In this document: one piece after another, positions 1-64,000 of the stretch | How the letters are laid out: each line of letters starts with the position of its first letter | How positions within the stretch are numbered: position 1 is the stretch's first letter | Assembly: GCA_963845085.1 (NCBI GenBank) | Contig: CAWJQI010000005.1 | Location: forward strand, 905,608-969,607 | Direction: 5' to 3' | Source of the DNA: Candidatus Fermentibacterota bacterium | GTDB taxonomy: Bacteria; Fermentibacterota; Fermentibacteria; Fermentibacterales; JCC-6 | Length of the DNA stretch: 64,000 bases | Position numbers and translations under genes: made by a program | Notes under the pieces: model-generated | What the model was told of the DNA's origin: nothing | Seen by the model: only the letters and a program-made list of their open reading frames with translations | The model's database searches: none

Positions 1-181
1 CGCCGCAGCCGGGGCAAGCCCGGCTTCGGGGTCGGCCCCGCACCATTGCGCCGAGGCGCAGGAGAGAAGCGAGGTTGTCCAGAGCTGCCGGAAGGGAACG
101 GCTGCCATAAGCCTCTCCGCCCACTCCGGTGGCAGTCCGCGGGTTTCGCCCTGAACAGCATTCCCGACAGCAAGTGCGAGT

Positions 182-1003
182 TTATCTTTCAGAGCCTTCA
201 ATTTCCATCTGCTTTCCGCTCTGATGGGGGTACAGCGCATGGTAGAGCCTTCTTTTCAGCGCCCTGTCGCTGAGTGAAGGTGAAAGAACACCGTCGATGG
301 CAAGCCTGCATGCGCCGCTCTCCTCGCTTACAAGAACGGCTATCGCATCGGTTCTCTCGCTTATGCCGATACCCGCCCGGTGCCTGCCGCCGAATCCCTC
401 GATTCCGAGATGCATGGGAAGAAAGGTGTGCGCCATCACGATCTTCTTTTCCCTGATGACCAGCGCGCCGTCATGAAGGGGACCCGGGGAGGTGAGCATG
501 GCTTCCACGAGCAGCGGGACGAACTCGATTCCGGGAAGCGGATGGTAGTCGCTGCAGAACCGGGTCAGGTCCTCGTCCCTCTGTATCACCATCAGTGCGC
601 CCATGCGTTTCCGGCTGAGCGTGGCGCAGGTGACCACCATGTTTTCGATGAAGACGTCCTGGATCTGCCCTGGTCTGCTCCGGTTGAGGAACTCCATCTC
701 CTGAAGGGACCGGCCGAGTCTGCTCAGCAGGTCCTTTATCTCCTCGTGGAAGATCACGATCAGCGCAACAGGAAGTATCTTGGCAGCCTCTTCGAGAATC
801 CTTCCCGTGGCGTGGAACTGCATCTGCTGAAGGACGACGGCCAGGATGATGAAGATGGCCACGGCGATGACAACCCTCATGGCCGGCTGGTTCCAGATGG
901 ACTTCAGCAGAAACCAGACGATGACGGTGAGAAACAGCACGTCGAGAAACTGCGTGAGCCAGAACAGGCTGAAAAAGCTGTTCCCCAGAAGGTTGAAGCT
1001 CAT
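182..1003 (-). CDS. cdaA: diadenylate cyclase CdaA (c-di-AMP synthase; N-terminal TM helices + DAC domain)
   Basis: ORF 182..1045. DAC-domain motifs HDGALVI and GGRHRAGIGISERTDAIAVLVSEESG, with a hydrophobic N-terminus. The ATG at 1003 directly abuts the folP stop (1000-1002), so I prefer it to the start at 1045. Confidence 0.9.
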   Translation of the reverse strand: MSFNLLGNSFFSLFWLTQFLDVLFLTVIVWFLLKSIWNQPAMRVVIAVAIFIILAVVLQQMQFHATGRILEEAAKILPVALIVIFHEEIKDLLSRLGRSLQEMEFLNRSRPGQIQDVFIENMVVTCATLSRKRMGALMVIQRDEDLTRFCSDYHPLPGIEFVPLLVEAMLTSPGPLHDGALVIREKKIVMAHTFLPMHLGIEGFGGRHRAGIGISERTDAIAVLVSEESGACRLAIDGVLSPSLSDRALKRRLYHALYPHQSGKQMEIEGSER

Positions 1004-2196
1004 GGCCCCATCCCGTCGAGAACCGCGTCCACCGCGCGGACGCACTCCTTCACGTTGTGAACCCTCAGCAAATCAGCTTTCCCGATGGAGAGCGCCGACA
1101 CCAGCGCAGTGGCGCGATCCCTCGCCGCAGGTTCGTTTTCTCCGGACAACAGGCCGAGAAAGCTCTTCCGGGAATGACCAAGAACAACCCTGCAACCGGT
1201 CGTCCGTCTTAGCCAGGGCGTGGCCCCGATCAGGTTGAGGTTGTCCCACGGGCGTTTGCCGAAACCGATTCCCGGGTCTACAAGGATCATGTTCCGGGCA
1301 ACGCCGGCGTCGGCGACCCGATTCACGTCGCCCAGAAGGCGAATGGCCACCTCGGATACTGCGTCGGAGTACTCGGGATCGTTCTGCATCGAAGCGGGCA
1401 CGCCCCGCATGTGCATGAGGATTGCCGCAACCCCGGTTTCCGCAGCAAGCTCCGCCATGCCCGGCGTCTTCATGCCGTTGATGGAGTTGATGATCAGGGC
1501 ACCGGCTGCAATGGCGGCCCTTGCAACCTCGGGTTCAGTGGTGTCTATGCTGATCACTGCGCCCGAGGAACCGGCCAGTCCCTCGATCACTGGAAGGACC
1601 CGCTCGATCTGCTGGCCGGGAGGGGTGGGCATCGAGCCCGGCCTTGTGGATTCGCCTCCTACGTCGATCACTGCCGCACCCTGCTCATGCATGGCGATAC
1701 CGTGTTCCACGGCCTTAGATGGCTCTGCCCATAGGCCCCCGTCGCTGAATGAGTCGGGGGTGCAGTTCAGGACGCCCATGAAAACAGGGCGGAACCCGAA
1801 GGAAAGGGTTCTGCCGCCGAGAACGATTGTGTCGGGAGCATCGGGAACACAGAGCAGTGCGAAGAGTTCCCTGCCCAGCTCCGGCAGACCGAACGGCTGC
1901 CCATTGAGGGATTCACAGCCGGCCCTGAGACATTTCGGGGTTCCGTACACCAGCGCGGAGCTCCGTTCGATGCAGCATGTGAGCACAAGCCGGTGCACAA
2001 GCGCATCAGCTCCGGCTGCAAGCATGCACTGCTTCAGTATCGATGCTGCGGGGGACCTCAGCGGCCCGGTTTTGAAGCAGACAATGTCGCTTCTTTCCCT
2101 GACCCTTGCCCAGGCTTCGTTGTCACAGCCCAGTTCCGACATGGCCCTTCTCCAGTGCAGGCTGCCATCCAGCAGAACGGGGTGTACCTGTTCCAT
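1000..2196 (-). CDS. folP: dihydropteroate synthase with ~125-aa N-terminal extension
   Basis: ORF 1000..2328. The C-terminal ~270 aa carry pterin-binding DHPS motifs (VFMGVLNCTPDSFSDGG, IDVGGESTRPG, DPGIGFGK). The ATG at 2196 overlaps the folE stop by 1 nt (TGATG). Confidence 0.9.
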   Translation of the reverse strand: MEQVHPVLLDGSLHWRRAMSELGCDNEAWARVRERSDIVCFKTGPLRSPAASILKQCMLAAGADALVHRLVLTCCIERSSALVYGTPKCLRAGCESLNGQPFGLPELGRELFALLCVPDAPDTIVLGGRTLSFGFRPVFMGVLNCTPDSFSDGGLWAEPSKAVEHGIAMHEQGAAVIDVGGESTRPGSMPTPPGQQIERVLPVIEGLAGSSGAVISIDTTEPEVARAAIAAGALIINSINGMKTPGMAELAAETGVAAILMHMRGVPASMQNDPEYSDAVSEVAIRLLGDVNRVADAGVARNMILVDPGIGFGKRPWDNLNLIGATPWLRRTTGCRVVLGHSRKSFLGLLSGENEPAARDRATALVSALSIGKADLLRVHNVKECVRAVDAVLDGMGP

Positions 2197-2768
2197 CACC
2201 TGTTCCGGATGCTCCTGCCGATGAGGGAAAGGGCTTCGGAGCGTGTTTCGAGCCTGCGCAGATGCCCCCGCATGGCACTGGTGACGATGCGGGAATCCCG
2301 CTTCTTGACCCCCCTCATGGCAAGACACATGTGCTCAGCCTCCATGACGACCATTACGCCCTTGGCCCCGATTTCGCTCATCAGGGTGTCGGCGATCTCG
2401 GTCGTGAGCCTCTCCTGTATGGTCGGCCTGGCGGCAAGGGTTTCAACGAGTTGTACGATCGAACCAAGGCCGGCGATCCGGTCGTCGGCAGGAATGTAGA
2501 CCACGTCGCACCTGCCCAGGTAGGGAAGAAGATGGTGCTCGCAGAGCGAGGCGAAGCTTATGTCCTTCACGATTATCATCTCGTTCTGGTCTGCAACGCA
2601 CATGGTGGATATGGGTTTCCTGACCCCTCCGATAAGCCCGCGGCAGAGCTCGGTCATGGATTGCGCAACCCTGGCCGGGGTGTCTTTCAGACCGGGTCGA
2701 TCAGGGTCCTCTCCTATCCCTTCGAGGAAGAGGCGGACGCCCTCAGCTATCTTGTTCAGGTCCTGCAT
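2196..2768 (-). CDS. folE: GTP cyclohydrolase I
   Basis: Motifs [16 protein letters not shown] and CEHHLLPY. The ATG at 2768 gives a ~190-aa product of typical FolE length; the longest ORF starts at TTG 2810. Confidence 0.9.
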
Positions 2769-4695
2769 CGGCAACGTCACCCTCCGGTTCCTTGTGCTGT
2801 TCCAGATCAAGGCCGGGGAAAACCACGCCTGGCCTGAGTTCGTTCAGAAGCACACCGATCTCCTCTGCTCCAAGGGTTTCCTTCTCGAGAAGCAGAACGG
2901 TGAGCCTTTCCACAACATCCCTGTTCCCCTCGAGGATCTTTTCAGCCTTGCCGTAGGCTTCGTCAAGAAGCCTCTTGACCTCGACATCAACGGTTTTTGC
3001 CGTGTCTTCGCTGAAATCCTTGATCCTGGTCATGTCACGCCCGAGGAAGATCGGTCCGGTCTGATCGTGGAGCACCACGGGTCCGACAACGGGGCTCATT
3101 CCCCATTCGCAGACCATTCGGCGCGCCAGGTCGGTGGCCTGGATGAGGTCGTTGCCGGCGCCTGTGCTTCTGGTTTTCAGGAAGATGCGCTCGGCGGCCC
3201 TTCCGCCCATCGCCCTTGCAAGCATGCTGAGCAGGAACTCGAACGAGTAGTTGTGCCTGTCGTCGCGGGGGAGGAAGCTGGTCAGCCCGAGAGCCCTGTC
3301 CCTCGGGACGATGGTCACCTTGTGTATCGGGTCGGAGTGGGGGACGAAAATGTTGACTATGGCATGGCCGCTTTCGTGATAGGCCGTGAGTTCGCGTTCC
3401 TCGGTGTTCATCACGAGCGTGTGCCGTTCAACGCCCATGAGGATCCTGTCGGCGGCGTACTCGAAATCCTCCTGGTGTATTGTTTTGGCGCCCCGTCGTG
3501 CAGCCTTGAGGGCAGCTTCGTTCGCAAGGCTCTCGAGATCGGCCCCGCTGAACCCTGGTGTTCTCCTTGCTATCTTTTCAAGCTCGACATCCTTGTCCAG
3601 GGGTTTCTTCACGGTGTGAACCCCGAGGATTGCCTTGCGTCCCTTGATGTCGGGAAGGTTCACCACCACCCTCCGGTCGAACCTGCCGGGGCGGAGCAGG
3701 GCCGGATCGAGAACGTCGGGTCTGTTGGTGGCAGCCATTACTATCACGGCCTGGTTGGACTCGAAGCCGTCCATTTCAACGAGGAGGGCATTGAGGGTCT
3801 GTTCCCTTTCGTCATGACCGCCTCCGAGGCCCGAGCCCCTGTGCCTTCCAACCGCGTCTATCTCGTCGATGAAGATGATGGCCGGCGATTTTGCCTTGGC
3901 CTGGACGAAGAGGTCCCTCACCCTGCTTGCACCGACACCCACGAACATCTCAACGAAGTCGCTTCCGCTGAGCGAGAAGAACGGAACCTTCGCCTCTCCG
4001 GCCACAGCCCGAGCAAGAAGCGTCTTGCCCGTACCCGGCGATCCCATCAGGATGACCCCGCGGGGCACCTTGCCGCCGAGGCGCTGGAACTTTGCCGGTT
4101 CACGGAGAAACTCGACGATCTCCTCCAGCTCGAGTTTGGCTTCGTCACAGCCTGCGACATCCTCAAAGGTTGTCTTGGGTCTGTCGGCCCCAACGGCCCT
4201 GGCCCTGCTCTTGCCGAAGCTGAAAACCTTTCCGCCGCCCATGGCATTCCGCATGATGAAAAGCCAGAACACGAGCAGCAGAAGCATCGGACCAAGGTTG
4301 AAAAGGAATGTGAAAAAATCGACTTTCGGGGGTTTGCCCTCAATCATGACGCCGCTGTCAAGAAGAGCACTGATGGCGGCCTGGTCCTCGAACGGGACAA
4401 AGCTTTTGAACTTGAGGTATTCCACGCCTGCAATGGTCTGGGGTGAGCGGAACTCGCCCTCGACCAGCCCCCCGGTGTAGAGGATTGCCGACCTTACGCC
4501 CCCCCGCTCGGAGAAGTGCAGGAGTTGCGAGTATGAGATATCAGCCGAATCCGTGCCCTGATTCAGCACGGCAACGAGTGCATAGGCAAGCAGCCCGAGA
4601 AGGAGCCAGAGAGTGATGGTCCTCAGGGAGCATCCTGCGATCGGCGGCGGCTGGTTGTCGTCGGGTTTTTTTCCGTTCCCTCGGTTGGTGTCCAT
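2743..4695 (-). CDS. ftsH: ATP-dependent zinc metalloprotease FtsH
   Basis: Two N-terminal TM helices, Walker A GSPGTGKT, Walker [10 protein letters not shown], zinc motif HESGHA. The ATG at 4695 lies just downstream of the hpt stop; the longer ORF to 4824 would overlap hpt. Confidence 0.95.
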
Positions 4696-4705
4696 CAGGG
4701 ACCTT

Positions 4706-5215
4706 TCATTGAAGAGCCGCCACGAACGGCAGATTCCTGTAAAGCCCGCCCGGGCCGTCCAGCCCGTAACCCACCACGAAATGATCAGGGATCTCAAACA
4801 GAGCCCTGTACACCTCCACCTCAACCAGCCTTCTGGATGGCTTGTCGAGAAGAGCGACGGTTCGAAGGCCGGCGGGTGACCTTGACTTGATCAGTTTTTG
4901 AATATAAGCCAGCGTCAGTCCTGTGTCTACGATATCCTCCACGAGAAGCACCTGTTTCCCGGCAAGTGGAACCGTGGTGTCATGGGTCAGCCGCACCTCG
5001 CCTGACGAGACCGTGCTCGCCCCGTAGCTTGCAGCCCCAATGAAATCCACCGTGACGCTGCAGTCCATCGCCCTGACAAGATCCGCGGCGAAAACGAAGG
5101 ATCCCTTGAGAACGGGGATCACCACCACCTCGCAGTTGCGGTAGAGACCGCTCAGATCGGCTCCGAGTTCGGCCGTGCAGGTTTTTATGTCTTCCGCGGT
5201 GATGAGTGTTTTCAC
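4706..5215 (-). CDS. hpt: hypoxanthine phosphoribosyltransferase
   Basis: PRPP-binding motif [14 protein letters not shown] and a 169-aa length. The GTG start overlaps the tilS stop (GTGA). Sits in the conserved tilS-hpt-ftsH order. Confidence 0.9.
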
Positions 5216-6132
5216 CCGAATCTTCCCTTTCTCTCTGACACGGACAGGTACACGGCGTCCGCCAGGAGCTTCATTCCACCGGGAAGCAGGTGCTCGCCGG
5301 AGCCTCCCGAGAGCAGCCAGGTGTCGGTCTTGCGCAGTTCTGAAGCTCCCGATCTCGGTTTTCCCGCCAACGACCAGAGGAAGGCAAGCCTCAGTGCGTC
5401 GGGCAGCTTCATGTACTCGGACCGTGTGATGCTGTTCTGCGCCCCTTCTGTGAGGTACTCCTGAAGATCACGCCAGAGCGACAGGACGGCGGCGGACCTT
5501 GAAAGGCCGTCGACTGCGCCAGGGAAACACTGTTCCAGAACGGGCATGACCAAAAGCCTTATCCTGTTCCTTGCAGCCGAATCCAGAAGATTTGTGGAGT
5601 CTTCCCGCCATGTCAGGCCGTTTTCATGAAGAAACGTTCTGACCAGCTCGCGATGAATGTCAAGCATGGGCCTGACCACCGGACCCCGGCCCCTGTAATC
5701 CATCCCGCCGAGCCCTCTCAGTCCGGACCCCTCGACAAGCCTCATCAGGAGTGTTTCCGCCCTGTCGCTCCGGGTGTGCGCCACGGCAACAATCGAGTTG
5801 CTTTGGGAATAGAGCCGATGCCTTACAAGGCTCCATCGGCTTTCCACGGACCCTCCTGAACCAGCCTCGGGTTTCTCGATCCTGCACGGGATCAAGAGGT
5901 TTTGGCATGTTTCCGAAACGAATTCGGCATCATCTCCCGAGTCGCCCCTGATCCCATGATCGATGTGGAGGACCTGAAGCCGCCAGTCCCGAGCAGGGGC
6001 GAACCTGTGAAGCAGGTGAAGCATGGCAATTGAATCAGCGCCTCCGGACACCGCAGCGGTGACGGCCGACCCTTTTGGAATCAGCTTTTCCCGCTTCACC
6101 GTATCCAGAAACAACCTTTCAACTGTGTCCAC
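5212..6132 (-). CDS. tilS: tRNA(Ile)-lysidine synthase
   Basis: N-terminal PP-loop motif AAVSGGADS, ~300-aa length, GTG start at 6132, and position upstream of hpt-ftsH. Confidence 0.85.
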   Translation of the reverse strand: MDTVERLFLDTVKREKLIPKGSAVTAAVSGGADSIAMLHLLHRFAPARDWRLQVLHIDHGIRGDSGDDAEFVSETCQNLLIPCRIEKPEAGSGGSVESRWSLVRHRLYSQSNSIVAVAHTRSDRAETLLMRLVEGSGLRGLGGMDYRGRGPVVRPMLDIHRELVRTFLHENGLTWREDSTNLLDSAARNRIRLLVMPVLEQCFPGAVDGLSRSAAVLSLWRDLQEYLTEGAQNSITRSEYMKLPDALRLAFLWSLAGKPRSGASELRKTDTWLLSGGSGEHLLPGGMKLLADAVYLSVSERKGRFG

Positions 6133-6144
6133 GCCCGAATATAA

Positions 6145-6304
6145 GGGGACGGACTTAGAAAGATTTGATTATGAACATAAAGCGTTACTATACAATGCTT
6201 TGTACTCAGGACTCAAGACTGACTGATTCGATTGATCAGGTGAACAGCCACAGCCACTGCAGGCAACTGCCAATGAAAAAACTAAGTTATCTTAGTCCGT
6301 CCCC
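6145..6304. repeat. AT-rich ~160-bp intergenic element bounded by inverted copies of a 14-nt motif (GGGGACGGACTTAG ... CTTAGTCCGTCCCC)
   Basis: Read directly: 6145-6158 and 6291-6304 are inverted repeats (13/14). The interior is much more AT-rich than the flanks. A third copy of the motif lies at 30749-30771. Confidence 0.55.
6187..6216 (-). promoter_or_regulatory. candidate sigma70-like promoter for the tilS operon (TTGAGT-N18-TATAGT)
   Basis: On the minus strand, -35 is at 6216-6211 and -10 at 6192-6187, inside the AT-rich element and ~50 nt upstream of the tilS start. Confidence 0.3.
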
Positions 6305-6307
6305 AAG

Positions 6308-6341
6308 TACAAAGAAAAGGCAGCCCGCAGAGGGCTGCCTT
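6308..6341 (-). terminator. rho-independent terminator downstream of tRNA(CAU)
   Basis: The minus strand reads AAGGCAGCCC-TCTGC-GGGCTGCCTT followed by TTCTTTGT: a 10-bp GC-rich stem plus a T-rich tail. Confidence 0.6.
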
Positions 6342-6347
6342 TGGATA

Positions 6348-6423
6348 TGGTAGCGGCGAAGGGACTTGAACCCCTGACCCGCGGATTATGATTCCGCTGC
6401 TCTACCAACTGAGCTACACCGCC
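6348..6423 (-). tRNA. tRNA with CAU anticodon (elongator Met or lysidine-dependent Ile2), encoded CCA
   Basis: Hand-folded 76-nt cloverleaf: GGCGGTG/TA/GCTC-AGTTGGTA-GAGC/A/GCGGA-AUCAUAA-TCCGC/GGGTC/AGGGG-TTCAAGT-CCCTT/CGCCGCT-A-CCA. Not an initiator: position 1:72 is paired and there is no GGG:CCC in the anticodon stem. Confidence 0.9.
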
Positions 6424-6436
6424 GTCGAGAGCCGGA

Positions 6437-6466
6437 AGAATAGCAGCGGACAGTGCTGCATGTCAA
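6437..6466 (-). promoter_or_regulatory. candidate promoter for tRNA(CAU) (TTGACA-N18-TATTCT)
   Basis: On the minus strand, -35 TTGACA is at 6466-6461 and -10 TATTCT at 6442-6437, with 13 nt to the tRNA 5' end. Confidence 0.4.
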
Positions 6467-6771
6467 GAGCTTTCCGGTTCGGAGAGCTTCATCTTCCACA
6501 TGAGCCTGTCTCCCTCGGAGAGCCTTTTCAGCCTTACAAGTGCAAGGATGATGCAGACAAGAAAAACGCAGGCCGCAAGGCCGAGAAACGCCAGAGTGGC
6601 AACCAGGGGTACCGGAAGGTAGTACTGAAACCAGAAGGTCGCGGCGGCAACGGCAAGAAGTATCGCAGGGGCTATGAGCAGCCAGGCGATTCCCCTCTGG
6701 ATCCGTCCCCGCTTCTCCATCCAGCGCTGGAACATTTCGGTCCGCTTAACCTGTTCATCTGTCCCGATCAT
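6463..6771 (-). CDS. small membrane protein, two predicted TM helices, unknown function
   Basis: 102-aa ORF with an ATG start. Two hydrophobic stretches (IAWLLIAPAILLAVAAATFWF and LVATLAFLGLAACVFLVCIILAL). Overlaps the upstream ORF end by 17 nt. Confidence 0.55.
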   Translation of the reverse strand: MIGTDEQVKRTEMFQRWMEKRGRIQRGIAWLLIAPAILLAVAAATFWFQYYLPVPLVATLAFLGLAACVFLVCIILALVRLKRLSEGDRLMWKMKLSEPESS

Positions 6772-7216
6772 TTCTCAGCCTTTCCTCAAGCAGCGCAAGA
6801 ACCCTTTCGCGGGATTCCGCATCAAGGGCTTCCCCCTCATGCTGAAGACGGAGCAGGATCGCCGTGGCGCCCGACCATTCGATCATGCTGGCCGTTACCT
6901 TGAAATCACGAACGACATCGAGCAGCGACCGGAAACCGTGAAGCTCGCCCTTCCGACCGCAGCAGATGATCGTGGCCTCCCTGCGTTCGCCGGTCACAAC
7001 ATCGGTCCAGGCCGGTTTCTCGAAGACGCTTGAGTCCTGGATGATCCTGCGAATTGTGTCGAACGCAAGCTGGATATGAAGGGCAAGCTCCTCTGAAGAC
7101 ACAGAAGCGCGCAGAAAGTCTTCAAGACGGTAGTAGAAATCAGTGACAAGCCCGTCCGGGATGTCGTGAAGGATCGCCTTCACGATCTCCAGCTGCTTTA
7201 CGTCGTTCAGCCTCAT
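6755..7216 (-). CDS. hypothetical protein with ACT-like C-terminal module (possibly the 3' part of the upstream gene)
   Basis: ORF 6755..7459. The first ATG after the upstream stop is at 7216. Deleting one G in the G4 run at 7259-7262 would fuse it in frame to 7251..8513. Confidence 0.45.
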   Translation of the reverse strand: MRLNDVKQLEIVKAILHDIPDGLVTDFYYRLEDFLRASVSSEELALHIQLAFDTIRRIIQDSSVFEKPAWTDVVTGERREATIICCGRKGELHGFRSLLDVVRDFKVTASMIEWSGATAILLRLQHEGEALDAESRERVLALLEERLRNDRDR

Positions 7217-7250
7217 GCCCTGATCAAAATCGCGGAACCTGCCATAGGCT

Positions 7251-8513
7251 TCACGGATCCCCGGATTTGACCGCGAGATAGGCATCCTCCATGTCCAGAA
7301 ATTCGCTTCTCTGCACAGTGATGTCCACCACATCCACCCAGATCTCACCATAGTTCGACGGGCTCTTGAAGCTGGACACTGACAGCCCGGGCTTTTCGTT
7401 GATCCTGTCGACCATCGTGAGAACCCGGTTGTCATGCTCCCTCGAGTCGCGTTCACCAAGTGTCACGACAAGAAGCTTCAGCTTTGCCGCAAACGTTTCG
7501 GTGGTCTCGAGGGCAAGGTACGCCTGGTTTATGCCTGTTTCACGGCATTCCTTCATGAGCAGCGGGATCAGGGCCCTTGCGTAGTTCTCCCTGCCGCCGT
7601 ACCTGTGTATCCGCACCAGCCTCTCCAGACGGTTGGACACCAGGAGGCTGTTCAGTGTGGTGGTGATGCAGGCGACCTCCTGCCTCGTCGCGGGAAGCCC
7701 CGAGGGGCCGGACATCTCGACCCTTACGGCAACTATGCCGTCAGGCGTTGTGTATCGCCGCTGATGCCTGATCGTCGAGCCGGGCCATGCGTAGCTGAGC
7801 GCGGTGAGAAGGTTCTGAAACGAGATGTCACGCTCGTAACCCACAAGGTTGATTCCGGTAAGGTGTTCGGCCACGGTTTTCAGGTTCTTCACCTTGAAGG
7901 CTGCGCGACCCCGGTTTCGGCGCACCTTCTTTATGAGGTCGTTGTTGGTCTTGACCATCCATGCAAGATCGGACGGCTTCCTCTCCCCCAGGTACTGGTC
8001 GCTCCGGGCGCTGATGAAAAGCACCAGCTCTCCTTTGGCGCTGGAAATATCCCTTGGGATGTTCCCCCGGTAGAGGCCCTCAAGCTCTTCTCTTACTGCT
8101 TCATATATCTCGATGCGCTCGGCGGCGCGGCTGAGAAGGCTCATTGTGCCCTCCCTGCCAATGGCAAGCTTCTTGAGAAGAATTTCCAGCTTTCCCGCAT
8201 CGCGGGCGAAGGCCTCGATTATCCCGGCATCGGCCGATCGAATGCCAACGATTATCACCCCCACGCGTCCGTCCTTTGACTCATGGGCGAAACCGTCAAT
8301 GAAATCAAGATTCCAGCCCAGATGGTGGAATTCGCCGATGACGATCGACGCAAGTCCCGCCCAATCCCTGGCGGAAACGGCCACAAGCGACAGCATGCCC
8401 GCCTGAAGGGTGATCACCCTCACTTCCCCGTCAGCCGCGCCGGCCCCCTCCAGATCAATGGCGATCTGTTTTCTGAGTGCCCGGGAAATGCTGAAAAAAC
8501 GGTTCGGTGCCAT
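7251..8513 (-). CDS. hypothetical protein with repeated ACT-like modules
   Basis: ORF 7251..8534. The ATG at 8513 is preceded by AAGGAAGG. The N-terminal module ARDWAGLASIVIGEFHHLGWNLDFIDGFA resembles GlnD-type ACT domains. I recognise no catalytic motif. Confidence 0.6.
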   Translation of the reverse strand: MAPNRFFSISRALRKQIAIDLEGAGAADGEVRVITLQAGMLSLVAVSARDWAGLASIVIGEFHHLGWNLDFIDGFAHESKDGRVGVIIVGIRSADAGIIEAFARDAGKLEILLKKLAIGREGTMSLLSRAAERIEIYEAVREELEGLYRGNIPRDISSAKGELVLFISARSDQYLGERKPSDLAWMVKTNNDLIKKVRRNRGRAAFKVKNLKTVAEHLTGINLVGYERDISFQNLLTALSYAWPGSTIRHQRRYTTPDGIVAVRVEMSGPSGLPATRQEVACITTTLNSLLVSNRLERLVRIHRYGGRENYARALIPLLMKECRETGINQAYLALETTETFAAKLKLLVVTLGERDSREHDNRVLTMVDRINEKPGLSVSSFKSPSNYGEIWVDVVDITVQRSEFLDMEDAYLAVKSGDP

Positions 8514-8524
8514 CAACGCCTTCC

Positions 8525-8553
8525 TTGACGACAAAGGGCCAGGGTCTTAGTAT
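8525..8553 (+). promoter_or_regulatory. candidate promoter for tRNA-Val (TTGACG-N17-TAGTAT)
   Basis: -35 is at 8525-8530 and -10 at 8548-8553, with 11 nt to the tRNA 5' end at 8565. Confidence 0.45.
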
Positions 8554-8564
8554 GCCGCCGCAGC

Positions 8565-8641
8565 GGGCGAATAACTCAGCTGGCTAGAGTGCCTGCCTTA
8601 CAAGCAGGATGCCGGGGGTTCAAGTCCCTCTTCGCCCACCA
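8565..8641 (+). tRNA. tRNA-Val (anticodon UAC), encoded CCA
   Basis: Hand-folded 77-nt cloverleaf: GGGCGAA/TA/ACTC-AGCTGGCTA-GAGT/G/CCTGC-CUUACAA-GCAGG/ATGCC/GGGGG-TTCAAGT-CCCTC/TTCGCCC-A-CCA. Confidence 0.92.
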
Positions 8642-8647
8642 ATGCAA

Positions 8648-8676
8648 GGGGGGTGAGCATTCAAAACTCACCCCCC
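8648..8676. terminator. GC-rich hairpin between convergent tRNA-Val and the FGE-like gene (bidirectional terminator candidate)
   Basis: GGGGGGTGAG-cattcaaaa-CTCACCCCCC, a 10-bp perfect stem. Confidence 0.55.
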
Positions 8677-8677
8677 G

Positions 8678-9421
8678 TTATCTTGCAAACCTGAAGCCGG
8701 CGTACCAACATCGGTCGCCTGACGTTATAACCCTGTTCCAGCCGATCGTCATGGCGTCTTCAGGCTGTGTCCAGCTTCCGCCCTTCAGAACAAAGGCCGA
8801 ATCGTCCCGGACCATCTCGGCCACGTTGCCGCAGAGATCCGCAAGGCCCGACTGGGACAGGGGGAAGCTTCCGCAGGGTGCAGTGAATGCGAAACCATCG
8901 GCATCCCGTTGTTCCCAATCACCGTTGGCAAGGAAATTGGCCGGAAACTCGGGGGTCATCCCGGGACTGACGGTTCCCCATGTGAACTGCTCGCCGATCG
9001 CTCCTGAAAGGCCTCGCGAGGCAGCATACTCCCATTCGTTCCTGGTGGGCAGGCGCATGCCCAGGGAAGACGCAAGCCTCGAAGCCTCGTCAGGGCTGAC
9101 GTTCACAACGGGATGGTCGGGTCTCTCCGCTGTGTAGTCGGATACACCCGGAAAGCGGGGATCGGGAGGGAACTCGATATGTGCGTCGCGCGCGGCATCG
9201 GCATAGAACCTGTTGCAGACCTCGTGGGCCATGATGCTGAAGGTTTCAACGTTCACCGTCTCTCCCGAGGAGTTGGTGAACGTGCCCCCGGGGACGGTGA
9301 TGAAAAGCGTGTCTTCGGGGATGACGATGCCGGGATCAGCGGCAGTGCCACCTTCGTCCGCGCCTCCGCACGATGCGGCAAGCGCTGCGAGGGCAACCGG
9401 AACGAAAAGAAGCCTTTTCAC
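8678..9421 (-). CDS. lipoprotein with formylglycine-generating-enzyme (SUMF1/FGE-sulfatase) fold, probably non-catalytic
   Basis: Lipobox LAASCGG. FGE-family motifs RLPTRNEWEYAA, GNVAEM, GGSW and GFRFAR, but no CxxxxC catalytic pair near GGSW. The GTG start overlaps the upstream stop (GTGA). Confidence 0.8.
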   Translation of the reverse strand: MKRLLFVPVALAALAASCGGADEGGTAADPGIVIPEDTLFITVPGGTFTNSSGETVNVETFSIMAHEVCNRFYADAARDAHIEFPPDPRFPGVSDYTAERPDHPVVNVSPDEASRLASSLGMRLPTRNEWEYAASRGLSGAIGEQFTWGTVSPGMTPEFPANFLANGDWEQRDADGFAFTAPCGSFPLSQSGLADLCGNVAEMVRDDSAFVLKGGSWTQPEDAMTIGWNRVITSGDRCWYAGFRFAR

Positions 9422-9663
9422 CGGCTACCGTTCCCGCCCCCCGGTCGGAGAATGATTCCAAGGGGGATCATGACGCAATAGCCAAGCACCAGAAGGATCG
9501 GGGAAACAGTGATATGTCCCGCCCTCAGGAGGAACCAGCCTGCAGTTATAACGACAAGGCCGGCAATGAAAAATACATAGTTCAGGGTCGTGAGGGGGGC
9601 TTCCTCTATGCTTCCCTTGTCGCCCTTCACGGGTGCAGCCGCCTTCTTCTTATCGGAAGCCAT
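9418..9663 (-). CDS. small membrane protein (Lys-rich N-terminus + 2 TM helices; DUF3098-like)
   Basis: 81-aa ORF with an ATG preceded by GGAAGGAAGG. Two hydrophobic helices. Family assignment is by resemblance only. Confidence 0.55.
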   Translation of the reverse strand: MASDKKKAAAPVKGDKGSIEEAPLTTLNYVFFIAGLVVITAGWFLLRAGHITVSPILLVLGYCVMIPLGIILRPGGGNGSR

Positions 9664-9722
9664 TTTCCTTCCTTCCGCATTCGGTGTTCAACCCGTAATT
9701 TACCATTTTTCCGACGAAAAGG

Positions 9723-10928
9723 TCAGTGGCGGATCCAACCGTTCCTTTCCGCCTGCAGCATCGCCTCCCCAACCACGAAGAAACTCCCGGTGACGATCAT
9801 GCGTCCGTTCCCGGAATGCTGCCTGCACATGGAAAAAGCGCCTTCGATTGTGTCGCAGGGCGTGCAGTCGACTCCGGACGCTTTGAAGGCCTCGGCAAGC
9901 TCGGCGGCCGGCAGCATTCTCTCGTTGAGCGGGGTGACAGCGAAAACCGGGCTGACCGATCCTGAAAGCATTTCGACCATCTGCTGCCACGGTTTGTCGG
10001 AGAGAAACCCTATCACGGCGGGAACCGGCTTGTCCCAGCCGCTGATGAAACCAAGAAGGGCTTCCATGGATTCAGGGTTGTGCGCGACGTCGAACAGAAC
10101 CAGGGGAGGGCCCTCCCTGAGGTCAAGCCGGCCCGGCCACGAAAGACCATCGCGGCAAAGATTGTCGTACACGGTCCCGACGCTGATCATGCGCTTCGGG
10201 AAGACCTCGGTTGCCGCTGCAAGTGCAAGCCCGCCGTTGCTTTTCTGATGGGGACCGGGAAGTGGCGCCCTGTCGACCCTGATCGGAAAGATCCGGCGCA
10301 GCTCCATCCCTTCCACCGCTTCCTGAATCACAGCCTCAACGTCCGGTGTCTGCGCGGCCGCAACGAGCAGTGTTCCCCTGTCGGCCATGGCCACCTTCTC
10401 GGCTGCGATCAGTGCCCGGGTGGCGCCAAGAATCCTGCTGTGCTCGATCTGAACACCGGTGAAAACCGTTGCCTCACCGCCGAAAACACGCGTTGCATCA
10501 AGCCTGCCGCCCAGTCCGGCCTCTGCAATCACCCATTCCGCGCCCTTTTCGGCGAAGTACCAGGCTGCAAGCGCGGTGGTTATCTCGAAAAACGTGGCGG
10601 AATACTTCTGTATCAGCTGACGCTTGTCGGTGATGAATCTTGCCGCGTCCTCCTCGGAAATCCAGCGGTCATCAAGATTCACGCGCTCCCTGTAATTCAA
10701 CAGGTGCGGAGACGTGGTATGCCCGACCCGAAGCCCAAGGCCGCGGCCCAGGGCCGCGAGAACCGCAGTTGTGCTTCCCTTGCCGTTGGTTCCGACGACG
10801 TGCACGGTTCTGAAGGCTTCCTGGGGCCTGCCCAGCGCGTCCATCAGGGCACGCATCCTGTCGAGATTGTATTTCATCCCCAGTCGTCTTCTGTTGAAGA
10901 CCCAGTTCTCAGCCGTTGAGTAGTTCAT
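9723..10928 (-). CDS. folC: bifunctional folylpolyglutamate synthase / dihydrofolate synthase
   Basis: Mur-ligase P-loop VHVVGTNGKGST, ~400-aa length, ATGA overlap with the upstream gene. Confidence 0.9.
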   Translation of the reverse strand: MNYSTAENWVFNRRRLGMKYNLDRMRALMDALGRPQEAFRTVHVVGTNGKGSTTAVLAALGRGLGLRVGHTTSPHLLNYRERVNLDDRWISEEDAARFITDKRQLIQKYSATFFEITTALAAWYFAEKGAEWVIAEAGLGGRLDATRVFGGEATVFTGVQIEHSRILGATRALIAAEKVAMADRGTLLVAAAQTPDVEAVIQEAVEGMELRRIFPIRVDRAPLPGPHQKSNGGLALAAATEVFPKRMISVGTVYDNLCRDGLSWPGRLDLREGPPLVLFDVAHNPESMEALLGFISGWDKPVPAVIGFLSDKPWQQMVEMLSGSVSPVFAVTPLNERMLPAAELAEAFKASGVDCTPCDTIEGAFSMCRQHSGNGRMIVTGSFFVVGEAMLQAERNGWIRH

Positions 10929-12226
10929 TTCCCCAGTTCCCTCACCAGCTCCTGCAAGAAGCTTCTCTGCCGGGCCGACACCGTGTCCTGTGCCCTGAGG
11001 ACCTCGGAATGACGTACAAAATCACCCTCCGCAACTTCATTGGTAACCAGGGCAACCCCAAGAACCTCGCAACCCTGTGACGCAAGAGCCATAGATTCCT
11101 GTACCGTTGACATGGACACGGCGGACACGCCGGACTCCGCCAGATAACCCACCTCGAACTGGCTCTCATATGCGGGACCCGACACGCAGCAGAACACCCC
11201 CTCCCGCACAGGGGCACCCAATGATAACCCAATCTCCACGGCCCTGGCAGCAAGACGGCGCGAATATATTGCGCCTCCAACTGCACGATGGGGTGGTTCG
11301 GGAATGCACCCGGAGCAGTTCACATGATCTGTGATGACCATGGCGTCGCCGGTCGTCAGATCCGGGCTGACGGCCCCCGATGATGTTGTAAGAAGCCAGG
11401 AGCCGACCCCGAGGGAGGCCAGCGCAGCCGGAAGGACAGCGGTCTCAATGCCGTCAAAGCCCTGGTAGTGATGCCTGCGGCCCAAAAGATAAACCGTGTC
11501 GCCCTTCCTGTTCACAAGCAGCTTCCCGTCGTGCCCCTCGACCGCAGCGGCGCCTGCTCCGGGTATGCTCCCGTAGGGAATCGCGAGTCCGGGCTCATCT
11601 GCTGCAGCAAGCCATCCCAATCCTGATCCGAGCACGACCCCCTTTCTGGGGATCCTTCCCTTCAGCAGTTTTCTCAGCTCCAGTGCGACCCCGGCGGCAG
11701 TAGGCACGGCCGGGAGATCCCTGACCATCACCAGCGCCGCCTCTCCATCCTCGTAATAGCGGCTGCGGATCCCCTCCGTGTAAAAACCCATCCTCCCGTA
11801 GGCAGCCCTCGCTGAAGGTGAGCCAACCCGGACCTCGAGATACGCCCTGGAACAGCCCCTGATGCTTCCCCAATGCAGCACTGCGGACAAAAGCCCTGAA
11901 GCGATACCTTGCCGACGGTACCCGGGGGCGACGGCAATGGACAGCACATGGACTTCCATTGGTTCATCGAGTGAGGCGGACACGTAGCCGACCAGCTCCC
12001 CTCCCGAAAACGCCCCGAGCGACAGGGAGTCGGGCCACCTGCCAAGAACGCCCCTGAGCGTTGCGGCGCTCCAGCAGTCATCGGGGAAACAGGCTTTCTC
12101 AAGTGCCACGACCTGGAGAAGATGCTCCCTGCCGATCCTTCTTGTCTCAGGGACCAAGAAATCCCGCCTTCTGCATGAAACCCCTGAGATAAAGGGGTTC
12201 CGGATTCCTGTCGAATCCTTCGGCAT
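10925..12226 (-). CDS. fusion protein: RimI-type GNAT acetyltransferase (N) + purine nucleoside phosphorylase, PunA/MTAP type (C)
   Basis: The N-terminal half has the GNAT motif VLSIAVAPGYRRQGIASGLL. The C-terminal half has GSGLG, GRRHHYQG and VSMSTVQE (trimeric PNP family). The start is uncertain: the longest ORF overlaps the tsaB end, and a TTG at the tsaB stop is also possible. Confidence 0.8.
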   Translation of the reverse strand: MPKDSTGIRNPFISGVSCRRRDFLVPETRRIGREHLLQVVALEKACFPDDCWSAATLRGVLGRWPDSLSLGAFSGGELVGYVSASLDEPMEVHVLSIAVAPGYRRQGIASGLLSAVLHWGSIRGCSRAYLEVRVGSPSARAAYGRMGFYTEGIRSRYYEDGEAALVMVRDLPAVPTAAGVALELRKLLKGRIPRKGVVLGSGLGWLAAADEPGLAIPYGSIPGAGAAAVEGHDGKLLVNRKGDTVYLLGRRHHYQGFDGIETAVLPAALASLGVGSWLLTTSSGAVSPDLTTGDAMVITDHVNCSGCIPEPPHRAVGGAIYSRRLAARAVEIGLSLGAPVREGVFCCVSGPAYESQFEVGYLAESGVSAVSMSTVQESMALASQGCEVLGVALVTNEVAEGDFVRHSEVLRAQDTVSARQRSFLQELVRELGK

Positions 12227-12818
12227 CGGCCAGGGCTATTCCAAGCAGCGTACAAAGGCCGGGACCCGGCCTGTCCTTCGATTCATTCACCCAGTTCAGC
12301 TCCGCCCCGGTGATCTCCGACCTGCCAGAGCCCACGGCGACAGAACTTTGTGCATGAGCCAGCGCCCCGACATCTTCTCCGTGGTAGATACCCGCGGGAA
12401 GAATCTCTTCCGAGAAAGGGTCGGACGATGCAAAAATGGCTGCAAAGACCTCGCCCTTCCTCGCCCTGATCGCGGCGAGCACCGGGGTTGATGAGGCTGC
12501 TCCGAAGGCAATAAGCCTGAGCGTCGGAACGCCCTTTACCGGAACACCCCAGCCTGCCGACAGCCCCTGGGTGGTTGCAGCGGCGATCCGCAGCCCCGTG
12601 TAGGACCCCGGCCCGAGTATGAACGCGATCCCCGAAAGCCCTCGTCCATCCGTACCCGATGCCGCAAGCACCGATCCCACCGAGAAAAGAAGTGTCTCGG
12701 AGGTTGGAACGCCTGCGGGAAGCCGTTCCTCGGAGATCACCACGCCGTCACGCACAACGGCGGTACCGCCGGGCTCGAACACCGTGTCAATCCCGAGCCA
12801 GGTGCCTGGCAATCTCAA
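12147..12818 (-). CDS. tsaB: tRNA t6A37 biosynthesis protein TsaB
   Basis: Motifs GIDT...GGTAVV and GPGSYTGLRI, ~220 aa, positioned between tsaE and rimI. The start is TTG. Confidence 0.85.
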   Translation of the reverse strand: MRLPGTWLGIDTVFEPGGTAVVRDGVVISEERLPAGVPTSETLLFSVGSVLAASGTDGRGLSGIAFILGPGSYTGLRIAAATTQGLSAGWGVPVKGVPTLRLIAFGAASSTPVLAAIRARKGEVFAAIFASSDPFSEEILPAGIYHGEDVGALAHAQSSVAVGSGRSEITGAELNWVNESKDRPGPGLCTLLGIALADAEGFDRNPEPLYLRGFMQKAGFLGP

Positions 12819-13227
12819 CCTCTCTCACCGAAGGGTCATCAATGCAGCGCAGACTCACATGGATACCCGGAAGCCTGGGAAGATCTGCGAGCCTGTCCGC
12901 CCATTCAACTATCACCACCGCCTGCGAATCGAGGATTTCGTCGAAGCCCAGCATGGAAAGCTCAACGGAGGTGCCGGAAAGACGGTAAAGGTCCATATGG
13001 TGTATCTCCATGGATGGGAGAACGTAAACCGCATCAAGGATGAAGGAGGGGCTCGGTATGGCTCCCTCCACGCCCAGGGTCCGGATGATCGCCCTGGCGA
13101 GAGTTGTCTTGCCCGAGCCCAGATCACCGATCAGGTACACTCTCCCCCCGGGTGCAAGGTTCCCTGCGATTTCCCTGCCGAGATCAATAAGGGCACTCTC
13201 GCCAAGCTCGAAACGGCCTGTTCTCAC
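12787..13227 (-). CDS. tsaE: tRNA t6A37 biosynthesis ATPase TsaE
   Basis: P-loop GDLGSGKTTLAR. The GTG at 13227 overlaps the porX-like stop (GTGA). An alternative ATG at 13257 would overlap it by 34 nt. Confidence 0.85.
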   Translation of the reverse strand: MRTGRFELGESALIDLGREIAGNLAPGGRVYLIGDLGSGKTTLARAIIRTLGVEGAIPSPSFILDAVYVLPSMEIHHMDLYRLSGTSVELSMLGFDEILDSQAVVIVEWADRLADLPRLPGIHVSLRCIDDPSVREVEIARHLARD

Positions 13228-14771
13228 GTGATCCTTCTCGAGGTGAGCACATCGCATGGAACTATCATTTCGTCAAGAGAGATCCCGCCATGCTGGAAGG
13301 AACCCCTGAAATTGTACATGTCCTCCCTGGCAACATGCTCATGAAACAGCAGATAATCGCTTCTCGCGAGCACGTACGATTTCCTGGGATTGTCATCGGG
13401 AAGCCCCCAGGATGCGGGCTGCCTGACAACCAGCGACTGCCTGGGATCTCCTGACAGGGCCATTCCGAACCTGTACCTCACGCTGCTGGACATGCCCCTG
13501 GCCCCGCGCACCCACGCGATCCGCCCGGCCTGAACGCTGCCATGATCGCTTGTCACGATCACGGTCGCGCCCCTTGCGCTAAGGGTAAGAAGCATTTCCC
13601 GAAGGAATGATCCCCTGAACCATGATTCGGCGAGGGCGCGAAAGCTCTTCACATCCGGCGCCAGATCACGGATGAGGTCAAGCTCGCTTCGTCCGTGCGT
13701 GAGGTGGTCGATGTAGTTCACCACAAGGGCGAAAAAGCCGTTCTTTATGAAGTGCGAGAGACCCTTTCGGATGTTGTCGCCCTCGCGCTTGTTTGACGCC
13801 TTGAGGTAGACCGCGTTATCGGCGCCGCTCCATCCAAGCCTCTTCAGAGCGTCCACGAGGAATTTCGGCTCGTTTCTGTTCAGCCCGGGCGCTCCGTACT
13901 CCTCGATCCAGTCGTTTCTGTAGAAGCGGCTGATATCCCTGGGAAGGAGCCCGCTGAAAATGGAATTCCTGCTGTAGGGCGTCGCTGAAGGAAGCCCGGT
14001 CACCATGAACCCGGGTTCCCGGTGATACCACTGCTCGATCTCACGCGACATCAAAAGCCACTGGTCGTACCGCATGCAGTCGATGACCATCACCACCAGT
14101 TCCCCCGGACTGTCGAGCCTTGGGAGGACGACCCGTTCCAGAAAATTGTGGGACATCAGAGGGCCGTCATCAGATGCTATCCAGTCCCTGTAGTGATCCT
14201 CGACGAAACGTGAGAAATCCATCTGCAGCTGATCGAGGCCGACACCCTGAAACGTGCCGAAATCGCTGGCGAGATGCCCGCGGGTGCTGATGTCCTTTTC
14301 GATCCAGTTGGAATAAAGGTGAATCCAGTCCGACAGCGTCCGGTCACGGGACAGCCTGAGGGTCTCGGCCTCTTGCATGACCTCCATGGCGGCCTGCTGC
14401 AGTTTCAGCTTGCCGGAGGTCAGAAGTTTCTTCACCACGAGAAGGATCTGGCTCGGGTTGACCGGCTTGGTGAGAAAGTCGGCAACTGTTCCGGTCAGAG
14501 CCCGATCCATCAGCTCCTCTTCCTCGCTCTGGGTGACCATGACTATCGGCAGCTCCCTGTAGCTCCTGCGGATCTCGCTGACCGTCTCAAGGCCGTCCAT
14601 GCCGACCATCATCTGGTCAAGAAGCACAAGGTCGACCCTTCTGCTTCTGAGTATCTCGAGGGCGTCCCTGCCGCTTTCGGCGGTGTAGACAGTGTACCCC
14701 CTCTTCTCCAGAAAACGGATGTGCGACTGAAGATGGCTGATCTCGTCGTCCACCCAGAGTACCTTCAGCAA
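13224..14771 (-). CDS. porX: PorX-like response regulator: CheY receiver + PglZ/alkaline-phosphatase-superfamily domain
   Basis: Receiver motifs (VLWVDDE, DLVLLDQMMVGMDG). The C-terminal PglZ-type core has VMVIDCMRYDQW, IDHLTHG and TSDHGS. 515 aa. The TTG start overlaps the kinase stop. Confidence 0.85.
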   Translation of the reverse strand: MLKVLWVDDEISHLQSHIRFLEKRGYTVYTAESGRDALEILRSRRVDLVLLDQMMVGMDGLETVSEIRRSYRELPIVMVTQSEEEELMDRALTGTVADFLTKPVNPSQILLVVKKLLTSGKLKLQQAAMEVMQEAETLRLSRDRTLSDWIHLYSNWIEKDISTRGHLASDFGTFQGVGLDQLQMDFSRFVEDHYRDWIASDDGPLMSHNFLERVVLPRLDSPGELVVMVIDCMRYDQWLLMSREIEQWYHREPGFMVTGLPSATPYSRNSIFSGLLPRDISRFYRNDWIEEYGAPGLNRNEPKFLVDALKRLGWSGADNAVYLKASNKREGDNIRKGLSHFIKNGFFALVVNYIDHLTHGRSELDLIRDLAPDVKSFRALAESWFRGSFLREMLLTLSARGATVIVTSDHGSVQAGRIAWVRGARGMSSSVRYRFGMALSGDPRQSLVVRQPASWGLPDDNPRKSYVLARSDYLLFHEHVAREDMYNFRGSFQHGGISLDEMIVPCDVLTSRRIT

Positions 14772-16144
14772 TTCTTCATCTCCTCGCGGCTGACGGGAAT
14801 GATGATGGAAAACGTGGAGCCCTTTCCGGGAACGCTTGCGAGAAGCTGTATCGTTCCGCCGTGGTATTCCTCGATTATCCGTCTGGACAGGGGCAGCCCG
14901 AGCCCCCAGCCGCCGCGGCGGGTCGAGAAGCCGGGTTTGAAAACCTTGTCCTGCTCCCGGGACGGAATGCCCCTGCCGTTGTCGCTGACCTGTATCTCGA
15001 CTATCGACCTGCTCTCATCCGGGTAGTCGCACACCACTTCCACCCTGCCCCGCTCCTCGCCTGCCGCACATGCAGCAACCGCGTTCTTGATAAGGTTTTC
15101 GAGAACCCACCCGAGAAGAACGGAGTTCCCCATCACAACGGCATCGACCATGCTGCCGGCCTCAACAGACACGCCGCCGACAAGCCCCGGCCTCTGCGAG
15201 AAGTACGATACGGTCTCCATGATAACCCCTGATACCTGAACGGGTTCCAGCCTCGGCTTCCTGCCCACGTGCGCGTACCTCTGCGTTATCTGCTCGAGTC
15301 GTTCAACATCCGCACGCATGGCCCTCAGGGCTTCCGCAGCCTCGGGATCGTTCTCAAGGGAGCGGTTCTCCGTCATCAGCTCCAGCCACCCCATCAGCGA
15401 TGACAGCGGGGTGCTGATCTGATGGGCGGTCTCCCGGGCGAAGCCCACCCACGACATCTCCCTTTCGTGTTTTCTCTCCCCCCTCATGAAGAGCAGCATC
15501 AGCCCCCCGATGAGGATCACGAATCCGAGTTCGAGCACCGGCATCCATGCGATCTCGCGGAATATCGGATCTGTGCCGTAATGGAGGTGTCCGAGCTCGG
15601 TTCCGCCCGGACCAGAGATCGGAATGGGCCTGTTGACCTCGTCGAGTGCCGCAATCCTCGACTTGTACACAATCAGCGTATCATCAGGGATGCCCTCGTC
15701 AACGGGGCGGCCGTCGACAACCTGCGGAAATCCCGTGTTATCCGTGAAAATAATTGAATAGGGCAGCCTGTGTACGAGATCGGAGTACAGCCGCCGGGCC
15801 ATTGCCTGAACTTCCCGCCTCTGCTCCACAGTCGTTTCGGACGTGACGACGAACTGGGTAATCCTTCGGCAGTCCGGACAATAACTGGAGATGTGCCTGT
15901 CCTCGGGAATGGTTTCAAGCGGGAACGATGCGCCGCACTCAGTGCATACCGACAGACCCTCCCTGCCTGCGATGAAGCTCAGGGGGTACTGTATTCCCGC
16001 CCAGAACCAGGCGATGGTTTCGTTCGCGATGCGGTTCGACCTTCGCAGCCTCTCCACGAAACTGTGGGTGTACCAGACGAGCAGCCACGACACCAGGGTG
16101 GCGATCAGGATGATCAGAAGCTTTCTTCTGAGAGAGAATGTCAT
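14765..16144 (-). CDS. sensor histidine kinase (PorY-like partner of the adjacent regulator)
   Basis: ORF 14765..16231. The ATG at 16144 gives TM1. The HisKA H-box is HQISTPLSSLMGW, and HATPase_c has DNGRGIP and GWGLGL. A Cys4 motif (CTEC...CPDC) lies between the two TM segments. Confidence 0.85.
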   Translation of the reverse strand: MTFSLRRKLLIILIATLVSWLLVWYTHSFVERLRRSNRIANETIAWFWAGIQYPLSFIAGREGLSVCTECGASFPLETIPEDRHISSYCPDCRRITQFVVTSETTVEQRREVQAMARRLYSDLVHRLPYSIIFTDNTGFPQVVDGRPVDEGIPDDTLIVYKSRIAALDEVNRPIPISGPGGTELGHLHYGTDPIFREIAWMPVLELGFVILIGGLMLLFMRGERKHEREMSWVGFARETAHQISTPLSSLMGWLELMTENRSLENDPEAAEALRAMRADVERLEQITQRYAHVGRKPRLEPVQVSGVIMETVSYFSQRPGLVGGVSVEAGSMVDAVVMGNSVLLGWVLENLIKNAVAACAAGEERGRVEVVCDYPDESRSIVEIQVSDNGRGIPSREQDKVFKPGFSTRRGGWGLGLPLSRRIIEEYHGGTIQLLASVPGKGSTFSIIIPVSREEMKNC

Positions 16145-16395
16145 CTTACCCCCCGGTCGGTTGACACGCCGGAACGGTCTTTCCGATGAACGGAAAAACG
16201 CGCCGGCACCCGAAGCAGCACGAACCGCCATAATCGCTCAAGCACGGCCCTGTGTCAAACAGCCTGCCCGTCCAGACGGTTTTTGTAGCGGAACAGCCCG
16301 AACACAACCCCGGTCTGGACATCCCGCCTCTCCGGGAATAGACTAACCGCTCCGTGGCGTGAACATACACAAGCAAGGACCCTTGGGGGTTACAG

Positions 16396-18291
16396 ATGCC
16401 TGCAGGAAAAGGACGATTCGGCGGTATTGCGCTTGCAGTCGCCATGCTTGTCCTGTTCGTGCTCTCCGACACTGCTCAGGCCAGAGCGGGGGGCGGACAG
16501 AGCTACGGCGGCGGAAGCGGCGGCGGCGGGGACGGTGGAGGCGACGGGCTCGGTTTCCTTGTCTACTTTCTTGTCAGGCTTTGCATCGAACAGCCCTGCA
16601 TAGGGATACCCCTTACCATCGCCATCATCGTGGGGCTAGCCATTTACAGCAGGCAACGCAAAAAAATGCAGGAAAAGTACATAGCACGTTCTTTCACCGC
16701 CAGGAGAGAGTCTGCAGCCGCAAAAGGTGCCGCCGACCTCGATGCCCTCAAGAACGCTGATCCCGCTTTCACCGAAACCCGGTTCACCGGGATGGCAGCC
16801 ACCGCATTCGCATCGGTTCAGAAAGCCTGGAGCAGCCAGGACCTCTCGGCAGTCACCTCGTACATAAGCGACGGCGTCAGGGAGAGGTTCAACCTTCAGT
16901 TCGACATGCAGCGGGCTATGGGCTACAGAAACTCCATGGAGAACCTGGAGGTCCTGGGCGTGCGGCTTGTGGGTGCGCATGCCGCCAAGGGATTCCAGAC
17001 GGTGCATGCCGAGATTCATGCAAAGGCCTTGGACTGCGACGTATCGATACAAAACGGCAGGAAGCTTCGGACAAACACCGACAGCGATTTCTTCGAATAC
17101 TGGACCTTCATGCGAAAATCCGGGGCGAAAACACCCGAAAAAGGCGGTCTTGTTCAGGGATTCTGCCCGAACTGCGGGGCTTCGCTCTCCGTAAGCAACG
17201 CCGGCAAGTGCGAGTACTGCGGGGCCCATATCACCAGCGGCACATACGACTGGATTCTCGTCGAGATCACTCAGGAAAGCGAATGGAAACCTGCGTCCGC
17301 ACCCGATGGAATTCCAGGGTATTCCGAAATGAAGGCGAAAGACCCGGGTTTCATGACCCAGCCTCTTGAAGACACTGTTTCGGTTGTCTTCTGGCGCTAT
17401 GTGAAGAGCTATTTCGAGGGCAGGACCGATGCGGCAGTCAAGGTTGCCTCTCCTGAGTTCATCCCGTCCCTGGAGAGGAACATCGCCCAGACTGTCGAGG
17501 GAGAGTGGCACCTCTACTTCCACGATGCTGCTGTCGGTTCTGTCGAAATTCTCGACATCGTGCCGGGGCAGGACAAGGACCGGGTCAGGGCGCTGGTGAA
17601 GTGGTCGGCCTGGAACCGTTTCCGAAACGCCGCCGGGCAGACGAAGGGTGCCGGGGACCGCAGCATCAGACCACAGGTCTTTACGCTCGCACGCCTTCCA
17701 GAGGTCAGAACCAGGACTGAAAACGACTTCCACTCCGCGCACTGTCCGGGATGCGGAGCACCCTACACCGGCGCCGCAGGAGGCGCCTGCGAGTACTGCG
17801 GCAGGCCCTTGAACGACGGCTCAGGCGCCTGGGTTCTCGAAGACATCTCGGCATTCTCGGCCGGAATGCTCAAACGTGCCCCCGGCAGGGCCGCGGCCCC
17901 AGATCCGGAGATGCTTCTCATGGCAATGGTGGCCGCAATGTTCGCGGACGGGACGGCTGACGGGGATGAACGGCGCCTGCTCGATGATTTTGCCGCCTCG
18001 AGGGGGGTATCGGCGGAGAAGGTATCCGGCATGATCGCTGCGGCTTCCCAGGGGGTCGAGCTTCCCAGGGCGGAGGGCACCGCCGAGGCGAAGGCGGTTC
18101 TTTCCGAAATGGTCGGGATCACCCTTGCGGACGGTTCGATCAGTTCCGGGGAGATGAAGTTCCTCGAGGGTTACACAACAAGCGCAGGCCTCTCCCCGGC
18201 CGATCTGCGGGCCACGATAGCCGGGAAGCGAAGAAGCCTCTACAAGGAAGCCCGAAAGACAGCAGGCGGTACGCGGCCAGGGTCGGCCTGA
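16396..18291 (+). CDS. membrane protein with two Tim44-like domains, each followed by a zinc ribbon, and a C-terminal TerB-like domain
   Basis: Signal/TM segment plus a Gly-rich tract. Two CxxC...CxxC ribbons (CPNCGAS...CEYCGAHI and CPGCGAP...CEYCGRPL). The C-terminus MVAAMFADGTADGDERRLLDDF resembles TerB. Confidence 0.75.
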   Translation: MPAGKGRFGGIALAVAMLVLFVLSDTAQARAGGGQSYGGGSGGGGDGGGDGLGFLVYFLVRLCIEQPCIGIPLTIAIIVGLAIYSRQRKKMQEKYIARSFTARRESAAAKGAADLDALKNADPAFTETRFTGMAATAFASVQKAWSSQDLSAVTSYISDGVRERFNLQFDMQRAMGYRNSMENLEVLGVRLVGAHAAKGFQTVHAEIHAKALDCDVSIQNGRKLRTNTDSDFFEYWTFMRKSGAKTPEKGGLVQGFCPNCGASLSVSNAGKCEYCGAHITSGTYDWILVEITQESEWKPASAPDGIPGYSEMKAKDPGFMTQPLEDTVSVVFWRYVKSYFEGRTDAAVKVASPEFIPSLERNIAQTVEGEWHLYFHDAAVGSVEILDIVPGQDKDRVRALVKWSAWNRFRNAAGQTKGAGDRSIRPQVFTLARLPEVRTRTENDFHSAHCPGCGAPYTGAAGGACEYCGRPLNDGSGAWVLEDISAFSAGMLKRAPGRAAAPDPEMLLMAMVAAMFADGTADGDERRLLDDFAASRGVSAEKVSGMIAAASQGVELPRAEGTAEAKAVLSEMVGITLADGSISSGEMKFLEGYTTSAGLSPADLRATIAGKRRSLYKEARKTAGGTRPGSA

Positions 18292-18298
18292 GGAACCT

Positions 18299-19912
18299 TT
18301 ACGGCCCCAGTGCCCTGAAGTTGTCCGGCGGCAGGCTGTCCACCGCCATGAAACCATCGGGAACCGGACCTGTGAACCTGTAGATGATGGTTCTGCCCGA
18401 ACTGCTTCTCCACGCCTCCGAGAGGAAAGCGGGAGGGTCGATCACAGCCCAGCCGCCTCCGTCGGGAGTTCTCCTCCACCTGCCGGACAGCCACGGTCTG
18501 AGGCCGGGCAGGTCGCTGTCCACCACCACGAAGCCAACCCTGTGCTCTTCGAGGCACGGCCAGAGCAGCATTTCATAATCGTTGGGCCAGGTAAGCGTGG
18601 GTCTGCGGTACACCCAGTGATAAAGCTCCACGTTCGGGTAGGTAACGACCCAGGTGCTTTCAGGGACATTGTCCCTTATCCAGCGTGCCCCCTCCATCGC
18701 CTCGAGTGCCCTGTCCCTGTTGCCGGCAGTGAGGACCTCCGCCACAGGGCGGAACAGCACGAGTGCCGTCACAACCGCCACCGCAGGAACAACTCCCCTC
18801 ACATTCTGGCGCCTGCGGAAGACCCCTGCAGCCCCGAATGCTGCGACAATCGCGTAGACCGGGGCAAGATAGCGCCCGCTGTGCTGATGCAGGGTCAGCG
18901 CCGCCATGAGGGGAACGGCAACCAGGGCCGGCAGGAGCATCTTCCTCCTCATATCACGGTCGCTGAGGCCGAGAATCGCAAATAGAAGGAAAACAGCAAG
19001 GGTCGGCTGTGCGAACGGTTCGCCTCTTCCACAGGAGCCCAGGGCGAAGGGTTCGAGCACACGGCCCGCCCCTTTTACAACAAAGACAGCACACGCCTTC
19101 AGCCCCTGGTTCCTCAGCATGTCGGAAGGGGAGGGAGGCGTATCCCTCACGCTCCAGGCCGACCAGTGGTTCTCATTGAGAACAAACTGGCTGTTCTGGC
19201 TGTAGGTCGGGCTTCCGAACTCCCTCAGGTTTCTCAGGAACCAGGGCAGTGCGCAGACGACGAAAACGGCGGAGAAAAGCAGGGCTTTTAGGATCCTTCG
19301 CCTGCCTCCGCGAAAAAGAATCCACAAACCCATGGAGAATGCAAGCAGGGCGCCCTGAGTCCTGCTCAGATAGGCTGCCCCCGAAACAAGCCCCAGCAGC
19401 ACCGCGCCCCTCCACGAAACCATCCCCTCTCCCGCTGCGGCCAGGGCCAGGAAAACAAGGGTTGTGTACAGAAGCAGGCTGTCGGGCTGGGCGCTGTACC
19501 AGATGAAAGGGGGGTCGAGGGCGAGGAAGGCAAGGGCAAAAAGCGCTCCGCGTCTTCCTACGGCACGGGATGCCCATCCGTAGAACGCAAGAAGGCAGAG
19601 CATGCCCACGGCGATCGAAAGTGCCTGGGCGGGTCTCATGCCCGGCCCCGTAACCCTGAACAGGGCGGATAGCATCAGGGGAAACAATGGCTGCCTGTTG
19701 GCCTCGGGTCTCAGCTGGTCCATGGAGTCGTCGTACAGGGTCCATTTCAGAAAGGTGGTGAATCCGAGGCCGCGGTTGATGTTGTCAGCCAGCAGGATGT
19801 TGGCGGCAATGCCGTCGCCTTCCGGAGCGGGCTGGCGGACGGCGGTCATGATCCTTGCCCCGAGGGCAACGAGGAGAATTGCGGCAATGATCCAGCGGAA
19901 CCTGTTTTCCAT
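18299..19912 (-). CDS. polytopic membrane glycosyltransferase, GT39/GT83 (PMT/ArnT)-like
   Basis: About 12 hydrophobic segments plus a ~130-aa soluble C-terminal domain. The ATG at 19912 is preceded by GGAGGA. Family assignment is from topology and general resemblance. Confidence 0.65.
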   Translation of the reverse strand: MENRFRWIIAAILLVALGARIMTAVRQPAPEGDGIAANILLADNINRGLGFTTFLKWTLYDDSMDQLRPEANRQPLFPLMLSALFRVTGPGMRPAQALSIAVGMLCLLAFYGWASRAVGRRGALFALAFLALDPPFIWYSAQPDSLLLYTTLVFLALAAAGEGMVSWRGAVLLGLVSGAAYLSRTQGALLAFSMGLWILFRGGRRRILKALLFSAVFVVCALPWFLRNLREFGSPTYSQNSQFVLNENHWSAWSVRDTPPSPSDMLRNQGLKACAVFVVKGAGRVLEPFALGSCGRGEPFAQPTLAVFLLFAILGLSDRDMRRKMLLPALVAVPLMAALTLHQHSGRYLAPVYAIVAAFGAAGVFRRRQNVRGVVPAVAVVTALVLFRPVAEVLTAGNRDRALEAMEGARWIRDNVPESTWVVTYPNVELYHWVYRRPTLTWPNDYEMLLWPCLEEHRVGFVVVDSDLPGLRPWLSGRWRRTPDGGGWAVIDPPAFLSEAWRSSSGRTIIYRFTGPVPDGFMAVDSLPPDNFRALGP

Positions 19913-20006
19913 AGATCGTTCCTCCACCTTCGTGCCCTTCCTTCCAGAAGCCAGGGTTGTATTTTACTTCAACACAGCACTCGGAGCCACAACGGAGAGG
20001 TGCGGC

Positions 20007-20780
20007 ATGATCCTGACCGGAGCCACCTGGAATGTTAACTCTGTGAGGGCGCGCCTTCCCCACGTCCTCCGCTGGCTTGCAGCCAACCCCGTCAGCTTTT
20101 TGTGCCTTCAGGAGACAAAGGTCACCGACGACCTCTTTCCCTCGGATGCGTTCGGAGAGCTGGGCTATTCATCCCTCGCCCATGGCCAGAAGACCTACAA
20201 CGGCGTTGCTGTTATCAGCCGGATCGGGTTGGAGGACACCCGGAAGGGGCTGCCCTCGGGGTTTCTGGATGATCAGGCCAGGCTGCTTTCATTTCGCCTG
20301 CAGGGCATCAGGTTCATGAACGCGTACGTCCCCAACGGTGGTGCTGTGGATCTTCCCTCCTTCGAACACAAACTCCGCTGGCTCGAGGAACTGCTGGCGT
20401 TCGCTGCCGGTTTCGATGAGCCGACCATTGTCATAGGGGATTTCAACGTGGCGCCCGGTCCCGATGACACGCATTCGCCGGACATTCAGGACGGCACTGT
20501 GTGTTATCACCCCTTCGAAAGGCAGCGGATCAGAGCATTCCTTGACTCCGGATTCGTGGATGGGTACAGGTTGTTCAACCCGGCGGGAAAGGCATACACA
20601 TGGTGGGATTACCGTGCGGGCGCATTCCGAAGGAACATGGGCATGCGCCTTGACCTTGTGCTGGCCTCAAAAAGCGCGGCTCACCTGATTCGTTCCGTCG
20701 AGGCAGACCCGGCCCCGCGGACGTGGGAAAAGCCATCCGACCATGTGCCGGTGCTTTTCCGGTTCTCGGCTCCGGAATGA
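20007..20780 (+). CDS. xthA: exodeoxyribonuclease III (AP endonuclease, EEP family)
   Basis: The N-terminus MILTGATWNVNSVRARL...LCLQETK and the C-terminal PSDHVPV are typical of Xth. The ATG at 20007 has a GGAGAGG RBS; the longer ORF from 19602 overlaps the divergent gene. Confidence 0.9.
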   Translation: MILTGATWNVNSVRARLPHVLRWLAANPVSFLCLQETKVTDDLFPSDAFGELGYSSLAHGQKTYNGVAVISRIGLEDTRKGLPSGFLDDQARLLSFRLQGIRFMNAYVPNGGAVDLPSFEHKLRWLEELLAFAAGFDEPTIVIGDFNVAPGPDDTHSPDIQDGTVCYHPFERQRIRAFLDSGFVDGYRLFNPAGKAYTWWDYRAGAFRRNMGMRLDLVLASKSAAHLIRSVEADPAPRTWEKPSDHVPVLFRFSAPE

Positions 20781-20824
20781 AGGACGCCCGTCGGGTGTAG
20801 AACGGTTATTCCAAGGAGGTCCTC

Positions 20825-21763
20825 ATGATGCTGATTCTCGCAGTACTGCTTTCAACAACGCTTCCTGACCCATCCACGGCGGATGAGCGGGAGCTTGCAC
20901 CCGTGATCGTTCACGAATGGGGCGTTCTTTCCTGGAGCGGTCCGGACGGATCCTTCTCCGGAGCACCGGGAGCACCGGAAGCACCCGGGACAGTTCCGCA
21001 ACCGGATGAAATGATCCTTCGTGCACCGGTTCTCTACGTTCACGGCCCGGAGTTTACAGGCCGGATCGATGTGCGAACGACCAACGGCGTCCTGACCGCT
21101 CTCTACCCCGAGCCCTCCCTGGTGGACGCTGACAGCGGGTCATGCTCCTGGGATGGCACTTTCGCGTACGAGGCTTTCGAACCATCCGCAAGGGATATGT
21201 CCGCCGCAGTGGAGCGTGGGCTGAGAAGCCCCGATGCCCCGCGCTGGCCCTACCACCTTTGGAGGACGGGGGAAAGCATGACGATAACCACCCCCTGCGC
21301 AACCGAAAGCTTTCTGTACTACGAGACGAGGCCGGAACGGCTTGACTTTCTCCCCCTCATGCCCGGCGCTGATGCAGTGAATGCAGAGTGGGCGGACATT
21401 CCGGCGATCGTTCTGAAAAGGACGGATGACGGTTTCGTCTACTCGGAATGCAATCTCGGTCTGCTCTTCGAGGGTGGCGACCTATCCTTCAGCAGCCTTC
21501 AGCCCGACGAGATCCACGACATTCTGAGGGAGTGGTCGAGGAACATCATCGACATCGAGGAGGTCGACGCCCTCTGGAACACCTGGTCGGACTGGATCTG
21601 CCTTGACCATGCTGATACGGGGGCATACGCCGGGGGACTGGTGCTTTACCTCGTACCTGACGAGCTGCTGGACAAGCTCAGCACCATCGAGGTCTTCCGT
21701 TCCGGCCCGCTGTCCTATCCGTTCCGTGTACACAGGTACATTCTCGCCGCAGTCCCGCTCTGA
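20825..21763 (+). CDS. secreted hypothetical protein, paralogue 1 of HEWGV/ALWNTW family
   Basis: AAGGAGG RBS and a hydrophobic leader. Shares ordered motifs HEWGV, APVLYVHG, FLYYE and ALWNTW with the next two ORFs. Confidence 0.7.
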   Translation: MMLILAVLLSTTLPDPSTADERELAPVIVHEWGVLSWSGPDGSFSGAPGAPEAPGTVPQPDEMILRAPVLYVHGPEFTGRIDVRTTNGVLTALYPEPSLVDADSGSCSWDGTFAYEAFEPSARDMSAAVERGLRSPDAPRWPYHLWRTGESMTITTPCATESFLYYETRPERLDFLPLMPGADAVNAEWADIPAIVLKRTDDGFVYSECNLGLLFEGGDLSFSSLQPDEIHDILREWSRNIIDIEEVDALWNTWSDWICLDHADTGAYAGGLVLYLVPDELLDKLSTIEVFRSGPLSYPFRVHRYILAAVPL

Positions 21764-21775
21764 AAGAGGTTTGAA

Positions 21776-22678
21776 ATGTTTCCACTGCTTCTTCCGTTTC
21801 TTGCGGATACCGTTGTGGCACCCATGGACAACACAACCCTTCTCAGGATCCACGAATGGGGGGTTGTCACCTTTACATCGGTCGGCAGCGAGGTGACCGG
21901 CGTGCCGGGTGACACCTACGGGTACGATCCATTCGGCATGGTGTGCGTCGACGCGCCGGTTGTCTGGTTCCACGGCTCTCCCTTCACAGGCACGTTCACC
22001 GCGACTGCCGGGATGGGCTTCATTTCGACGGCTTACCCGACCCCCTCCGTGCAACTCGAGGGAGATGCGCCTCCTGCCGTATCATGGCATATCGATGGCA
22101 GGCTTCCGGAACCGTACGATGAAGCCCCTGTCCCCTCGGTCCCCGAGGGTACGCCGTTCCAGTGGGCGATGGACTTCTGGCGCGACGTGCCCTGCCACGA
22201 TCTCTACGATGCCGACGGAAACTATCTGGACAGGTTCCTCTACTACGAAACCGCCATTCCCGACGGAATCCACACCAGGATGAACACCGTGGTGGAGGAC
22301 GGCAGGCAGCTCGCAGGGTACTTCTCGCCCGAAGGTCTTCTGATAGCGACGGGCGACGAACCGAGAATATTGCAGCACAACATAATACCTCTTCCGGTCC
22401 TCAGCGATGCCATAAGGCCGCCCCTTGAACGAGACGAAATTCTCGAGAAGATTTGCGACTGGGCGGGAGGCAACCTGAAATCCCAGGAAATCGCCGCCCT
22501 GTGGAACACCTGGGAGCCTTTCTTCAGTGAAAGACCAGCCGGTGAACTTTGGCTGCTCTTCCCTCTGCCGCCGGCCACAGTCGAGGGCATCAGCACGTTA
22601 AGCCTCGCTGTCGAGCAGCCGCTTGACCTCCGTGTTGAATACCACAGGCTATTCCTCGGACTTGTGAGGGTGGAATGA
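21776..22678 (+). CDS. secreted hypothetical protein, paralogue 2 of HEWGV/ALWNTW family
   Basis: Motifs HEWGV, APVVWFHG, FLYYET and ALWNTW. AAAGAGG RBS. Confidence 0.7.
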   Translation: MFPLLLPFLADTVVAPMDNTTLLRIHEWGVVTFTSVGSEVTGVPGDTYGYDPFGMVCVDAPVVWFHGSPFTGTFTATAGMGFISTAYPTPSVQLEGDAPPAVSWHIDGRLPEPYDEAPVPSVPEGTPFQWAMDFWRDVPCHDLYDADGNYLDRFLYYETAIPDGIHTRMNTVVEDGRQLAGYFSPEGLLIATGDEPRILQHNIIPLPVLSDAIRPPLERDEILEKICDWAGGNLKSQEIAALWNTWEPFFSERPAGELWLLFPLPPATVEGISTLSLAVEQPLDLRVEYHRLFLGLVRVE

Positions 22679-23511
22679 TCGTTCCCGCCGTAATCCTGAT
22701 GGCGGGGCTCTCCGTTCACGAATGGGGGGTGGTACTCGTTTCCGAGGGGCAGACCGGATTTGTGTCGGCGCCGGAGGCGGGCATCACCCGCGTCTTCGAT
22801 GTAAAGGCGCCCGTGCTGTACTTTCATGGCGATCCCTGCACGGTGAACGTTCGGGTGACGGTTCCCTCGGGGCTTGTGACACTGGCGCTTCCAGAGCCGG
22901 CTTCCGGGGGAGTGGGATCCGATTCGGTGCATTGGGCGAACCTGTCACTCGTGGATACGGTGGAACGAAATCCATGGCCGGGGATCACCTCATGGGAGTG
23001 GGGTGAAACCTGGTCCGATGTCCAGGCGCTTTCCATCAGAAGGAGCCCCTTCGTAGACAGGTACCTGTTCTACGAATGCTCACTGGTCGGGCCGGGGTTT
23101 CTCCCCTATTTCGTGGATGGGAACAGCCCCGCCGTCGGAAGCGGGTTCGGTGATTTGCCGTGCATCCTTCTGCGCGGAGGAACTGAAGACGCCGAATTCG
23201 CAGAAATGAGCCTCCGGAACCTTGCCGAAGGTGCACCCCCATCGTGGGAGCCTGTAGTAACGGCTTCGCAGGTCAGGATCATTGTCGAATCCTGGGCTGC
23301 GGGTGTTCTCGAGCCTGATGAGTTCAATGCACTCTGGAACACATGGGAAACCACTTTCCTTTTTGGAACAGGCTCTTGCGTACATGTGCTGTACAGCATT
23401 CCCGAAAGCGTCATGAGCGGGGTCGCCCCGATCGAAATCACTTGCGACGACGGGCAGACGGCTGAAGTGAAGAGGTTTCATCTGGCGTTCGTCCCCGCAG
23501 GGAATCCATAG
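22675..23511 (+). CDS. secreted/anchored hypothetical protein, paralogue 3 of HEWGV/ALWNTW family
   Basis: ATGA overlap with paralogue 2. Motifs HEWGV, APVLYFHG, YLFYEC and ALWNTW. Confidence 0.7.
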   Translation: MIVPAVILMAGLSVHEWGVVLVSEGQTGFVSAPEAGITRVFDVKAPVLYFHGDPCTVNVRVTVPSGLVTLALPEPASGGVGSDSVHWANLSLVDTVERNPWPGITSWEWGETWSDVQALSIRRSPFVDRYLFYECSLVGPGFLPYFVDGNSPAVGSGFGDLPCILLRGGTEDAEFAEMSLRNLAEGAPPSWEPVVTASQVRIIVESWAAGVLEPDEFNALWNTWETTFLFGTGSCVHVLYSIPESVMSGVAPIEITCDDGQTAEVKRFHLAFVPAGNP

Positions 23512-24230
23512 TGCCTTCGGGGTTCCTCACCCCGGCACTCGTGATACTCGCAGCGGCCGCCCTGCAGGGGTTTTGTGGTTTCGGATACTCCCTGCTCGCA
23601 ATGCCGATCCTGCTGTTTCTCATGCCTGCATCCACCGCGGTTCCCATCCTCTGCATCACCGGAATAGCACTGAATGCAGTGCTGCTTGGTATCACGAGAA
23701 AAAGCCTGAACCTCAGGGGGTTATTTCCTCTCGCCCTGGCAGGGGTTCTCTTCACCCCCCTGGGTGCCCTGCTCATCCGCGAAATAGATGCGGAGACGGC
23801 AAAAACCGTCATGGGTGTCTGTGTGACACTCCTTTCGGTCACAATGCTTTCCAAACTGCGGGCAGGGGTAAGGAAGACCGCTGCGGGGATGTTCGCAACG
23901 GGCGCGGTCAGCGGGCTGCTGAACGGCTTCTCCACATTCAGCGGACCCCCTGTCGTCCTCATGCTCTCGGGAAGCGGGGACGAAAGGGACGGGATAAGGT
24001 CGAGCCTTGCGGCTTACTTCCTTTTACTGGGCGTGATCGCGGCGGTGTCGTATTCGATGATGGGTGTTCTGACCTCCAGTGCATTGCCGACGATTGCCCT
24101 CACTCTGCCCTTTGCCGTCCTGGGCGGGTCGCTGGGGGCTGTGTTCGCAAGAAGGCCGGGAAACGAGATCCACAGAAGGATCTCACTGGTGGTCATGGCA
24201 TTGCTTGGGCTTCTTTCGGCAGCGGCCTAA
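23511..24230 (+). CDS. TSUP (TauE/SafE) family membrane permease
   Basis: 239 aa with ~7-8 hydrophobic helices. The N-terminus LQGFCGFGYSLLAMPILL is typical of TauE/SafE. The GTG start shares one nt with the paralogue-3 stop. Confidence 0.8.
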   Translation: MPSGFLTPALVILAAAALQGFCGFGYSLLAMPILLFLMPASTAVPILCITGIALNAVLLGITRKSLNLRGLFPLALAGVLFTPLGALLIREIDAETAKTVMGVCVTLLSVTMLSKLRAGVRKTAAGMFATGAVSGLLNGFSTFSGPPVVLMLSGSGDERDGIRSSLAAYFLLLGVIAAVSYSMMGVLTSSALPTIALTLPFAVLGGSLGAVFARRPGNEIHRRISLVVMALLGLLSAAA

Positions 24231-24706
24231 AGAAAGGGTTCGCCGATCCGCCATTCGCCCTGTTGAAGGACCAGTGCAAAGCAGGTCTCGTCGGTTTCCC
24301 CGGAAAGCAGGTCAACCTCGCAGACGACAATTGCCGTGTCGCCCCTCATCCCCTCCATCGAACATGTGATGAGGTTTCTCTCGGGCAACTGCGATACAAG
24401 CACGGGGGCATCGAGGACAACACCCACGAAACCGGTCTCGGTCAGGCAGGCGACATCCTGGCTGCTGTACTGCCTTCCGATCCAGCGGCTGATCTGTTCA
24501 GCGGCGGCAGCAGGATGCAGCCTGGCCATCGTAACCATGGTTGTTAGAGCGGCCTGATTCTCGGTGCTAAGCATTTCATATACCGTTTCGGCATCATATC
24601 TGTACACGGCATCGATAAAGCTCTCCATGAACTGGAGGGGGTCGGCGCATGCCGCCGAAGCCAATGCCAGAACAACCAACGAAAATCTCCTGGGCATTTT
24701 CTGCAT
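24227..24706 (-). CDS. hypothetical lipoprotein
   Basis: ATG start and a lipobox-like LASAAC after a basic N-terminus. I recognise no family. Confidence 0.55.
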   Translation of the reverse strand: MQKMPRRFSLVVLALASAACADPLQFMESFIDAVYRYDAETVYEMLSTENQAALTTMVTMARLHPAAAAEQISRWIGRQYSSQDVACLTETGFVGVVLDAPVLVSQLPERNLITCSMEGMRGDTAIVVCEVDLLSGETDETCFALVLQQGEWRIGEPFL

Positions 24707-24774
24707 CCTTCCCGAAAGCTGAGAACCCCTCCAGGAACGTACTATACCATCGGGAGAAAAACGTTCCAGAAGTC

Positions 24775-24803
24775 TTGCAGAGGCTTTTTTCCGATTCTAT
24801 ATT
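24775..24803 (+). promoter_or_regulatory. candidate promoter of the RRM gene (TTGCAG-N17-TATATT)
   Basis: -35 is at 24775-24780 and -10 at 24798-24803. This leaves an ~80-105 nt leader. Confidence 0.45.
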
Positions 24804-24885
24804 GCAAATGCATGCGGTTCCATTGATTGCCGCTGCCAGGGGCTTCCGGTGTTCGTGTCATGCGCCGGCGCCCATGCAAACGTTC

Positions 24886-25167
24886 ATGGCACCGCATCGA
24901 AAGGACTCTTATCCAGTGAATCTCTACATCGGAAACCTGTCGTACAAGGCAACGGAGGAAGAGCTCAAGTCCCACTTCGAGCGCTTCGGAACCGTATCTG
25001 CAGCCCGGATCATCACCGACCGGGAGACAGGCCGCTCGCGGGGCTTCGGCTTCGTGGAAATGCCTGACCCGGCGCACGCGGAAGCGGCTATCAGGGGCAG
25101 CGAGGGAATCGAGTTTCTTGGCCGTGAGCTGAGGGTGAACGAGGCAAAGCCCAAGGAAAGGGGCTGA
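24886..25167 (+). CDS. RNA-binding protein with a single RRM (RNP-1/RNP-2) domain
   Basis: RNP-2 is LYIGNL and RNP-1 is RGFGFVEM. An alternative GTG start at 24916 has an AAGGA RBS 10 nt upstream. Confidence 0.85.
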   Translation: MAPHRKDSYPVNLYIGNLSYKATEEELKSHFERFGTVSAARIITDRETGRSRGFGFVEMPDPAHAEAAIRGSEGIEFLGRELRVNEAKPKERG

Positions 25168-25174
25168 GCACCGA

Positions 25175-25217
25175 AGCAGAAAAAGGGGCGGAGGTCTTTC
25201 GGCCTCCGCCCTTCTGC
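25175..25217. terminator. bidirectional hairpin terminator between convergent genes
   Basis: GCAGAAaaaGGGGCGGAGG-tctttcgg-CCTCCGCCCTTCTGC. Confidence 0.6.
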
Positions 25218-25232
25218 TAAATCAGGGACAGC

Positions 25233-25958
25233 CTAGAAAGAAGCCTTGATCTCGCCCCAGGTGCTGCGGGTGAGGGAGGTGCCATCCCACATGAACTCAA
25301 GGATGTTCTCCCAGATGGCTACACCCTGGGTTGCATAGGCCGGTGTGAAACCGCTGATAACGCTCTTGCCGTCAACAGCAACGCAGATACCGGCCTGTCC
25401 GGCTGTGGGGGATGATGCCCATCCCGTGACCGGAGTGGCGGCGCCGACTGTGAACCTGGCGTTAAGGATGCCAAGGCCGGGGTCACTCCAGGACCAGTCC
25501 GAGATGCCGGCGCAAATGGGATGAGTGGGGATCCATGCGTAATGGTTGATAACCGGAGCGCCAAAGGTGGTAACAGCGGTTACGCCCATGCTGTTGGCAA
25601 GGGCCATCTGGCCGGACGTTCCGTTCAGCCACTCCCATGTCGAAACGTAGAGACGGCCGCCACCCGTGTAGTAGCTGGAGATGCCTGCCCAGTTGAGCCC
25701 GTCGGAGTCGGCGTACCAGGACTCGATAACGATGATGTCCCAGGAACCGGTTGTGAGCGCATCGTTGAACTGGGTGTACATACCCCCGGGCTGACCGCTT
25801 GCGGGGTACACGTTGCACGAAGGCCAAAGGTTGTCACAGGCCTCGAGAACGGCATCACCGTAACCGCCCGAATAGTCGTAATAAACCAGGATGTTGGTCG
25901 GGTCCTGCGCGATGAGGAGCGCAGATGCGACAAGAATAATGCATGCGAACATTCTCAT
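25233..25958 (-). CDS. secreted hypothetical protein ending in ...LTRSTWGEIKASF
   Basis: ATG with an AGGAGGG RBS and signal peptide MRMFACIILVASALLIAQD. The C-terminal tag is shared with 59498..60325. Confidence 0.7.
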   Translation of the reverse strand: MRMFACIILVASALLIAQDPTNILVYYDYSGGYGDAVLEACDNLWPSCNVYPASGQPGGMYTQFNDALTTGSWDIIVIESWYADSDGLNWAGISSYYTGGGRLYVSTWEWLNGTSGQMALANSMGVTAVTTFGAPVINHYAWIPTHPICAGISDWSWSDPGLGILNARFTVGAATPVTGWASSPTAGQAGICVAVDGKSVISGFTPAYATQGVAIWENILEFMWDGTSLTRSTWGEIKASF

Positions 25959-26013
25959 AAAAACCCTCCTGTTCGTTTACTAATCGCTGAAGTTTCAGCG
26001 AAAACATTCACTA

Positions 26014-26043
26014 TTACTAAACCCTTCGAAGGTGTCATGTCAA
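26014..26043 (-). promoter_or_regulatory. candidate promoter (TTGACA-N18-TAGTAA) for 25233..25958
   Basis: On the minus strand, -35 is at 26043-26038 and -10 at 26019-26014. A palindrome CGCTGAAGTTTCAGCG (25985-26000) lies between the -10 and the RBS. Confidence 0.4.
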
Positions 26044-26073
26044 GAACCCTGATGCCCGTCGGGGCGGTGCAGG

Positions 26074-28470
26074 TCAAACCCTCGTAAGCCTGCATATCCT
26101 TCCAGCATGCGTGTTTTCCCCTCCGGCATCAACCACTTTCACACCCCGGGCCTCGGCCGCCTTCACCCTTGCTGCCATGGGCGTGAACTCAAGTTCGAGC
26201 CACCTTGTTCCACCCGGGTTCAGCACTATGAGATCAGCTTCCTCGGGGCTGCCCTCCACCTTTATGTCCGGGCCGCCCGTCTTCTGGAACCTTCCCCTGG
26301 GGCAAAGGTAGCCACCACGACCCACAGCGACAACCCCGGCATGGTAGCGCCTGAATGTCACCGGGCACTTGAGGGAACAGATCTCGCAGATCCCGTCCTC
26401 ATCGGCATGGGGAAGGCATGCCCGCCCCGGCCAGGGCAGCTTGATGCTGACCGCGGCGGTAGGGCACACGTCCGCGCAGTTGCCACAGCCCGTGCAGTCC
26501 GTGTCCCCGAATGGAATGTCCATCGCGGGTCTCACCCTGGTTTCAAAGCCCCTTCCAACAAAGCCCAATGCGGGTTTTGAAAGAAGGAATGTGCACGTTC
26601 TGATGCACTTCCCGCACAGGATGCACTTGTTGGCATCGTAGACCATCAGGGGGTGGCTTTCGTCAACGCGTTCGCGTGCGGTCCTGCCCCTGAACCTGTC
26701 CATGTCGATGCCGTACTCCTCGCAGAGAAGCCGCAGGTCGCAGTCATCGTATCGAACACACCCGCAGGACAGGCAGCGGGCCGTCTCATCCGCGCATTGC
26801 GGTTCAGTTATCGGCAGGGCAACCTCGACATCCATGCTGCGCCTGTGCTCGGGAGCAACTGCGCCCTGTGCGTTTGCGCTCTTCTCCTCGCGCTCCGGCA
26901 GCAGTTCCTTCCCCGGCTTTTCCCAGAAACCCTTGCTGGCCCTGAAGGGTACTTTCTTCCCGATCCCGGAGATGTGCGCATGAATGGCCTCCGCAGCGTT
27001 CCGCCCATCCCTGATCGAGTCGATGACCACCGTCGGGCCGTGATAAGCGGCATCTCCGGCGGCAAACACACCGGCCATGTTCGTGGCTACCCCCGTGTCG
27101 CTTCCTGTGTCGATGGCGTTCCAGCGGGTTTTACCAAGTTCGTTGTCCAGCCCCTTGAGAAGGGGTTCCTGACCAATGGCACTCACCACCAGATCGCATT
27201 CGAGCCGAAACTCGCTGCCCTCAAGCGGCACCGGGCTTCTTCTTCCGGATGTGTCGGGCTCACCGAGCGTCATCCTTATGCATCTCAGAGCCTTAAGCTT
27301 ATTCCCGTCGGTGCGCTCGATTCCCACGGGTGCAGCGAGTTCCATCAGTTCGATGCCCTCTTCCAGCGCTTCCTCAATCTCAAGATCGTCGCAGGGCATC
27401 TCCAGCCTTGTCCGACGGTATTGAATGATCACACGGTCGGCGCCAAGCCTCCAGGCGGTCCTGGCAGCGTCCATCGCCGTATTGCCACCGCCGACAACAA
27501 CAACCGTGCCTGAGAGGGGCTGCCTCTCCCGGGCGTTCGCCACGAGGAAGTCGGCCCCGGTCACGACGCCCAAGGTGTCGAGTTCTCCCTCGACACGCAT
27601 TGCCTTGCCCTTCCATGCACCGGGGGACAGAAGCACAGCCTCATGGGATCTTCTGAGCTCGTCAAGGCTCATGCCGTTGCCGATGCGCGTATTAAGCCTG
27701 ATCTCGCAGCCTGAGGCTCGTTGAATGAAATCGATCTCCCTGTCAAGAACGTCATCGGGAAGCCTGTACTCGGGAATGCCGTAGCGAAGCATGCCCCCCG
27801 GCCTCTCCATCGCCTCAAATATGACGGGGGAGTGCCCCCAGAGGCCCAGGAAGTAGGCGGCGGTCAGGCCGGCAGGGCCGGAACCGACTATGGCCACCTT
27901 TTTCCCCGTCGGAGCCGCCCTTTGAGGAAGCCTGTCGTAGACGCCCTCCTGCTCCATTAGAAAGCGCTTCACCCAGTTGATGGAAACACACTCGTCAATC
28001 TCTGCCCTGTAACACTGGTCCTCGCATGCCCTGACACAAACCCTTCCACAGACTGCGGGAAGGGGGTTTCTGTCCCGGATGAGTTCGACCGCCTCGGTGT
28101 ACTTCTTTTGAGCAGCCAGAGCAAGATATCCCTGAATGTCGACGTTGCCCGGGCAGCCCGTCATGCACGGGGAGACGCAGTCCGCCCAGTGGTTTGACAA
28201 CAGCAGCTCGAGTGCGGTCCTTCTTGCTGCGACTGTGCGCGGGGAGCGCGTATGAAGCACCATCCCCTCGCTGACAGGCGTCGAGCATGCCGGGGCAAGG
28301 TTCTTTCTCCCCTCGACCTCGACCACGCATACGTAACAGGAAGTGAACGGCTCGGTGCCCTTCATGTGGCAGAGGGTGGGAATTGAGTCGAGGGCGTGCT
28401 CACGCACTACATCGAGTATGGTGTTGCCGGGTTTCGCCTCGATTGTGGCGCCGTTTATGGTGACCTTCAA
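26074..28470 (-). CDS. multidomain iron-sulfur flavoprotein: 2Fe-2S ferredoxin + GltD/NfnB-like NAD(P)H-FAD oxidoreductase + NuoG/HydA-type 4Fe-4S domains (BfuA-like subunit)
   Basis: The N-terminus MKVTINGATIEAKPGNTILD...CHMKG...SCYVCVVEV is a 2Fe-2S domain. The Rossmann motif is VAIVGSGPAGLTAAYF. C-terminal Cys clusters are CILCGKCIRTC, CTGCGNCADVCP and CEICSLKCP. The TTG start has an AGGAGGG RBS. Confidence 0.8.
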   Translation of the reverse strand: MKVTINGATIEAKPGNTILDVVREHALDSIPTLCHMKGTEPFTSCYVCVVEVEGRKNLAPACSTPVSEGMVLHTRSPRTVAARRTALELLLSNHWADCVSPCMTGCPGNVDIQGYLALAAQKKYTEAVELIRDRNPLPAVCGRVCVRACEDQCYRAEIDECVSINWVKRFLMEQEGVYDRLPQRAAPTGKKVAIVGSGPAGLTAAYFLGLWGHSPVIFEAMERPGGMLRYGIPEYRLPDDVLDREIDFIQRASGCEIRLNTRIGNGMSLDELRRSHEAVLLSPGAWKGKAMRVEGELDTLGVVTGADFLVANARERQPLSGTVVVVGGGNTAMDAARTAWRLGADRVIIQYRRTRLEMPCDDLEIEEALEEGIELMELAAPVGIERTDGNKLKALRCIRMTLGEPDTSGRRSPVPLEGSEFRLECDLVVSAIGQEPLLKGLDNELGKTRWNAIDTGSDTGVATNMAGVFAAGDAAYHGPTVVIDSIRDGRNAAEAIHAHISGIGKKVPFRASKGFWEKPGKELLPEREEKSANAQGAVAPEHRRSMDVEVALPITEPQCADETARCLSCGCVRYDDCDLRLLCEEYGIDMDRFRGRTARERVDESHPLMVYDANKCILCGKCIRTCTFLLSKPALGFVGRGFETRVRPAMDIPFGDTDCTGCGNCADVCPTAAVSIKLPWPGRACLPHADEDGICEICSLKCPVTFRRYHAGVVAVGRGGYLCPRGRFQKTGGPDIKVEGSPEEADLIVLNPGGTRWLELEFTPMAARVKAAEARGVKVVDAGGENTHAGRICRLTRV

Positions 28471-28480
28471 GACCGCCCTC

Positions 28481-30193
28481 CTATTCCCTGATTATTGCGT
28501 CGAAGGGGCACGCTTCATAGCAGGCGCCGCACTTCGTGCACAGGTGTTTGTCAATCGAATGCACCTGACCCCTCTGGCCGCTTACGGCATTCACCGGGCA
28601 TGCCTTTGAGCACAGTGTGCAGCCCTTGCACGTTTCGGGGTTTACGGTGAACGTAATAAGGGCTCTGCAGGAACCGGCGGGGCACTTCTTGTCTTTGATG
28701 TGGGCCTCGTACTCGCTCCTGTAATAGCGCAATGTGGTCAGGATGGGATTCGGAGCGGTCTGTCCCAGTCCGCAAAGGCTCCCGTCAATGATTTGCCGGC
28801 CGAGGGTTTCCAGGAACGGGATGTCTTCCTCCCTGCCTTCCCCTGCGGTTATCCTTTCGAGCGTTTCAAGCAGCCTTCTGTTGCCGACCCTGCAGAACGT
28901 GCACTTGCCGCACGATTCGTCACAGGTGAAGCTGAGGAAGAACCGGGCGATGTCCACCATGCAGCTGGTGTCGTCCATGACCACCATACCGCCCGAGCCC
29001 ATGATCGCACCGGTTGCCGGTATGGATTCGAAATCAACGGGTGTATCCGCAAGCGCAGCCGGTATGCAACCGCCGGAGGGTCCTCCCATCTGTACCGCCT
29101 TGAACGCCCTGTCGTTCTTGATACCCCCCCCGATGCCGAATACGAGGTGGCGTATGGGGGTGCCCATCGCTACCTCGGCGAGGCCACCCCGCTTAACCTT
29201 GCCGGCAAGGGCGAATACCTTTGTTCCGGGGCTTTTTTCCGTGCCCCGGGAGCGGAATGCCTGTGCTCCGTTCCTCACAATCCAGGGAACGCAGGCGTAT
29301 GTCTCGACGTTATTGTTGTTGGTGGGTCGTGCAAACAGGCCCTTCTCGGCGGGGTATGGAGGGCGAAACGTCGGCATGCCCCTTTTGCCCTCGATGCTTC
29401 TGAAGAGGGCTGTCTCCTCGCCGCAGACAAATGCTCCCGCGCCCATCTTCACCTTGAGGTGAACATCCTTTGAAAAACCCCTGTCCACTGCCTGCGCGAT
29501 GGCGTTCTCAAGCCTTTTTACTGCAAGGGGATACTCGGCTCGACAGTAGATGTAACCGTTGCGGGCGCCGATGGCCCGTGCAGCGATCATCATTCCCTCG
29601 ATGACTGCATGGGGGTCGCCTTCGATGACCGAGCGGTCCATGAATGCGCCGGGATCTCCCTCGTCGGCATTGCAGATGATGTATTTCTCATCCCCGGCAG
29701 CGGAGGCGGCAAATGACCACTTCAAGCCTGTTGGAAACCCGGCACCTCCCCTGCCGCGCAGACCCGAATCCTTGATGAGCTGGATGATCTCGCCGGGTGT
29801 CATTTCCATCGCCAGCCGAAGGGCCTCATAGCCACCCGTGGCGATGTAATCGTCAAGACTGTCAGGGTTTATCACGCCGCAATTCCTCAGAACAAGTCTG
29901 TCCTGCTTCCCGAGGAAATCGGCATGACTCCCGAGACCGTCGCTGCTCCAGACGAGATGGTCGGCGGGGTCGGCCCCTTCCGCTATCGCAACCGCAAGCG
30001 CGGGGTCGACGTCACCGTAGATCCTTCTTGACCCGCCTTCCCTGACCTCGACCAGGGGCTCGACGAAACACATTCCGATGCAGCCTGTGCCGGACAGCTC
30101 GAAGTCGCCCGGGTGCTGCCGCAAAGCTTCCATCACCTTGCCAGCGCCTGCGGAAAGGCCGCAGGTGCCTGTTCCAACAAGGATCTTCTTCAT
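28481..30193 (-). CDS. NuoF/HydB-like NAD(P)H-binding FMN iron-sulfur subunit
   Basis: Motifs GGAGFPTGLKW, CGKCTFCRVG and two C-terminal ferredoxin-type clusters, plus an N-terminal thioredoxin-like 2Fe-2S domain. ATGA overlap with the upstream gene. Confidence 0.9.
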   Translation of the reverse strand: MKKILVGTGTCGLSAGAGKVMEALRQHPGDFELSGTGCIGMCFVEPLVEVREGGSRRIYGDVDPALAVAIAEGADPADHLVWSSDGLGSHADFLGKQDRLVLRNCGVINPDSLDDYIATGGYEALRLAMEMTPGEIIQLIKDSGLRGRGGAGFPTGLKWSFAASAAGDEKYIICNADEGDPGAFMDRSVIEGDPHAVIEGMMIAARAIGARNGYIYCRAEYPLAVKRLENAIAQAVDRGFSKDVHLKVKMGAGAFVCGEETALFRSIEGKRGMPTFRPPYPAEKGLFARPTNNNNVETYACVPWIVRNGAQAFRSRGTEKSPGTKVFALAGKVKRGGLAEVAMGTPIRHLVFGIGGGIKNDRAFKAVQMGGPSGGCIPAALADTPVDFESIPATGAIMGSGGMVVMDDTSCMVDIARFFLSFTCDESCGKCTFCRVGNRRLLETLERITAGEGREEDIPFLETLGRQIIDGSLCGLGQTAPNPILTTLRYYRSEYEAHIKDKKCPAGSCRALITFTVNPETCKGCTLCSKACPVNAVSGQRGQVHSIDKHLCTKCGACYEACPFDAIIRE

Positions 30194-30654
30194 CGGGAGC
30201 CTCCCTCGGCGACCCCCCGGAGGACCTTGACAGCTCCTGCGGGAGTGAGTTTACCAAAGGTGTCCCCGTCGATCATCATCACGGGGGAGAGTGAACAGCA
30301 CCCCAGACAGGCCACGGTGTGAAGCGTGAACAGCATGTCTTCCGTTGTTCCGCCCGGGACCACTCCAAGTTCGCTTGCGAGTGCTTCAACGATTCTCTCC
30401 GAACCGGCCACGTGACAGGCGGTGCCCGTGCATACCCGGATGATGTGCTTTCCGGAAGGCGTGAACGAGAACTGGCTGTAGAAGGAAGCCACCCCGTAGA
30501 TCTGAGCCTCCGGCTCCCCCGTGGCTTCGGAGATCCCGGAAATGGTTTCCCTGGAGATGAACCCGAACTCGGTCTGGGCCGCCTGAAGGAGAGGAATCAC
30601 CGCCTCGGAGCTTCCCCGGGATTCCCGGGCCAGTTCAGCGAAGGATCGCTTCAT
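30190..30654 (-). CDS. NuoE/HydC-like thioredoxin-fold 2Fe-2S subunit
   Basis: Motifs CTGTACHVAG and CLGCCSLSPVMMID; 154 aa. Confidence 0.9.
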   Translation of the reverse strand: MKRSFAELARESRGSSEAVIPLLQAAQTEFGFISRETISGISEATGEPEAQIYGVASFYSQFSFTPSGKHIIRVCTGTACHVAGSERIVEALASELGVVPGGTTEDMLFTLHTVACLGCCSLSPVMMIDGDTFGKLTPAGAVKVLRGVAEGGSR

Positions 30655-30691
30655 GCACTTTCCTTTCCGTTTTCAAACATGCCCGAAACAT

Positions 30692-30733
30692 GAAAAAGAT
30701 GAGGGGGTACCCCGAAATGGAGCACCCCCTTTT
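30692..30733 (-). terminator. rho-independent terminator of gdhA
   Basis: The minus strand reads AAAAGGGGGT-gctccatttcggggt-ACCCCCT followed by CATCTTTTT. Confidence 0.6.
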
Positions 30734-30748
30734 ACTTACATCGTTAAA

Positions 30749-30771
30749 CTAATCTTTCTTAGTCCGTCCCC
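30749..30771. repeat. third copy of the dispersed motif (minus strand GGGGACGGACTAAGAAAGATTAG)
   Basis: 21/23 identical to 6145-6167 and 19/23 to the reverse complement of 6282-6304. It abuts the gdhA stop codon (30771-30773). Confidence 0.55.
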
Positions 30772-32123
30772 TATACCACGCCCTGGGCCATCATGGCGTT
30801 GGCAACCTTCATGAAGCCCGCAGCGTTGGCGCCGAGAACGTAGTTGCCGGGCATGCCGTACTTTTCAGCGGCCTGGAACGCCTGGCGGTGAATGTTGATC
30901 ATGATCTGATGGAGCTTCTTGTCCACCTCTTCGCTGCTCCAGACGCTGAAGGCGGAGTTCTGGGCCATCTCAAGACAGCTCGTCGCCACGCCGCCGGCGT
31001 TGGCAGCCTTGCCGGGACCGTAGAGGAGGTGCCTGTCAAGGAAGATCTGAACACCTTCGGGAGTGGTGGGCATGTTCGCGCCCTCGGAAACGAGGAACAC
31101 ACCGTTGTCGACGAGGTGCTGGGCATCCTTGCCGTTGATCTCATTCTGGGTCGCGCTGGGGAAGGCGCAGTCGGCCTTGTGGTTCCAGAGCGGGTTGTAG
31201 TCGAGGTCGGGATCGACGCCGGTGTAGACCGCTTTCGGGAACTTGTCTGCGTATTCGCTTATCCTGCCCCTGCGAATGTTCTTCAGGTTCATCACGAAAT
31301 CAAGCTTCTCAGCGGTGATGCCCTCCTCGTCGTAGATGAAGCCGGAGCTGTCGCTGAGGGTGACAACCTTACCGCCGAGCTGGTTGATTTTCTCGACGGT
31401 GTACTGCGCAACGTTGCCGCTTCCCGACACGAGGCACGTGAGACCCTGGTAGCTCTTGCCGCGGGTCTTGAGCATTTCCTCGCCGAAGTAGACCGAGCCG
31501 TAACCGGTGGCCTGCGGACGGATGAGACTGCCGCCGTAGTCAAGGCCCTTGCCTGTGAGAACACCGCTCCACTCGTTCCTGAGCTTCTTGTACTGCCCGA
31601 ACAGGAAACCGATCTCACGGCCGCCCACACCGATGTCACCCGCAGGAATGTCGGTGTATGGACCGATGTGGCGGAAGAGCTCGTTCATGAAGTTCTGGCA
31701 GAAACGCATGACCTCGAGGTCGCTCTTGCCCTTGGGGTCGAAGTCGCTTCCGCCCTTGCCGCCGCCCATGGGAAGGCCGGTCAGGGCGTTCTTGAAGACC
31801 TGCTCGAATCCCAGGAACTTGAGGATGCCGAGGTTGACGGAGGGGTGAAGGCGAAGGCCGCCCTTGTACGGACCGATCGCGCTGTTGAATTCAATGCGGT
31901 AGCCACGGTTGACCATGATCTCGCCGTCGTCGTTGGTCCAGGGGACCCTGAACATTATGACGCGCTCGGGCTCGACGAGACGCTCCACAATCTTCATGCG
32001 GCGAAGCTCGGGATGCTTCTCAAGTACAACCTCAAGACTTTCCAAAACCTCTTTGACAGCCTGGTGAAACTCAGGTTGATTCGGATCCTTTTCAACCACG
32101 CCTCTGTAGATGTCGTCAAGCAT
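30771..32123 (-). CDS. gdhA: glutamate dehydrogenase (hexameric, NADP-type family)
   Basis: Motifs GGLRLHPSVN and PMGGGKGGSDFDPKGKS, ~450 aa. The ATG at 32123 has a GGAGG RBS 8 nt upstream. Confidence 0.93.
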   Translation of the reverse strand: MLDDIYRGVVEKDPNQPEFHQAVKEVLESLEVVLEKHPELRRMKIVERLVEPERVIMFRVPWTNDDGEIMVNRGYRIEFNSAIGPYKGGLRLHPSVNLGILKFLGFEQVFKNALTGLPMGGGKGGSDFDPKGKSDLEVMRFCQNFMNELFRHIGPYTDIPAGDIGVGGREIGFLFGQYKKLRNEWSGVLTGKGLDYGGSLIRPQATGYGSVYFGEEMLKTRGKSYQGLTCLVSGSGNVAQYTVEKINQLGGKVVTLSDSSGFIYDEEGITAEKLDFVMNLKNIRRGRISEYADKFPKAVYTGVDPDLDYNPLWNHKADCAFPSATQNEINGKDAQHLVDNGVFLVSEGANMPTTPEGVQIFLDRHLLYGPGKAANAGGVATSCLEMAQNSAFSVWSSEEVDKKLHQIMINIHRQAFQAAEKYGMPGNYVLGANAAGFMKVANAMMAQGVV

Positions 32124-32240
32124 CCCTCGAACCTCCAACAGATTAGGGCTTCGCCACGCAAACAGAACACTCCGGGGTGAAACGGTTTCTATTCGGATCA
32201 ACCCGGAGTGATTTTGAATATATCCGCACCGCGTTGCAGG

Positions 32241-33068
32241 TCAATGCTCGCGGGAACCGATGACCTTCCCGAGGTCCACAAGCCTGTCACCGTCATCTCC
32301 GGGGGTTTCAAGAATGCCGGGCAGGTTTGTGAACCCCGGGTGAAGCGCGATCCCGGAGAGCGCCTCAAGGCCGATGCGTCCCATGCCGGGCCGCTCGTGC
32401 CTGTCCCTTCCGCTTCCCCTCTCCGCCTTGGAATCGTTGATGTGGAACGCCATGAGGCTGCTGCCGAAGAGGGAGATGAGCTCAGCGCAGAAATCCATCG
32501 CCGCCCCGGGCGAATCAAGCCGATAGCCGTAACCGTGCGCGTGGGCCGTATCAATGCAGACCCCCGTCCTTCCGGGGAGGCCGATGAGTTGAAGAAGGTC
32601 ACGCAGCTCCTCAAGGTTTCCGCAAAGGGAGCTTCCCGCCCCCGAAGTGTTTTCCAAGAGGAGGACCGGAGCCGGAAAGCGGTTTTCGAGGCGATGGCGC
32701 AAAGCCGAAGCCGTACGGGCAAGAGCCTGTTCCCTTTCCTGGCCGGCCGCGGACCCGGGATGAAGAACGCAGAATGGCAGGGCGAGCTGGGAGCATCTGG
32801 CCAGCTCGGCGTCAAGATCATCCCCGGAGTTCCTTTGAACATCCGGCCTGCACGACGCCAGGTTGATCAGATACGAGCAGTGGGAGAGCCAGAGCACACC
32901 GGCCGAGTGTTCATTGAATTCGTCGACCACGGTCGGGGACAGGAGACCCGGGCTGTGCCTTCTTGGGTTTGCGGTGAAGAGCTGGGCGGCGGGTATGCGC
33001 ATGCCGGAAACCCTGGCTGCACATGCACCCAACCCCCCTGCGACCGAGGCGTGGATGCCGCTCAGCAA
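32241..33068 (-). CDS. nfo: endonuclease IV (AP endonuclease family 2)
   Basis: Motifs GIHASVAGG, LENTSG, CIDTAHAHGYGY, HINDSK and LETP. The TTG at 33068 overlaps the upstream stop and gives ~275 aa; the longer ORF to 33362 is out of register with family length. Confidence 0.85.
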   Translation of the reverse strand: MLSGIHASVAGGLGACAARVSGMRIPAAQLFTANPRRHSPGLLSPTVVDEFNEHSAGVLWLSHCSYLINLASCRPDVQRNSGDDLDAELARCSQLALPFCVLHPGSAAGQEREQALARTASALRHRLENRFPAPVLLLENTSGAGSSLCGNLEELRDLLQLIGLPGRTGVCIDTAHAHGYGYRLDSPGAAMDFCAELISLFGSSLMAFHINDSKAERGSGRDRHERPGMGRIGLEALSGIALHPGFTNLPGILETPGDDGDRLVDLGKVIGSREH

Positions 33069-34228
33069 CCCGCGATCCGGGAGCGGAAATGTTCCGCAGT
33101 GGCGCCCGAGGAGGCCATGAGCTCTTCGCGGACAGTCGAGAGCCCGTCCCACCAGCGCCCGCAGCCTTCCCAGGCAGTCTTCAGGACATCGAAGGCCCCT
33201 GAACCCGGAACCCCTTCCGAACCGGGGACCGTGAGTGCGGTCAGCCCAGCCATCTCCATGAATCGGCTGCACTTGCTCGAATAGGGCACCGCGACGGGGA
33301 GTGAGCCGGTCACGATTGAGAGGATTGCCCCGTGCAGCGGGGTGGTCAGCATGACACGGCATCCGGCAATGAGCGCAAGGGCCTGCTCCACAGAGCCGAA
33401 GGACGCAATCGAGGCATCCCCGGAACGCTTCATTGCACCGAGCACCATGCCGCAGAAATCGTGATCGGAGTTGGAGAGGGTGCCGGTGTGAAACGGAAAG
33501 AGGAGAACCGAGCCTCCGTGGGCCTGCAGGTGACGGTCGAGAAGGGCCGCCCAGGCTGCGGCAGCCGGTACGGGATCGGCGGGACGGTATCCCGGAAGCC
33601 TTCTCCTGATCTCAAGAGGCAGAAGGGAACCGGTCCGGTTCAGAACGTTCCTTGGAGCGGCCCCGAGAACGGCGGAATCAACCGGGCCCGGCCCGAAACC
33701 CCTTCCAAGGCTGAGCGCAGCATCCGCTGCTGGTTTCAGAACGGGAGAAGAAAAACCCCATTCGATGAGTGTAGTGTATGTGGGCTCATCCCGGGAGGTG
33801 ATGCCTTCGCAGTCGGCCAAAGCGTACTTTGCAAGCGGTGGGGTGGTGCGTGCGAGCTCCCCCTTCCTTCCAATGCCCACGGCCCAGCAGAAGCTCTTCC
33901 TGTGGAACACCCTTGCAAGGAGTAGCGGCATGAGGTTGAAGGGGGAGTAGAGGCGGCTGGACCTGTCCTGGAGCAGCTCACCTCCCCCCACGACAACTAC
34001 GTCGCTCCATCTGACTGCGGAAACCATTGCGCCGAGCCTGCCCCTTTTCGTGGGGAAGCATCTTGCAGCGGGGTGGACGGCATGTGTACGCTCCGGGTCG
34101 GCCGACATCACGCCAACCTCTGCGCTCATTTCCGAAAAATCCTGCAGCTGGGCAAGAAGGATGGCTCCGTCTCCGAGGTTCGACCCTTCGGCCTCCAGCT
34201 CCCCCCAGCTCGCTGAGAAAACCTTCAG
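33062..34228 (-). CDS. polysaccharide pyruvyl transferase family protein (CsaB-like)
   Basis: N-terminal NLGDGAIL and VVVGGGELLQD motifs. The start is uncertain: the only codon at the lon stop is CTG (34228), and the other in-frame starts (34372, 34507) overlap lon by 150-280 nt. Confidence 0.65.
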   Translation of the reverse strand: MKVFSASWGELEAEGSNLGDGAILLAQLQDFSEMSAEVGVMSADPERTHAVHPAARCFPTKRGRLGAMVSAVRWSDVVVVGGGELLQDRSSRLYSPFNLMPLLLARVFHRKSFCWAVGIGRKGELARTTPPLAKYALADCEGITSRDEPTYTTLIEWGFSSPVLKPAADAALSLGRGFGPGPVDSAVLGAAPRNVLNRTGSLLPLEIRRRLPGYRPADPVPAAAAWAALLDRHLQAHGGSVLLFPFHTGTLSNSDHDFCGMVLGAMKRSGDASIASFGSVEQALALIAGCRVMLTTPLHGAILSIVTGSLPVAVPYSSKCSRFMEMAGLTALTVPGSEGVPGSGAFDVLKTAWEGCGRWWDGLSTVREELMASSGATAEHFRSRIAGC

Positions 34229-36609
34229 CGGCTGCAGTTGAACTCCCTGAGAGTTTCCGCCATCCGGCGAAGCCGCCTGTCCGCCATTCCCATCACGGTG
34301 TCGGGCGGGTACCTGCCATCCTCGTCGGCCTCTCCCGCGGGTCGGCCCGTGAGTAGCTCTATTCCCTGGCATATGGTGGCCACGGGCAGAATGCTGAACC
34401 GCTTCGCCCTGACCGAGGCGACAACTTCCCTGTCGAGCTGGAGATTCACCATGTTCGCAGTGGGTATCAGAACGCCCTGTCTGCCGGTGAGCCCCCTCTC
34501 GCTGCACAGGCGGAAGAACCCCTCGATTTTTTCGTTCACCCCGCCGATGGCCTGGATCTCTCCGAACTGGTTCACAGAGCCCGTCACGGCAAGGTCCTGC
34601 CTGATCGGAAGGCCGGAAAGGGCGCTGAGAAGGGCGTACAACTCGGTGGAACTCGCACTGTCGCCGTCGACACCGCCATAACTCTGCTCGAACACGATCC
34701 CGGCGGAGAGACTGAGCGGGTAGTCTTTGGCGAACATGTGCCTCAGGTACCCCGAGATCACCTCGACACCCTTCGTGTGCGAGGGGCCGGACATGTCGGA
34801 TTCCCTCTCCACGTTAACAAGCCCTTCGCGGCCAGCAGTTACGCTCACCGTGATCCTGGCCGGAAGGCCGAAGGCGTAGTCGACACCCTGGTAGACGGCC
34901 AGGCCGTTGACCATGCCGACCCTTTCACCCTGTGTGTCGACCAGTATCTGGCCGTCGAGGATGCTCGAGAGGGCATGATCGGCGGAAAGGCTCAGCCGGC
35001 GCTTCTTCTCGGCGATGGCCCTGTCCACGTCGGCCGCGGTGATCACGTTCCGGCTGCTCTGGGAGGCCCAGTACGCGGCCTGTCTGACATAGTCGGCAAT
35101 GAGGTTGAACTTCAGGCTCAGCCTGTCGTGCCTCCCCGTGAGCCTCGCCGCCTGCTCGCACACCATCGCCATGCCCGATGGGTCGAGCGGCGCCAGCTTC
35201 TCCTGGCTGTTGATGTAGGCGATCACGCGGGAGAAGTCCGTCAGGTTCTCATCGGTGAGTTCCATGCTGTCATCGAAATCCGCCCTGATGCGGAACAGCA
35301 GGCCGAACTCGGGATCGTTCCCGGCAAGGAGCATGTATAGCCATGCGGGGCCTATCATGATCACCTTCACATTGACCTCGACAGGCTCAGGCTGGAGTTC
35401 CACCGCACCGAAGAGCCTCATCATGTCATTTGCCCTGATCACCGCAGTCTGGTTCCTCAGGGTCTGGGCAAGGGTCTGCCAGAGACCCGGGTAGCGCACG
35501 ACGTCCATCGCGTCGAGTATCAGGAAGCCTCCGTTTGCCTTGAGGTACGATCCCGCGCTGATCATCGTGTGATCGCTGTAGGGCTTGTTCTCGACCATTA
35601 TCCTGTCGATGGTTCCGAAAAGGCTCGAGGGATCGGGGAAGTTTTCGACAACGACCGGGCGGGTCCTGCGTTCGGCGTTGTCGACAAGAAGGTTCACCCG
35701 GAAGATGTAATAAGGGTCGGCATCGGAAATGGACCCCGAAAACGTTTCAAGATTCTCGAGGATGGTGTTCGCCATGCCGTCGGCGTAATCCTCCAGCGCA
35801 TCTCCGCCGCCGAGATGCTTGAGCTGGTCGGTTATCCCCAGGATGGTTGGCTTCACCAGTTCGATGAGAAGGGCTTCCAGTGCCGCCTTGGCCTTCATTT
35901 CGATGTCGTGGCCGCGCCTCAGGGCTTCGCTCAGCTTCTGGAACAGCTTTTCGTGCCTGTCCCTTATCTCCGTCATCTTCTCTTCGCTGACAGCACCCTG
36001 GGAGGCCATTTCCCGCAGCTGTTCATGGGTCACCGGCTTGTCATCTATCACGGGAAGCACGTCGGGCCGTACCTGCCCCGGGCCGGTGGTTATGCTCACA
36101 AGCGCAAAACCGGCCTTCTGGGCATCCTGGGTCACTGTCGCCATCAGCTCTTCCTTCTTCTCGGAGTAGCTCCTGAGAAGACGGCCCCGCTCCCCCGCGG
36201 TCCGCTCGCTCTGCAGAACGGCCGGGATGTTGCTTTTCAAAAGTTCGACACATTCATCGATCGTTTTCCTGAGATTCCTGCCGCACCCGGCCGGCATTAT
36301 CAGCACGCGCGGTTTTGAGGCGTCCTCGAAGTTGTAGACGTAGCAGATGTCCTGCAGGGAGTCGGTGGTGATGTCGGTTCTGTCGAGGATGCGTTTGACC
36401 GTGGTCTCCCTCCCGCTGCCCGGTACCCCCGTTATGAACATGTTGTACCCCGAGCTGGGGATCTCGAGACCCAGCCGAACGGCGCCGACAGCCCTCTCCT
36501 GGCCGACTATGCTCTCGGTGGGCTTCAGTTCATCGCTGGTCCTGAATCGAAAACGCGAATGCTTGCATGTCCATCTGAGGTCGGCGGGTTTGACGGGTTT
36601 TACCGGCAT
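34225..36609 (-). CDS. Lon-like protease with degenerate AAA module (LonC-type)
   Basis: The C-terminal S16 protease domain has DGDSASSTELYALLSAL and a downstream Lys (GGVNEKIEGF). Walker A is GVPGSGRET and Walker B is FLILDAMD, both degenerate. A ~300-aa helical insert lies between them. The ATG at 36609 has an AGGAGG RBS. Confidence 0.85.
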   Translation of the reverse strand: MPVKPVKPADLRWTCKHSRFRFRTSDELKPTESIVGQERAVGAVRLGLEIPSSGYNMFITGVPGSGRETTVKRILDRTDITTDSLQDICYVYNFEDASKPRVLIMPAGCGRNLRKTIDECVELLKSNIPAVLQSERTAGERGRLLRSYSEKKEELMATVTQDAQKAGFALVSITTGPGQVRPDVLPVIDDKPVTHEQLREMASQGAVSEEKMTEIRDRHEKLFQKLSEALRRGHDIEMKAKAALEALLIELVKPTILGITDQLKHLGGGDALEDYADGMANTILENLETFSGSISDADPYYIFRVNLLVDNAERRTRPVVVENFPDPSSLFGTIDRIMVENKPYSDHTMISAGSYLKANGGFLILDAMDVVRYPGLWQTLAQTLRNQTAVIRANDMMRLFGAVELQPEPVEVNVKVIMIGPAWLYMLLAGNDPEFGLLFRIRADFDDSMELTDENLTDFSRVIAYINSQEKLAPLDPSGMAMVCEQAARLTGRHDRLSLKFNLIADYVRQAAYWASQSSRNVITAADVDRAIAEKKRRLSLSADHALSSILDGQILVDTQGERVGMVNGLAVYQGVDYAFGLPARITVSVTAGREGLVNVERESDMSGPSHTKGVEVISGYLRHMFAKDYPLSLSAGIVFEQSYGGVDGDSASSTELYALLSALSGLPIRQDLAVTGSVNQFGEIQAIGGVNEKIEGFFRLCSERGLTGRQGVLIPTANMVNLQLDREVVASVRAKRFSILPVATICQGIELLTGRPAGEADEDGRYPPDTVMGMADRRLRRMAETLREFNCSR

Positions 36610-36663
36610 TGAAACCTCCTGTTTCTTCGTGCTCACTCCTGAAGAATATGAAAACGCCGGGAC

Positions 36664-39456
36664 TCAGCACAGTACCGGACCAGATGATACCCCGAGAACG
36701 ACGATCCGCCCCCCCGCCTCAATCCGGGAGCGCACAACGAGCGTGGCGCCCTCTCTGCGCAGGAACCGGTCGGCAGTGCGGTACAGCGGTGACGGCAGAT
36801 AGACGTCCGCCACGCCAGTGGGATCCTCGAGCATCAGAAAACCGGCCCCCCCTCCGAGAGAACGGGCTGCGGTCACCCTTCCCCAGAGGCTTGCGGCGCC
36901 TGCTTCCGTTGCCTTGGCGATGGGGGCCGTTCCGGAGGGTCGCTCGAGGATCTCAAGTGGATGCAGCGCGGTCGTCACCCCCATCACCTCCATCTCCGCC
37001 CGGACCCTGTAGGCGGGTGTGTAGTCGGGCAGCCCCGGAGGGGGAACACCCTCCGGAAACAGCCCCGTACCACGGCTTTTCACAGCCCAGACAGCCTCGG
37101 GACGGGACATCCCCAGCTCGTCGAAACACCCCGCAACAGCCATGGCCGATGCAAGGACCGGCCCTATCCCGGCATCACGCACACGGGACGGCGTCCGGCA
37201 GGGGCGCGAGGCCTCGATCTTTGCGAATTCTGCCGTTCCCATGCCCTTAATCAGACAAAAGCCCAGCATGAGGCTTCCGTCTTCAGTGGCCCTGCACAGC
37301 CATCCCCCGGAATTGACCCCTGGAGCCACGATACTGATCCCCATCCTCCTCGCCTCCTCCACGTAGACACGGGGGGGGTAGAAACCGCCGCCTGCTGCCA
37401 TGAAGGCGGCCGTCGCCCTTGCGGGATGGAAGACCTTCAACCAGGCGAAGGCGCAGGCCTCGACTGCATACGTCACGGCATGGGCCTTGCAGAATCCATA
37501 GCCGGCATACCCGGATAGAAGCTCCCAGCCCTTTCCGGCGGTTTCCATGGAGTGTCCGGCTGCCAGGCTCAGTGACAGCACCTCCTCGCGCTGCACCTGT
37601 CCGGCTTTCAGCCTCCGGCGCATCAGGTCGCCCTGGGCCGGGGTAAGGCCGAGAAGGATGCATGCAGCCTCGGAGACGTCCTCCTGATAGAGCATCACGC
37701 CCCGGTTTTCCCGCAGCAGGTTGTGAAGGCAGGCGGGTGCACGCGAGTCGCCACCGCTTGTGTATGCAGCCCTTCCTCCACCGGCGGATGCTCCGGGGCG
37801 GACAAGGGCCAGTGCACGCGCGGTGTCCTCGAGCGTGTCGATCCTCATTCCCCTGAGCAGCCCCCGCATGGCGGGGCTTTCCACATGGGGTATGCCTATG
37901 GTGGCGCCCCTGTTGAGAAGCAGCCTGACCGGCTCCGCAAGCGCTCCCTGCTCTTCAAGAAGCTCCATCGGATCTCCGGGAGCGGCCGAGTGTATCGCGG
38001 TGAGCCCCCTGTGGCCAAGAAGGTCCATCTTCAGCAGTCCGATGAACTCGACGCCGTCCTTGTCGAACTGGGTCACTTCCAGGCCGCCTGCACACCCCTG
38101 AAGCGGCACACGGGACGCAACCGATCCGTTGCATACGACAAGCCCGCACGGATGAGGCCCTACGCCGGCGGGAAGGCCCTTAAGAAGGCCGGCATCGGAA
38201 AGTATTCCGGGGTTGTCCCCCCTCTGCCAGACGGGATCCGTTGGGTTTCCCGATGCACGCGAAAGCACTTCGACCTCATCCGGCCCCAGTCCGGCGGCGG
38301 TCGCGCTGAACCTCACCGCGGAGCGGGTCCTGTAGGAGCCCAGGACCGAGACAGCCGCGGTCCGGCCGCCCCATCGCTTCATGAACCAGTTGAAAACCTC
38401 GTCACGCCTTGCGCTGTCGATGTCGAGATCTATATCCGGCGGCCTGCTCCGAAGGGGGTTGAAGAACCTGGGGAAGGACAGACCGTAGCGGATCGGACAG
38501 ACCACCGAAAGCCCGAGAAGCCTTGCAGCAAGGCTTCCCCCGGCTGAACCCCGTGCAACGGCGAGTATGCCCCGCTCCCTGCAGAACGAGAGAATCTCGT
38601 TGAACACAAGGAAGTAGCCGCAGAGGTTGGCGCCGGCAAGGGCCGCGAATTCCTCCTCCAGCCGAACCGCAGCGGCGGAGGAACCTTTGTAGAGCTTTCC
38701 CAGCCTTGAAAGCAGTATCCCCCTGAGCCGTTCCGGATCGTCTGGACCCATCACCGGAGGATCGTAAACCTTCTCAGAGGGTTCATCCGAAGCGGAATCA
38801 AAAAGGTCACGGTTGGCGGCCACGGCCTCCCGCGGCCAGCCCGATAGTCCGGGCAGCGGAAAGCAGTGATCGGGAACGACGTCTTTCGCCACCCACGGCT
38901 CGTCAAGAAGGCGGTCGACCCTTCGGAGGATTCCGTGAACCCTTTTCGAATTGGGGCCGGCGAACATGCAGGGACAGGCGGCAAGAGGAAGGGCCCCCGC
39001 CGGCACGTCGCGGCAGGTGCGCCCGGGCTGAACCGGCGAATAGACCCGGCCCCTGAAGCCCGCGGAGAGAAGCCTTTCAACCCCCGCCGCGCCTGATGAA
39101 ACGATGGCGAATATTTTGTCGGAGTCTTCCAGTGCCTCAGCGGGGGCCACCCTGCCAGGAAGATGGGACGAGGTGACGAGGCGGCAGAACTGCCCCCAGC
39201 CGCCCTCAAGGGCGCCAACCACGAGCGGGCCGCAGGCAAGGTCGAGATGCGCTCCTGGAACGGCCTTCATGCCAAGCTTCCGGCATGCAAGGGAAAGCCT
39301 GTGAAGGCCGTATACCCCGCCGAGGTCGGCCATCAGAAGCCCCTTGTAACCAGCCCTGTGAGCGGCCCCGGCAAGCGCTTCCGGGGTGTCGGTACCGTAC
39401 CGGAAGCTGCATGCGCTTTTCACCCACGCAAGAAGGGCACAATCAGCTTCGGCCAT
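36664..39456 (-). CDS. DNA polymerase III alpha-subunit family protein, short (930 aa), DnaE2-like
   Basis: Palm catalytic motif PPDIDLDID and LLKMDLLG, a fingers region and a C-terminal OB fold. The N-terminal PHP region lacks the usual HxH. Confidence 0.8.
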   Translation of the reverse strand: MAEADCALLAWVKSACSFRYGTDTPEALAGAAHRAGYKGLLMADLGGVYGLHRLSLACRKLGMKAVPGAHLDLACGPLVVGALEGGWGQFCRLVTSSHLPGRVAPAEALEDSDKIFAIVSSGAAGVERLLSAGFRGRVYSPVQPGRTCRDVPAGALPLAACPCMFAGPNSKRVHGILRRVDRLLDEPWVAKDVVPDHCFPLPGLSGWPREAVAANRDLFDSASDEPSEKVYDPPVMGPDDPERLRGILLSRLGKLYKGSSAAAVRLEEEFAALAGANLCGYFLVFNEILSFCRERGILAVARGSAGGSLAARLLGLSVVCPIRYGLSFPRFFNPLRSRPPDIDLDIDSARRDEVFNWFMKRWGGRTAAVSVLGSYRTRSAVRFSATAAGLGPDEVEVLSRASGNPTDPVWQRGDNPGILSDAGLLKGLPAGVGPHPCGLVVCNGSVASRVPLQGCAGGLEVTQFDKDGVEFIGLLKMDLLGHRGLTAIHSAAPGDPMELLEEQGALAEPVRLLLNRGATIGIPHVESPAMRGLLRGMRIDTLEDTARALALVRPGASAGGGRAAYTSGGDSRAPACLHNLLRENRGVMLYQEDVSEAACILLGLTPAQGDLMRRRLKAGQVQREEVLSLSLAAGHSMETAGKGWELLSGYAGYGFCKAHAVTYAVEACAFAWLKVFHPARATAAFMAAGGGFYPPRVYVEEARRMGISIVAPGVNSGGWLCRATEDGSLMLGFCLIKGMGTAEFAKIEASRPCRTPSRVRDAGIGPVLASAMAVAGCFDELGMSRPEAVWAVKSRGTGLFPEGVPPPGLPDYTPAYRVRAEMEVMGVTTALHPLEILERPSGTAPIAKATEAGAASLWGRVTAARSLGGGAGFLMLEDPTGVADVYLPSPLYRTADRFLRREGATLVVRSRIEAGGRIVVLGVSSGPVLC

Positions 39457-39502
39457 GCCGAACTATATGAAACCGGTGGCGGAGAAAACCGCCACGGTCC
39501 GC

Positions 39503-39976
39503 CTAGTTGCACTCCATGCGGTAGAACGGGACCGGGGTTCCGTCGGCAAGACGGACTGTGCCCGAGCCGGTGACCGTGAACCCGCAGCTCTGGTATGCCC
39601 GGATGGCCCGGATGTTTGACATCCTGACGGTGAGGCGGACATGGTCGATACCCATGATGAAACGAGCTTCGCGCGTGGCAAGGTCGATGGCCCTCCGGCC
39701 GATGCCGTGGCCAAGCAGACCCGGATCGCCGATTATGATGCCAAGGATTCCCTCGACTGAGTCCCATCGGCGGCGTTCCACCCAGACACCGCCCACATCC
39801 CTGCCGTCGGCGTTGATAACGAACCAGACATACTCGTCGCCCCAGCCGGAAAGGTCGGTGCCGTTGAAGGCCTGCGGGCTGACCTTCTGCATGTAATCCT
39901 GCGAGCCTATCGCATCGCTCCAGGCCTGCAGATTCCCAAGATCCCTTTCGGTGATCCGTCTGATGAAGACCTTCAT
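39503..39976 (-). CDS. GNAT family N-acetyltransferase
   Basis: Acetyl-CoA-binding motif LLGHGIGRRAIDLA plus NIRAIRAYQSCGF; 157 aa. Confidence 0.8.
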   Translation of the reverse strand: MKVFIRRITERDLGNLQAWSDAIGSQDYMQKVSPQAFNGTDLSGWGDEYVWFVINADGRDVGGVWVERRRWDSVEGILGIIIGDPGLLGHGIGRRAIDLATREARFIMGIDHVRLTVRMSNIRAIRAYQSCGFTVTGSGTVRLADGTPVPFYRMECN

Positions 39977-40082
39977 TGCACCCCGATGTTCTCTTGTTTA
40001 CCCGTGGGTAAGTCTAAAATTTGGCCGTAACATACCGTCACCTGCCACGGTGTCAACCAGGCTTACATCCCCTGGCCCCGTC

Positions 40083-40880
40083 ATGGTAGATTCCGGGGAA
40101 CGGAGGGAGGCCTGTTTGACCGCAACATCCGACAAAGGTCACTGGGACAGATTCTGGAGCAGACCCAGACGCCTTGACGAGATCTACGACAACGATGACA
40201 GGATAAGGTTCGAGGTCGCCCGACGCTTCACCGCCCGCGGGCTGCTCACGCTCGAGGTGGGGGCGGCAACGGCCCGTGACAGCGCATCCCTCTCGGGAAG
40301 CGGCGCGGTCGCGGTGGCCCTTGACTACTCCCACACGGCCCTCGCCCGTGCATCCGAAGCAGGCGGCGGGGTACTGCTGGTGTGCGGCGACGCCGAGGCC
40401 CTTCCCTTCCGCGACGGTGTGTTCGGCCTGGTTTTCCATCAGGGCGTCATGGAGCATTTCAAGGATCCCGGCCCCATGACCGATGAATGCGTCAGGGTGC
40501 TCGCCCCGGGCGGTTCGCTTCTTGTGGACGTCCCGCAGACATTCCACCCGTACACGGTCTTGAAGAAGGTGCTTATGGCCGGGGGGGTCTGGTTCGCCGG
40601 CTGGGAAACCCAGTACACGATCAGGTCGCTCAGGGGGCATGTGAAACTGCACGGTCTCCTGCCGGAAAGCGCATACGCGCGCTACTTCGTTCCTTCGCTT
40701 GCGTACAGGGTGCTTCGCGAGGCTTTTATCAGGCTGGGGGTCAGGCTTCCGCTTCGACCCGTGCTCTTCCCCCGATTCAACGCGTTCAGGCGCAGGGTTC
40801 GTTCACTCCTTGAAAGAAGCCCCTTCGGTCTCATGACGGGGTGCATCATCGGCGTCTTCGCGCGAAAACCGGCATCATGA
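40083..40880 (+). CDS. class I SAM-dependent methyltransferase
   Basis: Motif I is LLTLEVGAATARD. The Methyltransf_11-like stretch is LLVCGDAEALPFRDGVFGLVFHQGVMEHF. The ATG at 40083 is preferred to the long ORF from 39951, which overlaps the divergent GNAT. Confidence 0.8.
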   Translation: MVDSGERREACLTATSDKGHWDRFWSRPRRLDEIYDNDDRIRFEVARRFTARGLLTLEVGAATARDSASLSGSGAVAVALDYSHTALARASEAGGGVLLVCGDAEALPFRDGVFGLVFHQGVMEHFKDPGPMTDECVRVLAPGGSLLVDVPQTFHPYTVLKKVLMAGGVWFAGWETQYTIRSLRGHVKLHGLLPESAYARYFVPSLAYRVLREAFIRLGVRLPLRPVLFPRFNAFRRRVRSLLERSPFGLMTGCIIGVFARKPAS

Positions 40881-41983
40881 AGATACTCGCACTGAACTGG
40901 AGGGATCCCTGTAACCCCGAGGCCGGCGGCGCCGAGATCCACCTCCACAACATCCTTAAGAGGGTGGCGGCTTCCGGGCACAGGGTGGTTCAGGTATCCC
41001 ATTCGGTTGCGGGTCTTGCCGCGGTGGAGGAAATAGACGGGGTCGAGGTCCACCGGAACGGCAGCTGGTATTCGTACAATCTGACCGTGGGGCGCTACTG
41101 CAAACGGCTCGGGCTGTCTTCCTTCGACCTTGTCGTGGAGGACATCTGTAAAGTCCCGGTGTTCTCCGCGGGGTGGTCGGCGACCCCCGTTTTGGCGGTC
41201 GTCCCGCACCTGTTCGGCACCACTGCCTACAGGGAGGTGGGGCCGCTCAAGGCAGCATACGTGAACTTCCTCGAATCATTCATACCAAGGGCGTACCGCG
41301 GCTGCCGTTTCGTTGCCATCAGCGACAGCACGAAGCGCGACCTTGTCCGCAGGGGGGTTCCCGGGGAAAGCATCCATGTCGTTCCCTGCGGAATGGACAC
41401 TGAAACCTACAGGCCCGACCCGTCGGTGCAGGTTGACATGGCAAGCTTCCTTTATCTGGGACGACTCAGGAAGTACAAGGGGGTGCAGCACGCGCTGAGA
41501 GCGCTCGCCCTCCTCCGGGAGAGGGGGGTATTCGCATCACTGTCGATCCTGGGCGTGGGCGAGTACGCGGGCGAACTGCAAGAGCTCGCCCGGAAGCTTG
41601 AACTCGGCGACAGCGTTGTCTTCGAGGGCTTCGTCACCCAGGAGAGAAAGCTGCACCGGCTGAGATCATGCTGTGCAGCCGTCTTCCCCTCCGAGAAGGA
41701 AGGGTGGGGGCTGACCGTCATCGAGGCGAACTGCTGCGGGGCACCCGTGATAGCCAGCCGTTCCGACGGCCTGACCGATTCGGTCCGCCACGGCGAAACG
41801 GGCATCCTCGTGCCCCATGGCGATGTACATGCCCTTGCGGACGCAATGCAGGGCCTCATGGAAAATCCTTCCGAAAGATCAAGGCTTTCAGAGGGAGGCC
41901 TTCGCTGGGGTTCGGAATTTCACTGGGACCGAACCGGCAGGGATATGCTCGCCATCATGGAGGACATCGTCAGCTGCCGGTGA
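40877..41983 (+). CDS. glycosyltransferase family 4 (GT-B, retaining)
   Basis: EX7E region PSEKEGWGLTVIEANCCGAPVIAS...GETGILV. The ATG at 40877 overlaps the upstream stop (ATGA). Confidence 0.85.
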   Translation: MKILALNWRDPCNPEAGGAEIHLHNILKRVAASGHRVVQVSHSVAGLAAVEEIDGVEVHRNGSWYSYNLTVGRYCKRLGLSSFDLVVEDICKVPVFSAGWSATPVLAVVPHLFGTTAYREVGPLKAAYVNFLESFIPRAYRGCRFVAISDSTKRDLVRRGVPGESIHVVPCGMDTETYRPDPSVQVDMASFLYLGRLRKYKGVQHALRALALLRERGVFASLSILGVGEYAGELQELARKLELGDSVVFEGFVTQERKLHRLRSCCAAVFPSEKEGWGLTVIEANCCGAPVIASRSDGLTDSVRHGETGILVPHGDVHALADAMQGLMENPSERSRLSEGGLRWGSEFHWDRTGRDMLAIMEDIVSCR

Positions 41984-42689
41984 ACAGCCTTTCGGCAAGA
42001 AATCCAGGCAGCCCGTTCCTGAGTATCTCCCGGGATGTGGTTTCAACGGGATACGAAATTCTGAAGGTTTCCGCGGTGCGGGCTTCAGTATCGACAACGG
42101 TTAAGGCCGCCCGGGGGTCGCCATCCCTGGGCTGACCAACGCTGCCGCAATTCACGAGAGGGTATTGCTCAAGCCTGATCAGGTGCTCGACGGTTCTGGC
42201 GCCGCCGGCTCCCCAGGCGCATGCAACATGCGTGTGACCGAAGAACCAGGGGCGGCCCGCGATTTCATCCAGAACCCTTCCGGCGCGTGTTTCATCGGTG
42301 ATGTACTGCCATGAGCCGGGAATGAGGGGATGAGCATGACAGAAGCCGCACCCGTATTTCTCCGCCGTGAGGGGAAGACCGGAAAGCCATGCCAGCTGGT
42401 CGGAGGAGAAACGCCCCGCGCTCCAGGCAAGCGCCCTCCCGCCCCACGTGTTGAACATTGAGAGCGGCAGAAGACCCGCGCTTCCGAGGTCGTGATTGCC
42501 GGCAACAACAATGTCACAGATGCCCCGCACCAGTTCGATGCATTCCCCCGGCCATGGACCGTAACCGGTCACATCTCCGAGACAAACCGAATGATCGCAG
42601 GAAAGCCCTTCGGGGTGGCTCAGGACCTTTTCAAGGGCAGGCAGGTTTCCGTGAATGTCACTGATCAGGCGGAGTCTCAGGGAAGGCAC
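41970..42689 (-). CDS. metallophosphoesterase (calcineurin-like)
   Basis: Motifs ISDIHGN, LGDVTGYG, GNHD and GHTH. The start is GTG. Confidence 0.8.
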   Translation of the reverse strand: MPSLRLRLISDIHGNLPALEKVLSHPEGLSCDHSVCLGDVTGYGPWPGECIELVRGICDIVVAGNHDLGSAGLLPLSMFNTWGGRALAWSAGRFSSDQLAWLSGLPLTAEKYGCGFCHAHPLIPGSWQYITDETRAGRVLDEIAGRPWFFGHTHVACAWGAGGARTVEHLIRLEQYPLVNCGSVGQPRDGDPRAALTVVDTEARTAETFRISYPVETTSREILRNGLPGFLAERLFTGS

Positions 42690-43089
42690 CTCCGTCCTTC
42701 ACAAGTATCCTGTGAAGAACGCCGTTCACGAAGGCGCCCGCACCGGGCTGATCGAACTCCTCGGCCATCCTCACCGATTCCTTGATGACCACGGGAACGG
42801 GGGTGCCGATATAACATGCCTCGGCCACGGCCTGTTCCAGCAGAAGCCTTGTCACCGTTGAAAGCCTGTTCATCGACCAGTTGGAAAGGGCCGCCTCGAT
42901 GCGTGCGGAAATGTCGCCGCTGTTTCTGACCGAGGCCTCGGCGATCGTTCTGATCCAGACCCTGGTCTCGTTGTCGAAGAGCGTGCTGAAGCCGAGATCA
43001 TCGAGGTTTCCGGAAATAGAAGCCCCGTTTATGCTTGCGGCATACCTGGACTGCAGGAGAAACTTTCTCGCCCTCGAACGCATTCCCAC
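42658..43089 (-). CDS. nusB: transcription antitermination factor NusB
   Basis: ~140 aa, all-helical, with the N-terminus RSRARKFLLQSRY. Sits in the conserved position after ribH. Confidence 0.85.
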   Translation of the reverse strand: MGMRSRARKFLLQSRYAASINGASISGNLDDLGFSTLFDNETRVWIRTIAEASVRNSGDISARIEAALSNWSMNRLSTVTRLLLEQAVAEACYIGTPVPVVIKESVRMAEEFDQPGAGAFVNGVLHRILVKDGGAFPETPPDQ

Positions 43090-43091
43090 GG

Positions 43092-43610
43092 TTACTCGCC
43101 CACCGGTTCCTTCATCGGGTCATCCTCGGCGAGGTCGGAAAACCCGTAGACCTGCCGGTAAAGGTTGACCATCTCGAGTGCAGTAAGGGCGGCATCGAAA
43201 CCCCTGTTGCCGCTTTTCGCACCGGCCCTGTCCACTGCCTGCTCGACCGTGTCTGCCGTGACGATCCCGTAGGCAACAGGTATCTCGGCGTCGAGCCCGG
43301 CCTTTGCCACACCCTTGGCACTTTCGGCCGCAACGAAGTCGAAGTGGGGCGTCTCACCCCTGATGACCGCCCCGAGGCAGATCACCATGTCGAAATCACC
43401 GCAGCGGGCGAGTTTCGCTGCCATTGCCGGTATCTCCCAGGCGCCCGGGACCATGAAAACGTCCATGTCCTCGTCCTGTACGCCGTGGCGAAGAAGGCAG
43501 TCGGTGGCGCCTTCGAGAAGCTTCGAGGTGATGAACCCGTTGAACCTGGACACGACGAGGGCCGCCTTCAGCCCCTCGCCGTCCAGCTGTCCTTCATGAA
43601 TCCACGCCAT
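43092..43610 (-). CDS. ribH: 6,7-dimethyl-8-ribityllumazine synthase
   Basis: Motifs [28 protein letters not shown] and GIVT. Confidence 0.93.
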
Positions 43611-44826
43611 CTTCGCTGACTCCCTTCAGAATGTGGCCCATCTTGCTCTTCTTGGTGGCCAGGTAGAACCTGTTGTCGTCGGTTGGGTCGATCTCGAGGC
43701 TCACCCTCTCAGTAATGGTGAGACCGTAGCCCGACAGCCCGACGATCTTCTTCGGATTGTTCGTGAGAAGCCTGATCGTGGTGAGCCCCAGACGCGAAAG
43801 TATCTGGGCCCCCGTGCCGTACTCTCGAAGATCGGGCGCGAACCCGAGCTTCTCGTTGGCTTCCACCGTATCAAGGCCGTGGTCCTGGAGGTGATAGGCC
43901 CTGATCTTGTTGGCGAGGCCGATACCCCTGCCCTCCTGGGCCATGTAGAGCAGCACGCCCATTCCCTCGTCCGATATTCTCTGCATGGCGTGGTGAAGCT
44001 GCGAGCCGCAATCGCACCTGCGGCTCTGAAACACATCGCCGGTGAGGCACTGCGAGTGCACCCTCACCAGAACGTTTTCGGCACCCCGGACATCCCCCTT
44101 CGTCAGGGCGACATGGGTTGCGCCGTCGACGAGGCTTCGGAATACCATCATCCGGAACACACCGAATTCCGTCGGCAGATCGGCCTCGGCCTGCATCTCG
44201 ACAAGCACCTCGGTCCGCCTGCGGTGGTTTACGAGCTCCGCAACCGAAGTGATCAGAAGACCGTGCTTCCTGCCGAACTCCCTGAGCTGCGGCAGCCTTG
44301 CCATCGTGCCGTCATCGTTCATAACCTCGCAGATGACCCCTGCAGGGAAAAGGCCGGCAAGCCTCGTGAAATCGACAGCCGCCTCGGTGTGGCCGACCCG
44401 TGTCAGTACCCCGCCCTCCCTGGCTGCAAGGGGAAAGATGTGACCGGGTCTGGCCAGGTCTTCCGGGTTCGAGCCGGGGTTGATTGCGACTGCGATCGTC
44501 CTTGCCCTGTCGGCCGCGCTTATACCTGTCGAAACGCCCCTGGCAGCATCGATGCTGACGGTGAAGGCCGTCTCGTGCAGCGAGGTGTTCCTGGGGCACA
44601 TGTCCCGCAGGTCAAGCCTTTCGAGCGCCTTTTTCTCCATCGCAAGGCAAATGAGCCCCCTGGCGTGCCTTGCCATGAAGTTCACGGCCTCGGTTCCGCA
44701 GTGCTGGGCGGCAATGAGGATGTCACCCTCGTTCTCCCTGTTCTCGTCATCGACAACGATGACCATGCCGCCGTTCGAAAGGACTGCAAGCGTCTCGGGA
44801 ACGGTGGCGAATTCATCCCTGTTCAA
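43594..44826 (-). CDS. ribBA: bifunctional 3,4-dihydroxy-2-butanone-4-phosphate synthase / GTP cyclohydrolase II
   Basis: Motifs [28 protein letters not shown]...RCDCG and EGRGIGL. The start is TTG. Confidence 0.93.
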
Positions 44827-45425
44827 TCTTCTCCTTCAATCCGGGCACATTCAGCCCCATGCCTTTTTGCACGTATTTTCCGATAATGTCGAATTCAAGG
44901 TTGACCGGCGCGCCCGGTTTCCACTCTCCGGCGTTCGTTCTGGAAAGGGTCTCGGGTATCACCATGACGGTGAAACCCGCTCCGGGCACGATGTCGGCAA
45001 CGGTCAGGCTGATGCCGTCAACCGCGACCGATCCTTTTTCAACGAGAAGACAGTGCCAGCGCTTGTCGCACGATACCCGGACAAGGGCGAACCCGCCGTC
45101 GCGACGGACAGCTCCCACAGTTCCGGTGCAGTCAATATGGCCGGTAACAAGATGGCCGTGAAGTCTGCCGTCGAGCCGGAGCGGTCTCTCAAGGTTCACC
45201 CGCCCCCCCGTCCTGAAGGGGGCAGTCCTGCGAAGGGTTTCGGGGCTCACCCTGAAAGCGGCATCGTTAAGGTGAACCTTCTCAACCGAAAGACACGAAC
45301 CGTTTACTGCGAGGCTTTCCCCGCAGCCCAATTCGGGTGCGAGACGGGTTTCGATGACAAGAAGGCTTCCGGTGGAAACCACCCTGCCCATATCCTCAAT
45401 CAACCCGGTAAACAAGCCTGCCCTC
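44813..45425 (-). CDS. ribE: riboflavin synthase (alpha chain)
   Basis: The conserved N-terminus (L->M)FTGLIEDMG starts at TTG 45425, with GGAGG 6 nt upstream. Internal duplication is visible (NGSCLSV / DGISLTV). Confidence 0.88.
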
Positions 45426-46457
45426 CACAACTGTATCTCCGTCAAGGTTTTCGGTCCGCGTATCCTCGAGCGAAAGGGCGCTGCCGATGTCCGCCACCCA
45501 GAGGTCGTGAAAAACCGGCAGACCACCGCTGCCGAGAAGCTTCGGGGCGGTGAACATGCTCAGCCTGTCAACCAGCCCCTCGTTCACCAGGGCTGTAGCA
45601 AGGCTGGGGCCCCCCTCGCAGAGCACCAGCCCGAGGTTCATCTGACGAGTCCGGGTGAGCAGGTTGCACAGGTCGGTGAACCTGATGGTTTCCCCCGGAG
45701 GTGTCCAGGAACACCCTTCAGGCATTGCGGTGATGGTCCGTCCGCCGTCGGAGTAGACCTTGAGACCCTCGGGAAGAGGGTTTCCGGTGACTATGACCCT
45801 TGCGGGGCCGGGGCCGGGGCCGCCTGCAAGAAGGGAAGGGTTGTCCCTCCGGGCAGTTCCCGAGCCTATCATCACGGCGTGTGCGCCCCGCCTCATCTCC
45901 CTGACCCTTTCCCTGGAGCGTTCACCTGTTATCCAGCGGCTGCTCCCGTCGGAAGCTGCCGCCCTGCCGTCAAGCGAGACCGCCATTTTCAGGTGGAGGA
46001 AGCTCCGCCCGGTATCCATGCAGTGAATCCAGACACGGTTGAGATCGCGGGCCTCGGCTTCGAGAATGCCCACCTCGACTGTTACGCCGTGTTCACGAAG
46101 AAAGGCGATCCCGCGCCCGCTGACCCTGGGGTCGGGGTCGACCATGGCAGCAACCACCCTTTTCACCCCGCTCGATACAATGGTCTCGACACACGGCGGG
46201 GTTCTTCCCTGGTGAGCGCAGGGCTCGAGTGTGACCACCAGTGTGGCCCCGGCGAGCTTTCCGGATGCCATGTTCATGGCTCCGATCTCCGCATGGGATG
46301 AACCGCAGCATTCATGATGTGATTCACCGATGATGCGGCCCTGCCCGTCAAGTATGACCGCCCCCACCATTGGGTTGGGAAAAACGGAAGGCCAGCCGTT
46401 CCCGGCAATGGCCAGCGCCCTTTCCATCGCGGCAAGCTCGACGGGGCTGACGTTCAC
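45396..46457 (-). CDS. ribD: riboflavin biosynthesis protein RibD (pyrimidine deaminase / uracil reductase)
   Basis: Deaminase zinc motifs HAE...LEPCAHQGRTPPC, followed by a C-terminal reductase domain. The GTG at 46457 overlaps the upstream stop (GTGA). Confidence 0.9.
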   Translation of the reverse strand: MNVSPVELAAMERALAIAGNGWPSVFPNPMVGAVILDGQGRIIGESHHECCGSSHAEIGAMNMASGKLAGATLVVTLEPCAHQGRTPPCVETIVSSGVKRVVAAMVDPDPRVSGRGIAFLREHGVTVEVGILEAEARDLNRVWIHCMDTGRSFLHLKMAVSLDGRAAASDGSSRWITGERSRERVREMRRGAHAVMIGSGTARRDNPSLLAGGPGPGPARVIVTGNPLPEGLKVYSDGGRTITAMPEGCSWTPPGETIRFTDLCNLLTRTRQMNLGLVLCEGGPSLATALVNEGLVDRLSMFTAPKLLGSGGLPVFHDLWVADIGSALSLEDTRTENLDGDTVVEGRLVYRVD

Positions 46458-47866
46458 TCCGATATCTCCCTGACGCTGAGACGGCCTATCACTGCATTTA
46501 TCGTGTACTGGTCCTCGAGGCTTCCCATTGCAAGAATGATGTGCGTTGCGTCGGCCAGAAGCATGCCGAAAGTGGGGTCCATCGCGACCCATCGCCCTAT
46601 CCAGACCGCGGGCCAGGCATGGTAACCGAACCTTCCCTCATCGATGTAAACTATTCCGTTGCAGACCGTTGCCGGAATGCCCGCCGCCCTGGCAAGTGCG
46701 ACAAACAGGGCGGTGTGCTCGTTGCAGTCGCCCCGCATCGCATCAAGAACATCCACTGCCGAGGGGAGGGAGACTGTCGGCACATCCGAAACAGCCACGT
46801 CCACGTAACGGCAGATCGCGGCGGCGGCTTCCCACGAGTCAGCGGAACCTTCGGTAAGACTGTCCGCAAGAGCCATTATGGCAGGGTCGTCACACTGGAT
46901 GAGGGGTTCGGACGCAAGAAACGGAAGCAGGCTGTCGGGTGTTTCCACGATGGGGAAGGGGAGTATGAGGTCTGACTCGGGCATCACCGAACTTACCGTA
47001 ACCAGGGGGCCGGGGGCCGAAGCCTGAAGGTCGGGATAGTCGAGGATGAACAGGTCCCAGTCGATGTCGCCTTCAAGAGACCACTGCCTTTCGCCCGCCG
47101 ACCTGGGGTTGTTTACGGTGGTCGAAGCCACCGAGTAGAGCATGTAGAGATCGCTTCCGGGATCTATCTCCCCGTCCGTGCCGGGCGGAACCCTTGTGAG
47201 CACCATTCCCAGCCCCTGCTCCTCCTCCCTGACGATCTGGCCTTCGTGCACCCATACAAGGGTTCTCATTCCGGCCTGGCTGATCTCAAGACGGAACGCA
47301 TCGACAGGATCACCGAGAAGGTCGGCCGTTTCAGAAGCCTGGCATGTCACTGTCGCCTCGAGGATCGTTCCGGTCGAGGGGTCAAAGGTCTCGTAGACCC
47401 TCACATCCCCGGGGGACCACAGCATGCCGGCGGCGGCAAGGTCCATGAAGGCGGGGAGGTAATCGCCCTCGAATGCGACGTTCCGGGTGATCAGGCGGCC
47501 CGAGGTGTCAATCGTGGTCTCGACGACTCCCTCCCCCCTCACGGCGTTCACGCGGATGTCGCTCGTTCCGTCACTCATCACCATTGTCAGAGTGCCCAGG
47601 TCAAAATCAAGCCCGGTCCGGGCTTCGGAGGTCATGGAAACCCTTCTCTCGGTGCCCAGAAGCACGATCACCCACTCCATGTCCTGGCGGACAAGAAGAG
47701 AGTCGGTGCCGAGCTTTTCCACGGCCATGTTCATGTAGCCGACACTTTGATCGCGCAGGCTGACCGCGAACCTCTGCAGGTCGGCGGAGGCGTAGCTGGC
47801 CCTGGGCTGCGGGGCGCTGCATGAAAGCAAAAACAGCAAGGGCAGAAGACGCAGAAGCATGGTCAT
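46454..47866 (-). CDS. transglutaminase-like lipoprotein
   Basis: Lipobox LLSCSA. The C-terminal transglutaminase core is RGDCNEHTALFVALARAAGIPA...GYHAWPAVW...MDPT (Cys-His-Asp). ATGA overlap with wecB. Confidence 0.8.
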   Translation of the reverse strand: MTMLLRLLPLLFLLSCSAPQPRASYASADLQRFAVSLRDQSVGYMNMAVEKLGTDSLLVRQDMEWVIVLLGTERRVSMTSEARTGLDFDLGTLTMVMSDGTSDIRVNAVRGEGVVETTIDTSGRLITRNVAFEGDYLPAFMDLAAAGMLWSPGDVRVYETFDPSTGTILEATVTCQASETADLLGDPVDAFRLEISQAGMRTLVWVHEGQIVREEEQGLGMVLTRVPPGTDGEIDPGSDLYMLYSVASTTVNNPRSAGERQWSLEGDIDWDLFILDYPDLQASAPGPLVTVSSVMPESDLILPFPIVETPDSLLPFLASEPLIQCDDPAIMALADSLTEGSADSWEAAAAICRYVDVAVSDVPTVSLPSAVDVLDAMRGDCNEHTALFVALARAAGIPATVCNGIVYIDEGRFGYHAWPAVWIGRWVAMDPTFGMLLADATHIILAMGSLEDQYTINAVIGRLSVREISE

Positions 47867-48921
47867 CCCAAGTCTCCTTGAAGAAAACTGCAGATCGCTG
47901 CCACGGCGCGCTTCCCAGCACTGCCATCCCAGAACGGGATCTCCGTGGGCGCAATTCCGCGTTTGGAAAGCCTCTCCCCAACCGCCGACGGTATGCCTTC
48001 CGGTTCGGGGCAGAGAACATTCGTTCCGATTTCACATGTGACAGGACGCTCGGTGTTCGGCCGTACGGTGACGCACGGTATCCCCATCACGCTCGTCTCC
48101 TCCTGAACGCCGCCCGAATCGGTGATCACCACCGCAGCCCCCCTCTGGTGGGCTATGAAGGACAGGTAGGGAAGGGGCGGAATAATGGTGAGATTTGCAG
48201 GGATCCTGTCTCCGAGCCCCCACTCCCCGATACTCTTCAGAGTTCTCGGATGGGCCGGAAACACAAGGGGCAATTCAACACGCCCCAGGGCCAGAAGGAT
48301 CCTTTCCAGCCTGCAGGCGTCGTCAACATTTCCGGGACGGTGCAGGGTCACGAGGCCGTAGTCGCCTTCCGGGACGACGATGCCCTCGGTCTCGGGCAGA
48401 AGGCGGAGCAGCGTGTCAATCATCGTGTTGCCCGTCATCACGATCGATCCGACGGGCCTTCCCTCGGCGACGAGGTTGTCGCGTGCCTCGGCGCTGGTGA
48501 TCAGCAGCAGGTCGGCGATCTGATCGGTCAGGAGCCTGTTTATCTCCTCGGGCATGGTGCGGTCGAAGCTTCGCAGTCCCGCCTCAAGATGCACTACCGG
48601 AACCCCGTGGCGCACGGCAACAAGTGAGCATGCGAGCGTTGAGTTCACATCGCCCACCACCACCAGGGCCTCGGGGGGGCGGGCGAGGAGGATCGGCTCG
48701 TAGGCCTCCATTATCCGGGCGGTCTGGGAGGAGATGGACCCGCCTCCGCAGCCGAGCGAAACATCGGGTTTCGGGAGGCCGAGCTGGTCGAAGAAGCTTC
48801 CCGACATGGAATAATCGTAGTGCTGGCCGGTGTGAACTATGCGGCGGGGAAACGATGCCGCCCTGACCAGCGAATCGATCTTCATGAAGTTCGGCCTTGC
48901 GCCGCACACCAGGTCAATCAA
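47863..48921 (-). CDS. wecB: UDP-N-acetylglucosamine 2-epimerase (non-hydrolysing)
   Basis: Motifs GARPNFMK, VGDVNSTLA, HLEAGLRSFD..MPEEINR and TDSGGVQEE. A TTG at 48921 overlapping the rpiB stop gives ~350 aa. Confidence 0.88.
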   Translation of the reverse strand: MIDLVCGARPNFMKIDSLVRAASFPRRIVHTGQHYDYSMSGSFFDQLGLPKPDVSLGCGGGSISSQTARIMEAYEPILLARPPEALVVVGDVNSTLACSLVAVRHGVPVVHLEAGLRSFDRTMPEEINRLLTDQIADLLLITSAEARDNLVAEGRPVGSIVMTGNTMIDTLLRLLPETEGIVVPEGDYGLVTLHRPGNVDDACRLERILLALGRVELPLVFPAHPRTLKSIGEWGLGDRIPANLTIIPPLPYLSFIAHQRGAAVVITDSGGVQEETSVMGIPCVTVRPNTERPVTCEIGTNVLCPEPEGIPSAVGERLSKRGIAPTEIPFWDGSAGKRAVAAICSFLQGDLG

Positions 48922-49357
48922 GAGTGTCGTCCTGTTCCAGCATGCCGAGCCTTGTCTCGTGGCGTCCGCCCTCGAACTCGCCGCAGAGAAACGCGGTTGT
49001 GATTTCCCAGGCGTGGAACGGCGCCGTGAACCCCCCGGCAAGCACCAGAACGTTCGCGTTGTTGTGACGCCTTGAAAACGATGCCATCGTGGTGTTGAGG
49101 CAGAGGGCCGCGCGGATGCCGTGATGCCTGTTGGCCGCGATGCTCATGCCGATCCCGGAGTTGCACACGAGGATTCCCGTCTCGCAGCGTCCGGAGAGGA
49201 TTTCCCGGCAAAGGCTTCGGGCGTAGTCGGGGTAGTGGACGGACCGGAGGCTGTCGGTGCCGAGGTCGAGAACCTGGTGACCGGACCCGGACAGGCTCTG
49301 CACCAGAAAGGCCTTAAGGGGAAACCCGGCATGATCGGATGCGATTGCCAGTTTCAA
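48914..49357 (-). CDS. rpiB: ribose-5-phosphate isomerase B
   Basis: The N-terminus KLAIASDHAGFPLK and CNSGIGMSIAANR are RpiB/LacAB motifs. The TTG at 49357 lies directly after the ptb stop. Confidence 0.88.
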   Translation of the reverse strand: MKLAIASDHAGFPLKAFLVQSLSGSGHQVLDLGTDSLRSVHYPDYARSLCREILSGRCETGILVCNSGIGMSIAANRHHGIRAALCLNTTMASFSRRHNNANVLVLAGGFTAPFHAWEITTAFLCGEFEGGRHETRLGMLEQDDTLD

Positions 49358-49358
49358 T

Positions 49359-50279
49359 TCAGGCCCTTGCCGAATTGAAGGCCACAACACCCGAAAGAAC
49401 AAGGCTGCAAAGCTTGCTCTCGGCGCTGTCAGCCCTGCTGGTGAGGATCACCGGGTTCCTTGCGCCCATGATCACCGCTCCGAGTTCGCCGCCCGCGAGG
49501 AATATCAGGCTCTTGTAGAGAACATTGGCCGCTTCGATGTCGGGCAGGATAAGGATGTCCGCGTTGCCGGCAACTGGACCCGTGACCTTTTTGATCCTGA
49601 CGGATTCCATGGATACCGCCAGGTCGAGGGCGAGAGGCCCCTGGAAGAGGATGTTGCCGAAGGCGCCAGCGTCGGCCAGCTTCTGCATCCGGTCGGCCTC
49701 GAGCGTGCAGGGCATCTTGTCGTAGGGAACTTCCTTGGCACACACGTAGGTGCACTTCGGCGGATCGATCCCGAGCGCGCGGGCAACAATGATCGCGTTC
49801 CTGAGCATTTCCTGCTTCTGCTCGAAATCGGGGGCGATGTTCATCGCGGCATCCGTCACAATGATAAGCTTCGGGTAGGTCGGAACCTCGAAGGCGGCGA
49901 CATGGCTGAGAAGGCCTTCTCCCCTTATGCCGTGGTCCTTGTCGAGAACCGCCTTCAGGAAAGTGCTGCTCGCGACCAGACCCTTCATGAGAACGCCGGC
50001 CTCACCCCTCCTCACGAGGTCGACCCCGGCGAAGGCGCTGTCATGATCGTCCTTCGCGTCAACGATCCTCACACCGTTGAGGTCGAACCCGGCTTCATCC
50101 GCAGCTTCGCGGACGGCCGCCTCGGGACCGACAAGGATGCAGTCCACCATGCCGCCGGTCACCGCTTCGCGCACTGCAATAAGGGTTTCAACCTCATCGG
50201 CCCTGACCACTGAAACGGTCTGGGAAGGAAGATCACGGGCAAGCTGCTTCAATTGTGAAAGGCTGCTGACAGGTTTCAT
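49359..50279 (-). CDS. ptb: phosphate butyryl/acetyl-transferase (short PTA_PTB type)
   Basis: ~306 aa with a C-terminal region (GNADILILPDIEAANVLYK) typical of phosphate butyryltransferases. The ATG at 50279 has a GGAGAGG RBS. A buk gene is also present in the window. Confidence 0.85.
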   Translation of the reverse strand: MKPVSSLSQLKQLARDLPSQTVSVVRADEVETLIAVREAVTGGMVDCILVGPEAAVREAADEAGFDLNGVRIVDAKDDHDSAFAGVDLVRRGEAGVLMKGLVASSTFLKAVLDKDHGIRGEGLLSHVAAFEVPTYPKLIIVTDAAMNIAPDFEQKQEMLRNAIIVARALGIDPPKCTYVCAKEVPYDKMPCTLEADRMQKLADAGAFGNILFQGPLALDLAVSMESVRIKKVTGPVAGNADILILPDIEAANVLYKSLIFLAGGELGAVIMGARNPVILTSRADSAESKLCSLVLSGVVAFNSARA

Positions 50280-50499
50280 GTTTTCCTCTCCCCGGAACTG
50301 TAAAACGTTTGCGGAACGACAAAATGCAGTATGAAATATACCCCTGCAACATCCCGTCACCAAAAGGCGGTGCGTGAGTTGACAAGCATTGATCCCGAAA
50401 CGAGATTAGGAGTTAGGATGAATGCTTCTGCATCATGTTAACAATATACATCTTGCATAAAATGAGCATTCTTACTGCAACTCCTGGAAGGATCCCAAG

Positions 50500-51825
50500 A
50501 TGAAACGGATAGCCGCTGACAAGGTGAAGGCCACCATCGCGGAACACATGCTCGCCGATGGTTACGACATAGCTCTTGATCTCAGGAAAAGCCGTGGCGG
50601 AACCATTCACGATGCCGTTACCGGGAAGGACTACCTTGACCTTTTCAGCTTCTTTGCCAGCGCCCCCCTGGGCATGAACCACCCCGCCCTCACCACCCCG
50701 GAGTGGCTCAGACACCTCGGCGAAACCGCCGTCAACAACCCCAGCAACAGCGATTTCTACACCGAGGAAATGGCGCTTTTTGTAAAGACATTCGCCGAGA
50801 ACACCATTCCGGCAAGCCATCCCCATCTCTTCTTCATCTCCGGCGGCGCCCTTGCGGTCGAGAACGCCCTGAAAACCGCCTTTGACTGGAAGGTCAGGAA
50901 AAACATCGCAGCGGGCAGGGGCGAGATCGGAACCAGAGTCATCCATTTCCGCAACGCCTTCCACGGCCGCTCCGGCTATACGCTCAGCCTGACGAACACC
51001 GCCGATCCCCGCAAGTACATGTACTTCCCGAAATTCGAGGATTGGCCGCGTGTCGACGCACCCCGGATCGTGTTTCCGCTCGAAGGCAACCTCGAAGCCG
51101 TCGAGGCGGCCGAAAAGGAATCACTCGCCCAGATCGACAGGGCTATCGAGCAGAACGGCCATCACATCGCCTGCCTCATCATCGAGCCCATCCAGGGCGA
51201 GGGCGGCGACAACCACTTCCGTCGCGAATTCTTCCAGGCCCTTCGTGAAAGGGCTGACCGACACGACTTCATGCTCATCTACGACGAGATACAGACCGGA
51301 ATGGGACTCACCGGGAATTGGTGGGCCTGGCAGGGCATAGGCGTCCCCCCCGACATCTTCTGCTTCGGCAAGAAGGCCCAGATCTGCGGCATTGCATGCA
51401 GCTCGCGGGTTGACGAGGTTCCGAACAATGTCTTCCGCGAATCGAGCCGCATCAACTCGACATGGGGTGGAAACCTCGTCGACATGGTCCGGTGCACAGC
51501 CTTCGTCGAGATAATGGCCCGCGAGAACACCCTCGAGAACGTGCGCATCCAGGGTGAGGCCGTCCTCGCCGGTCTTCACAGACTGGAGAAGAGATTTCAG
51601 GGCAAGGTCTGCGCCGCCCGGGGCAGGGGGCTCATGTGCGCCTTCGACCTCGTCGACGGCGCTTCACGCGATGCCCTTGTGAACAGAATTTTCGCCAACG
51701 GAGCCATTATTCTCCCATGCGGAACGCGTTCCATCCGCTTCAGACCGCCTCTCAACATCTCCTCCGAAGAGGTCGTGAAGGCCCTTGGAATAATCGAAAG
51801 ATCAATGGAGGAATTGTTTGCCTGA
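50500..51825 (+). CDS. lat: L-lysine 6-(epsilon)-transaminase, class III aminotransferase
   Basis: The sequence follows the known LAT pattern from N-terminus to C-terminus: GGALAVENALK(T/A)AFDWK, FHGRSGYTLSLTNT, EPIQGEGGD, FGKK and STWGGNL. Confidence 0.9.
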   Translation: MKRIAADKVKATIAEHMLADGYDIALDLRKSRGGTIHDAVTGKDYLDLFSFFASAPLGMNHPALTTPEWLRHLGETAVNNPSNSDFYTEEMALFVKTFAENTIPASHPHLFFISGGALAVENALKTAFDWKVRKNIAAGRGEIGTRVIHFRNAFHGRSGYTLSLTNTADPRKYMYFPKFEDWPRVDAPRIVFPLEGNLEAVEAAEKESLAQIDRAIEQNGHHIACLIIEPIQGEGGDNHFRREFFQALRERADRHDFMLIYDEIQTGMGLTGNWWAWQGIGVPPDIFCFGKKAQICGIACSSRVDEVPNNVFRESSRINSTWGGNLVDMVRCTAFVEIMARENTLENVRIQGEAVLAGLHRLEKRFQGKVCAARGRGLMCAFDLVDGASRDALVNRIFANGAIILPCGTRSIRFRPPLNISSEEVVKALGIIERSMEELFA

Positions 51826-51852
51826 CGCATCCGGGAACGGAGCCCGACAGGA

Positions 51853-52626
51853 ATGACAACCGGCATCTTCAGCGGACACAAGCTTGAGATCGCCAGGGTG
51901 GCCCATCACCTGGCGATCATGGGGTGGTGCGAGGGGAACGCCGGGAATATTTCCCTCCTGCTGCCCAGGGGTGAGTACACGCCCGAAGACCATCTTCAGG
52001 CATCCATGCCCCTTCCCGAACAGGTCAGGCCGCTCGCGGGAAGAACGATACTCATCACCACGAGCGGCAGCCGCTTCAGGCGAATGATGACCGACATGGA
52101 GACGTCCATCGTTCCGGTAACCGTTTCACGCTTCGGCAACTCCATACTCTGGCCGCAGGAGTACCACAGGCCGTCCAGCGAGATATCGACCCATCTTCAG
52201 GTGCTTGCCCTGGCCGAGGCCCGGGGATGGCCCTCGGCCTCCATCGTGCACACCCACTCCACATCCATGCTCGCCCTTTCTTCCAGCGATCTTCCCGGGG
52301 AGACCCTCGAGGATGCCATGTGGAGGGCGCACCCCGAGCTGTCGCAACTGCTGGACCGGGGGCTTCACTTCCTCGACTTCCAGACCCCCGGAACCTGGGA
52401 CCTCGGTCGGAGCACTGCCGAGCTGTTCGCCAACTCCGATATCGTGGTCTGGCGGAAACACGGGATCCTCGCCTTCGGGCCCGACCCTGAAACGGCCTGC
52501 GACTATGTCGAACTCGCGGAAAAGGCCGCGGTCCTGCTGCTGTTGGAAATGAACGCCTTCGGCCGCTTCCAGGGGCTGAAGGACAGGGAGTTGAAGGTCC
52601 TGCGCGATGATCTCGCGAAGGAGTGA
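51853..52626 (+). CDS. class II aldolase/adducin-family protein (RhaD-like)
   Basis: Motifs GWCEGNAGNISLLL, SSEISTHLQ and IVHTHS. Confidence 0.8.
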   Translation: MTTGIFSGHKLEIARVAHHLAIMGWCEGNAGNISLLLPRGEYTPEDHLQASMPLPEQVRPLAGRTILITTSGSRFRRMMTDMETSIVPVTVSRFGNSILWPQEYHRPSSEISTHLQVLALAEARGWPSASIVHTHSTSMLALSSSDLPGETLEDAMWRAHPELSQLLDRGLHFLDFQTPGTWDLGRSTAELFANSDIVVWRKHGILAFGPDPETACDYVELAEKAAVLLLLEMNAFGRFQGLKDRELKVLRDDLAKE

Positions 52627-52720
52627 GACTGCCACCATGTGGACACGGCCTTCATCCGGGGCTATATCACCATGTTGCGTTTTTGTGGGTGTTCCATACG
52701 TGAAAGGTACTGATCATAGA

Positions 52721-53503
52721 ATGAAGATAAACATCCTTTTCGCCGTCGTTCTGGCTGCTCTGATTGCCGGATGCAACACGCAGGGTCCTTTGAATCCCGA
52801 GGGATCCCTCCCGATAGTGACCGGGCTCACCCTTCGCGAAGATGCCTGCAAGGGGGATACGATCGTTTTCACATGGGATTCCGTGGCGGTCGAGGTGGAT
52901 GACTTCGCCCTCTGGTACTCCGACAATCCGCAGTTCGTCTGGATGAAGGCAGGGGACTTCGAAGGGCTTCAGGGATACCACGTTGCTGAACGCTGCCTGA
53001 CGTACAGTGTATGGGCCCAGAGGGGGGAAGACCACTCGTCCGCCCTCTCTTCAAGGGTCCTGCTCACCACCAATTCCCTCGGAGGCGCCACCGCGCCGGC
53101 TTCAGACCGCGAGGCCGGTTTCTCCATCACCCCCGACACCATCATCGGCGGCGACGCCACCAATCCGGAATTCGCACAGGATTTCTTCCTTCGCTCGGAC
53201 ATGATGGGTTACGTTCTCTACAGCGGCAACTCCGACCCGAGGAGATGCCCGGGCGGACGCCCGTCACGCCTGGCTCCGGCCATCGGCGACGGCTTCAAGG
53301 CTCCCAAGCCCGACAGCCCTCTCTGGACCGACACCCTTGCCCTGCTCACTTCGCCCAGGTTCTTCATCGAACTTGAAGACGGCCACTACGGCAGATTCAT
53401 GGCGATGGTCTACCAGAACCCCGATACCCTCCAGACCGGCATGATCGCCGAGGTAATGAACTTCGACTACCAGCCGATCCGCCGTGTGAGGTTGTTCGAC
53501 TAG
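52721..53503 (+). CDS. hypothetical lipoprotein
   Basis: The ATG at 52721 gives MKINILFAVVLAALIAGCN (lipobox). I recognise no family. Confidence 0.6.
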   Translation: MKINILFAVVLAALIAGCNTQGPLNPEGSLPIVTGLTLREDACKGDTIVFTWDSVAVEVDDFALWYSDNPQFVWMKAGDFEGLQGYHVAERCLTYSVWAQRGEDHSSALSSRVLLTTNSLGGATAPASDREAGFSITPDTIIGGDATNPEFAQDFFLRSDMMGYVLYSGNSDPRRCPGGRPSRLAPAIGDGFKAPKPDSPLWTDTLALLTSPRFFIELEDGHYGRFMAMVYQNPDTLQTGMIAEVMNFDYQPIRRVRLFD

Positions 53504-53504
53504 C

Positions 53505-54848
53505 TCAGGGGGTCAGCCTTTTCACATCCCTGGGGAACATCGTGGTGTGCCTGATGTTCTCCACGCCGAGCAGCCTGGCTGTGATTCTCTCAAGACCGAT
53601 GGCCAGGCCGCCGTGCGGCGGAAGGCCGTAGTCATGGGCCTGCAGGTAGTCGTGGAAGTCGCCGGGGTCAAGCCCGAACCGTTTCATCTTCTCAACCTGC
53701 ATCGTGTAGTCATGTATCCGCTGGCCGCCCGTGGTTATCTCAAGCCCCCTGAAGAGCAGGTCGAAGCTGCGGGTAGTGCCCGGCGCGTCGGGATCATCCA
53801 TGGTGTAGAACGGGCGCTTCTCCGTGGGGAAATGGCTGACAAAGACGAAGTCGCTTCCCCACTCCCGGGCGGAATGTCCGCACAGAAGCCGCTCCTCTTC
53901 GGGATCGAGGTCAGGTTCCGCCGAGTAGTCACGCTCCCCGAGCCTGCCCGTTATCTCGTGCGCCTCGGCCAGTGTGACGCAGGGAACCTCGAATGGCATC
54001 GCGGGCATCTCAACTGCAAGCAGTGACAGCTCCGGTGAGTATTCCCGCTTGAGCAGGTCAAGGCAGTAGCCAAGCAGCTCGACTTCCAGTTTCATCACAT
54101 CGGTGTGGTCGGTGATAAAGCCCATTTCGAAATCGAGCGACGTATACTCGTTGACGTGTCTGCTCGTCTGGTGAGGTTCAGCCCGGAAGACCGGACCGGT
54201 CTCGAACACCCGTTCGTATATCCCCACACCCATCTGCTTGTAGAACTGCGGTGACTGCGCAAGAAATGCAGTTCTGTCGAAGTACTTGACTGGAAAAATG
54301 TTGGCTCCGCCCTCGGCGCCGGCCATGCAGATCTTCGGAGTATGTATCTCGGTAAAGCCGTTCTGGTGCAGGAACCCGCGAAAGCCCCTGCAGAACCCCT
54401 CGGCTATCCTGAGCCGTGCCCGCTCGACCGGGTGGCGGAGGCTCAGCGGCCTGAGGTCGAGGTTGTTGTCGATGTGGAGATCGAGGACTTTTTTGGAAAG
54501 GTCAACCGGGGAGCGGCTGTGCGGAGTCGACAACAGCTGCACGCCCTGCACCTGTATCTCGATGTTGGCGGGATTTATGGAGGGGTCCTTGATCACGGCC
54601 TCCTTCACCAGCCCCGTCACCACCACGGACTGTTCCTCGGTGATGCTTTCGAGGATGGTGGTTCCACTGTCACCCGACACGATGCACTGCACCAGGCCGT
54701 CATGTCTTCTGAGTATTACGAAGGCTCCCCAGGAAAGCCTTCTTATCCTCATCACCATGCCGTGAAGGGTGACCGTTTCACCGGCCATCCCAGCGAGCTC
54801 GCCCGATGAAAGAGGCGCTCTGCATTCTCCGGATGGTAACCTTGTCAT
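53505..54848 (-). CDS. aspS: aspartate--tRNA ligase, archaeal/eukaryotic type (class IIb)
   Basis: ~440 aa with no GAD insertion. Motif 2 is FRAEPHQTSRHVNEYTSLDFEM, and motif 3 is GLPPHGGLAIGLERI. Confidence 0.9.
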   Translation of the reverse strand: MTRLPSGECRAPLSSGELAGMAGETVTLHGMVMRIRRLSWGAFVILRRHDGLVQCIVSGDSGTTILESITEEQSVVVTGLVKEAVIKDPSINPANIEIQVQGVQLLSTPHSRSPVDLSKKVLDLHIDNNLDLRPLSLRHPVERARLRIAEGFCRGFRGFLHQNGFTEIHTPKICMAGAEGGANIFPVKYFDRTAFLAQSPQFYKQMGVGIYERVFETGPVFRAEPHQTSRHVNEYTSLDFEMGFITDHTDVMKLEVELLGYCLDLLKREYSPELSLLAVEMPAMPFEVPCVTLAEAHEITGRLGERDYSAEPDLDPEEERLLCGHSAREWGSDFVFVSHFPTEKRPFYTMDDPDAPGTTRSFDLLFRGLEITTGGQRIHDYTMQVEKMKRFGLDPGDFHDYLQAHDYGLPPHGGLAIGLERITARLLGVENIRHTTMFPRDVKRLTP

Positions 54849-55204
54849 CTTTCCTCCTTCATGGTGCTTTTAATAACCCTTACAAGCCTGTTCGGCGTTC
54901 CCTCGTACCTCGCAAGAGCATCGATGCACAGGTGTTCGATGCGGATCGAAAGCTCTTCAGCCTCGGTCGTGAGCGCTTCGGCCCTGCGTGCGGAAGAAGT
55001 GAGCTGCCTGGCCCTGGCCCTGATCTCACGAACCCTCACCTGGTAATGGGTTCTGCATCTCTCCCTGAACACCGACATTTCAGCGAGGCCGCCCTTCAGA
55101 GCTTCCTCCTTCTCCAGGCCGAAACCCTCATCCAGCCTGGCCAGGGATTTCTCCAAAAAGGCGAGCTCGGTTCCGGTTCTTTCATGGAGCACTTTCGAAC
55201 GCAT
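54845..55204 (-). CDS. hypothetical helical/coiled-coil protein, translationally coupled to aspS
   Basis: ORF 54845..55390. The ATG at 55204 avoids overlap with the divergent buk. ATGA overlap with the aspS start. No family recognised. Confidence 0.4.
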   Translation of the reverse strand: MRSKVLHERTGTELAFLEKSLARLDEGFGLEKEEALKGGLAEMSVFRERCRTHYQVRVREIRARARQLTSSARRAEALTTEAEELSIRIEHLCIDALARYEGTPNRLVRVIKSTMKEER

Positions 55205-55341
55205 ATTCCGGGCTTCCCCCTCAAGACCACGCAAAGATAGCAAAAAGCAGGATTCCCGGGTAAGCGTTGGTTGCGCAACCCCGAAAGCCGGCATAGATTT
55301 CCACGCACTGTGAAACATGGTTACCAGCCCCGGGAGGAAAG

Positions 55342-56445
55342 ATGTCCGCCGAGCCAAGAATTCTGGCTGTGAACCCAGGCTCCACTTCAACGAAGATATC
55401 CGTCTTTGAAGGCGAGAAGGAGATCTGGAGGCTGAAAATTGACCATTCCACGGAGGAACTGGCCCCCTACGACAGGATATTCGACCAGTACGACCTGCGC
55501 GAAAAGATCATCCTGAAGGCGCTTTCGAACGCCGGATACCCCATCGGAAGCTTTTCGGCAATCGTGGGGCGCGGGGGCGTATCCAAACCCATTCCCGGTG
55601 GAACCTACACAGTGACCGAAGGGCTTTTGAAGGACCTGTCCACGGGTGCATACGGCGACCACGCATCGAACCTGGGCGCGCCCATCGCGTCAAGGCTCGC
55701 TGAGAGCGCCGGATGCGTTGCCTACATGGTCGACCCCGTCGTGGTCGACGAGCTGGATGCACCGGCGCGCTTTTCCGGCCATCCCCTGATAAGACGTCGC
55801 TCGATATTCCACGCCCTCAACCAGAGGGCGGTTGCCCGCAAGGCAGCCGGGGAAATGGGCAAAGGGTACGACGAATGCAACTTCGTCGTTGTCCACCTGG
55901 GCGGCGGGATTAGCGTGGGCGCCCACAGGAAGGGAAGGGTCGTGGACGTGAACAACGCCCTCGACGGAGACGGTCCCTTTTCTCCGGAAAGGTCGGGGGG
56001 GCTTCCCTCCGGGCAGCTTGCGGCGCTCTGCTACAGCGGGGAATTCACGCTCGACACGGTCAAGAAAATGATAAAGGGGCAGGGCGGCATCGTCGCCTAC
56101 CTCCATACCAATGACATGCGCATCGTGGAGGAAAGGATCGCCGCCGGGGACAGTGAATGGAGGGAGATCTACCACGCCATGGCCTATCAGGTTTCAAAGG
56201 AGATCGGCGCCATGGCGGCAGTTCTCAAGGGCGACATCGACGCGATAATCATCACCGGCGGGATAGCGTACGACAGGCAGTTCATCTCCTGGATCGAGGA
56301 GATGACAGGTTTCCTTGCGCCCATGCGGGTGATCCCGGGCGAAATGGAGATGGAGGCACTGGCGTTTGGCGCGCTTCGGGTCATAAGCGGCCGGGAGGCC
56401 CCTCAGATATACGAACCAGACACACCTAAGGATGGGAACTCATGA
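55342..56445 (+). CDS. buk: butyrate kinase
   Basis: The N-terminus [17 protein letters not shown] and [13 protein letters not shown] are ASKHA butyrate-kinase motifs. GGGAGGAAAG RBS. Confidence 0.92.
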
Positions 56446-57662
56446 GCAGTGATTTTGAGAAGGCGAGGTCGGCCTGGGAAGAGGGGATGGTAAGGAAGAC
56501 CCTCGACAAGTTCCCGGAGCGGCGAAGCGAGTTCAAAACACCCGGTGGAATACCTGTTGAAAGGGTGTACCACCCGGAATGCCCCGATCGTGATTTCCTT
56601 TCGAAACAGGGGTTCCCGGGAGAGTACCCCTTCACGAGGGGCGTTCAGCCCACCATGTACCGGGGCAGGTTCTGGACCATGCGGCAGTATGCCGGCTTCG
56701 GCACGGCGGAAGAATCGAACCAACGCTACAGGTACCTGCTTGGAGCAGGGCAGACCGGCCTTTCCGTGGCCTTCGACCTTCCTACGCAGATCGGCTACGA
56801 TTCCGACCACCCGCTCTGTGCCGGAGAGGTTGGGAAGGTCGGAGTCGCCATAGACAGCCTCGCGGACATGGAGATTCTCTTCGCGGACATTCCCCTCGAC
56901 ACTGTCTCGACGAGCATGACCATCAACGCACCGGCGGCTGTCCTTCTCGCCATGTACATCGCTGTGGCCGAAAAGCAGGGTGTCAAGCGCGAAACACTTC
57001 AGGGAACGATTCAGAACGACATCCTGAAGGAGTACATGGCCAGGGGAACGTACATCTTCCCCCCGACCCCTTCGATGCGGTTGATCACCGACATTTTTGC
57101 TTTCTGCAGGACCGAAGTGCCGAAATGGAACACGATCTCCATCAGCGGTTACCACATAAGGGAAGCGGGCAGCACCGCGGCGCAGGAGGTTGCCTTCACG
57201 CTGGCGGACGGGATAGCCTATGTGGATGCTGCCATCCGGGCCGGCATGGATGTTGACGAGTTCGCACCGAGGCTGAGCTTCTTCTTCAACGCCCACAACG
57301 ACCTCTTCGAAGAGGTGGCCAAGTTCCGCGCCGCCAGAAGGCTCTGGGCGTTCATCATGAAGAACAGGTTCAAGGCGGTCGATCCGCGAAGCCAGATGCT
57401 GCGGTTTCATACGCAGACCGGGGGCAGCACCCTCACCGCTCAACAGCCCGACAACAACATCGTGAGGGTGGCGGTCCAAACGCTGGCCGCGGTTCTGGGC
57501 GGCACCCAGAGCCTGCATACCAACAGCCGTGACGAAGCCCTCGCCCTTCCAACGGAACACGCCGTGACGATCGCCCTGAGAACCCAGCAGATCATCGCAA
57601 ACGAAAGCGGTGTAACCGACACCATCGACCCGCTGGGGGAAGCTGGTACATTGAAAGCCTGA
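56442..57662 (+). CDS. methylmalonyl-CoA mutase catalytic (TIM-barrel) subunit, 5' fragment ending at a frameshift
   Basis: Motifs [44 protein letters not shown] and [13 protein letters not shown]. The reading frame breaks right after DPLG at the G5 run 57635-57639. Confidence 0.9.
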
Positions 57663-57712
57663 CCGACACCGTCGAAAAGCAGGCGCTTGAACTCATCAAC
57701 GACATTGACGCG

Positions 57713-58102
57713 ATGGGGGGGATGGTGAAGGCCATCGAGGAGGGCTACCCTCAGAAGCGCATCCAGGACGCCGCCTACAACTATCAGAAGCAGGTCGAGT
57801 CGGGCGAACGCGTTGTTGTCGGAGTCAACAAGTTCCAGCAGAAGGAAACAGGCAGGGCCGACCTGCTGAAGGTCAACCCCGAGGTCGAAAACTCGCAGCG
57901 TCAGAAGCTCGCCGCGGTGAAAGCAGAGCGGTGCGATACCGATGCAGTGCAGGCACTTGAAGCACTGGGAAAAGATGCACGCGGCTCCGCGAACCTGATG
58001 CCGTCGATCCTTGAATGCGTTCGGCGTTACGCAACGCTGGGCGAGATCTGCGGCGTTCTTCGAGGGGAATTCGGGGAGTACCAGCCGAAGACCGTCGTCT
58101 AG
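57713..58102 (+). CDS. methylmalonyl-CoA mutase catalytic subunit, 3' fragment
   Basis: MGGMVKAIEEGYPQKRIQDAAY... continues the mutase. The same frame upstream reads [25 protein letters not shown] with no stop back to the G-run. Confidence 0.85.
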   Translation: MGGMVKAIEEGYPQKRIQDAAYNYQKQVESGERVVVGVNKFQQKETGRADLLKVNPEVENSQRQKLAAVKAERCDTDAVQALEALGKDARGSANLMPSILECVRRYATLGEICGVLRGEFGEYQPKTVV

Positions 58103-58110
58103 CGCTTCCC

Positions 58111-58130
58111 TCCCCTGAACGGCCAGGGGA
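58111..58130. terminator. short hairpin between convergent genes (weak terminator candidate)
   Basis: TCCCCTG-aacggc-CAGGGGA, with no U-tract on either strand. Confidence 0.3.
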
Positions 58131-59375
58131 TCAGAGCAGCACGACCCGGACCGAGGCGGATGTATCGCCGTTCACGACCCTGAGCATGAATACGCCGGCC
58201 GCCATGCGGACACCATGGCGGTCGGTTCCGTCCCAGAACGCCGCCGATCCGTCCGGGCCGGATGAAGCCGGAACAAGGCTTGTCACCATCCTGCCTGAAA
58301 GATCGTACACCAGAACTGTCGAGCCATCGCCGAACCCCCTGCCGAGCCTGATCGACAGCAGCGAGGAAAAGGGGTTCGGGGACACCGAGATGGATGACCC
58401 GGCCGGATTGCATTCAGGGACGGAGAGGTCAGGCCTGAGCCCCATGCTGTGAAAGGCGCCCCCGGATACCGCTGTAAAACCGCAGTTCGGCTCGGGCACC
58501 TGGCACTGCCCCCAGTTGTCGTAACCCCAGGCGGAAATGGAGCCGCTTTGCCTCAGGCCGAGCGTGTGCTTGCCGCCGGCATCCTGAGCGATGAAGCCGC
58601 TGTTCGGTTCGGGAACCTGGCACTGCCCCCAGTTGTCGTAGCCCCAGGCGACCATCGAAGAATCGGCCCTCAGACCAACGCTGTGCAACCCGCCGCCGGA
58701 CATCGAGATGAAATTCTGGTTCGGCGGAGGCACATGACACTGGCCGTCGCCGTTGTCGCCCCAGCAGACCAGGCTCCCGTCGAGCCGGAGGGCGAGGCTG
58801 TGGAAATTCCCGGCAGCCACCAGCGTAAAACCCTGGTTCGGCTCGGGCACCTCGCACTGCCCATGGCTGTTGGAACCCCAGGCGCAAACCGAGTGGTCGC
58901 TCCTGACGGCAAGGCAGTGACCGCCTCCGGCGGCGATCGCCAAAAAACCGCTGTTCGGCTCGGGTACGTCGCACACTCCTGTGCCGGGGTTTCCCCATAC
59001 CGCGATGCTTCCGTCCTCATGAAGGGCCATGCTGTGAAAGTTGCCCGCGGCTATTGCAACGAATCCCGTGTTCGGGGATGGGACATCGCACTGACCGTAG
59101 CAGTTGTTGCCCCACGCCGTGACGGAACCGTCCTCCCTCAGGGCAAGGTTGTGGAAGCCGCCGGCTGCGATCGCCGCAATGCCGCTGTTCGGTTCGGGGA
59201 TGTTGCACTGGCCGTACCGGTTGTTCCCCCAGGCCACGATGGAACCTGATGCATAGGCGTTCGTTGACGCTGCGAGGCACAGAAGGATGATTGCAGCTGA
59301 AGAAGATCCGCGACCGGTCCACAACACTGCGGTCACCTCCCATCGGAGCGAATAACCGGTGTTAGTGTACAACAT
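58131..59375 (-). CDS. seven-repeat RCC1-like beta-propeller protein with T9SS C-terminal sorting domain
   Basis: Seven ~40-aa repeats of WG.N..GQC.VPEPN.GF.AIAAG..H..AL..DGS. The C-terminal ~80 aa (SPNPFSS...VYDLSGRMV...GVFMLRV...VRVVLL) match the Por_Secre_tail pattern. An alternative GTG start at 59337 (RBS GGAGG) gives a cleaner signal peptide. Confidence 0.85.
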   Translation of the reverse strand: MLYTNTGYSLRWEVTAVLWTGRGSSSAAIILLCLAASTNAYASGSIVAWGNNRYGQCNIPEPNSGIAAIAAGGFHNLALREDGSVTAWGNNCYGQCDVPSPNTGFVAIAAGNFHSMALHEDGSIAVWGNPGTGVCDVPEPNSGFLAIAAGGGHCLAVRSDHSVCAWGSNSHGQCEVPEPNQGFTLVAAGNFHSLALRLDGSLVCWGDNGDGQCHVPPPNQNFISMSGGGLHSVGLRADSSMVAWGYDNWGQCQVPEPNSGFIAQDAGGKHTLGLRQSGSISAWGYDNWGQCQVPEPNCGFTAVSGGAFHSMGLRPDLSVPECNPAGSSISVSPNPFSSLLSIRLGRGFGDGSTVLVYDLSGRMVTSLVPASSGPDGSAAFWDGTDRHGVRMAAGVFMLRVVNGDTSASVRVVLL

Positions 59376-59423
59376 GTCAGGAACAAAGAAAAGGGCTGCC
59401 CCCCTTGCCGATGGGTCGGCTTG

Positions 59424-59452
59424 TTGACACCGGCATTGCCCTCTCATATACA
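59424..59452 (+). promoter_or_regulatory. candidate promoter (TTGACA-N17-TATACA) for 59498..60325
   Basis: -35 is at 59424-59429 and -10 at 59447-59452. An AAGGGGG RBS precedes the ATG. Confidence 0.45.
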
Positions 59453-59497
59453 TAACTTTGCCAGTTTGGCGAGGTTTCATTTTGAAGGGGGTGTGGA

Positions 59498-60325
59498 ATG
59501 AAGATTATTGTTACACTTCTGTTGGTGGCGGGTGTTGTTCTGGCCACCACCGACATGGCGCCCACGGTCGGCGTCAGGCCACAGGGCGTTGACACCTGGC
59601 TTGAGCAGATCGGCAGCATCGACGTCGAAGCCGTAGCAGGAAACGCCTACAGCGTGGGTTGCGGTTTTGACGGAACATATCTGTGGGCAACCAACGGCGC
59701 CGGTCAGGCCGGCGGCACAACCGGTGTGTTCATCCTTTTCGAGGAGGACGGCACCTACTTCGCTACCTACAACCAGAACAACGCTCCGGGCTGGGGTCTG
59801 CGTGACCTCACATTCGACGGAACCTACATGTACGGAAGCGTGACCACCGCCATCGACTACTACGATGTCGGCACGCACGCGAAGGTCGGCGCCTTCACAG
59901 GCCCCCAGAACCCCAACAGGGCCCTTGCCTTCGACGGCACCTACTTCTACACCGGCAACTTCGGCACCGAAGTCTACCGCCTCACCTGGAACGGCGTAAG
60001 CGGATCGACCGCCACCAGCACCATCTGGTCCACCGCCGCCACCAGCGTGTACGGCGCCGCCTGGGATGAGCTCAACGACTGCATGTGGGTCACCAGCGCC
60101 GACGCTTCGGGCATAGTCGCCCAGATCGACCCCGCCGGCGCCCTCATTGCGAACCATGTCCTTGTTTCCGGCGGAACTTTTGGCGGTGCCTGCATGGGTT
60201 CCGACTCCCCCGTCAACACACTCTGGATCCTGAACCAGGGCACCCCCGACACACTGCTGGGCTTCGATGTCAACCCCGAAGCGCTCACCAGGGACACCTG
60301 GGGCGCCATCAAGGCTGTGTTCTAA
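59498..60325 (+). CDS. secreted hypothetical protein with four (F/E)DGTY repeats, ending in ...LTRDTWGAIKAVF
   Basis: Signal peptide MKIIVTLLLVAGVVLATT. Repeats are GFDGTYLW, EEDGTYFA, TFDGTYMY and AFDGTYFY. The C-terminal tag is shared with 25233..25958. Confidence 0.7.
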   Translation: MKIIVTLLLVAGVVLATTDMAPTVGVRPQGVDTWLEQIGSIDVEAVAGNAYSVGCGFDGTYLWATNGAGQAGGTTGVFILFEEDGTYFATYNQNNAPGWGLRDLTFDGTYMYGSVTTAIDYYDVGTHAKVGAFTGPQNPNRALAFDGTYFYTGNFGTEVYRLTWNGVSGSTATSTIWSTAATSVYGAAWDELNDCMWVTSADASGIVAQIDPAGALIANHVLVSGGTFGGACMGSDSPVNTLWILNQGTPDTLLGFDVNPEALTRDTWGAIKAVF

Positions 60326-60347
60326 CAGCAGCCTGCATCATGCCACG

Positions 60348-60371
60348 GGAAGGCCCCCTCGGGGGCCTTCC
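60348..60371 (+). terminator. hairpin terminator
   Basis: GGAAGGCCCC-ctcg-GGGGCCTTCC followed by TTCAAATT. Confidence 0.55.
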
Positions 60372-60408
60372 TTCAAATTGGACCACGATCCGGTGAAAGG
60401 GCGTTCAA

Positions 60409-61974
60409 ATGAACTGGAAGGTTCTCACCCCTGCAATACTGATGGTCTTTCTCTTCGGCTGCGGAGGGACGGATGGTGATGACTGGATAGTAAGGACCAC
60501 CGGCGACACCGTGACCGTTCGTGAAGCCGGTGCACTCTGGACCGGCCTTGAAGCAGAGGAGCGCGACCTGTTCATTGCGGATGAGGAACCGGTTGAATCC
60601 TTCATCCTCGCCCTGGCACGCAGATCCATGATAAACGCGGAACTCGAGGCGTCGGGGCTTCGCCTTTCCGACAAGGTGCTGAGGTATGAGAGTGCATGGA
60701 CACGTTCAGCCCTTTTCATAGCCCTTGCCGATTCCCTGCCCGCCATTCTGATGCGCGGCTACGACGAGACCGACATCGAATTCTTCCGCAGCCATATGGG
60801 AAGCACGGTCTGGTTCACCGACCTCTCCACCGGAGTTCAGCAGGGGCCGCAACACCTCCCCGAGCTTCCTCCGGAGCTTGTCATTGCGTTGTCGACAGCC
60901 GAGCCCGGCGGATCAGTCCAGCATGAGGGCAGGTCGTTCCGGCTTGACTCGATTGCGGGTACCGACAGCATTCTCCTTGCGGAAACCCTGGCTGACACGG
61001 TTCACGTCAGACGGCTGGCCATGTCGAGAATGGCTTCCGCGGAAGCCCAGAGAATAATCATCGAAGCCGAGGCGCGGGCTCTCTCCGAAACCTTCATCGA
61101 CACTGCTCTGGTTGCGGCCTACGCGCAGGTTTCGGGCAACCTCGACTCGGGCTCGCTGGATGCCGATGCCGTGATCCTCGACGGCCCGACACTGTCACTC
61201 ACGGTGGGCGACCTCTACTGGGAGATCGCATTCACAGCGCAAAGCATTCCGGTCTCCCCGGCTTCCCCGGAATGGCTGCTCTACTACCTCGGCAACCAGG
61301 TGAGGCTCTCGGCCGGCGCCTCGATGTTTGGTGAACGGTGGCCCGATGAGGCTGCACGCATTCGGGAGGAAGGGAGCCGTTTCGGCGGGGAAACCGCCCT
61401 CGAGGCGCTGTACGAGCAGCAGGTCAGCTCTGTTGTTGCGGTTACCGATTCAATGCTTCACGCCGAATTCGAGTCACTCTCCGAACCCCTGCTCCTTCCG
61501 GAACAGAGGGTTCTCGAGATCGGCCTGGTGCCGGAACAGAACCGTGTCGAACTGCGTACGGCCCTGCAGAACGGCGATGCTGACGCCGTACGGACGCTGC
61601 TTCAGCCTTACTCGAGCTGGGAGGGCTTCGATACCGGTTCGCTTGTCTCCAGTGCCGTGACCGCGAGCATGGTTCCGGAGGCAATGGGATCGATCGTGTT
61701 CTCCGCCGATCCTGCGGATACCACGACCTGGTTCGGTCCGATCGAAACACAGCACGGATCCATGATGGTCTACCGAACGGCTCAGGTGCTGCCGAGGGAG
61801 CAGGCAACCTTCGAGGAAGCTACGGACTGGCTGGAAGCGCGCGTCAGGCAGCAGCTCGAGGAAGCCCGCACGCTGGAATGGATGGCGGAACTGGAGGAAA
61901 GCATGGGGTTGGAGATAAACCGGGCCATTCTGTCAGACCTGCCTGCTGATCCTGCATTGTGGGCGGAGCTTTGA
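60409..61974 (+). CDS. lipoprotein, possibly a SurA/PpiD-like chaperone with a degenerate parvulin-like C-terminal domain
   Basis: Lipobox LFGCGG. The C-terminal WFGPIETQHGSMMVYRTAQV...ATFEEA resembles a PpiC-type fold. The assignment is weak. Confidence 0.6.
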   Translation: MNWKVLTPAILMVFLFGCGGTDGDDWIVRTTGDTVTVREAGALWTGLEAEERDLFIADEEPVESFILALARRSMINAELEASGLRLSDKVLRYESAWTRSALFIALADSLPAILMRGYDETDIEFFRSHMGSTVWFTDLSTGVQQGPQHLPELPPELVIALSTAEPGGSVQHEGRSFRLDSIAGTDSILLAETLADTVHVRRLAMSRMASAEAQRIIIEAEARALSETFIDTALVAAYAQVSGNLDSGSLDADAVILDGPTLSLTVGDLYWEIAFTAQSIPVSPASPEWLLYYLGNQVRLSAGASMFGERWPDEAARIREEGSRFGGETALEALYEQQVSSVVAVTDSMLHAEFESLSEPLLLPEQRVLEIGLVPEQNRVELRTALQNGDADAVRTLLQPYSSWEGFDTGSLVSSAVTASMVPEAMGSIVFSADPADTTTWFGPIETQHGSMMVYRTAQVLPREQATFEEATDWLEARVRQQLEEARTLEWMAELEESMGLEINRAILSDLPADPALWAEL

Positions 61975-63740
61975 GGAAGGCCGGCTTCCTCGCATTCCTG
62001 CTCCCGTTCATTGCGGCATTTCTTTTTGTTGCACCGGGTGTCTACGACACCACGATGATGTCCAGACTTGCATTGTATCCCCTGCTGGGAGCTTTTGTTT
62101 TTCTCTGCGGCAGGGATGAGATCGGCCTATGGCATCTGATCGCCGGTGCGACACTGATCGTGATCCCCTCCGCAGCGCTCCTGCTGGCGCCGCATCCGCT
62201 GTCGGGCGTGCCATACGCCGTGCGCTTCCTTTCCTTCGGGCTCATGATCGCCGGATTCAGCGGGACCGTTGCGAAGTGGGGCGTGAAGCCCCACCTTGAA
62301 GGGCTGGCTGCTGCGGCTGCCCTTGTGTCGATCCTGATGGTCGTGTTCGGAGCCGATTCATTGACAGGCAACCCGAACCGCGCCGGAATGCTTCTGCCAT
62401 TGGGGCTCGTGTCCGCCCTCTCAGCCGGCAGCCGCCGGAAGGCGGTCGTTCTGTCCGCTCTCATCATTCCCGGGCTTGTCGTTTCGGAGTTCTATATCTC
62501 CTGGGCGGCGGCGCTTCTCGGAGCGGTCATCCTGCTCCTTCACAGGCGCTTTACCGTAAACCCGGCCCTGATCCCGGCAGCGATCATCCTGGCGCAGTCG
62601 GCATTCACCATGATGCCATCCTCGGCTGGAAGGATCGGTCCGACCCTCGAGCTCAGGACCCTGATCTGGCGGACTTCAGCGGAACTCTGCCGTTCATCCC
62701 TCCCGCTCGGGATGGGAACGGGGCAGGCCAGGCTGCAGGTGTATGCGGCCGGCGGAAGTGACCTGCAGGCGCTCGCCGGGGCTGACAGCCGTGTTGACTT
62801 CCTTCATTCCGAGCCGCTTACCCTTCTGACGGAGTTCGGCGTGACAGGCTTCGCAATGCTCGCCGCGTTTCTTCTGTGGCTTTTGAAGAGCAGGGAAGAA
62901 GGGTCGGCTGCAGCCCTTCTGGCGGCCTTCTGGCTCGTCTTCACCACCGATCTGCCCCTTGCAACCCCGCTTGGCGCGCTGCCGGCCGCCCTTGTGATCG
63001 GGGCATGCCTGACACCCGGCCGAAGGACCAGGGTTCCGATCGCGATCCCGCTGGTCTTCATCGCCGCCTCGATACCATGGGCGTACACGGTCCTCAGGGG
63101 GTACCATGCGCTGAACCGCCCCGATGACCCCCGAAGCGCATCGGAGGCCTGCCGGTACATCCCGTTCGAGGAAAGGGCTTTCCTTCAGGCCGGATGGGTG
63201 TGGCTTCGCGCAGGGTCGCCCCTCGAGGCCGAGGGTTTCTCGGAAAGGGCCGTTTCAGTCTATCCCCTCTACCATGGGGGATGGGAGCTTCGCGCGAGCG
63301 TTCTGGGTTCGCTCGGAAGGCCCGGGGAATCAGCTTCAGCATGGAGAAGGGCCTTCATGCTCGCCCCCGGGAACCACGGTGACAGGATGCTGTTCGCCCT
63401 TAACGGCATCCCGCTGTCGGAGAACTCCCGCGACACTCTGCTCGCCATGGGAAACGCCCTGTCGGAAGCCGTCATGTGGCGCGAGCTATACCCGTGGATC
63501 CGCAACGACAGCTACAGAGAGATAGCGCACAGGTGCCTCGTCCTTGCGCAGAACCTTCTTCCCGAAAACCCCGCGCTTTCAGGAGCTGTCTTTGCAGCGG
63601 CCGTCATCACCGGCGAGAACTGCCCGGAACCTGACAGAGCCGAGTTCCTGCTCGAGGCGTACCTCGTCTACGAGCGGTTTCGGGAGTTGGTCCCTTCAGA
63701 GCGGCGGAACAAGGTGGAAGCACTCATCGAACAACGGTGA
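61959..63740 (+). CDS. O-antigen ligase (Wzy_C)-like polytopic membrane protein with C-terminal TPR-like domain
   Basis: About 10-12 TM helices, the motif VDFLHSEPLTLLTEFGVTGF and a C-terminal helical repeat region. The start is either GTG 61959 or TTG 61971, which overlaps the upstream stop. Confidence 0.7.
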   Translation: MGGALRKAGFLAFLLPFIAAFLFVAPGVYDTTMMSRLALYPLLGAFVFLCGRDEIGLWHLIAGATLIVIPSAALLLAPHPLSGVPYAVRFLSFGLMIAGFSGTVAKWGVKPHLEGLAAAAALVSILMVVFGADSLTGNPNRAGMLLPLGLVSALSAGSRRKAVVLSALIIPGLVVSEFYISWAAALLGAVILLLHRRFTVNPALIPAAIILAQSAFTMMPSSAGRIGPTLELRTLIWRTSAELCRSSLPLGMGTGQARLQVYAAGGSDLQALAGADSRVDFLHSEPLTLLTEFGVTGFAMLAAFLLWLLKSREEGSAAALLAAFWLVFTTDLPLATPLGALPAALVIGACLTPGRRTRVPIAIPLVFIAASIPWAYTVLRGYHALNRPDDPRSASEACRYIPFEERAFLQAGWVWLRAGSPLEAEGFSERAVSVYPLYHGGWELRASVLGSLGRPGESASAWRRAFMLAPGNHGDRMLFALNGIPLSENSRDTLLAMGNALSEAVMWRELYPWIRNDSYREIAHRCLVLAQNLLPENPALSGAVFAAAVITGENCPEPDRAEFLLEAYLVYERFRELVPSERRNKVEALIEQR

Positions 63741-64000
63741 ACCTGCCGGTCGTTGAGGAACCTTCGTTTTCCGCCCTTACCAGGTACATCCCCGGTGCAA
63801 GACCCTGAAGGAGCAGGCTGTCTGTTCCCTGCGCGACGGTTCTTCCCGTGATGTCGAACACCGAGATCCTGCCACCGCCGGTTATCACGACACTGCCGCG
63901 GCTGGGGTTCGGCCCGACGGAAAGGGCCGGCGCGGGGGACACCCCGCCCTCGACACCAAGGAAGTGCATCGCGGGAACGATGGTCGGATCGCCGAGGATT
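63724..64000 (-). CDS. 3' end of a gene encoding a T9SS C-terminal sorting domain protein (truncated by the window edge)
   Basis: GPNPSRGSVVI...ISVFDITGRTVA...PGMYLVRAE...GRFTVVR matches the Por_Secre_tail pattern. The frame stays open upstream to nt 64000. Confidence 0.75.
   Translation of the reverse strand, partial: ILGDPTIVPAMHFLGVEGGVSPAPALSVGPNPSRGSVVITGGGRISVFDITGRTVAQGTDSLLLQGLAPGMYLVRAENEGSSTTGRFTVVR

Follow-up and report, generated by a model that had tools for sequence, protein, structure and literature searches.

We consider it probable that three consecutive genes of a Candidatus Fermentibacterota genome encode anciently diverged paralogues (P1, P2 and P3) of a widespread, uncatalogued exported domain, arranged in a coupled operon, and that the TSUP permease gene at the end of this operon is not a conserved partner. 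The family, which we term the HEWG domain (approximately 270 residues), is, on the evidence of sequence comparison, real, large, uncatalogued and not local to the window, the 64,000-nucleotide stretch of DNA analysed here. It comprises thousands of members in abundant phyla of soil, sediment and digesters (Acidobacteriota, Planctomycetota and Fermentibacterota) and in DPANN archaea, with no representative in Pfam, NCBIfam or the Protein Data Bank (PDB).

Organization of the locus

The window has a GC content of 60% and contains many spurious overlapping open reading frames (ORFs). The four consecutive plus-strand ORFs of the original prediction were all found: P1 (312 residues, positions 20825–21763), P2 (300 residues, 21776–22678), P3 (278 residues, 22675–23511) and a permease of 239 residues with a GTG start codon (23511–24230). 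P1 is assigned to the family by the family HMM (265 bits), BLASTP and alignment, P2 by BLASTP, alignment and the tree, and P3 by BLASTP, alignment and an AlphaFold2 model. The fourth product had been called a TauE/SafE (TSUP) permease, and it matches Pfam PF01925 with an E-value of 4.5e-25 and a score of 89.1 bits (cut-off of 32.6), covering profile positions 3–235 of 237.

The gene junctions are tight. A ribosome-binding site, AAGGAGG, whose strength had been remarked on before, is read on the plus strand at 20813–20819, 5 nt 5′ of the P1 start codon (ATG at 20825). The P1 stop codon (TGA, 21761–21763) is followed by AAGAGG and then by the P2 ATG at 21776. As originally described, P2 and P3 overlap by ATGA (22675–22678), and the P3 stop codon (TAG, 23509–23511) shares its G with the GTG start at 23511. 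A scan for plus-strand terminators across the gene junctions returned none that was convincing. Given these junctions and the terminator scan, P1, P2, P3 and the TSUP gene plausibly form one expression unit, as had been proposed. A sigma-70 promoter scan gave no match, which carries little weight because the lineage may use other promoter types.

The gene directly 5′ of P1, on the same strand and at a spacing of 44 nt, is xthA, encoding exodeoxyribonuclease III (19998–20780; NCBIfam equivalog TIGR00195, 237 bits against a cut-off of 182.6; Pfam Exo_endo_phos, E-value of 3e-31). Its position makes it the probable first gene of the transcription unit. Divergent from xthA, on the minus strand, lies a PMT_2 gene for a membrane glycosyltransferase of the GT-C, ArnT/PMT-like type (18299–19927; Pfam PF13231, E-value of 3e-12).

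Three diverged paralogues

P1, P2 and P3 share 25–27% identity over their full length, with pairwise BLASTP E-values of 2e-14 (P1 and P2), 9e-22 (P1 and P3) and 2e-17 (P2 and P3), a similarity that by this measure is far beyond chance. The ordered motif set noticed at the outset is seen in the three-way alignment, in which HEWGV, APV..HG, a middle section rich in Trp and Pro, L(Y/F)YE and ALWNTW are invariant or nearly so. The ALWNTW motif of P3, placed previously at 23328–23345, is present but lies at 23329–23346. An alignment of 44 diverse sequences that include P1–P3 retains ten invariant columns (H, E, W, G, P, P, Y, E, W and R). The most conserved of the three proteins is P2, with approximately 72% identity to its nearest relatives.

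The notion that these ORFs are not real genes, or that the GC-rich composition of the genome creates a spurious similarity between them, has only the spurious overlapping ORFs mentioned above in its favour. It can be regarded as already refuted: about 20 genomes carry orthologues in intact frame that keep the invariant motifs at 33–73% identity, profile E-values reach 1e-112 and the fold predictions are confident. Since the nearest orthologues of P1–P3 are only 50–72% identical, synonymous sites would be saturated in a dN/dS comparison.

A large family absent from databases

Profile searches identified 1,245 clusters (at 50% identity) at E ≤ 1e-3 and 158 at E ≤ 1e-10, and a word-indexed search recovered at least 6,576 family proteins at E ≤ 1e-5. 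The members come from Acidobacteriota, Planctomycetota, Zixibacteria, Fermentibacterota and the DPANN archaea Altiarchaeota and Diapherotrites; nearly all are annotated as hypothetical, and the close relatives of P1–P3 are confined to Fermentibacterota. Many members carry C-terminal HEAT repeats.

The family had been described as unrecognized, and the database searches bear this out. No Pfam or NCBIfam family was matched by P1–P3 (HMM search, E ≤ 1), and 21 distant members gave nothing beyond spurious sub-threshold matches (E ≤ 0.01 to 0.1). A profile search of PDB sequences with four family alignments found no match to the core domain, the matches obtained being confined to the C-terminal HEAT repeats of planctomycete-type members. 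A full-text literature search with the motifs HEWGV, HEWGT and HEWGTF retrieved unrelated papers only.

Predicted fold

The AlphaFold2 model of P3 (pLDDT of 84, pTM of 0.84) and a second, independent model of an acidobacterial member (pTM of 0.82) have their strands and helices in the same order. For both models, the top Foldseek matches in the PDB are mu-homology domains, although these are weak, and the other matches are generic β-sandwiches. The acidobacterial model gave five mu-homology matches with E-values of 9e-5 to 5.5e-4 and Foldseek probabilities of 0.97–1.0; for P3, AP-1 mu chains make up eight of the ten best matches (E-values of 0.015–0.16). On superposition, the best TM-score is 0.47 by target and 0.25–0.32 by query, with an r.m.s.d. 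of 9–12 Å. Membership of the mu-homology domains was rejected, the TM-score being below 0.5, and the profiles A1, A4 and A6 matched no adaptor chain among the PDB sequences even at E ≤ 10. As far as the models go, the likeness is one of fold class and not of membership. A Foldseek search of BFVD returned a single match, an uncharacterized Terrestrivirus protein that is probably a member of the HEWG family.

Leaders and export

By a hydrophobicity heuristic, a hydrophobic 9-mer precedes HEWG in 269 of the 277 family proteins; Lys or Arg also occurs upstream in 186 of the 277, and a lipobox-like motif in 63. Relatives of the P1 class have textbook signal peptides. The short hydrophobic leaders originally noticed are real in all three proteins of the window, but those of P2 and P3 are atypical: they are unusually short, with about ten hydrophobic residues and no basic n-region, and the P2 leader contains a conserved acidic 'DTV'. 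Because of these features, we infer the export of P2 and P3 from the family.

The position of the His just behind the leader prompted the idea of a histidine-brace copper protein similar to the lytic polysaccharide monooxygenases (LPMOs). In members with classical signal peptides, an AxA-type site, judged by eye, lies approximately 3–12 residues ahead of the His (as in AFA|DLTVHEWG and AYA|DLEVHEWG), and in both models this His sits within β-strand 1. A histidine brace requires the His to be residue 1 of the mature protein; it is not, and the idea was rejected.

History of the triplication

In a tree of 83 family ORFs, P1, P2 and P3 form three orthologous clades, each spanning both Fermentibacteraceae and Sabulitectum-type genomes. 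By this tree the triplication is older than the split between the two groups, in agreement with the earlier view of an old, maintained tandem triplication. The single-copy genes of basal lineages fall together with the P1 clade; these lineages have one copy beside xthA, with a 4-nt overlap in two loci (L024 and L042). On this tree and gene order, the ancestral position is that of P1, beside xthA. Additional tandem arrays of P2-like genes occur elsewhere in the same genomes.

Linkage to the TSUP permease gene

P1–P3 had been proposed to form a heteromeric extracytoplasmic partner of the TSUP anion permease. In such a model they would bind substrate or act in gating. The gene order speaks for this in one subclade of Fermentibacteraceae, where the TSUP gene follows P3 in seven loci (the window, L001, L005–L008 and L022), with the P3 stop and TSUP start overlapping or a few nucleotides apart in all seven genomes; furthermore, locus L023 has neither P3 nor TSUP. 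However, eleven other Fermentibacterota loci with P3 have no TSUP gene downstream (in L002 and L003, an opposite-strand DUF481 gene comes after P3). In L022, P3 is decayed, having lost its N-terminal half and invariant residues, yet the TSUP gene is intact (65% identity). The single-copy loci of basal lineages also lack TSUP, and neither the called nor the scanned neighbours in the sampled acidobacterial, planctomycete-type, archaeal and other loci included a TauE gene. Moreover, we know of no TSUP permease that uses a periplasmic partner. We therefore regard the partnership as very unlikely: judged by its distribution, the TSUP gene is a neighbour in one subclade only and probably not a functional partner of P1–P3.

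The original prediction had counted singleton homologues never linked to TSUP genes as evidence against itself. Unlinked singletons do exist, and in part they weigh against it. Of the undescribed system that it envisaged, the uncatalogued family is real, but the association with a transporter is not supported. Tight translational coupling to a transporter gene in one genome thus did not predict a conserved functional system.

Genomic neighbours and possible functions

We infer the function of the HEWG proteins, an envelope role with ligand or peptide binding, from leaders, conservation and neighbours only. In the scheme that we favour, P1, P2 and P3 would each be synthesized with a leader at the N terminus and then exported to the envelope. 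All three would adopt a two-lobed, β-rich fold, the first strand of which bears the invariant His-Glu-Trp-Gly, with a predicted helical hairpin bearing the invariant E...W(N)TW. As all three keep the full invariant set, each probably has its own intact, putative binding or catalytic site. Their stable retention in a 1:1:1 ratio points to three non-redundant specificities or to subunits of a single envelope assembly. The triplet would be co-expressed from one tightly coupled operon, probably beginning at xthA, to the end of which the TSUP gene would have been added only in the one subclade of Fermentibacteraceae.

The gene contexts vary from phylum to phylum and hence do not converge on one partner or pathway. 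In all Fermentibacterota loci with sequence upstream, xthA lies directly 5′ of the P1-type gene; this phylum-wide adjacency to a cytoplasmic enzyme has no obvious functional meaning. In favour of an envelope role, contexts related to the envelope occur elsewhere: the acidobacterial ECF sigma and anti-sigma genes described below and, in planctomycete-type loci, VWA/BatA and TPR neighbours and one PMT_2 neighbour.

The PMT_2 gene near the triplet is a neighbour conserved in synteny throughout Fermentibacterota, and it bears on a reading in which HEWG proteins are enzymes that modify glycans or glycoconjugates of the envelope, whether as a hydrolase, a lyase or a transferase accessory, with P1–P3 providing three specificities alongside the neighbouring GT-C glycosyltransferase. 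The invariant His, Glu, Tyr, Glu and Arg, accompanied by several Trp residues, are consistent with this, such a polar set being typical of carbohydrate-active sites. A PMT_2 gene is also located directly downstream, on the same strand, in one Planctomycetota genome, and GT4, NAD-epimerase and Wzy_C genes lie close to other members. However, Foldseek found no CAZyme fold, xthA separates PMT_2 from P1 in Fermentibacterota, and PMT_2 adjacency is rare in planctomycete-type loci (at most 1 of approximately 13) and absent from the six acidobacterial loci. We consider an enzyme of this kind unlikely. A PMT_2 link as a general rule was rejected, the gene being missing from the approximately 13 planctomycete-type metagenome loci.

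In Acidobacteriota, genes for an ECF sigma factor and a zf-HC2/FecR anti-sigma factor lie directly upstream of the HEWG gene, on the same strand, in six of six loci, which represent only two related synteny types. This arrangement, the C-terminal HEAT repeats and the peptide-binding nature of the mu-homology domains among the top fold matches would suit a periplasmic signalling accessory, a sensor or co-factor communicating with anti-sigma factors of the FecR type or with other sensors in the envelope, of which the Fermentibacteria copies would be derived versions. Against it, none of the Fermentibacterota loci, the window included, carries an ECF sigma or anti-sigma gene next to the triplet, ECF genes are missing from the archaeal and planctomycete-type contexts examined, and a gene behind a sigma/anti-sigma pair may simply be a regulated target. 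Such a role is rather improbable in our estimation. We regard a broader proposal as equally doubtful: that HEWG is an ancient extracytoplasmic superfamily of bacteria and DPANN archaea with a mu-homology-like peptide-binding fold, serving as a third, signal-sensing component of ECF/FecR systems in Acidobacteria and as a heterotrimeric P1–P2–P3 envelope complex in Fermentibacterota. The passages on 'FecR' and 'Acidobacteria' in the ECF classification paper PMC7826278 do not describe the acidobacterial HEWG protein.

The sharp invariant set, the confident models and the recurrent position behind ECF sigma/anti-sigma genes in Acidobacteria make the family a concrete target for curators and for initial biochemical or structural work.

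Comparison with known systems

The fourth gene of the operon encodes a bona fide member of the TSUP (TauE/SafE, PF01925) permeases, to which P1–P3 are unrelated. The periplasmic substrate-binding proteins (SBPs) of ABC, TRAP and TTT transporters resemble P1–P3, which are probably exported too, in being encoded beside a transporter gene, the analogy behind the proposed TSUP partnership. However, P1–P3 match no SBP class in sequence or fold, the TSUP family is, to our knowledge, not known to use SBPs, and the linkage here is not conserved. With respect to the ECF sigma/FecR-type anti-sigma modules, acidobacterial HEWG members hold the position right after both genes, whereas no sigma or anti-sigma gene adjoins the triplet of Fermentibacteria. 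The mu-homology domain, the C-terminal domain of the mu subunits of AP-1, AP-2, AP-3 and AP-4 and of delta-COP, is, similar to the predicted HEWG domain, elongated, β-rich and two-lobed, with approximately 250–280 residues. However, the two share only 8–10% identity and no profile match; mu-homology domains lack the helical hairpin predicted for the HEWG domain and are cytosolic adaptor modules of eukaryotes, whereas the HEWG domain appears to be exported.

Organization of the gene cluster

The cluster comprises four consecutive plus-strand open reading frames (ORFs) in a window with a GC content of approximately 60%: P1 (20825-21763, 312 aa), P2 (21776-22678, 300 aa), P3 (22675-23511, 278 aa) and a fourth gene with a GTG start (23511-24230, 239 aa). 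The ORF listing places all four exactly where the original prediction had put them, and the junctions it described can be read in the sequence. The P1 ATG is preceded by AAGGAGG with a spacing of five nt, the P1 stop is followed by AAGAGG and then by the P2 ATG at 21776, P2 and P3 overlap by ATGA, and the G of the P3 TAG stop is the first base of the GTG of gene 4. The assignment of gene 4 as a TauE/SafE (TSUP) permease is borne out by a full-length Pfam match (E 4.5e-25). The gene upstream of P1 is a genuine exodeoxyribonuclease III, xthA (19998-20780, plus strand; TIGR00195 equivalog, 237 bits). A terminator scan across the region from xthA through TSUP gave no convincing candidate on the plus strand, where its few matches are weak and intragenic. 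The transcription unit is probably xthA-P1-P2-P3-TSUP.

Two unannotated minus-strand genes downstream of the operon, encoding a 159-aa lipoprotein (24227-24706) and a 241-aa secreted protein (25233-25958), are kept in the TSUP-bearing subclade; neither product has a Pfam or NCBIfam match. Further upstream, a plus-strand gene (16396-18291) encodes a 631-aa protein with a Gly-rich N-terminus, a Tim44-like domain, zinc ribbons and a TerB/DUF533-like C-terminus, and adjoins the PMT_2 glycosyltransferase gene in many Fermentibacterota loci. On the minus strand, 13224-16231 encodes a histidine kinase and, after it, a response regulator with a fused PglZ domain.

Paralogy and invariant residues

P1, P2 and P3 align over their full lengths with pairwise identities of 25-27% (BLASTP E 2e-14 for P1/P2, 9e-22 for P1/P3 and 2e-17 for P2/P3). 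Every motif of the predicted shared, ordered set appears in the three-way alignment, which has 41 invariant columns, including HEWGV, APV..HG, L.YE and ALWNTW, and a middle segment rich in Trp and Pro. ALWNTW of P3 lies at 23329-23346, a trivial shift from the predicted position. A family HMM search of the window found no member beyond P1-P3.

Ten columns are invariant across 44 diverse family sequences, P1-P3 included, and all three paralogues keep the full set. These are His, Glu, Trp and Gly of the first strand (HEWG, after which we name the domain), two Pro, the Tyr of FLYYE, a Glu and a Trp in the '...EA.A...TW' helix, and a C-terminal Arg.

Extent of the family

The family had been described as unrecognized, and P1-P3 indeed have no Pfam-A or NCBIfam match even at E ≤ 1 and no PDB sequence-profile match. 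Likewise, 21 distant members match no Pfam or NCBIfam family, and profile searches detected no sequence relative of the core domain in the PDB.

A word-indexed search with P3 returned only 25 proteins, of which the named ones are 'hypothetical' proteins of Candidatus Fermentibacteria or Fermentibacteraceae; one carries the label Desulfobacterales, probably through misbinning. A 23-sequence alignment served as query for an exhaustive profile search of representatives of 50%-identity clusters. This search matched 1245 representatives at E ≤ 1e-3, of which 158 reach E ≤ 1e-10 and 62 reach E ≤ 1e-30. When distant members were used as seeds in a second search, the yield was at least 6576 proteins (E ≤ 1e-5). 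The best matches of this second search are proteins of approximately 400 aa from Acidobacteriota (Blastocatellia, Pyrinomonadaceae), all named 'hypothetical' except two 'HEAT repeat domain-containing' entries. Further named members belong to Planctomycetota, Zixibacteria, Altiarchaeota, Diapherotrites and unclassified archaea.

The C-terminal extension of the planctomycete-type members is a HEAT repeat (alphaRep matches, E 3e-11). The members P0306-P0315 (572-574 aa) score twice as high as members with a single domain and seem to contain a tandem pair of HEWG domains; some others have N-terminal Cys-rich or Thr-rich linkers.

Export

In other phyla, HEWG comes immediately after a lipobox or a signal peptide of textbook Sec type (for example MKKLLPFLLFSLPAFADLTVHEWGTF and ...LLAFLGGCTENPAEMKAEFEVHEWGV). 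By a simple heuristic applied to 277 family proteins, in which the His of HEWG has a median position of residue 40, a hydrophobic 9-mer (mean Kyte-Doolittle score of at least 2.0) precedes the motif in 269; it is accompanied by an upstream Lys or Arg in 186, and 63 have a lipobox-like motif. P1-class relatives from other Fermentibacterota have classical signal peptides. Because the P2 and P3 leaders in the window are short and lack a basic n-region, we infer export of these two proteins from the family. An odd N-terminus, M-[IFL]-P-L-[LM]-F-x-x-L-x-D-T-V-[IV]-A-P (21776-21830 in the window), is conserved among the P2-class proteins. Short and acidic, it does not resemble a textbook signal peptide and may serve as a specialized signal for sorting or assembly.

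Gene order across Fermentibacterota

A scan of one genome per GTDB species yielded 39 loci, the named ones all from Fermentibacterota (Fermentibacteraceae, Sabulitectum, Aegiribacteria or Hyd24-12), which were annotated by BLASTP against the window proteins and, for three loci, with precomputed Pfam labels. In the window and its nearest relatives (group a: L001, L005-L008, L022) the order is Tim44-like, PMT_2 (minus strand), xthA, P1, P2, P3, TSUP and the lipoprotein gene (minus strand). Sabulitectum-type and other genomes (group b: L002, L003/L019, L009, L010, L012, L013, L015) have PMT_2 (minus strand), xthA, P1, P2 and P3 without TSUP; in L002 and L003 a DUF481 gene on the opposite strand comes next. 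In four partial loci of this group (L011, L017, L018, L021), no TSUP gene occurs in the 2.7 kb or more of sequence beyond P3. Basal lineages (group c: L024, L025, L034, L036, L042) have a single family gene after xthA, overlapping its stop by 4 nt in L024 and L042, with PMT_2 upstream of xthA wherever the sequence reaches. Extra loci in the same Fermentibacterota genomes (group d: L026-L033, L035, L037-L041) hold between one and three P2-like genes, as tandem arrays in most cases. At the five such loci whose ORFs were examined, these genes lie after bioD-bioA-oxidoreductase-radical-SAM and before adenosine-deaminase-like genes.

A neighbour-joining tree of 83 family ORFs resolves P1, P2 and P3 as three orthologous clades. 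Each contains members of both group a and group b, so the triplication is old and has been maintained, as originally proposed. The single-copy genes branch next to the P1 clade, the extra arrays as the sister group of P2.

The triplet had also been proposed as a heteromeric extracytoplasmic partner of the TSUP permease. TSUP follows P3 in group a only. The two genes there sit tight against each other in every case, overlapping or a few nt apart, and their co-transcription is therefore likely in that subclade. Eleven loci have P3 but no TSUP behind it. In L023, P2 is followed after 60 nt by the lipoprotein gene, and both P3 and TSUP are missing. In L022, the P3 orthologue has decayed to 177 aa (L022:9749-10282): approximately 125 N-terminal residues of the domain are gone, the leader runs into VLEGG where VHEWG is expected, SIWPFW stands in place of ALWNTW, and the protein no longer has the invariant Arg. 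Immediately behind it, TSUP (L022:10258-10995) is intact, at 65% identity. Together with the thousands of members elsewhere, these loci argue against an obligate partnership, and the proposed system is not supported.

Genomic contexts in other phyla

In all six acidobacterial loci examined (L044-L049), which represent two different synteny backgrounds, the family gene follows ECF sigma and zf-HC2/FecR anti-sigma genes on the same strand, with a small unannotated gene intervening in two; in three, a small Haem_bd (PF14376) gene comes after it. In a Planctomycetota locus (L052:5001-8022), the family gene is divergent from a BatA/VWA gene, and a PMT_2 glycosyltransferase gene lies 50 nt downstream on the same strand. 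This is the same glycosyltransferase family as the phylum-wide Fermentibacterota neighbour. A metagenome scan for this link returned 23 loci; PMT_2 did not recur in approximately 13 related ones, and the link does not generalize. Neighbours there encode VWA_3 proteins, TPR proteins, a GT4 glycosyltransferase, an epimerase and peptidases. In a Diapherotrites archaeon, archaeosortase, CarS and SecDF genes lie near the gene for a member of 736 aa, and in an unclassified bacterium the member is divergent from kinase and two-component genes. No partner gene is universal across the contexts examined; the recurring theme is extracytoplasmic or envelope-associated machinery.

Predicted fold and possible role

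The AlphaFold2 model of P3, built from the 23-sequence alignment, has a pLDDT of 84 and a pTM of 0.84, with disorder limited to residues 1-9 (the leader) and 25-39. The acidobacterial member P0234, modelled from a separate alignment (pLDDT 87, pTM 0.82), shows the same succession of strands and helices, to which it adds a helical extension at the C-terminus. In BFVD, the P3 model has a single match, A0A3G4ZNZ8, an uncharacterized 406-aa protein of Terrestrivirus, a giant-virus metagenome-assembled genome (E 6.6e-6, r.m.s.d. 3.4 Å over 235 columns). It is probably a family member, either taken up from bacteria or misbinned.

The family that P1-P3 represent, as three paralogues that have been maintained, is large and uncatalogued. 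Its N-termini are leader-like, its strictly conserved residue set is present in all three paralogues, and the models confidently predict a two-lobed β-rich fold. In the envelope, the three proteins would serve as non-redundant modules for binding or catalysis, perhaps within one hetero-oligomer, which would fit their stable 1:1:1 retention and coupling. Conservation of the invariant His, Glu, Tyr, Glu, Arg and Trp suggests a defined ligand site, and the PMT_2, GT4 and Wzy_C neighbours leave a glycan-related role open. That the family is exported, uncatalogued and free of a conserved tie to TSUP we regard as likely; any specific mechanism is tentative. Many such unnamed families exist, and this one answers no standing question yet; it is a well-delimited target for curation and a first structure-function study.

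The family corresponds to nothing described so far and fits no known kind. Foldseek found no PDB match to the P3 model at E ≤ 1e-3, and its best matches are AP-1 mu chains (E 0.015 and above). The P0234 model has five matches at that threshold (E 9e-5 to 5.5e-4), all likewise mu-homology domains of clathrin-adaptor or COPI subunits. With TM-scores of only 0.25-0.47 and r.m.s.d. values of 9-12 Å, the match between these models and the mu-homology domain is a fold-class resemblance and not evidence of homology or membership. Both the mu-homology-like predicted fold and the fusions to HEAT repeats point to a possible role in binding peptides or proteins.

Follow-up and report, generated by a model that had tools for sequence, protein, structure and literature searches.

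A short C-terminal tail on unrelated exported proteins of mostly uncultured bacterial phyla is a probable sorting or anchoring tag

Two otherwise dissimilar exported proteins, encoded in a 64,000-nucleotide stretch of a Candidatus Fermentibacterota genome (contig CAWJQI010000005.1, hereafter the window), end in nearly the same short peptide. This tail is carried by hundreds of unrelated exported proteins at the place where known surface-sorting signals sit, and it is thus probably a new sorting or anchoring tag. For the two proteins, A and B, we infer that the last ~14 residues probably serve as a modular, protein-level envelope-sorting or anchoring tag with a putative receptor. The consensus of the tag reads hydrophobic-[EQD]-x-x-[ST]-[W, rarely L/F]-G-x-[IV]-K-small-x-[FY]-(0-5 more residues)-COOH. 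Although indirect, the evidence that it acts in sorting is consistent; it comes from the C-terminal placement, the signal peptides and the known anchors found on homologous bodies.

ORF A (25233-25958, minus strand, 241 aa) ends in SLTRSTWGEIKASF and ORF B (59498-60325, plus strand, 275 aa) ends in ALTRDTWGAIKAVF, each followed directly by a stop codon. As the original prediction had noticed, 10 of the 14 C-terminal residues are identical between these otherwise dissimilar secreted proteins. BLASTP aligns A and B over the last 25 residues only (12/25 identical, pairwise E 3e-4) and finds no significant similarity of their bodies beyond them. The predicted folds are also unlike, an alpha/beta domain in A and a beta-propeller in B (AlphaFold models, Foldseek), and the two proteins are therefore not full-length homologues. 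In both models a short low-confidence linker lies between the fold and the tail; 16-18 residues follow the end of the fold, ~14 of them conserved, and are modelled as the linker plus a short helix, the helix itself having low confidence (pLDDT 50-60). In each family, conservation of the tail matches that of the core residues. A six-frame scan for [ST]WGx[IVL]K finds two sites in the window, which are the tails of A and B, and both end exactly 3 residues upstream of the stop. Similarly, the degenerate DNA pattern for T-W-G-x-I-K-x-x-F-stop has 2 matches in the window against 0.00 expected from 100 dinucleotide-preserving shuffles. The N-termini of both proteins, as read from the sequence, look like signal peptides with n, h and c regions (A, MRMFACIILVASALLIA|QDP; B, MKIIVTLLLVAGVVLA|TTD).

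Gene A encodes an exported protein made up of a signal peptide, a glutamine-amidotransferase-like alpha/beta domain, a linker and the C-terminal tag. Its 72 orthologues of ~240 aa occur in Fermentibacteria (Ca. Sabulitectum, Ca. Aegiribacteria), and all of them are named hypothetical. The AlphaFold2 model has a pLDDT of 91 with the fold at residues 21-225, and the domain resembles class-I glutamine amidotransferase-like domains (Foldseek, E 1e-5, TM ~0.5); A has no Pfam or NCBIfam match at E up to 1, and neither the A nor the B family profile has a significant match in a sequence search of the PDB. The tag occupies the last 14 codons (25236-25277, minus strand; stop codon 25233-25235), and the 57 aligned family members all share W234, I237 and K238, with 90% conservation or more at L229, T233 and F241. 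The model has coil at residues 226-233 and a short helix at 234-240, both at pLDDT ~50-56, so that the tail stands detached from the domain. The predicted Sec signal peptide covers residues 1-17 (25908-25958, minus strand), with cleavage predicted after LIA to leave Gln as the mature N-terminus; orthologues read ...AFA|QDP.... By consensus matches, the promoter-like region (26010-26043, minus strand) has TTGACA at 26043-26038 and a weak -10-like element near 26018-26010, and an AGGAGG ribosome-binding site lies at 25970-25965. The terminator scan called an intrinsic-terminator-like hairpin at 25186-25211 (minus strand), 22 nt past the stop codon, with 9 pairs (8 G-C) followed by CTTTTTCT.

Gene B, with 104 homologues, likewise encodes an exported protein, made up of a signal peptide, a beta-propeller, a linker and the tag. 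Its AlphaFold2 model (pLDDT 88) places the propeller at residues 36-257. Among beta-propellers, the best Foldseek matches are the glutaminyl cyclases 2faw and 3nok (TM 0.6-0.7, 12% identity), and in the model this likeness amounts to fold-level resemblance only; no Pfam or NCBIfam match to B was found at E up to 1. The tag again fills the last 14 codons (60281-60322, plus strand; stop codon 60323-60325), and K272 never varies in the alignment of the B family, where W268 and I271 reach at least 90% conservation; residues 258-264 are modelled as linker and 265-274 as helix, at pLDDT ~57-61. In the most distant B homologues the tag is replaced by a T9SS CTD (PF18962, PF13860). The predicted Sec signal peptide covers residues 1-16 (59498-59545, plus strand), with cleavage predicted after VLA and orthologues reading ...AFA|MTD.... 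The promoter-like region (59424-59452, plus strand) consists of TTGACA at 59424-59429, a 17-nt spacer and TATACA; as this -10 element is without the final T, the region was not called by the promoter scan. Inspection of the letters gives a ribosome-binding site of the GGGGG type, GAAGGGGG, at 59485-59492, and a GC-rich hairpin 3' of the gene at 60348-60371 (GGAAGGCCCC, a short loop, GGGGCCTTCC). The perfect TTGACA boxes and the ribosome-binding sites described earlier for both genes are thus present; the hairpin terminators hold for A, whereas the B hairpin has only a weak T tract in place of a T-run and was not called by the terminator scan. A gene for a PpiC-type PPIase lipoprotein (60409-61974) lies downstream of gene B, and this synteny is conserved.

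The expectation that other proteins carry the tail is borne out by degenerate DNA scans of GTDB species genomes, in which the F-type and YR-type figures are lower bounds: at least 226 real, long ORFs end in it. The F-type, [ST]-W-G-x-I-K-x-x-F, accounts for at least 108 ORFs in at least 48 unrelated body families and, among the matches listed, occurs in Fermentibacteria, Poribacteria, Latescibacterota and Gemmatimonadota; the YR-type, W-G-x-I-K-x-L-Y-R, accounts for at least 118 and is found in Eisenbacteria, Krumholzibacteriota and others, again among the matches listed. A third variant, S-L-G-E-I-K, belongs to Coatesbacteria, where a complete scan finds at least 7 tagged genes on one 2.6-Mb chromosome (CP070755.1) and only 3 chance loci across the entire collection. 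The tail thus ranges over ~10 mostly uncultured phyla. Among the matches listed, all carriers are metagenome-assembled genomes, the richest MAG has at least 5 tagged genes, and Bacteroidota contribute chance matches and one MAG of uncertain placement, nothing more. A protein search with a 40-aa alignment of the tail gave 13 candidates and 1 match. No Pfam or NCBIfam model covers the tail in A, B and 226 further tagged proteins, and motif-string and topic searches of the literature found no description of it.

The tail is confined to C-termini. Among the matches listed, no more than 8 residues separate the core from the C-terminus in 272/282 occurrences, a bias that is partly built in because the pattern itself selected the loci; the unbiased evidence for this placement comes from the homologue sets of A, B and the A domain and from the six-frame scan of the window. 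After the invariant Lys come 1-8 more residues, with endings such as F, LYR/YR, FGR, FDE, AY, AR and GYH. Tagged ORFs are also associated with signal peptides: a hydrophobic, signal-peptide-like segment is present at the N-terminus of ~87-90% of them, compared with 30-39% of their neighbours, and 172/201 have an SPase-I-like signal and 8 a lipobox (all among the matches listed). Selection acts at the protein level, since synonymous codons vary at every invariant position; every one of them is used at Thr, Gly, Ile, Lys, Phe, Tyr and Arg, the ORFs end in any of the three stop codons, and the x positions vary freely.

Moreover, the tail is modular and is exchanged with other anchors. The tagged bodies include Laminin_G_3, DUF1080, Big_5, alginate lyase, CBM9, CBM20, CBM96, LTD, beta-helix, NHL and SBBP propellers and plastocyanin, together with enzymes such as an M36 protease and an ExeM/NucH nuclease, all of them typical extracytoplasmic modules. 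In NCBIfam, tagged bodies match choice_anch_R, choice_anch_J, choice_anch_W and DNRLRE, the PEP-CTERM protein ScyF (9e-58), rhombosortase- and myxosortase-dependent M36 proteases and a T9SS-dependent DNase. Homologous bodies elsewhere end in a T9SS CTD, PEP-CTERM, PGF-CTERM-like or dockerin-like segment instead of the tag, and the relatives of the A domain end in a T9SS CTD, PEP-CTERM, PGF-CTERM-like, TM-plus-basic or dockerin-like segment. Paralogues at the same locus may end in a CTD in one case and in the tag in another (as at L226, and in L182 versus L190), and in the loci fetched none of 80 CTD proteins has the tag motif. Some tagged bodies, plastocyanin-like, NosD-like and DUF1080, are of a typically periplasmic type, so a periplasmic role of the tag may be possible.

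The original prediction had suggested looking for a co-occurring sorting gene, and near the tagged genes no candidate was found: clustering of 1,473 ORFs from 239 loci gave no recurrent partner or sorter, and no sortase, exosortase or rhombosortase gene was seen in the 8-kb neighbourhoods examined. The recurrent untagged neighbours are generic, comprising T9SS-CTD proteins, ABC ATPases and permeases, TPR-HD proteins, histidine kinases, ECF sigma factors, radical SAM and UvrD proteins. The two T9SS CTDs previously reported in the window, at the C-terminal end of the 58131-59480 protein and in the ORF at 63724-63969, are confirmed (Por_Secre_tail 1.1e-7; TIGR04183 1.4e-4; local CTD HMM 6e-15 and 5e-8). 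Proteins with T9SS-type CTDs are present in 67 of the fetched sources (which comprise 249 loci plus the window) and in every tag-bearing phylum sampled, for example Poribacteria (L018), Coatesbacteria (L248) and the window itself.

These results could be explained by the following mechanism. A tagged protein would be exported by Sec through its SPase-I-type signal peptide, its compact body would fold in the periplasm, and the tail would be left exposed, hanging from a short flexible linker. A conserved envelope component of these phyla would then bind the linear tail peptide, which would either be induced to form a two-turn amphipathic helix or be added as a beta-strand, and this binding would set the destination of the protein, by handing it over for passage of the outer membrane, by holding it at the cell surface, or both. 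In the version that we favour, the tail docks non-covalently to a dedicated putative receptor. By such a mechanism the tag would do the job that the T9SS CTD, PEP-CTERM, PGF-CTERM and dockerin-like ends do on homologous proteins. A bolder reading, possible and in our view a little short of evenly balanced, is that the tail serves as the address label in a sorting system, not recognised before, of FCB-group phyla other than Bacteroidota (Fermentibacteria, Eisenbacteria, Krumholzibacteriota, Latescibacterota, Gemmatimonadota, Zixibacteria, Coatesbacteria, Poribacteria and others), which would have its own receptor or processing enzyme and many substrates per genome, and whose signal would differ both from folded domains and from tripartite motifs with a TM anchor.

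The tail could instead be a minimal T9SS signal that replaces the last CTD strand ('motif C-t', with its conserved Lys) and is read by the T9SS of these phyla, which would make it a third, domain-less class of T9SS signal. We regard this as unlikely, while giving it real weight; it overlaps the explanation preferred here, with the T9SS as the receptor. It fits the presence of CTD proteins in every sampled tag-bearing phylum and in 67 of the fetched sources, and the finding that tag and CTD are mutually exclusive and are exchanged between paralogues whose bodies are the same. For P. gingivalis, the C-terminal strand and its conserved Lys are described as essential and a C-terminal extension as tolerated, and the targeting signal of HBP35 was reported within the last 22 residues (PMC11285876); the tag, with 1-8 variable residues behind its invariant Lys, parallels this. 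In the phyla with YR-type tails, moreover, CTDs end in [ST]-R-K-[LM]-V-L-L-[RK] and tags in I-K-[AS]-L-Y-R, both ends having a basic residue, hydrophobics and a terminal basic residue. However, the CTD is reported to require its Ig-like 3+4 beta-sandwich (PMC11285876), a fold that is impossible for a tail of 14 residues, and the tag-CTD profile-profile comparison gives a probability of 0.2%. CTDs and tags in Fermentibacteria end in ...VVR and ...ASF, respectively, so the two kinds of end do not co-vary; Bacteroidota, the heartland of T9SS, contribute chance matches and one uncertainly placed MAG among the matches listed; and relatives of the A domain use PEP-CTERM and PGF-CTERM as readily as the CTD, so that anchor swapping is not specific to T9SS.

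It is improbable that the tail is instead a periplasmic recognition motif, a C-terminal ligand for a PDZ-domain protease or chaperone (Prc/CtpA/DegS-like) that would control turnover, maturation or stress signalling and not localisation. The motif is strictly C-terminal, and its F-type ends in Phe with Ala/Ser/Thr at -3; a terminal Phe with a small -3 residue resembles class-I PDZ ligands. Several bodies of periplasmic type (plastocyanin, NosD, DUF1080) and the conserved PpiC-type PPIase lipoprotein gene downstream of gene B would also agree with such a role. PDZ binding, however, requires a fixed register to the carboxylate, and in the tails this register is not fixed: 1-8 residues follow the Lys, and YR-type and longer endings are shifted by 1-5 residues relative to the F-type. 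Many bodies, moreover, are extracellular enzymes or carbohydrate-binding modules with surface-anchored homologues, and a degradation tag borne by ~2 of the ~55 genes in the window and conserved in ~10 phyla would be hard to rationalise. Ordinary paralogy, or an integral structural element of both proteins, is very improbable: nothing beyond the 14 shared residues speaks for it, and this reading is refuted by the BLASTP result, by the differing folds, by the position of the tail outside the confident fold and past a low-pLDDT linker, and by its occurrence on at least 48 unrelated body families. Least probable of all, to a degree we consider negligible, is conservation at the nucleic-acid level, in which the peptide would be the translation of a DNA or RNA element at 3' ends, such as a terminator, a regulatory site or a repeat; the motif does adjoin stop codons, with a terminator past gene A, but the codon data at the invariant positions refute this, with all synonymous codons and three stop codons in use and the x positions free, and among the matches listed the motif is always in frame and ends long ORFs.

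It is by their C-terminal sorting signals that whole sets of surface and secreted proteins can be picked out in genomes, and the recognition of each new signal has led on to the machine that does the sorting (sortase, exosortase, rhombosortase, archaeosortase, T9SS). The tail described here marks hundreds of otherwise hypothetical exported proteins, many with carbohydrate-binding or degradative modules, in phyla known almost only from metagenomes of anaerobic digesters, sponges, soils and sediments. A simple profile of the tail would annotate the tagged set as the probable surface or secreted proteome and would enable a phylogenetic-profiling search for the partner gene. It also raises the question of whether a linear peptide of 14 residues can direct a folded protein to or across the Gram-negative outer membrane. 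If the tail were a domain-less T9SS signal, the view of the folded CTD as indispensable would change.

Like the T9SS CTD (type A, TIGR04183/PF18962, and the FlgD_ig-like CTDs of FCB phyla), the tag is found at the very end of Sec-exported proteins that are otherwise unrelated. The two occur in the same phyla, often at the same loci, and swap on homologous bodies, and the tag likewise has a conserved Lys near its end and accepts a few extra C-terminal residues. Unlike the CTD of 70-100 residues, the tag has 14 and therefore cannot form the CTD beta-sandwich; neither the A nor the B tail has the fold of the type A CTD (an Ig-like 3+4 beta-sandwich of ~70-100 residues). PF18962, TIGR04183 and PF13860 have no match in A or B at E up to 1, no recurrent CTD match occurs among 228 tagged proteins, and with the hhalign probability against the local CTD profile at 0.2%, the idea of a truncated CTD is unsupported by sequence. 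The tag is thus distinct from the CTDs of the window, as first proposed, and it also differs in that Bacteroidota give only chance matches and one MAG among the matches listed.

The tag resembles PEP-CTERM, GlyGly-CTERM, MYXO-CTERM, PGF-CTERM and LPXTG in being a short C-terminal motif on many unrelated exported proteins, and in being lineage-restricted and carried by the same choice-of-anchor body families as PEP-CTERM-type signals. Unlike these tripartite signals, it has no TM helix or basic cluster, with 1-8 residues after the motif, and no sortase-like gene near it in the neighbourhoods examined; the true PEP-CTERM and PGF-like tails of A-domain relatives do show the expected TM-plus-basic pattern, and the lack of likeness to PEP-CTERM, LPXTG and GlyGly-CTERM noted in the original prediction is confirmed. 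Like the OMP beta-signal, the tag of Fermentibacteria and Poribacteria is a short C-terminal peptide with an aromatic final residue, and it could plausibly be read by beta-augmentation. The proposed analogy nevertheless fails: the bodies are not barrels (alpha/beta in A, a propeller in B, and lectin, CBM or beta-helix in others), the terminal aromatic residue is inconstant, as endings such as LYR, FGR, FDE, AR and GYH demonstrate, and the suggested alternating hydrophobics are not seen, -3 being small (Ala/Ser/Thr), -7 Gly and -9 Thr. A targeting peptide for encapsulins or microcompartments is rejected because the tagged proteins have signal peptides (a signal-peptide-like segment is present in A and B and, overall, in 87-90% of tagged ORFs), whereas the cargo there is cytoplasmic, and position and consensus do not fit a TonB-box-like motif or an Lpp-like linkage through a C-terminal Lys. 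Compared with dockerins, the tag is far shorter and lacks Ca-binding repeats, and no cohesin-like partner is known for it; like dockerins, which bring proteins to a common scaffold, it is a C-terminal add-on to diverse enzymes and binding modules, and dockerin-like ends are found on relatives of the A domain.

Two exported proteins encoded in the window, ORF A (241 aa; positions 25233-25958, minus strand) and ORF B (275 aa; 59498-60325, plus strand), carry the C-terminal ends SLTRSTWGEIKASF and ALTRDTWGAIKAVF, respectively, and each has a signal-peptide-like segment at its N-terminus. The last 25 residues of A and B can be aligned by BLASTP (12/25 identical) and no significant similarity was found outside them, which bears out the original prediction that two dissimilar exported proteins have a tail in common. 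When all six frames of the window were scanned, [ST]WGx[IVL]K was found at only two sites, the ends of A and B, with the stop codon exactly three residues on in both; moreover, the degenerate DNA pattern for T-W-G-x-I-K-x-x-F-stop has 2 matches in the window against 0.00 expected from 100 shuffles. The sharing of the tail is real, reproducible and beyond chance. As had been claimed, both genes have a perfect TTGACA upstream, together with a strong ribosome-binding site; the hairpin terminators also claimed hold for A, after which the terminator scan made a call, but not for B, which is followed by a GC-rich hairpin without a T-run that the scan left uncalled.

In AlphaFold2 models based on family alignments, A is a three-layer alpha/beta domain (residues 21-225, mean pLDDT 91) related by Foldseek to class-I glutamine-amidotransferase-like domains, and B is a beta-propeller (residues 36-257, pLDDT 88) whose top TM scores are to glutaminyl cyclases (TM 0.6-0.7, only 12% identity). 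In both models the domain is followed by a short low-confidence linker and then by the tail as a two-turn helix with pLDDT of 50-60, which suggests a detached tail that probably takes up its fold only when bound. Full-length homology, which would have made the common end trivial, does not apply: A and B have no similarity in their bodies (the proteins minus the tail) and different predicted folds, so they are non-homologous, and the tail lies outside both folds. In either family, conservation of the tail matches that of the core: W234, I237 and K238 are invariant in the A family, as is K272 in the B family, where W268 and I271 reach at least 90% conservation. Neither protein matches any Pfam or NCBIfam model, and their named homologues, from Candidatus Sabulitectum, Aegiribacteria and Fermentibacteria, are all annotated as 'hypothetical protein'. 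This places the source of the window within the Fermentibacteria (Hyd24-12). The predicted mature N-terminus of A, and likewise of most A orthologues, is Gln (window 25905-25910, residues 17/18; ...A/QDP), and the folds nearest to the B propeller are plant- and bacterial-type glutaminyl cyclases; a profile search of B against the PDB gave E 0.44 and thus no sequence-level support for a cyclase.

Three scans with degenerate DNA patterns, each covering one genome per GTDB species, show that the other tag-bearing proteins expected under the original prediction are numerous. The scan for F-type tails (T-W-G-x-I-K-x-x-F-stop) gave at least 119 loci and at least 125 matches, at least 108 of which end ORFs of 100 aa or more (median length about 250 aa for the 108 listed); about a dozen loci, in Halomonas, Chryseobacterium and others, are chance matches with TGG replacing the stop codon or ORFs of 9-34 aa. 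Because some relatives of A and B end in W-G-x-I-K-x-L-Y-R, this YR-type was also scanned, with at least 120 loci and at least 118 real ORFs. A third variant, with Leu replacing Trp, was first met among A relatives and belongs to Coatesbacteria; its scan (S-L-G-E-I-K-A-x-Y-x-stop) was complete and returned 10 loci, 3 of them by chance. Among the matches listed, F-type carriers are MAGs of Fermentibacteria (about 40 loci), Poribacteria (22), Latescibacterota, Gemmatimonadota, Coatesbacteria, Eisenbacteria, Krumholzibacteriia and UBP1, and YR-type carriers are Eisenbacteria, Krumholzibacteriota, Latescibacterota, Gemmatimonadota, Zixibacteria, uncultured Fibrobacteraceae, UBP1 and many further MAGs; no cultured organism is among the carriers found. 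Tag counts per genome are lower bounds, as in the 2.6-Mb Coatesbacteria chromosome CP070755.1 with at least 7 tagged genes, and tandem arrays of tagged paralogues are common (four in locus L138, three in L184). The overall consensus is hydrophobic-[EQD]-x-x-[ST]-[W/L/F]-G-x-[IV]-K-small-x-[FY]-(0-5 residues). With the last 20 residues removed, the 108 listed F-type proteins form 48 body families without detectable mutual similarity, which, together with the unrelated bodies and folds of A and B, refutes ordinary paralogy.

About two-thirds of the tagged proteins have no Pfam domain, and the remaining bodies are typical extracytoplasmic modules (Laminin_G_3, DUF1080, Big_5, alginate lyase, CBM9, CBM20, CBM96, beta-helices, propellers of the NHL and SBBP kinds, and Lamin-tail, CHRD and plastocyanin-like domains). 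An N-terminal hydrophobic segment is present in 87-90% of the tagged proteins versus 30-39% of their neighbours; 172 of 201 have an SPase-I-like signal and only 8 of 201 a lipobox. At invariant tail positions every synonymous codon is used, and all three stop codons occur, so conservation acts on the protein rather than on DNA or RNA, and a nucleic-acid element is refuted. Of the 282 occurrences of the core motif in the fetched sequences, 272 fall no more than 8 residues from the C-terminus, a figure partly built in since the loci were found via the pattern itself; homologue sets picked by body similarity show the same restriction. No partner gene was found in the 8-kb neighbourhoods of tagged genes. 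Five tagged proteins in loci L001-L119 (alignment A1) match NCBIfam NF052521, TafC family fimbrial protein (best E 4e-17); TafC is one of the subunits that make up the Tat-dependent fimbriae of haloarchaea (PMC11821415). In YR-type proteins (L120-L239, Eisenbacteria-type), the 30 residues preceding the tail contain on average 1.4 Cys, often as C-x(n)-C-x-x-P-V-E, versus 0.3 in F-type, and this region may be a disulfide-stapled stalk.

The strongest argument for a function is that, judged from sequence, the tail stands where known sorting signals are placed in other proteins. The NCBIfam families that tagged bodies match are ones defined by the variability of their anchors: choice-of-anchor R, J and W, DNRLRE, ScyF (a PEP-CTERM protein, 9e-58), M36 peptidases dependent on rhombosortase or myxosortase, ExeM/NucH and a T9SS-dependent nuclease. 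The most distant B homologues (P0171-P0173, about 400 aa) have the T9SS domains PF18962 and PF13860 at the position of B's tail. Similarly, when the A family profile was searched against 1.84 billion representatives, the A-domain relatives were found to end in T9SS C-terminal domains (CTDs), PEP-CTERM, PGF-CTERM-like, transmembrane-plus-basic or dockerin-like Cys-rich ends, or tail variants. Within single loci, paralogues that share a body bear either a CTD or the tail (L226; L182 versus L190; L202 versus L168), and the motif occurs in 0 of 80 CTD proteins. The Cys-rich end ...CG[VI]DPTADGLGC...CP of ten A-domain relatives (P0203, P0206, P0209, P0213, P0215, P0242, P0259, P0264, P0284 and P0308) is presumably dockerin-like or Planctomycete-type. 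Five large multidomain relatives (P0207, P0211, P0222, P0270 and P0299) have recurring ends ...YLPLVVRNH, ...FYLPLIMRNTF, ...FLPLIFKP and ...IYLPVILR, which may represent a further C-terminal tail, likewise undescribed, that belongs to a different lineage.

The two T9SS-type CTDs claimed for the window are real. One belongs to an RCC1-repeat protein with a T9SS type A CTD by domain matches (58131-59480, minus strand), the longest ORF of which has about 55 residues ahead of a hydrophobic segment, so the true start is probably further downstream; a weak PEP-CTERM Pfam match at its residues 171-186 is internal and looks spurious. The other is an 81-aa ORF consisting solely of a Por_Secre_tail domain (63724-63969, minus strand; 1.1e-7); its relatives in L087 and L117 have 299-425 aa, and this copy near the window end is probably mis-started or disrupted. 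After gene B lie a lipoprotein with a PpiC-type PPIase domain (60409-61974, plus strand; Rotamase_2, 3.9e-7) and a 593-aa polytopic membrane protein without a family match (61959-63740, plus strand), in which a TPR-like C-terminal half and an O-antigen-ligase-like loop are seen by eye; this gene order is kept beside B orthologues in L019, L087 and L117. Elsewhere, three tandem paralogous ORFs of 312, 300 and 278 aa (20825-21763, 21776-22678 and 22675-23511, plus strand; 25-27% mutual identity) have hydrophobic N-termini and a common HEWGV motif near the start; none matches Pfam, and the first, the one run against NCBIfam, has no match there.

On balance, the tail is probably a tag for envelope sorting or anchoring; the original prediction of a sorting or anchoring signal is thus supported, except for its analogy with an outer-membrane beta-signal. 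That analogy fails: the folds of the bodies are soluble ones, the flavours do not share a terminal aromatic, the invariant Lys may be followed by 1-8 residues, and a small residue or Gly is found at positions -3 and -7. Once the protein has been exported by Sec and has folded, the tail would stay exposed and be bound, as a linear peptide, by a conserved envelope component, and this binding would decide surface delivery or retention. Two binding modes are compatible with its residue pattern: a two-turn amphipathic helix that places W, I and F/Y at i, i+3 and i+7, and an added beta-strand, one face of which would carry T-G-I-small-aromatic and the opposite face W and K. Because tagged proteins have signal peptides, the tail is not a cytoplasmic cargo-loading peptide. 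Periplasmic recognition of a PDZ type would fit the F-type ending, but the register to the C-terminus shifts, and we regard it as quite improbable.

Reading of the tail by the T9SS itself is a serious rival, albeit an unlikely one. Every tag-bearing phylum sampled also has T9SS-type CTDs, the two ends swap on the same bodies, the last CTD strand of P. gingivalis with its conserved Lys is essential and tolerates extensions, and 22 residues of HBP35 are reported to suffice for targeting (PMC11285876). However, the Ig-like sandwich of the CTD is reported to be essential (PMC11285876), tail and CTD lack similarity, their ends do not match in Fermentibacteria, and among the matches listed the tag is absent from Bacteroidota, bar chance matches and one MAG of uncertain placement. 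We favour a putative dedicated receptor over the T9SS as reader of the tail; that it marks a categorically new sorting system is possible but somewhat doubtful.

No model in Pfam-A (2025) or NCBIfam (release 20) covers the tail in the 228 proteins scanned, and no published description was found in the literature; it thus appears to be an undescribed, phylum-spanning C-terminal tag of a known kind, the C-terminal sorting signals. As originally claimed, it is unlike PEP-CTERM, GlyGly-CTERM and LPXTG, and also PGF-CTERM, since neither a transmembrane segment nor a basic cluster follows the motif. It is also distinct from the T9SS CTD, with which it shares bodies and phyla but from which it differs in being too short for an Ig-like sandwich and in lacking sequence similarity (no profile match, hhalign probability 0.2%).
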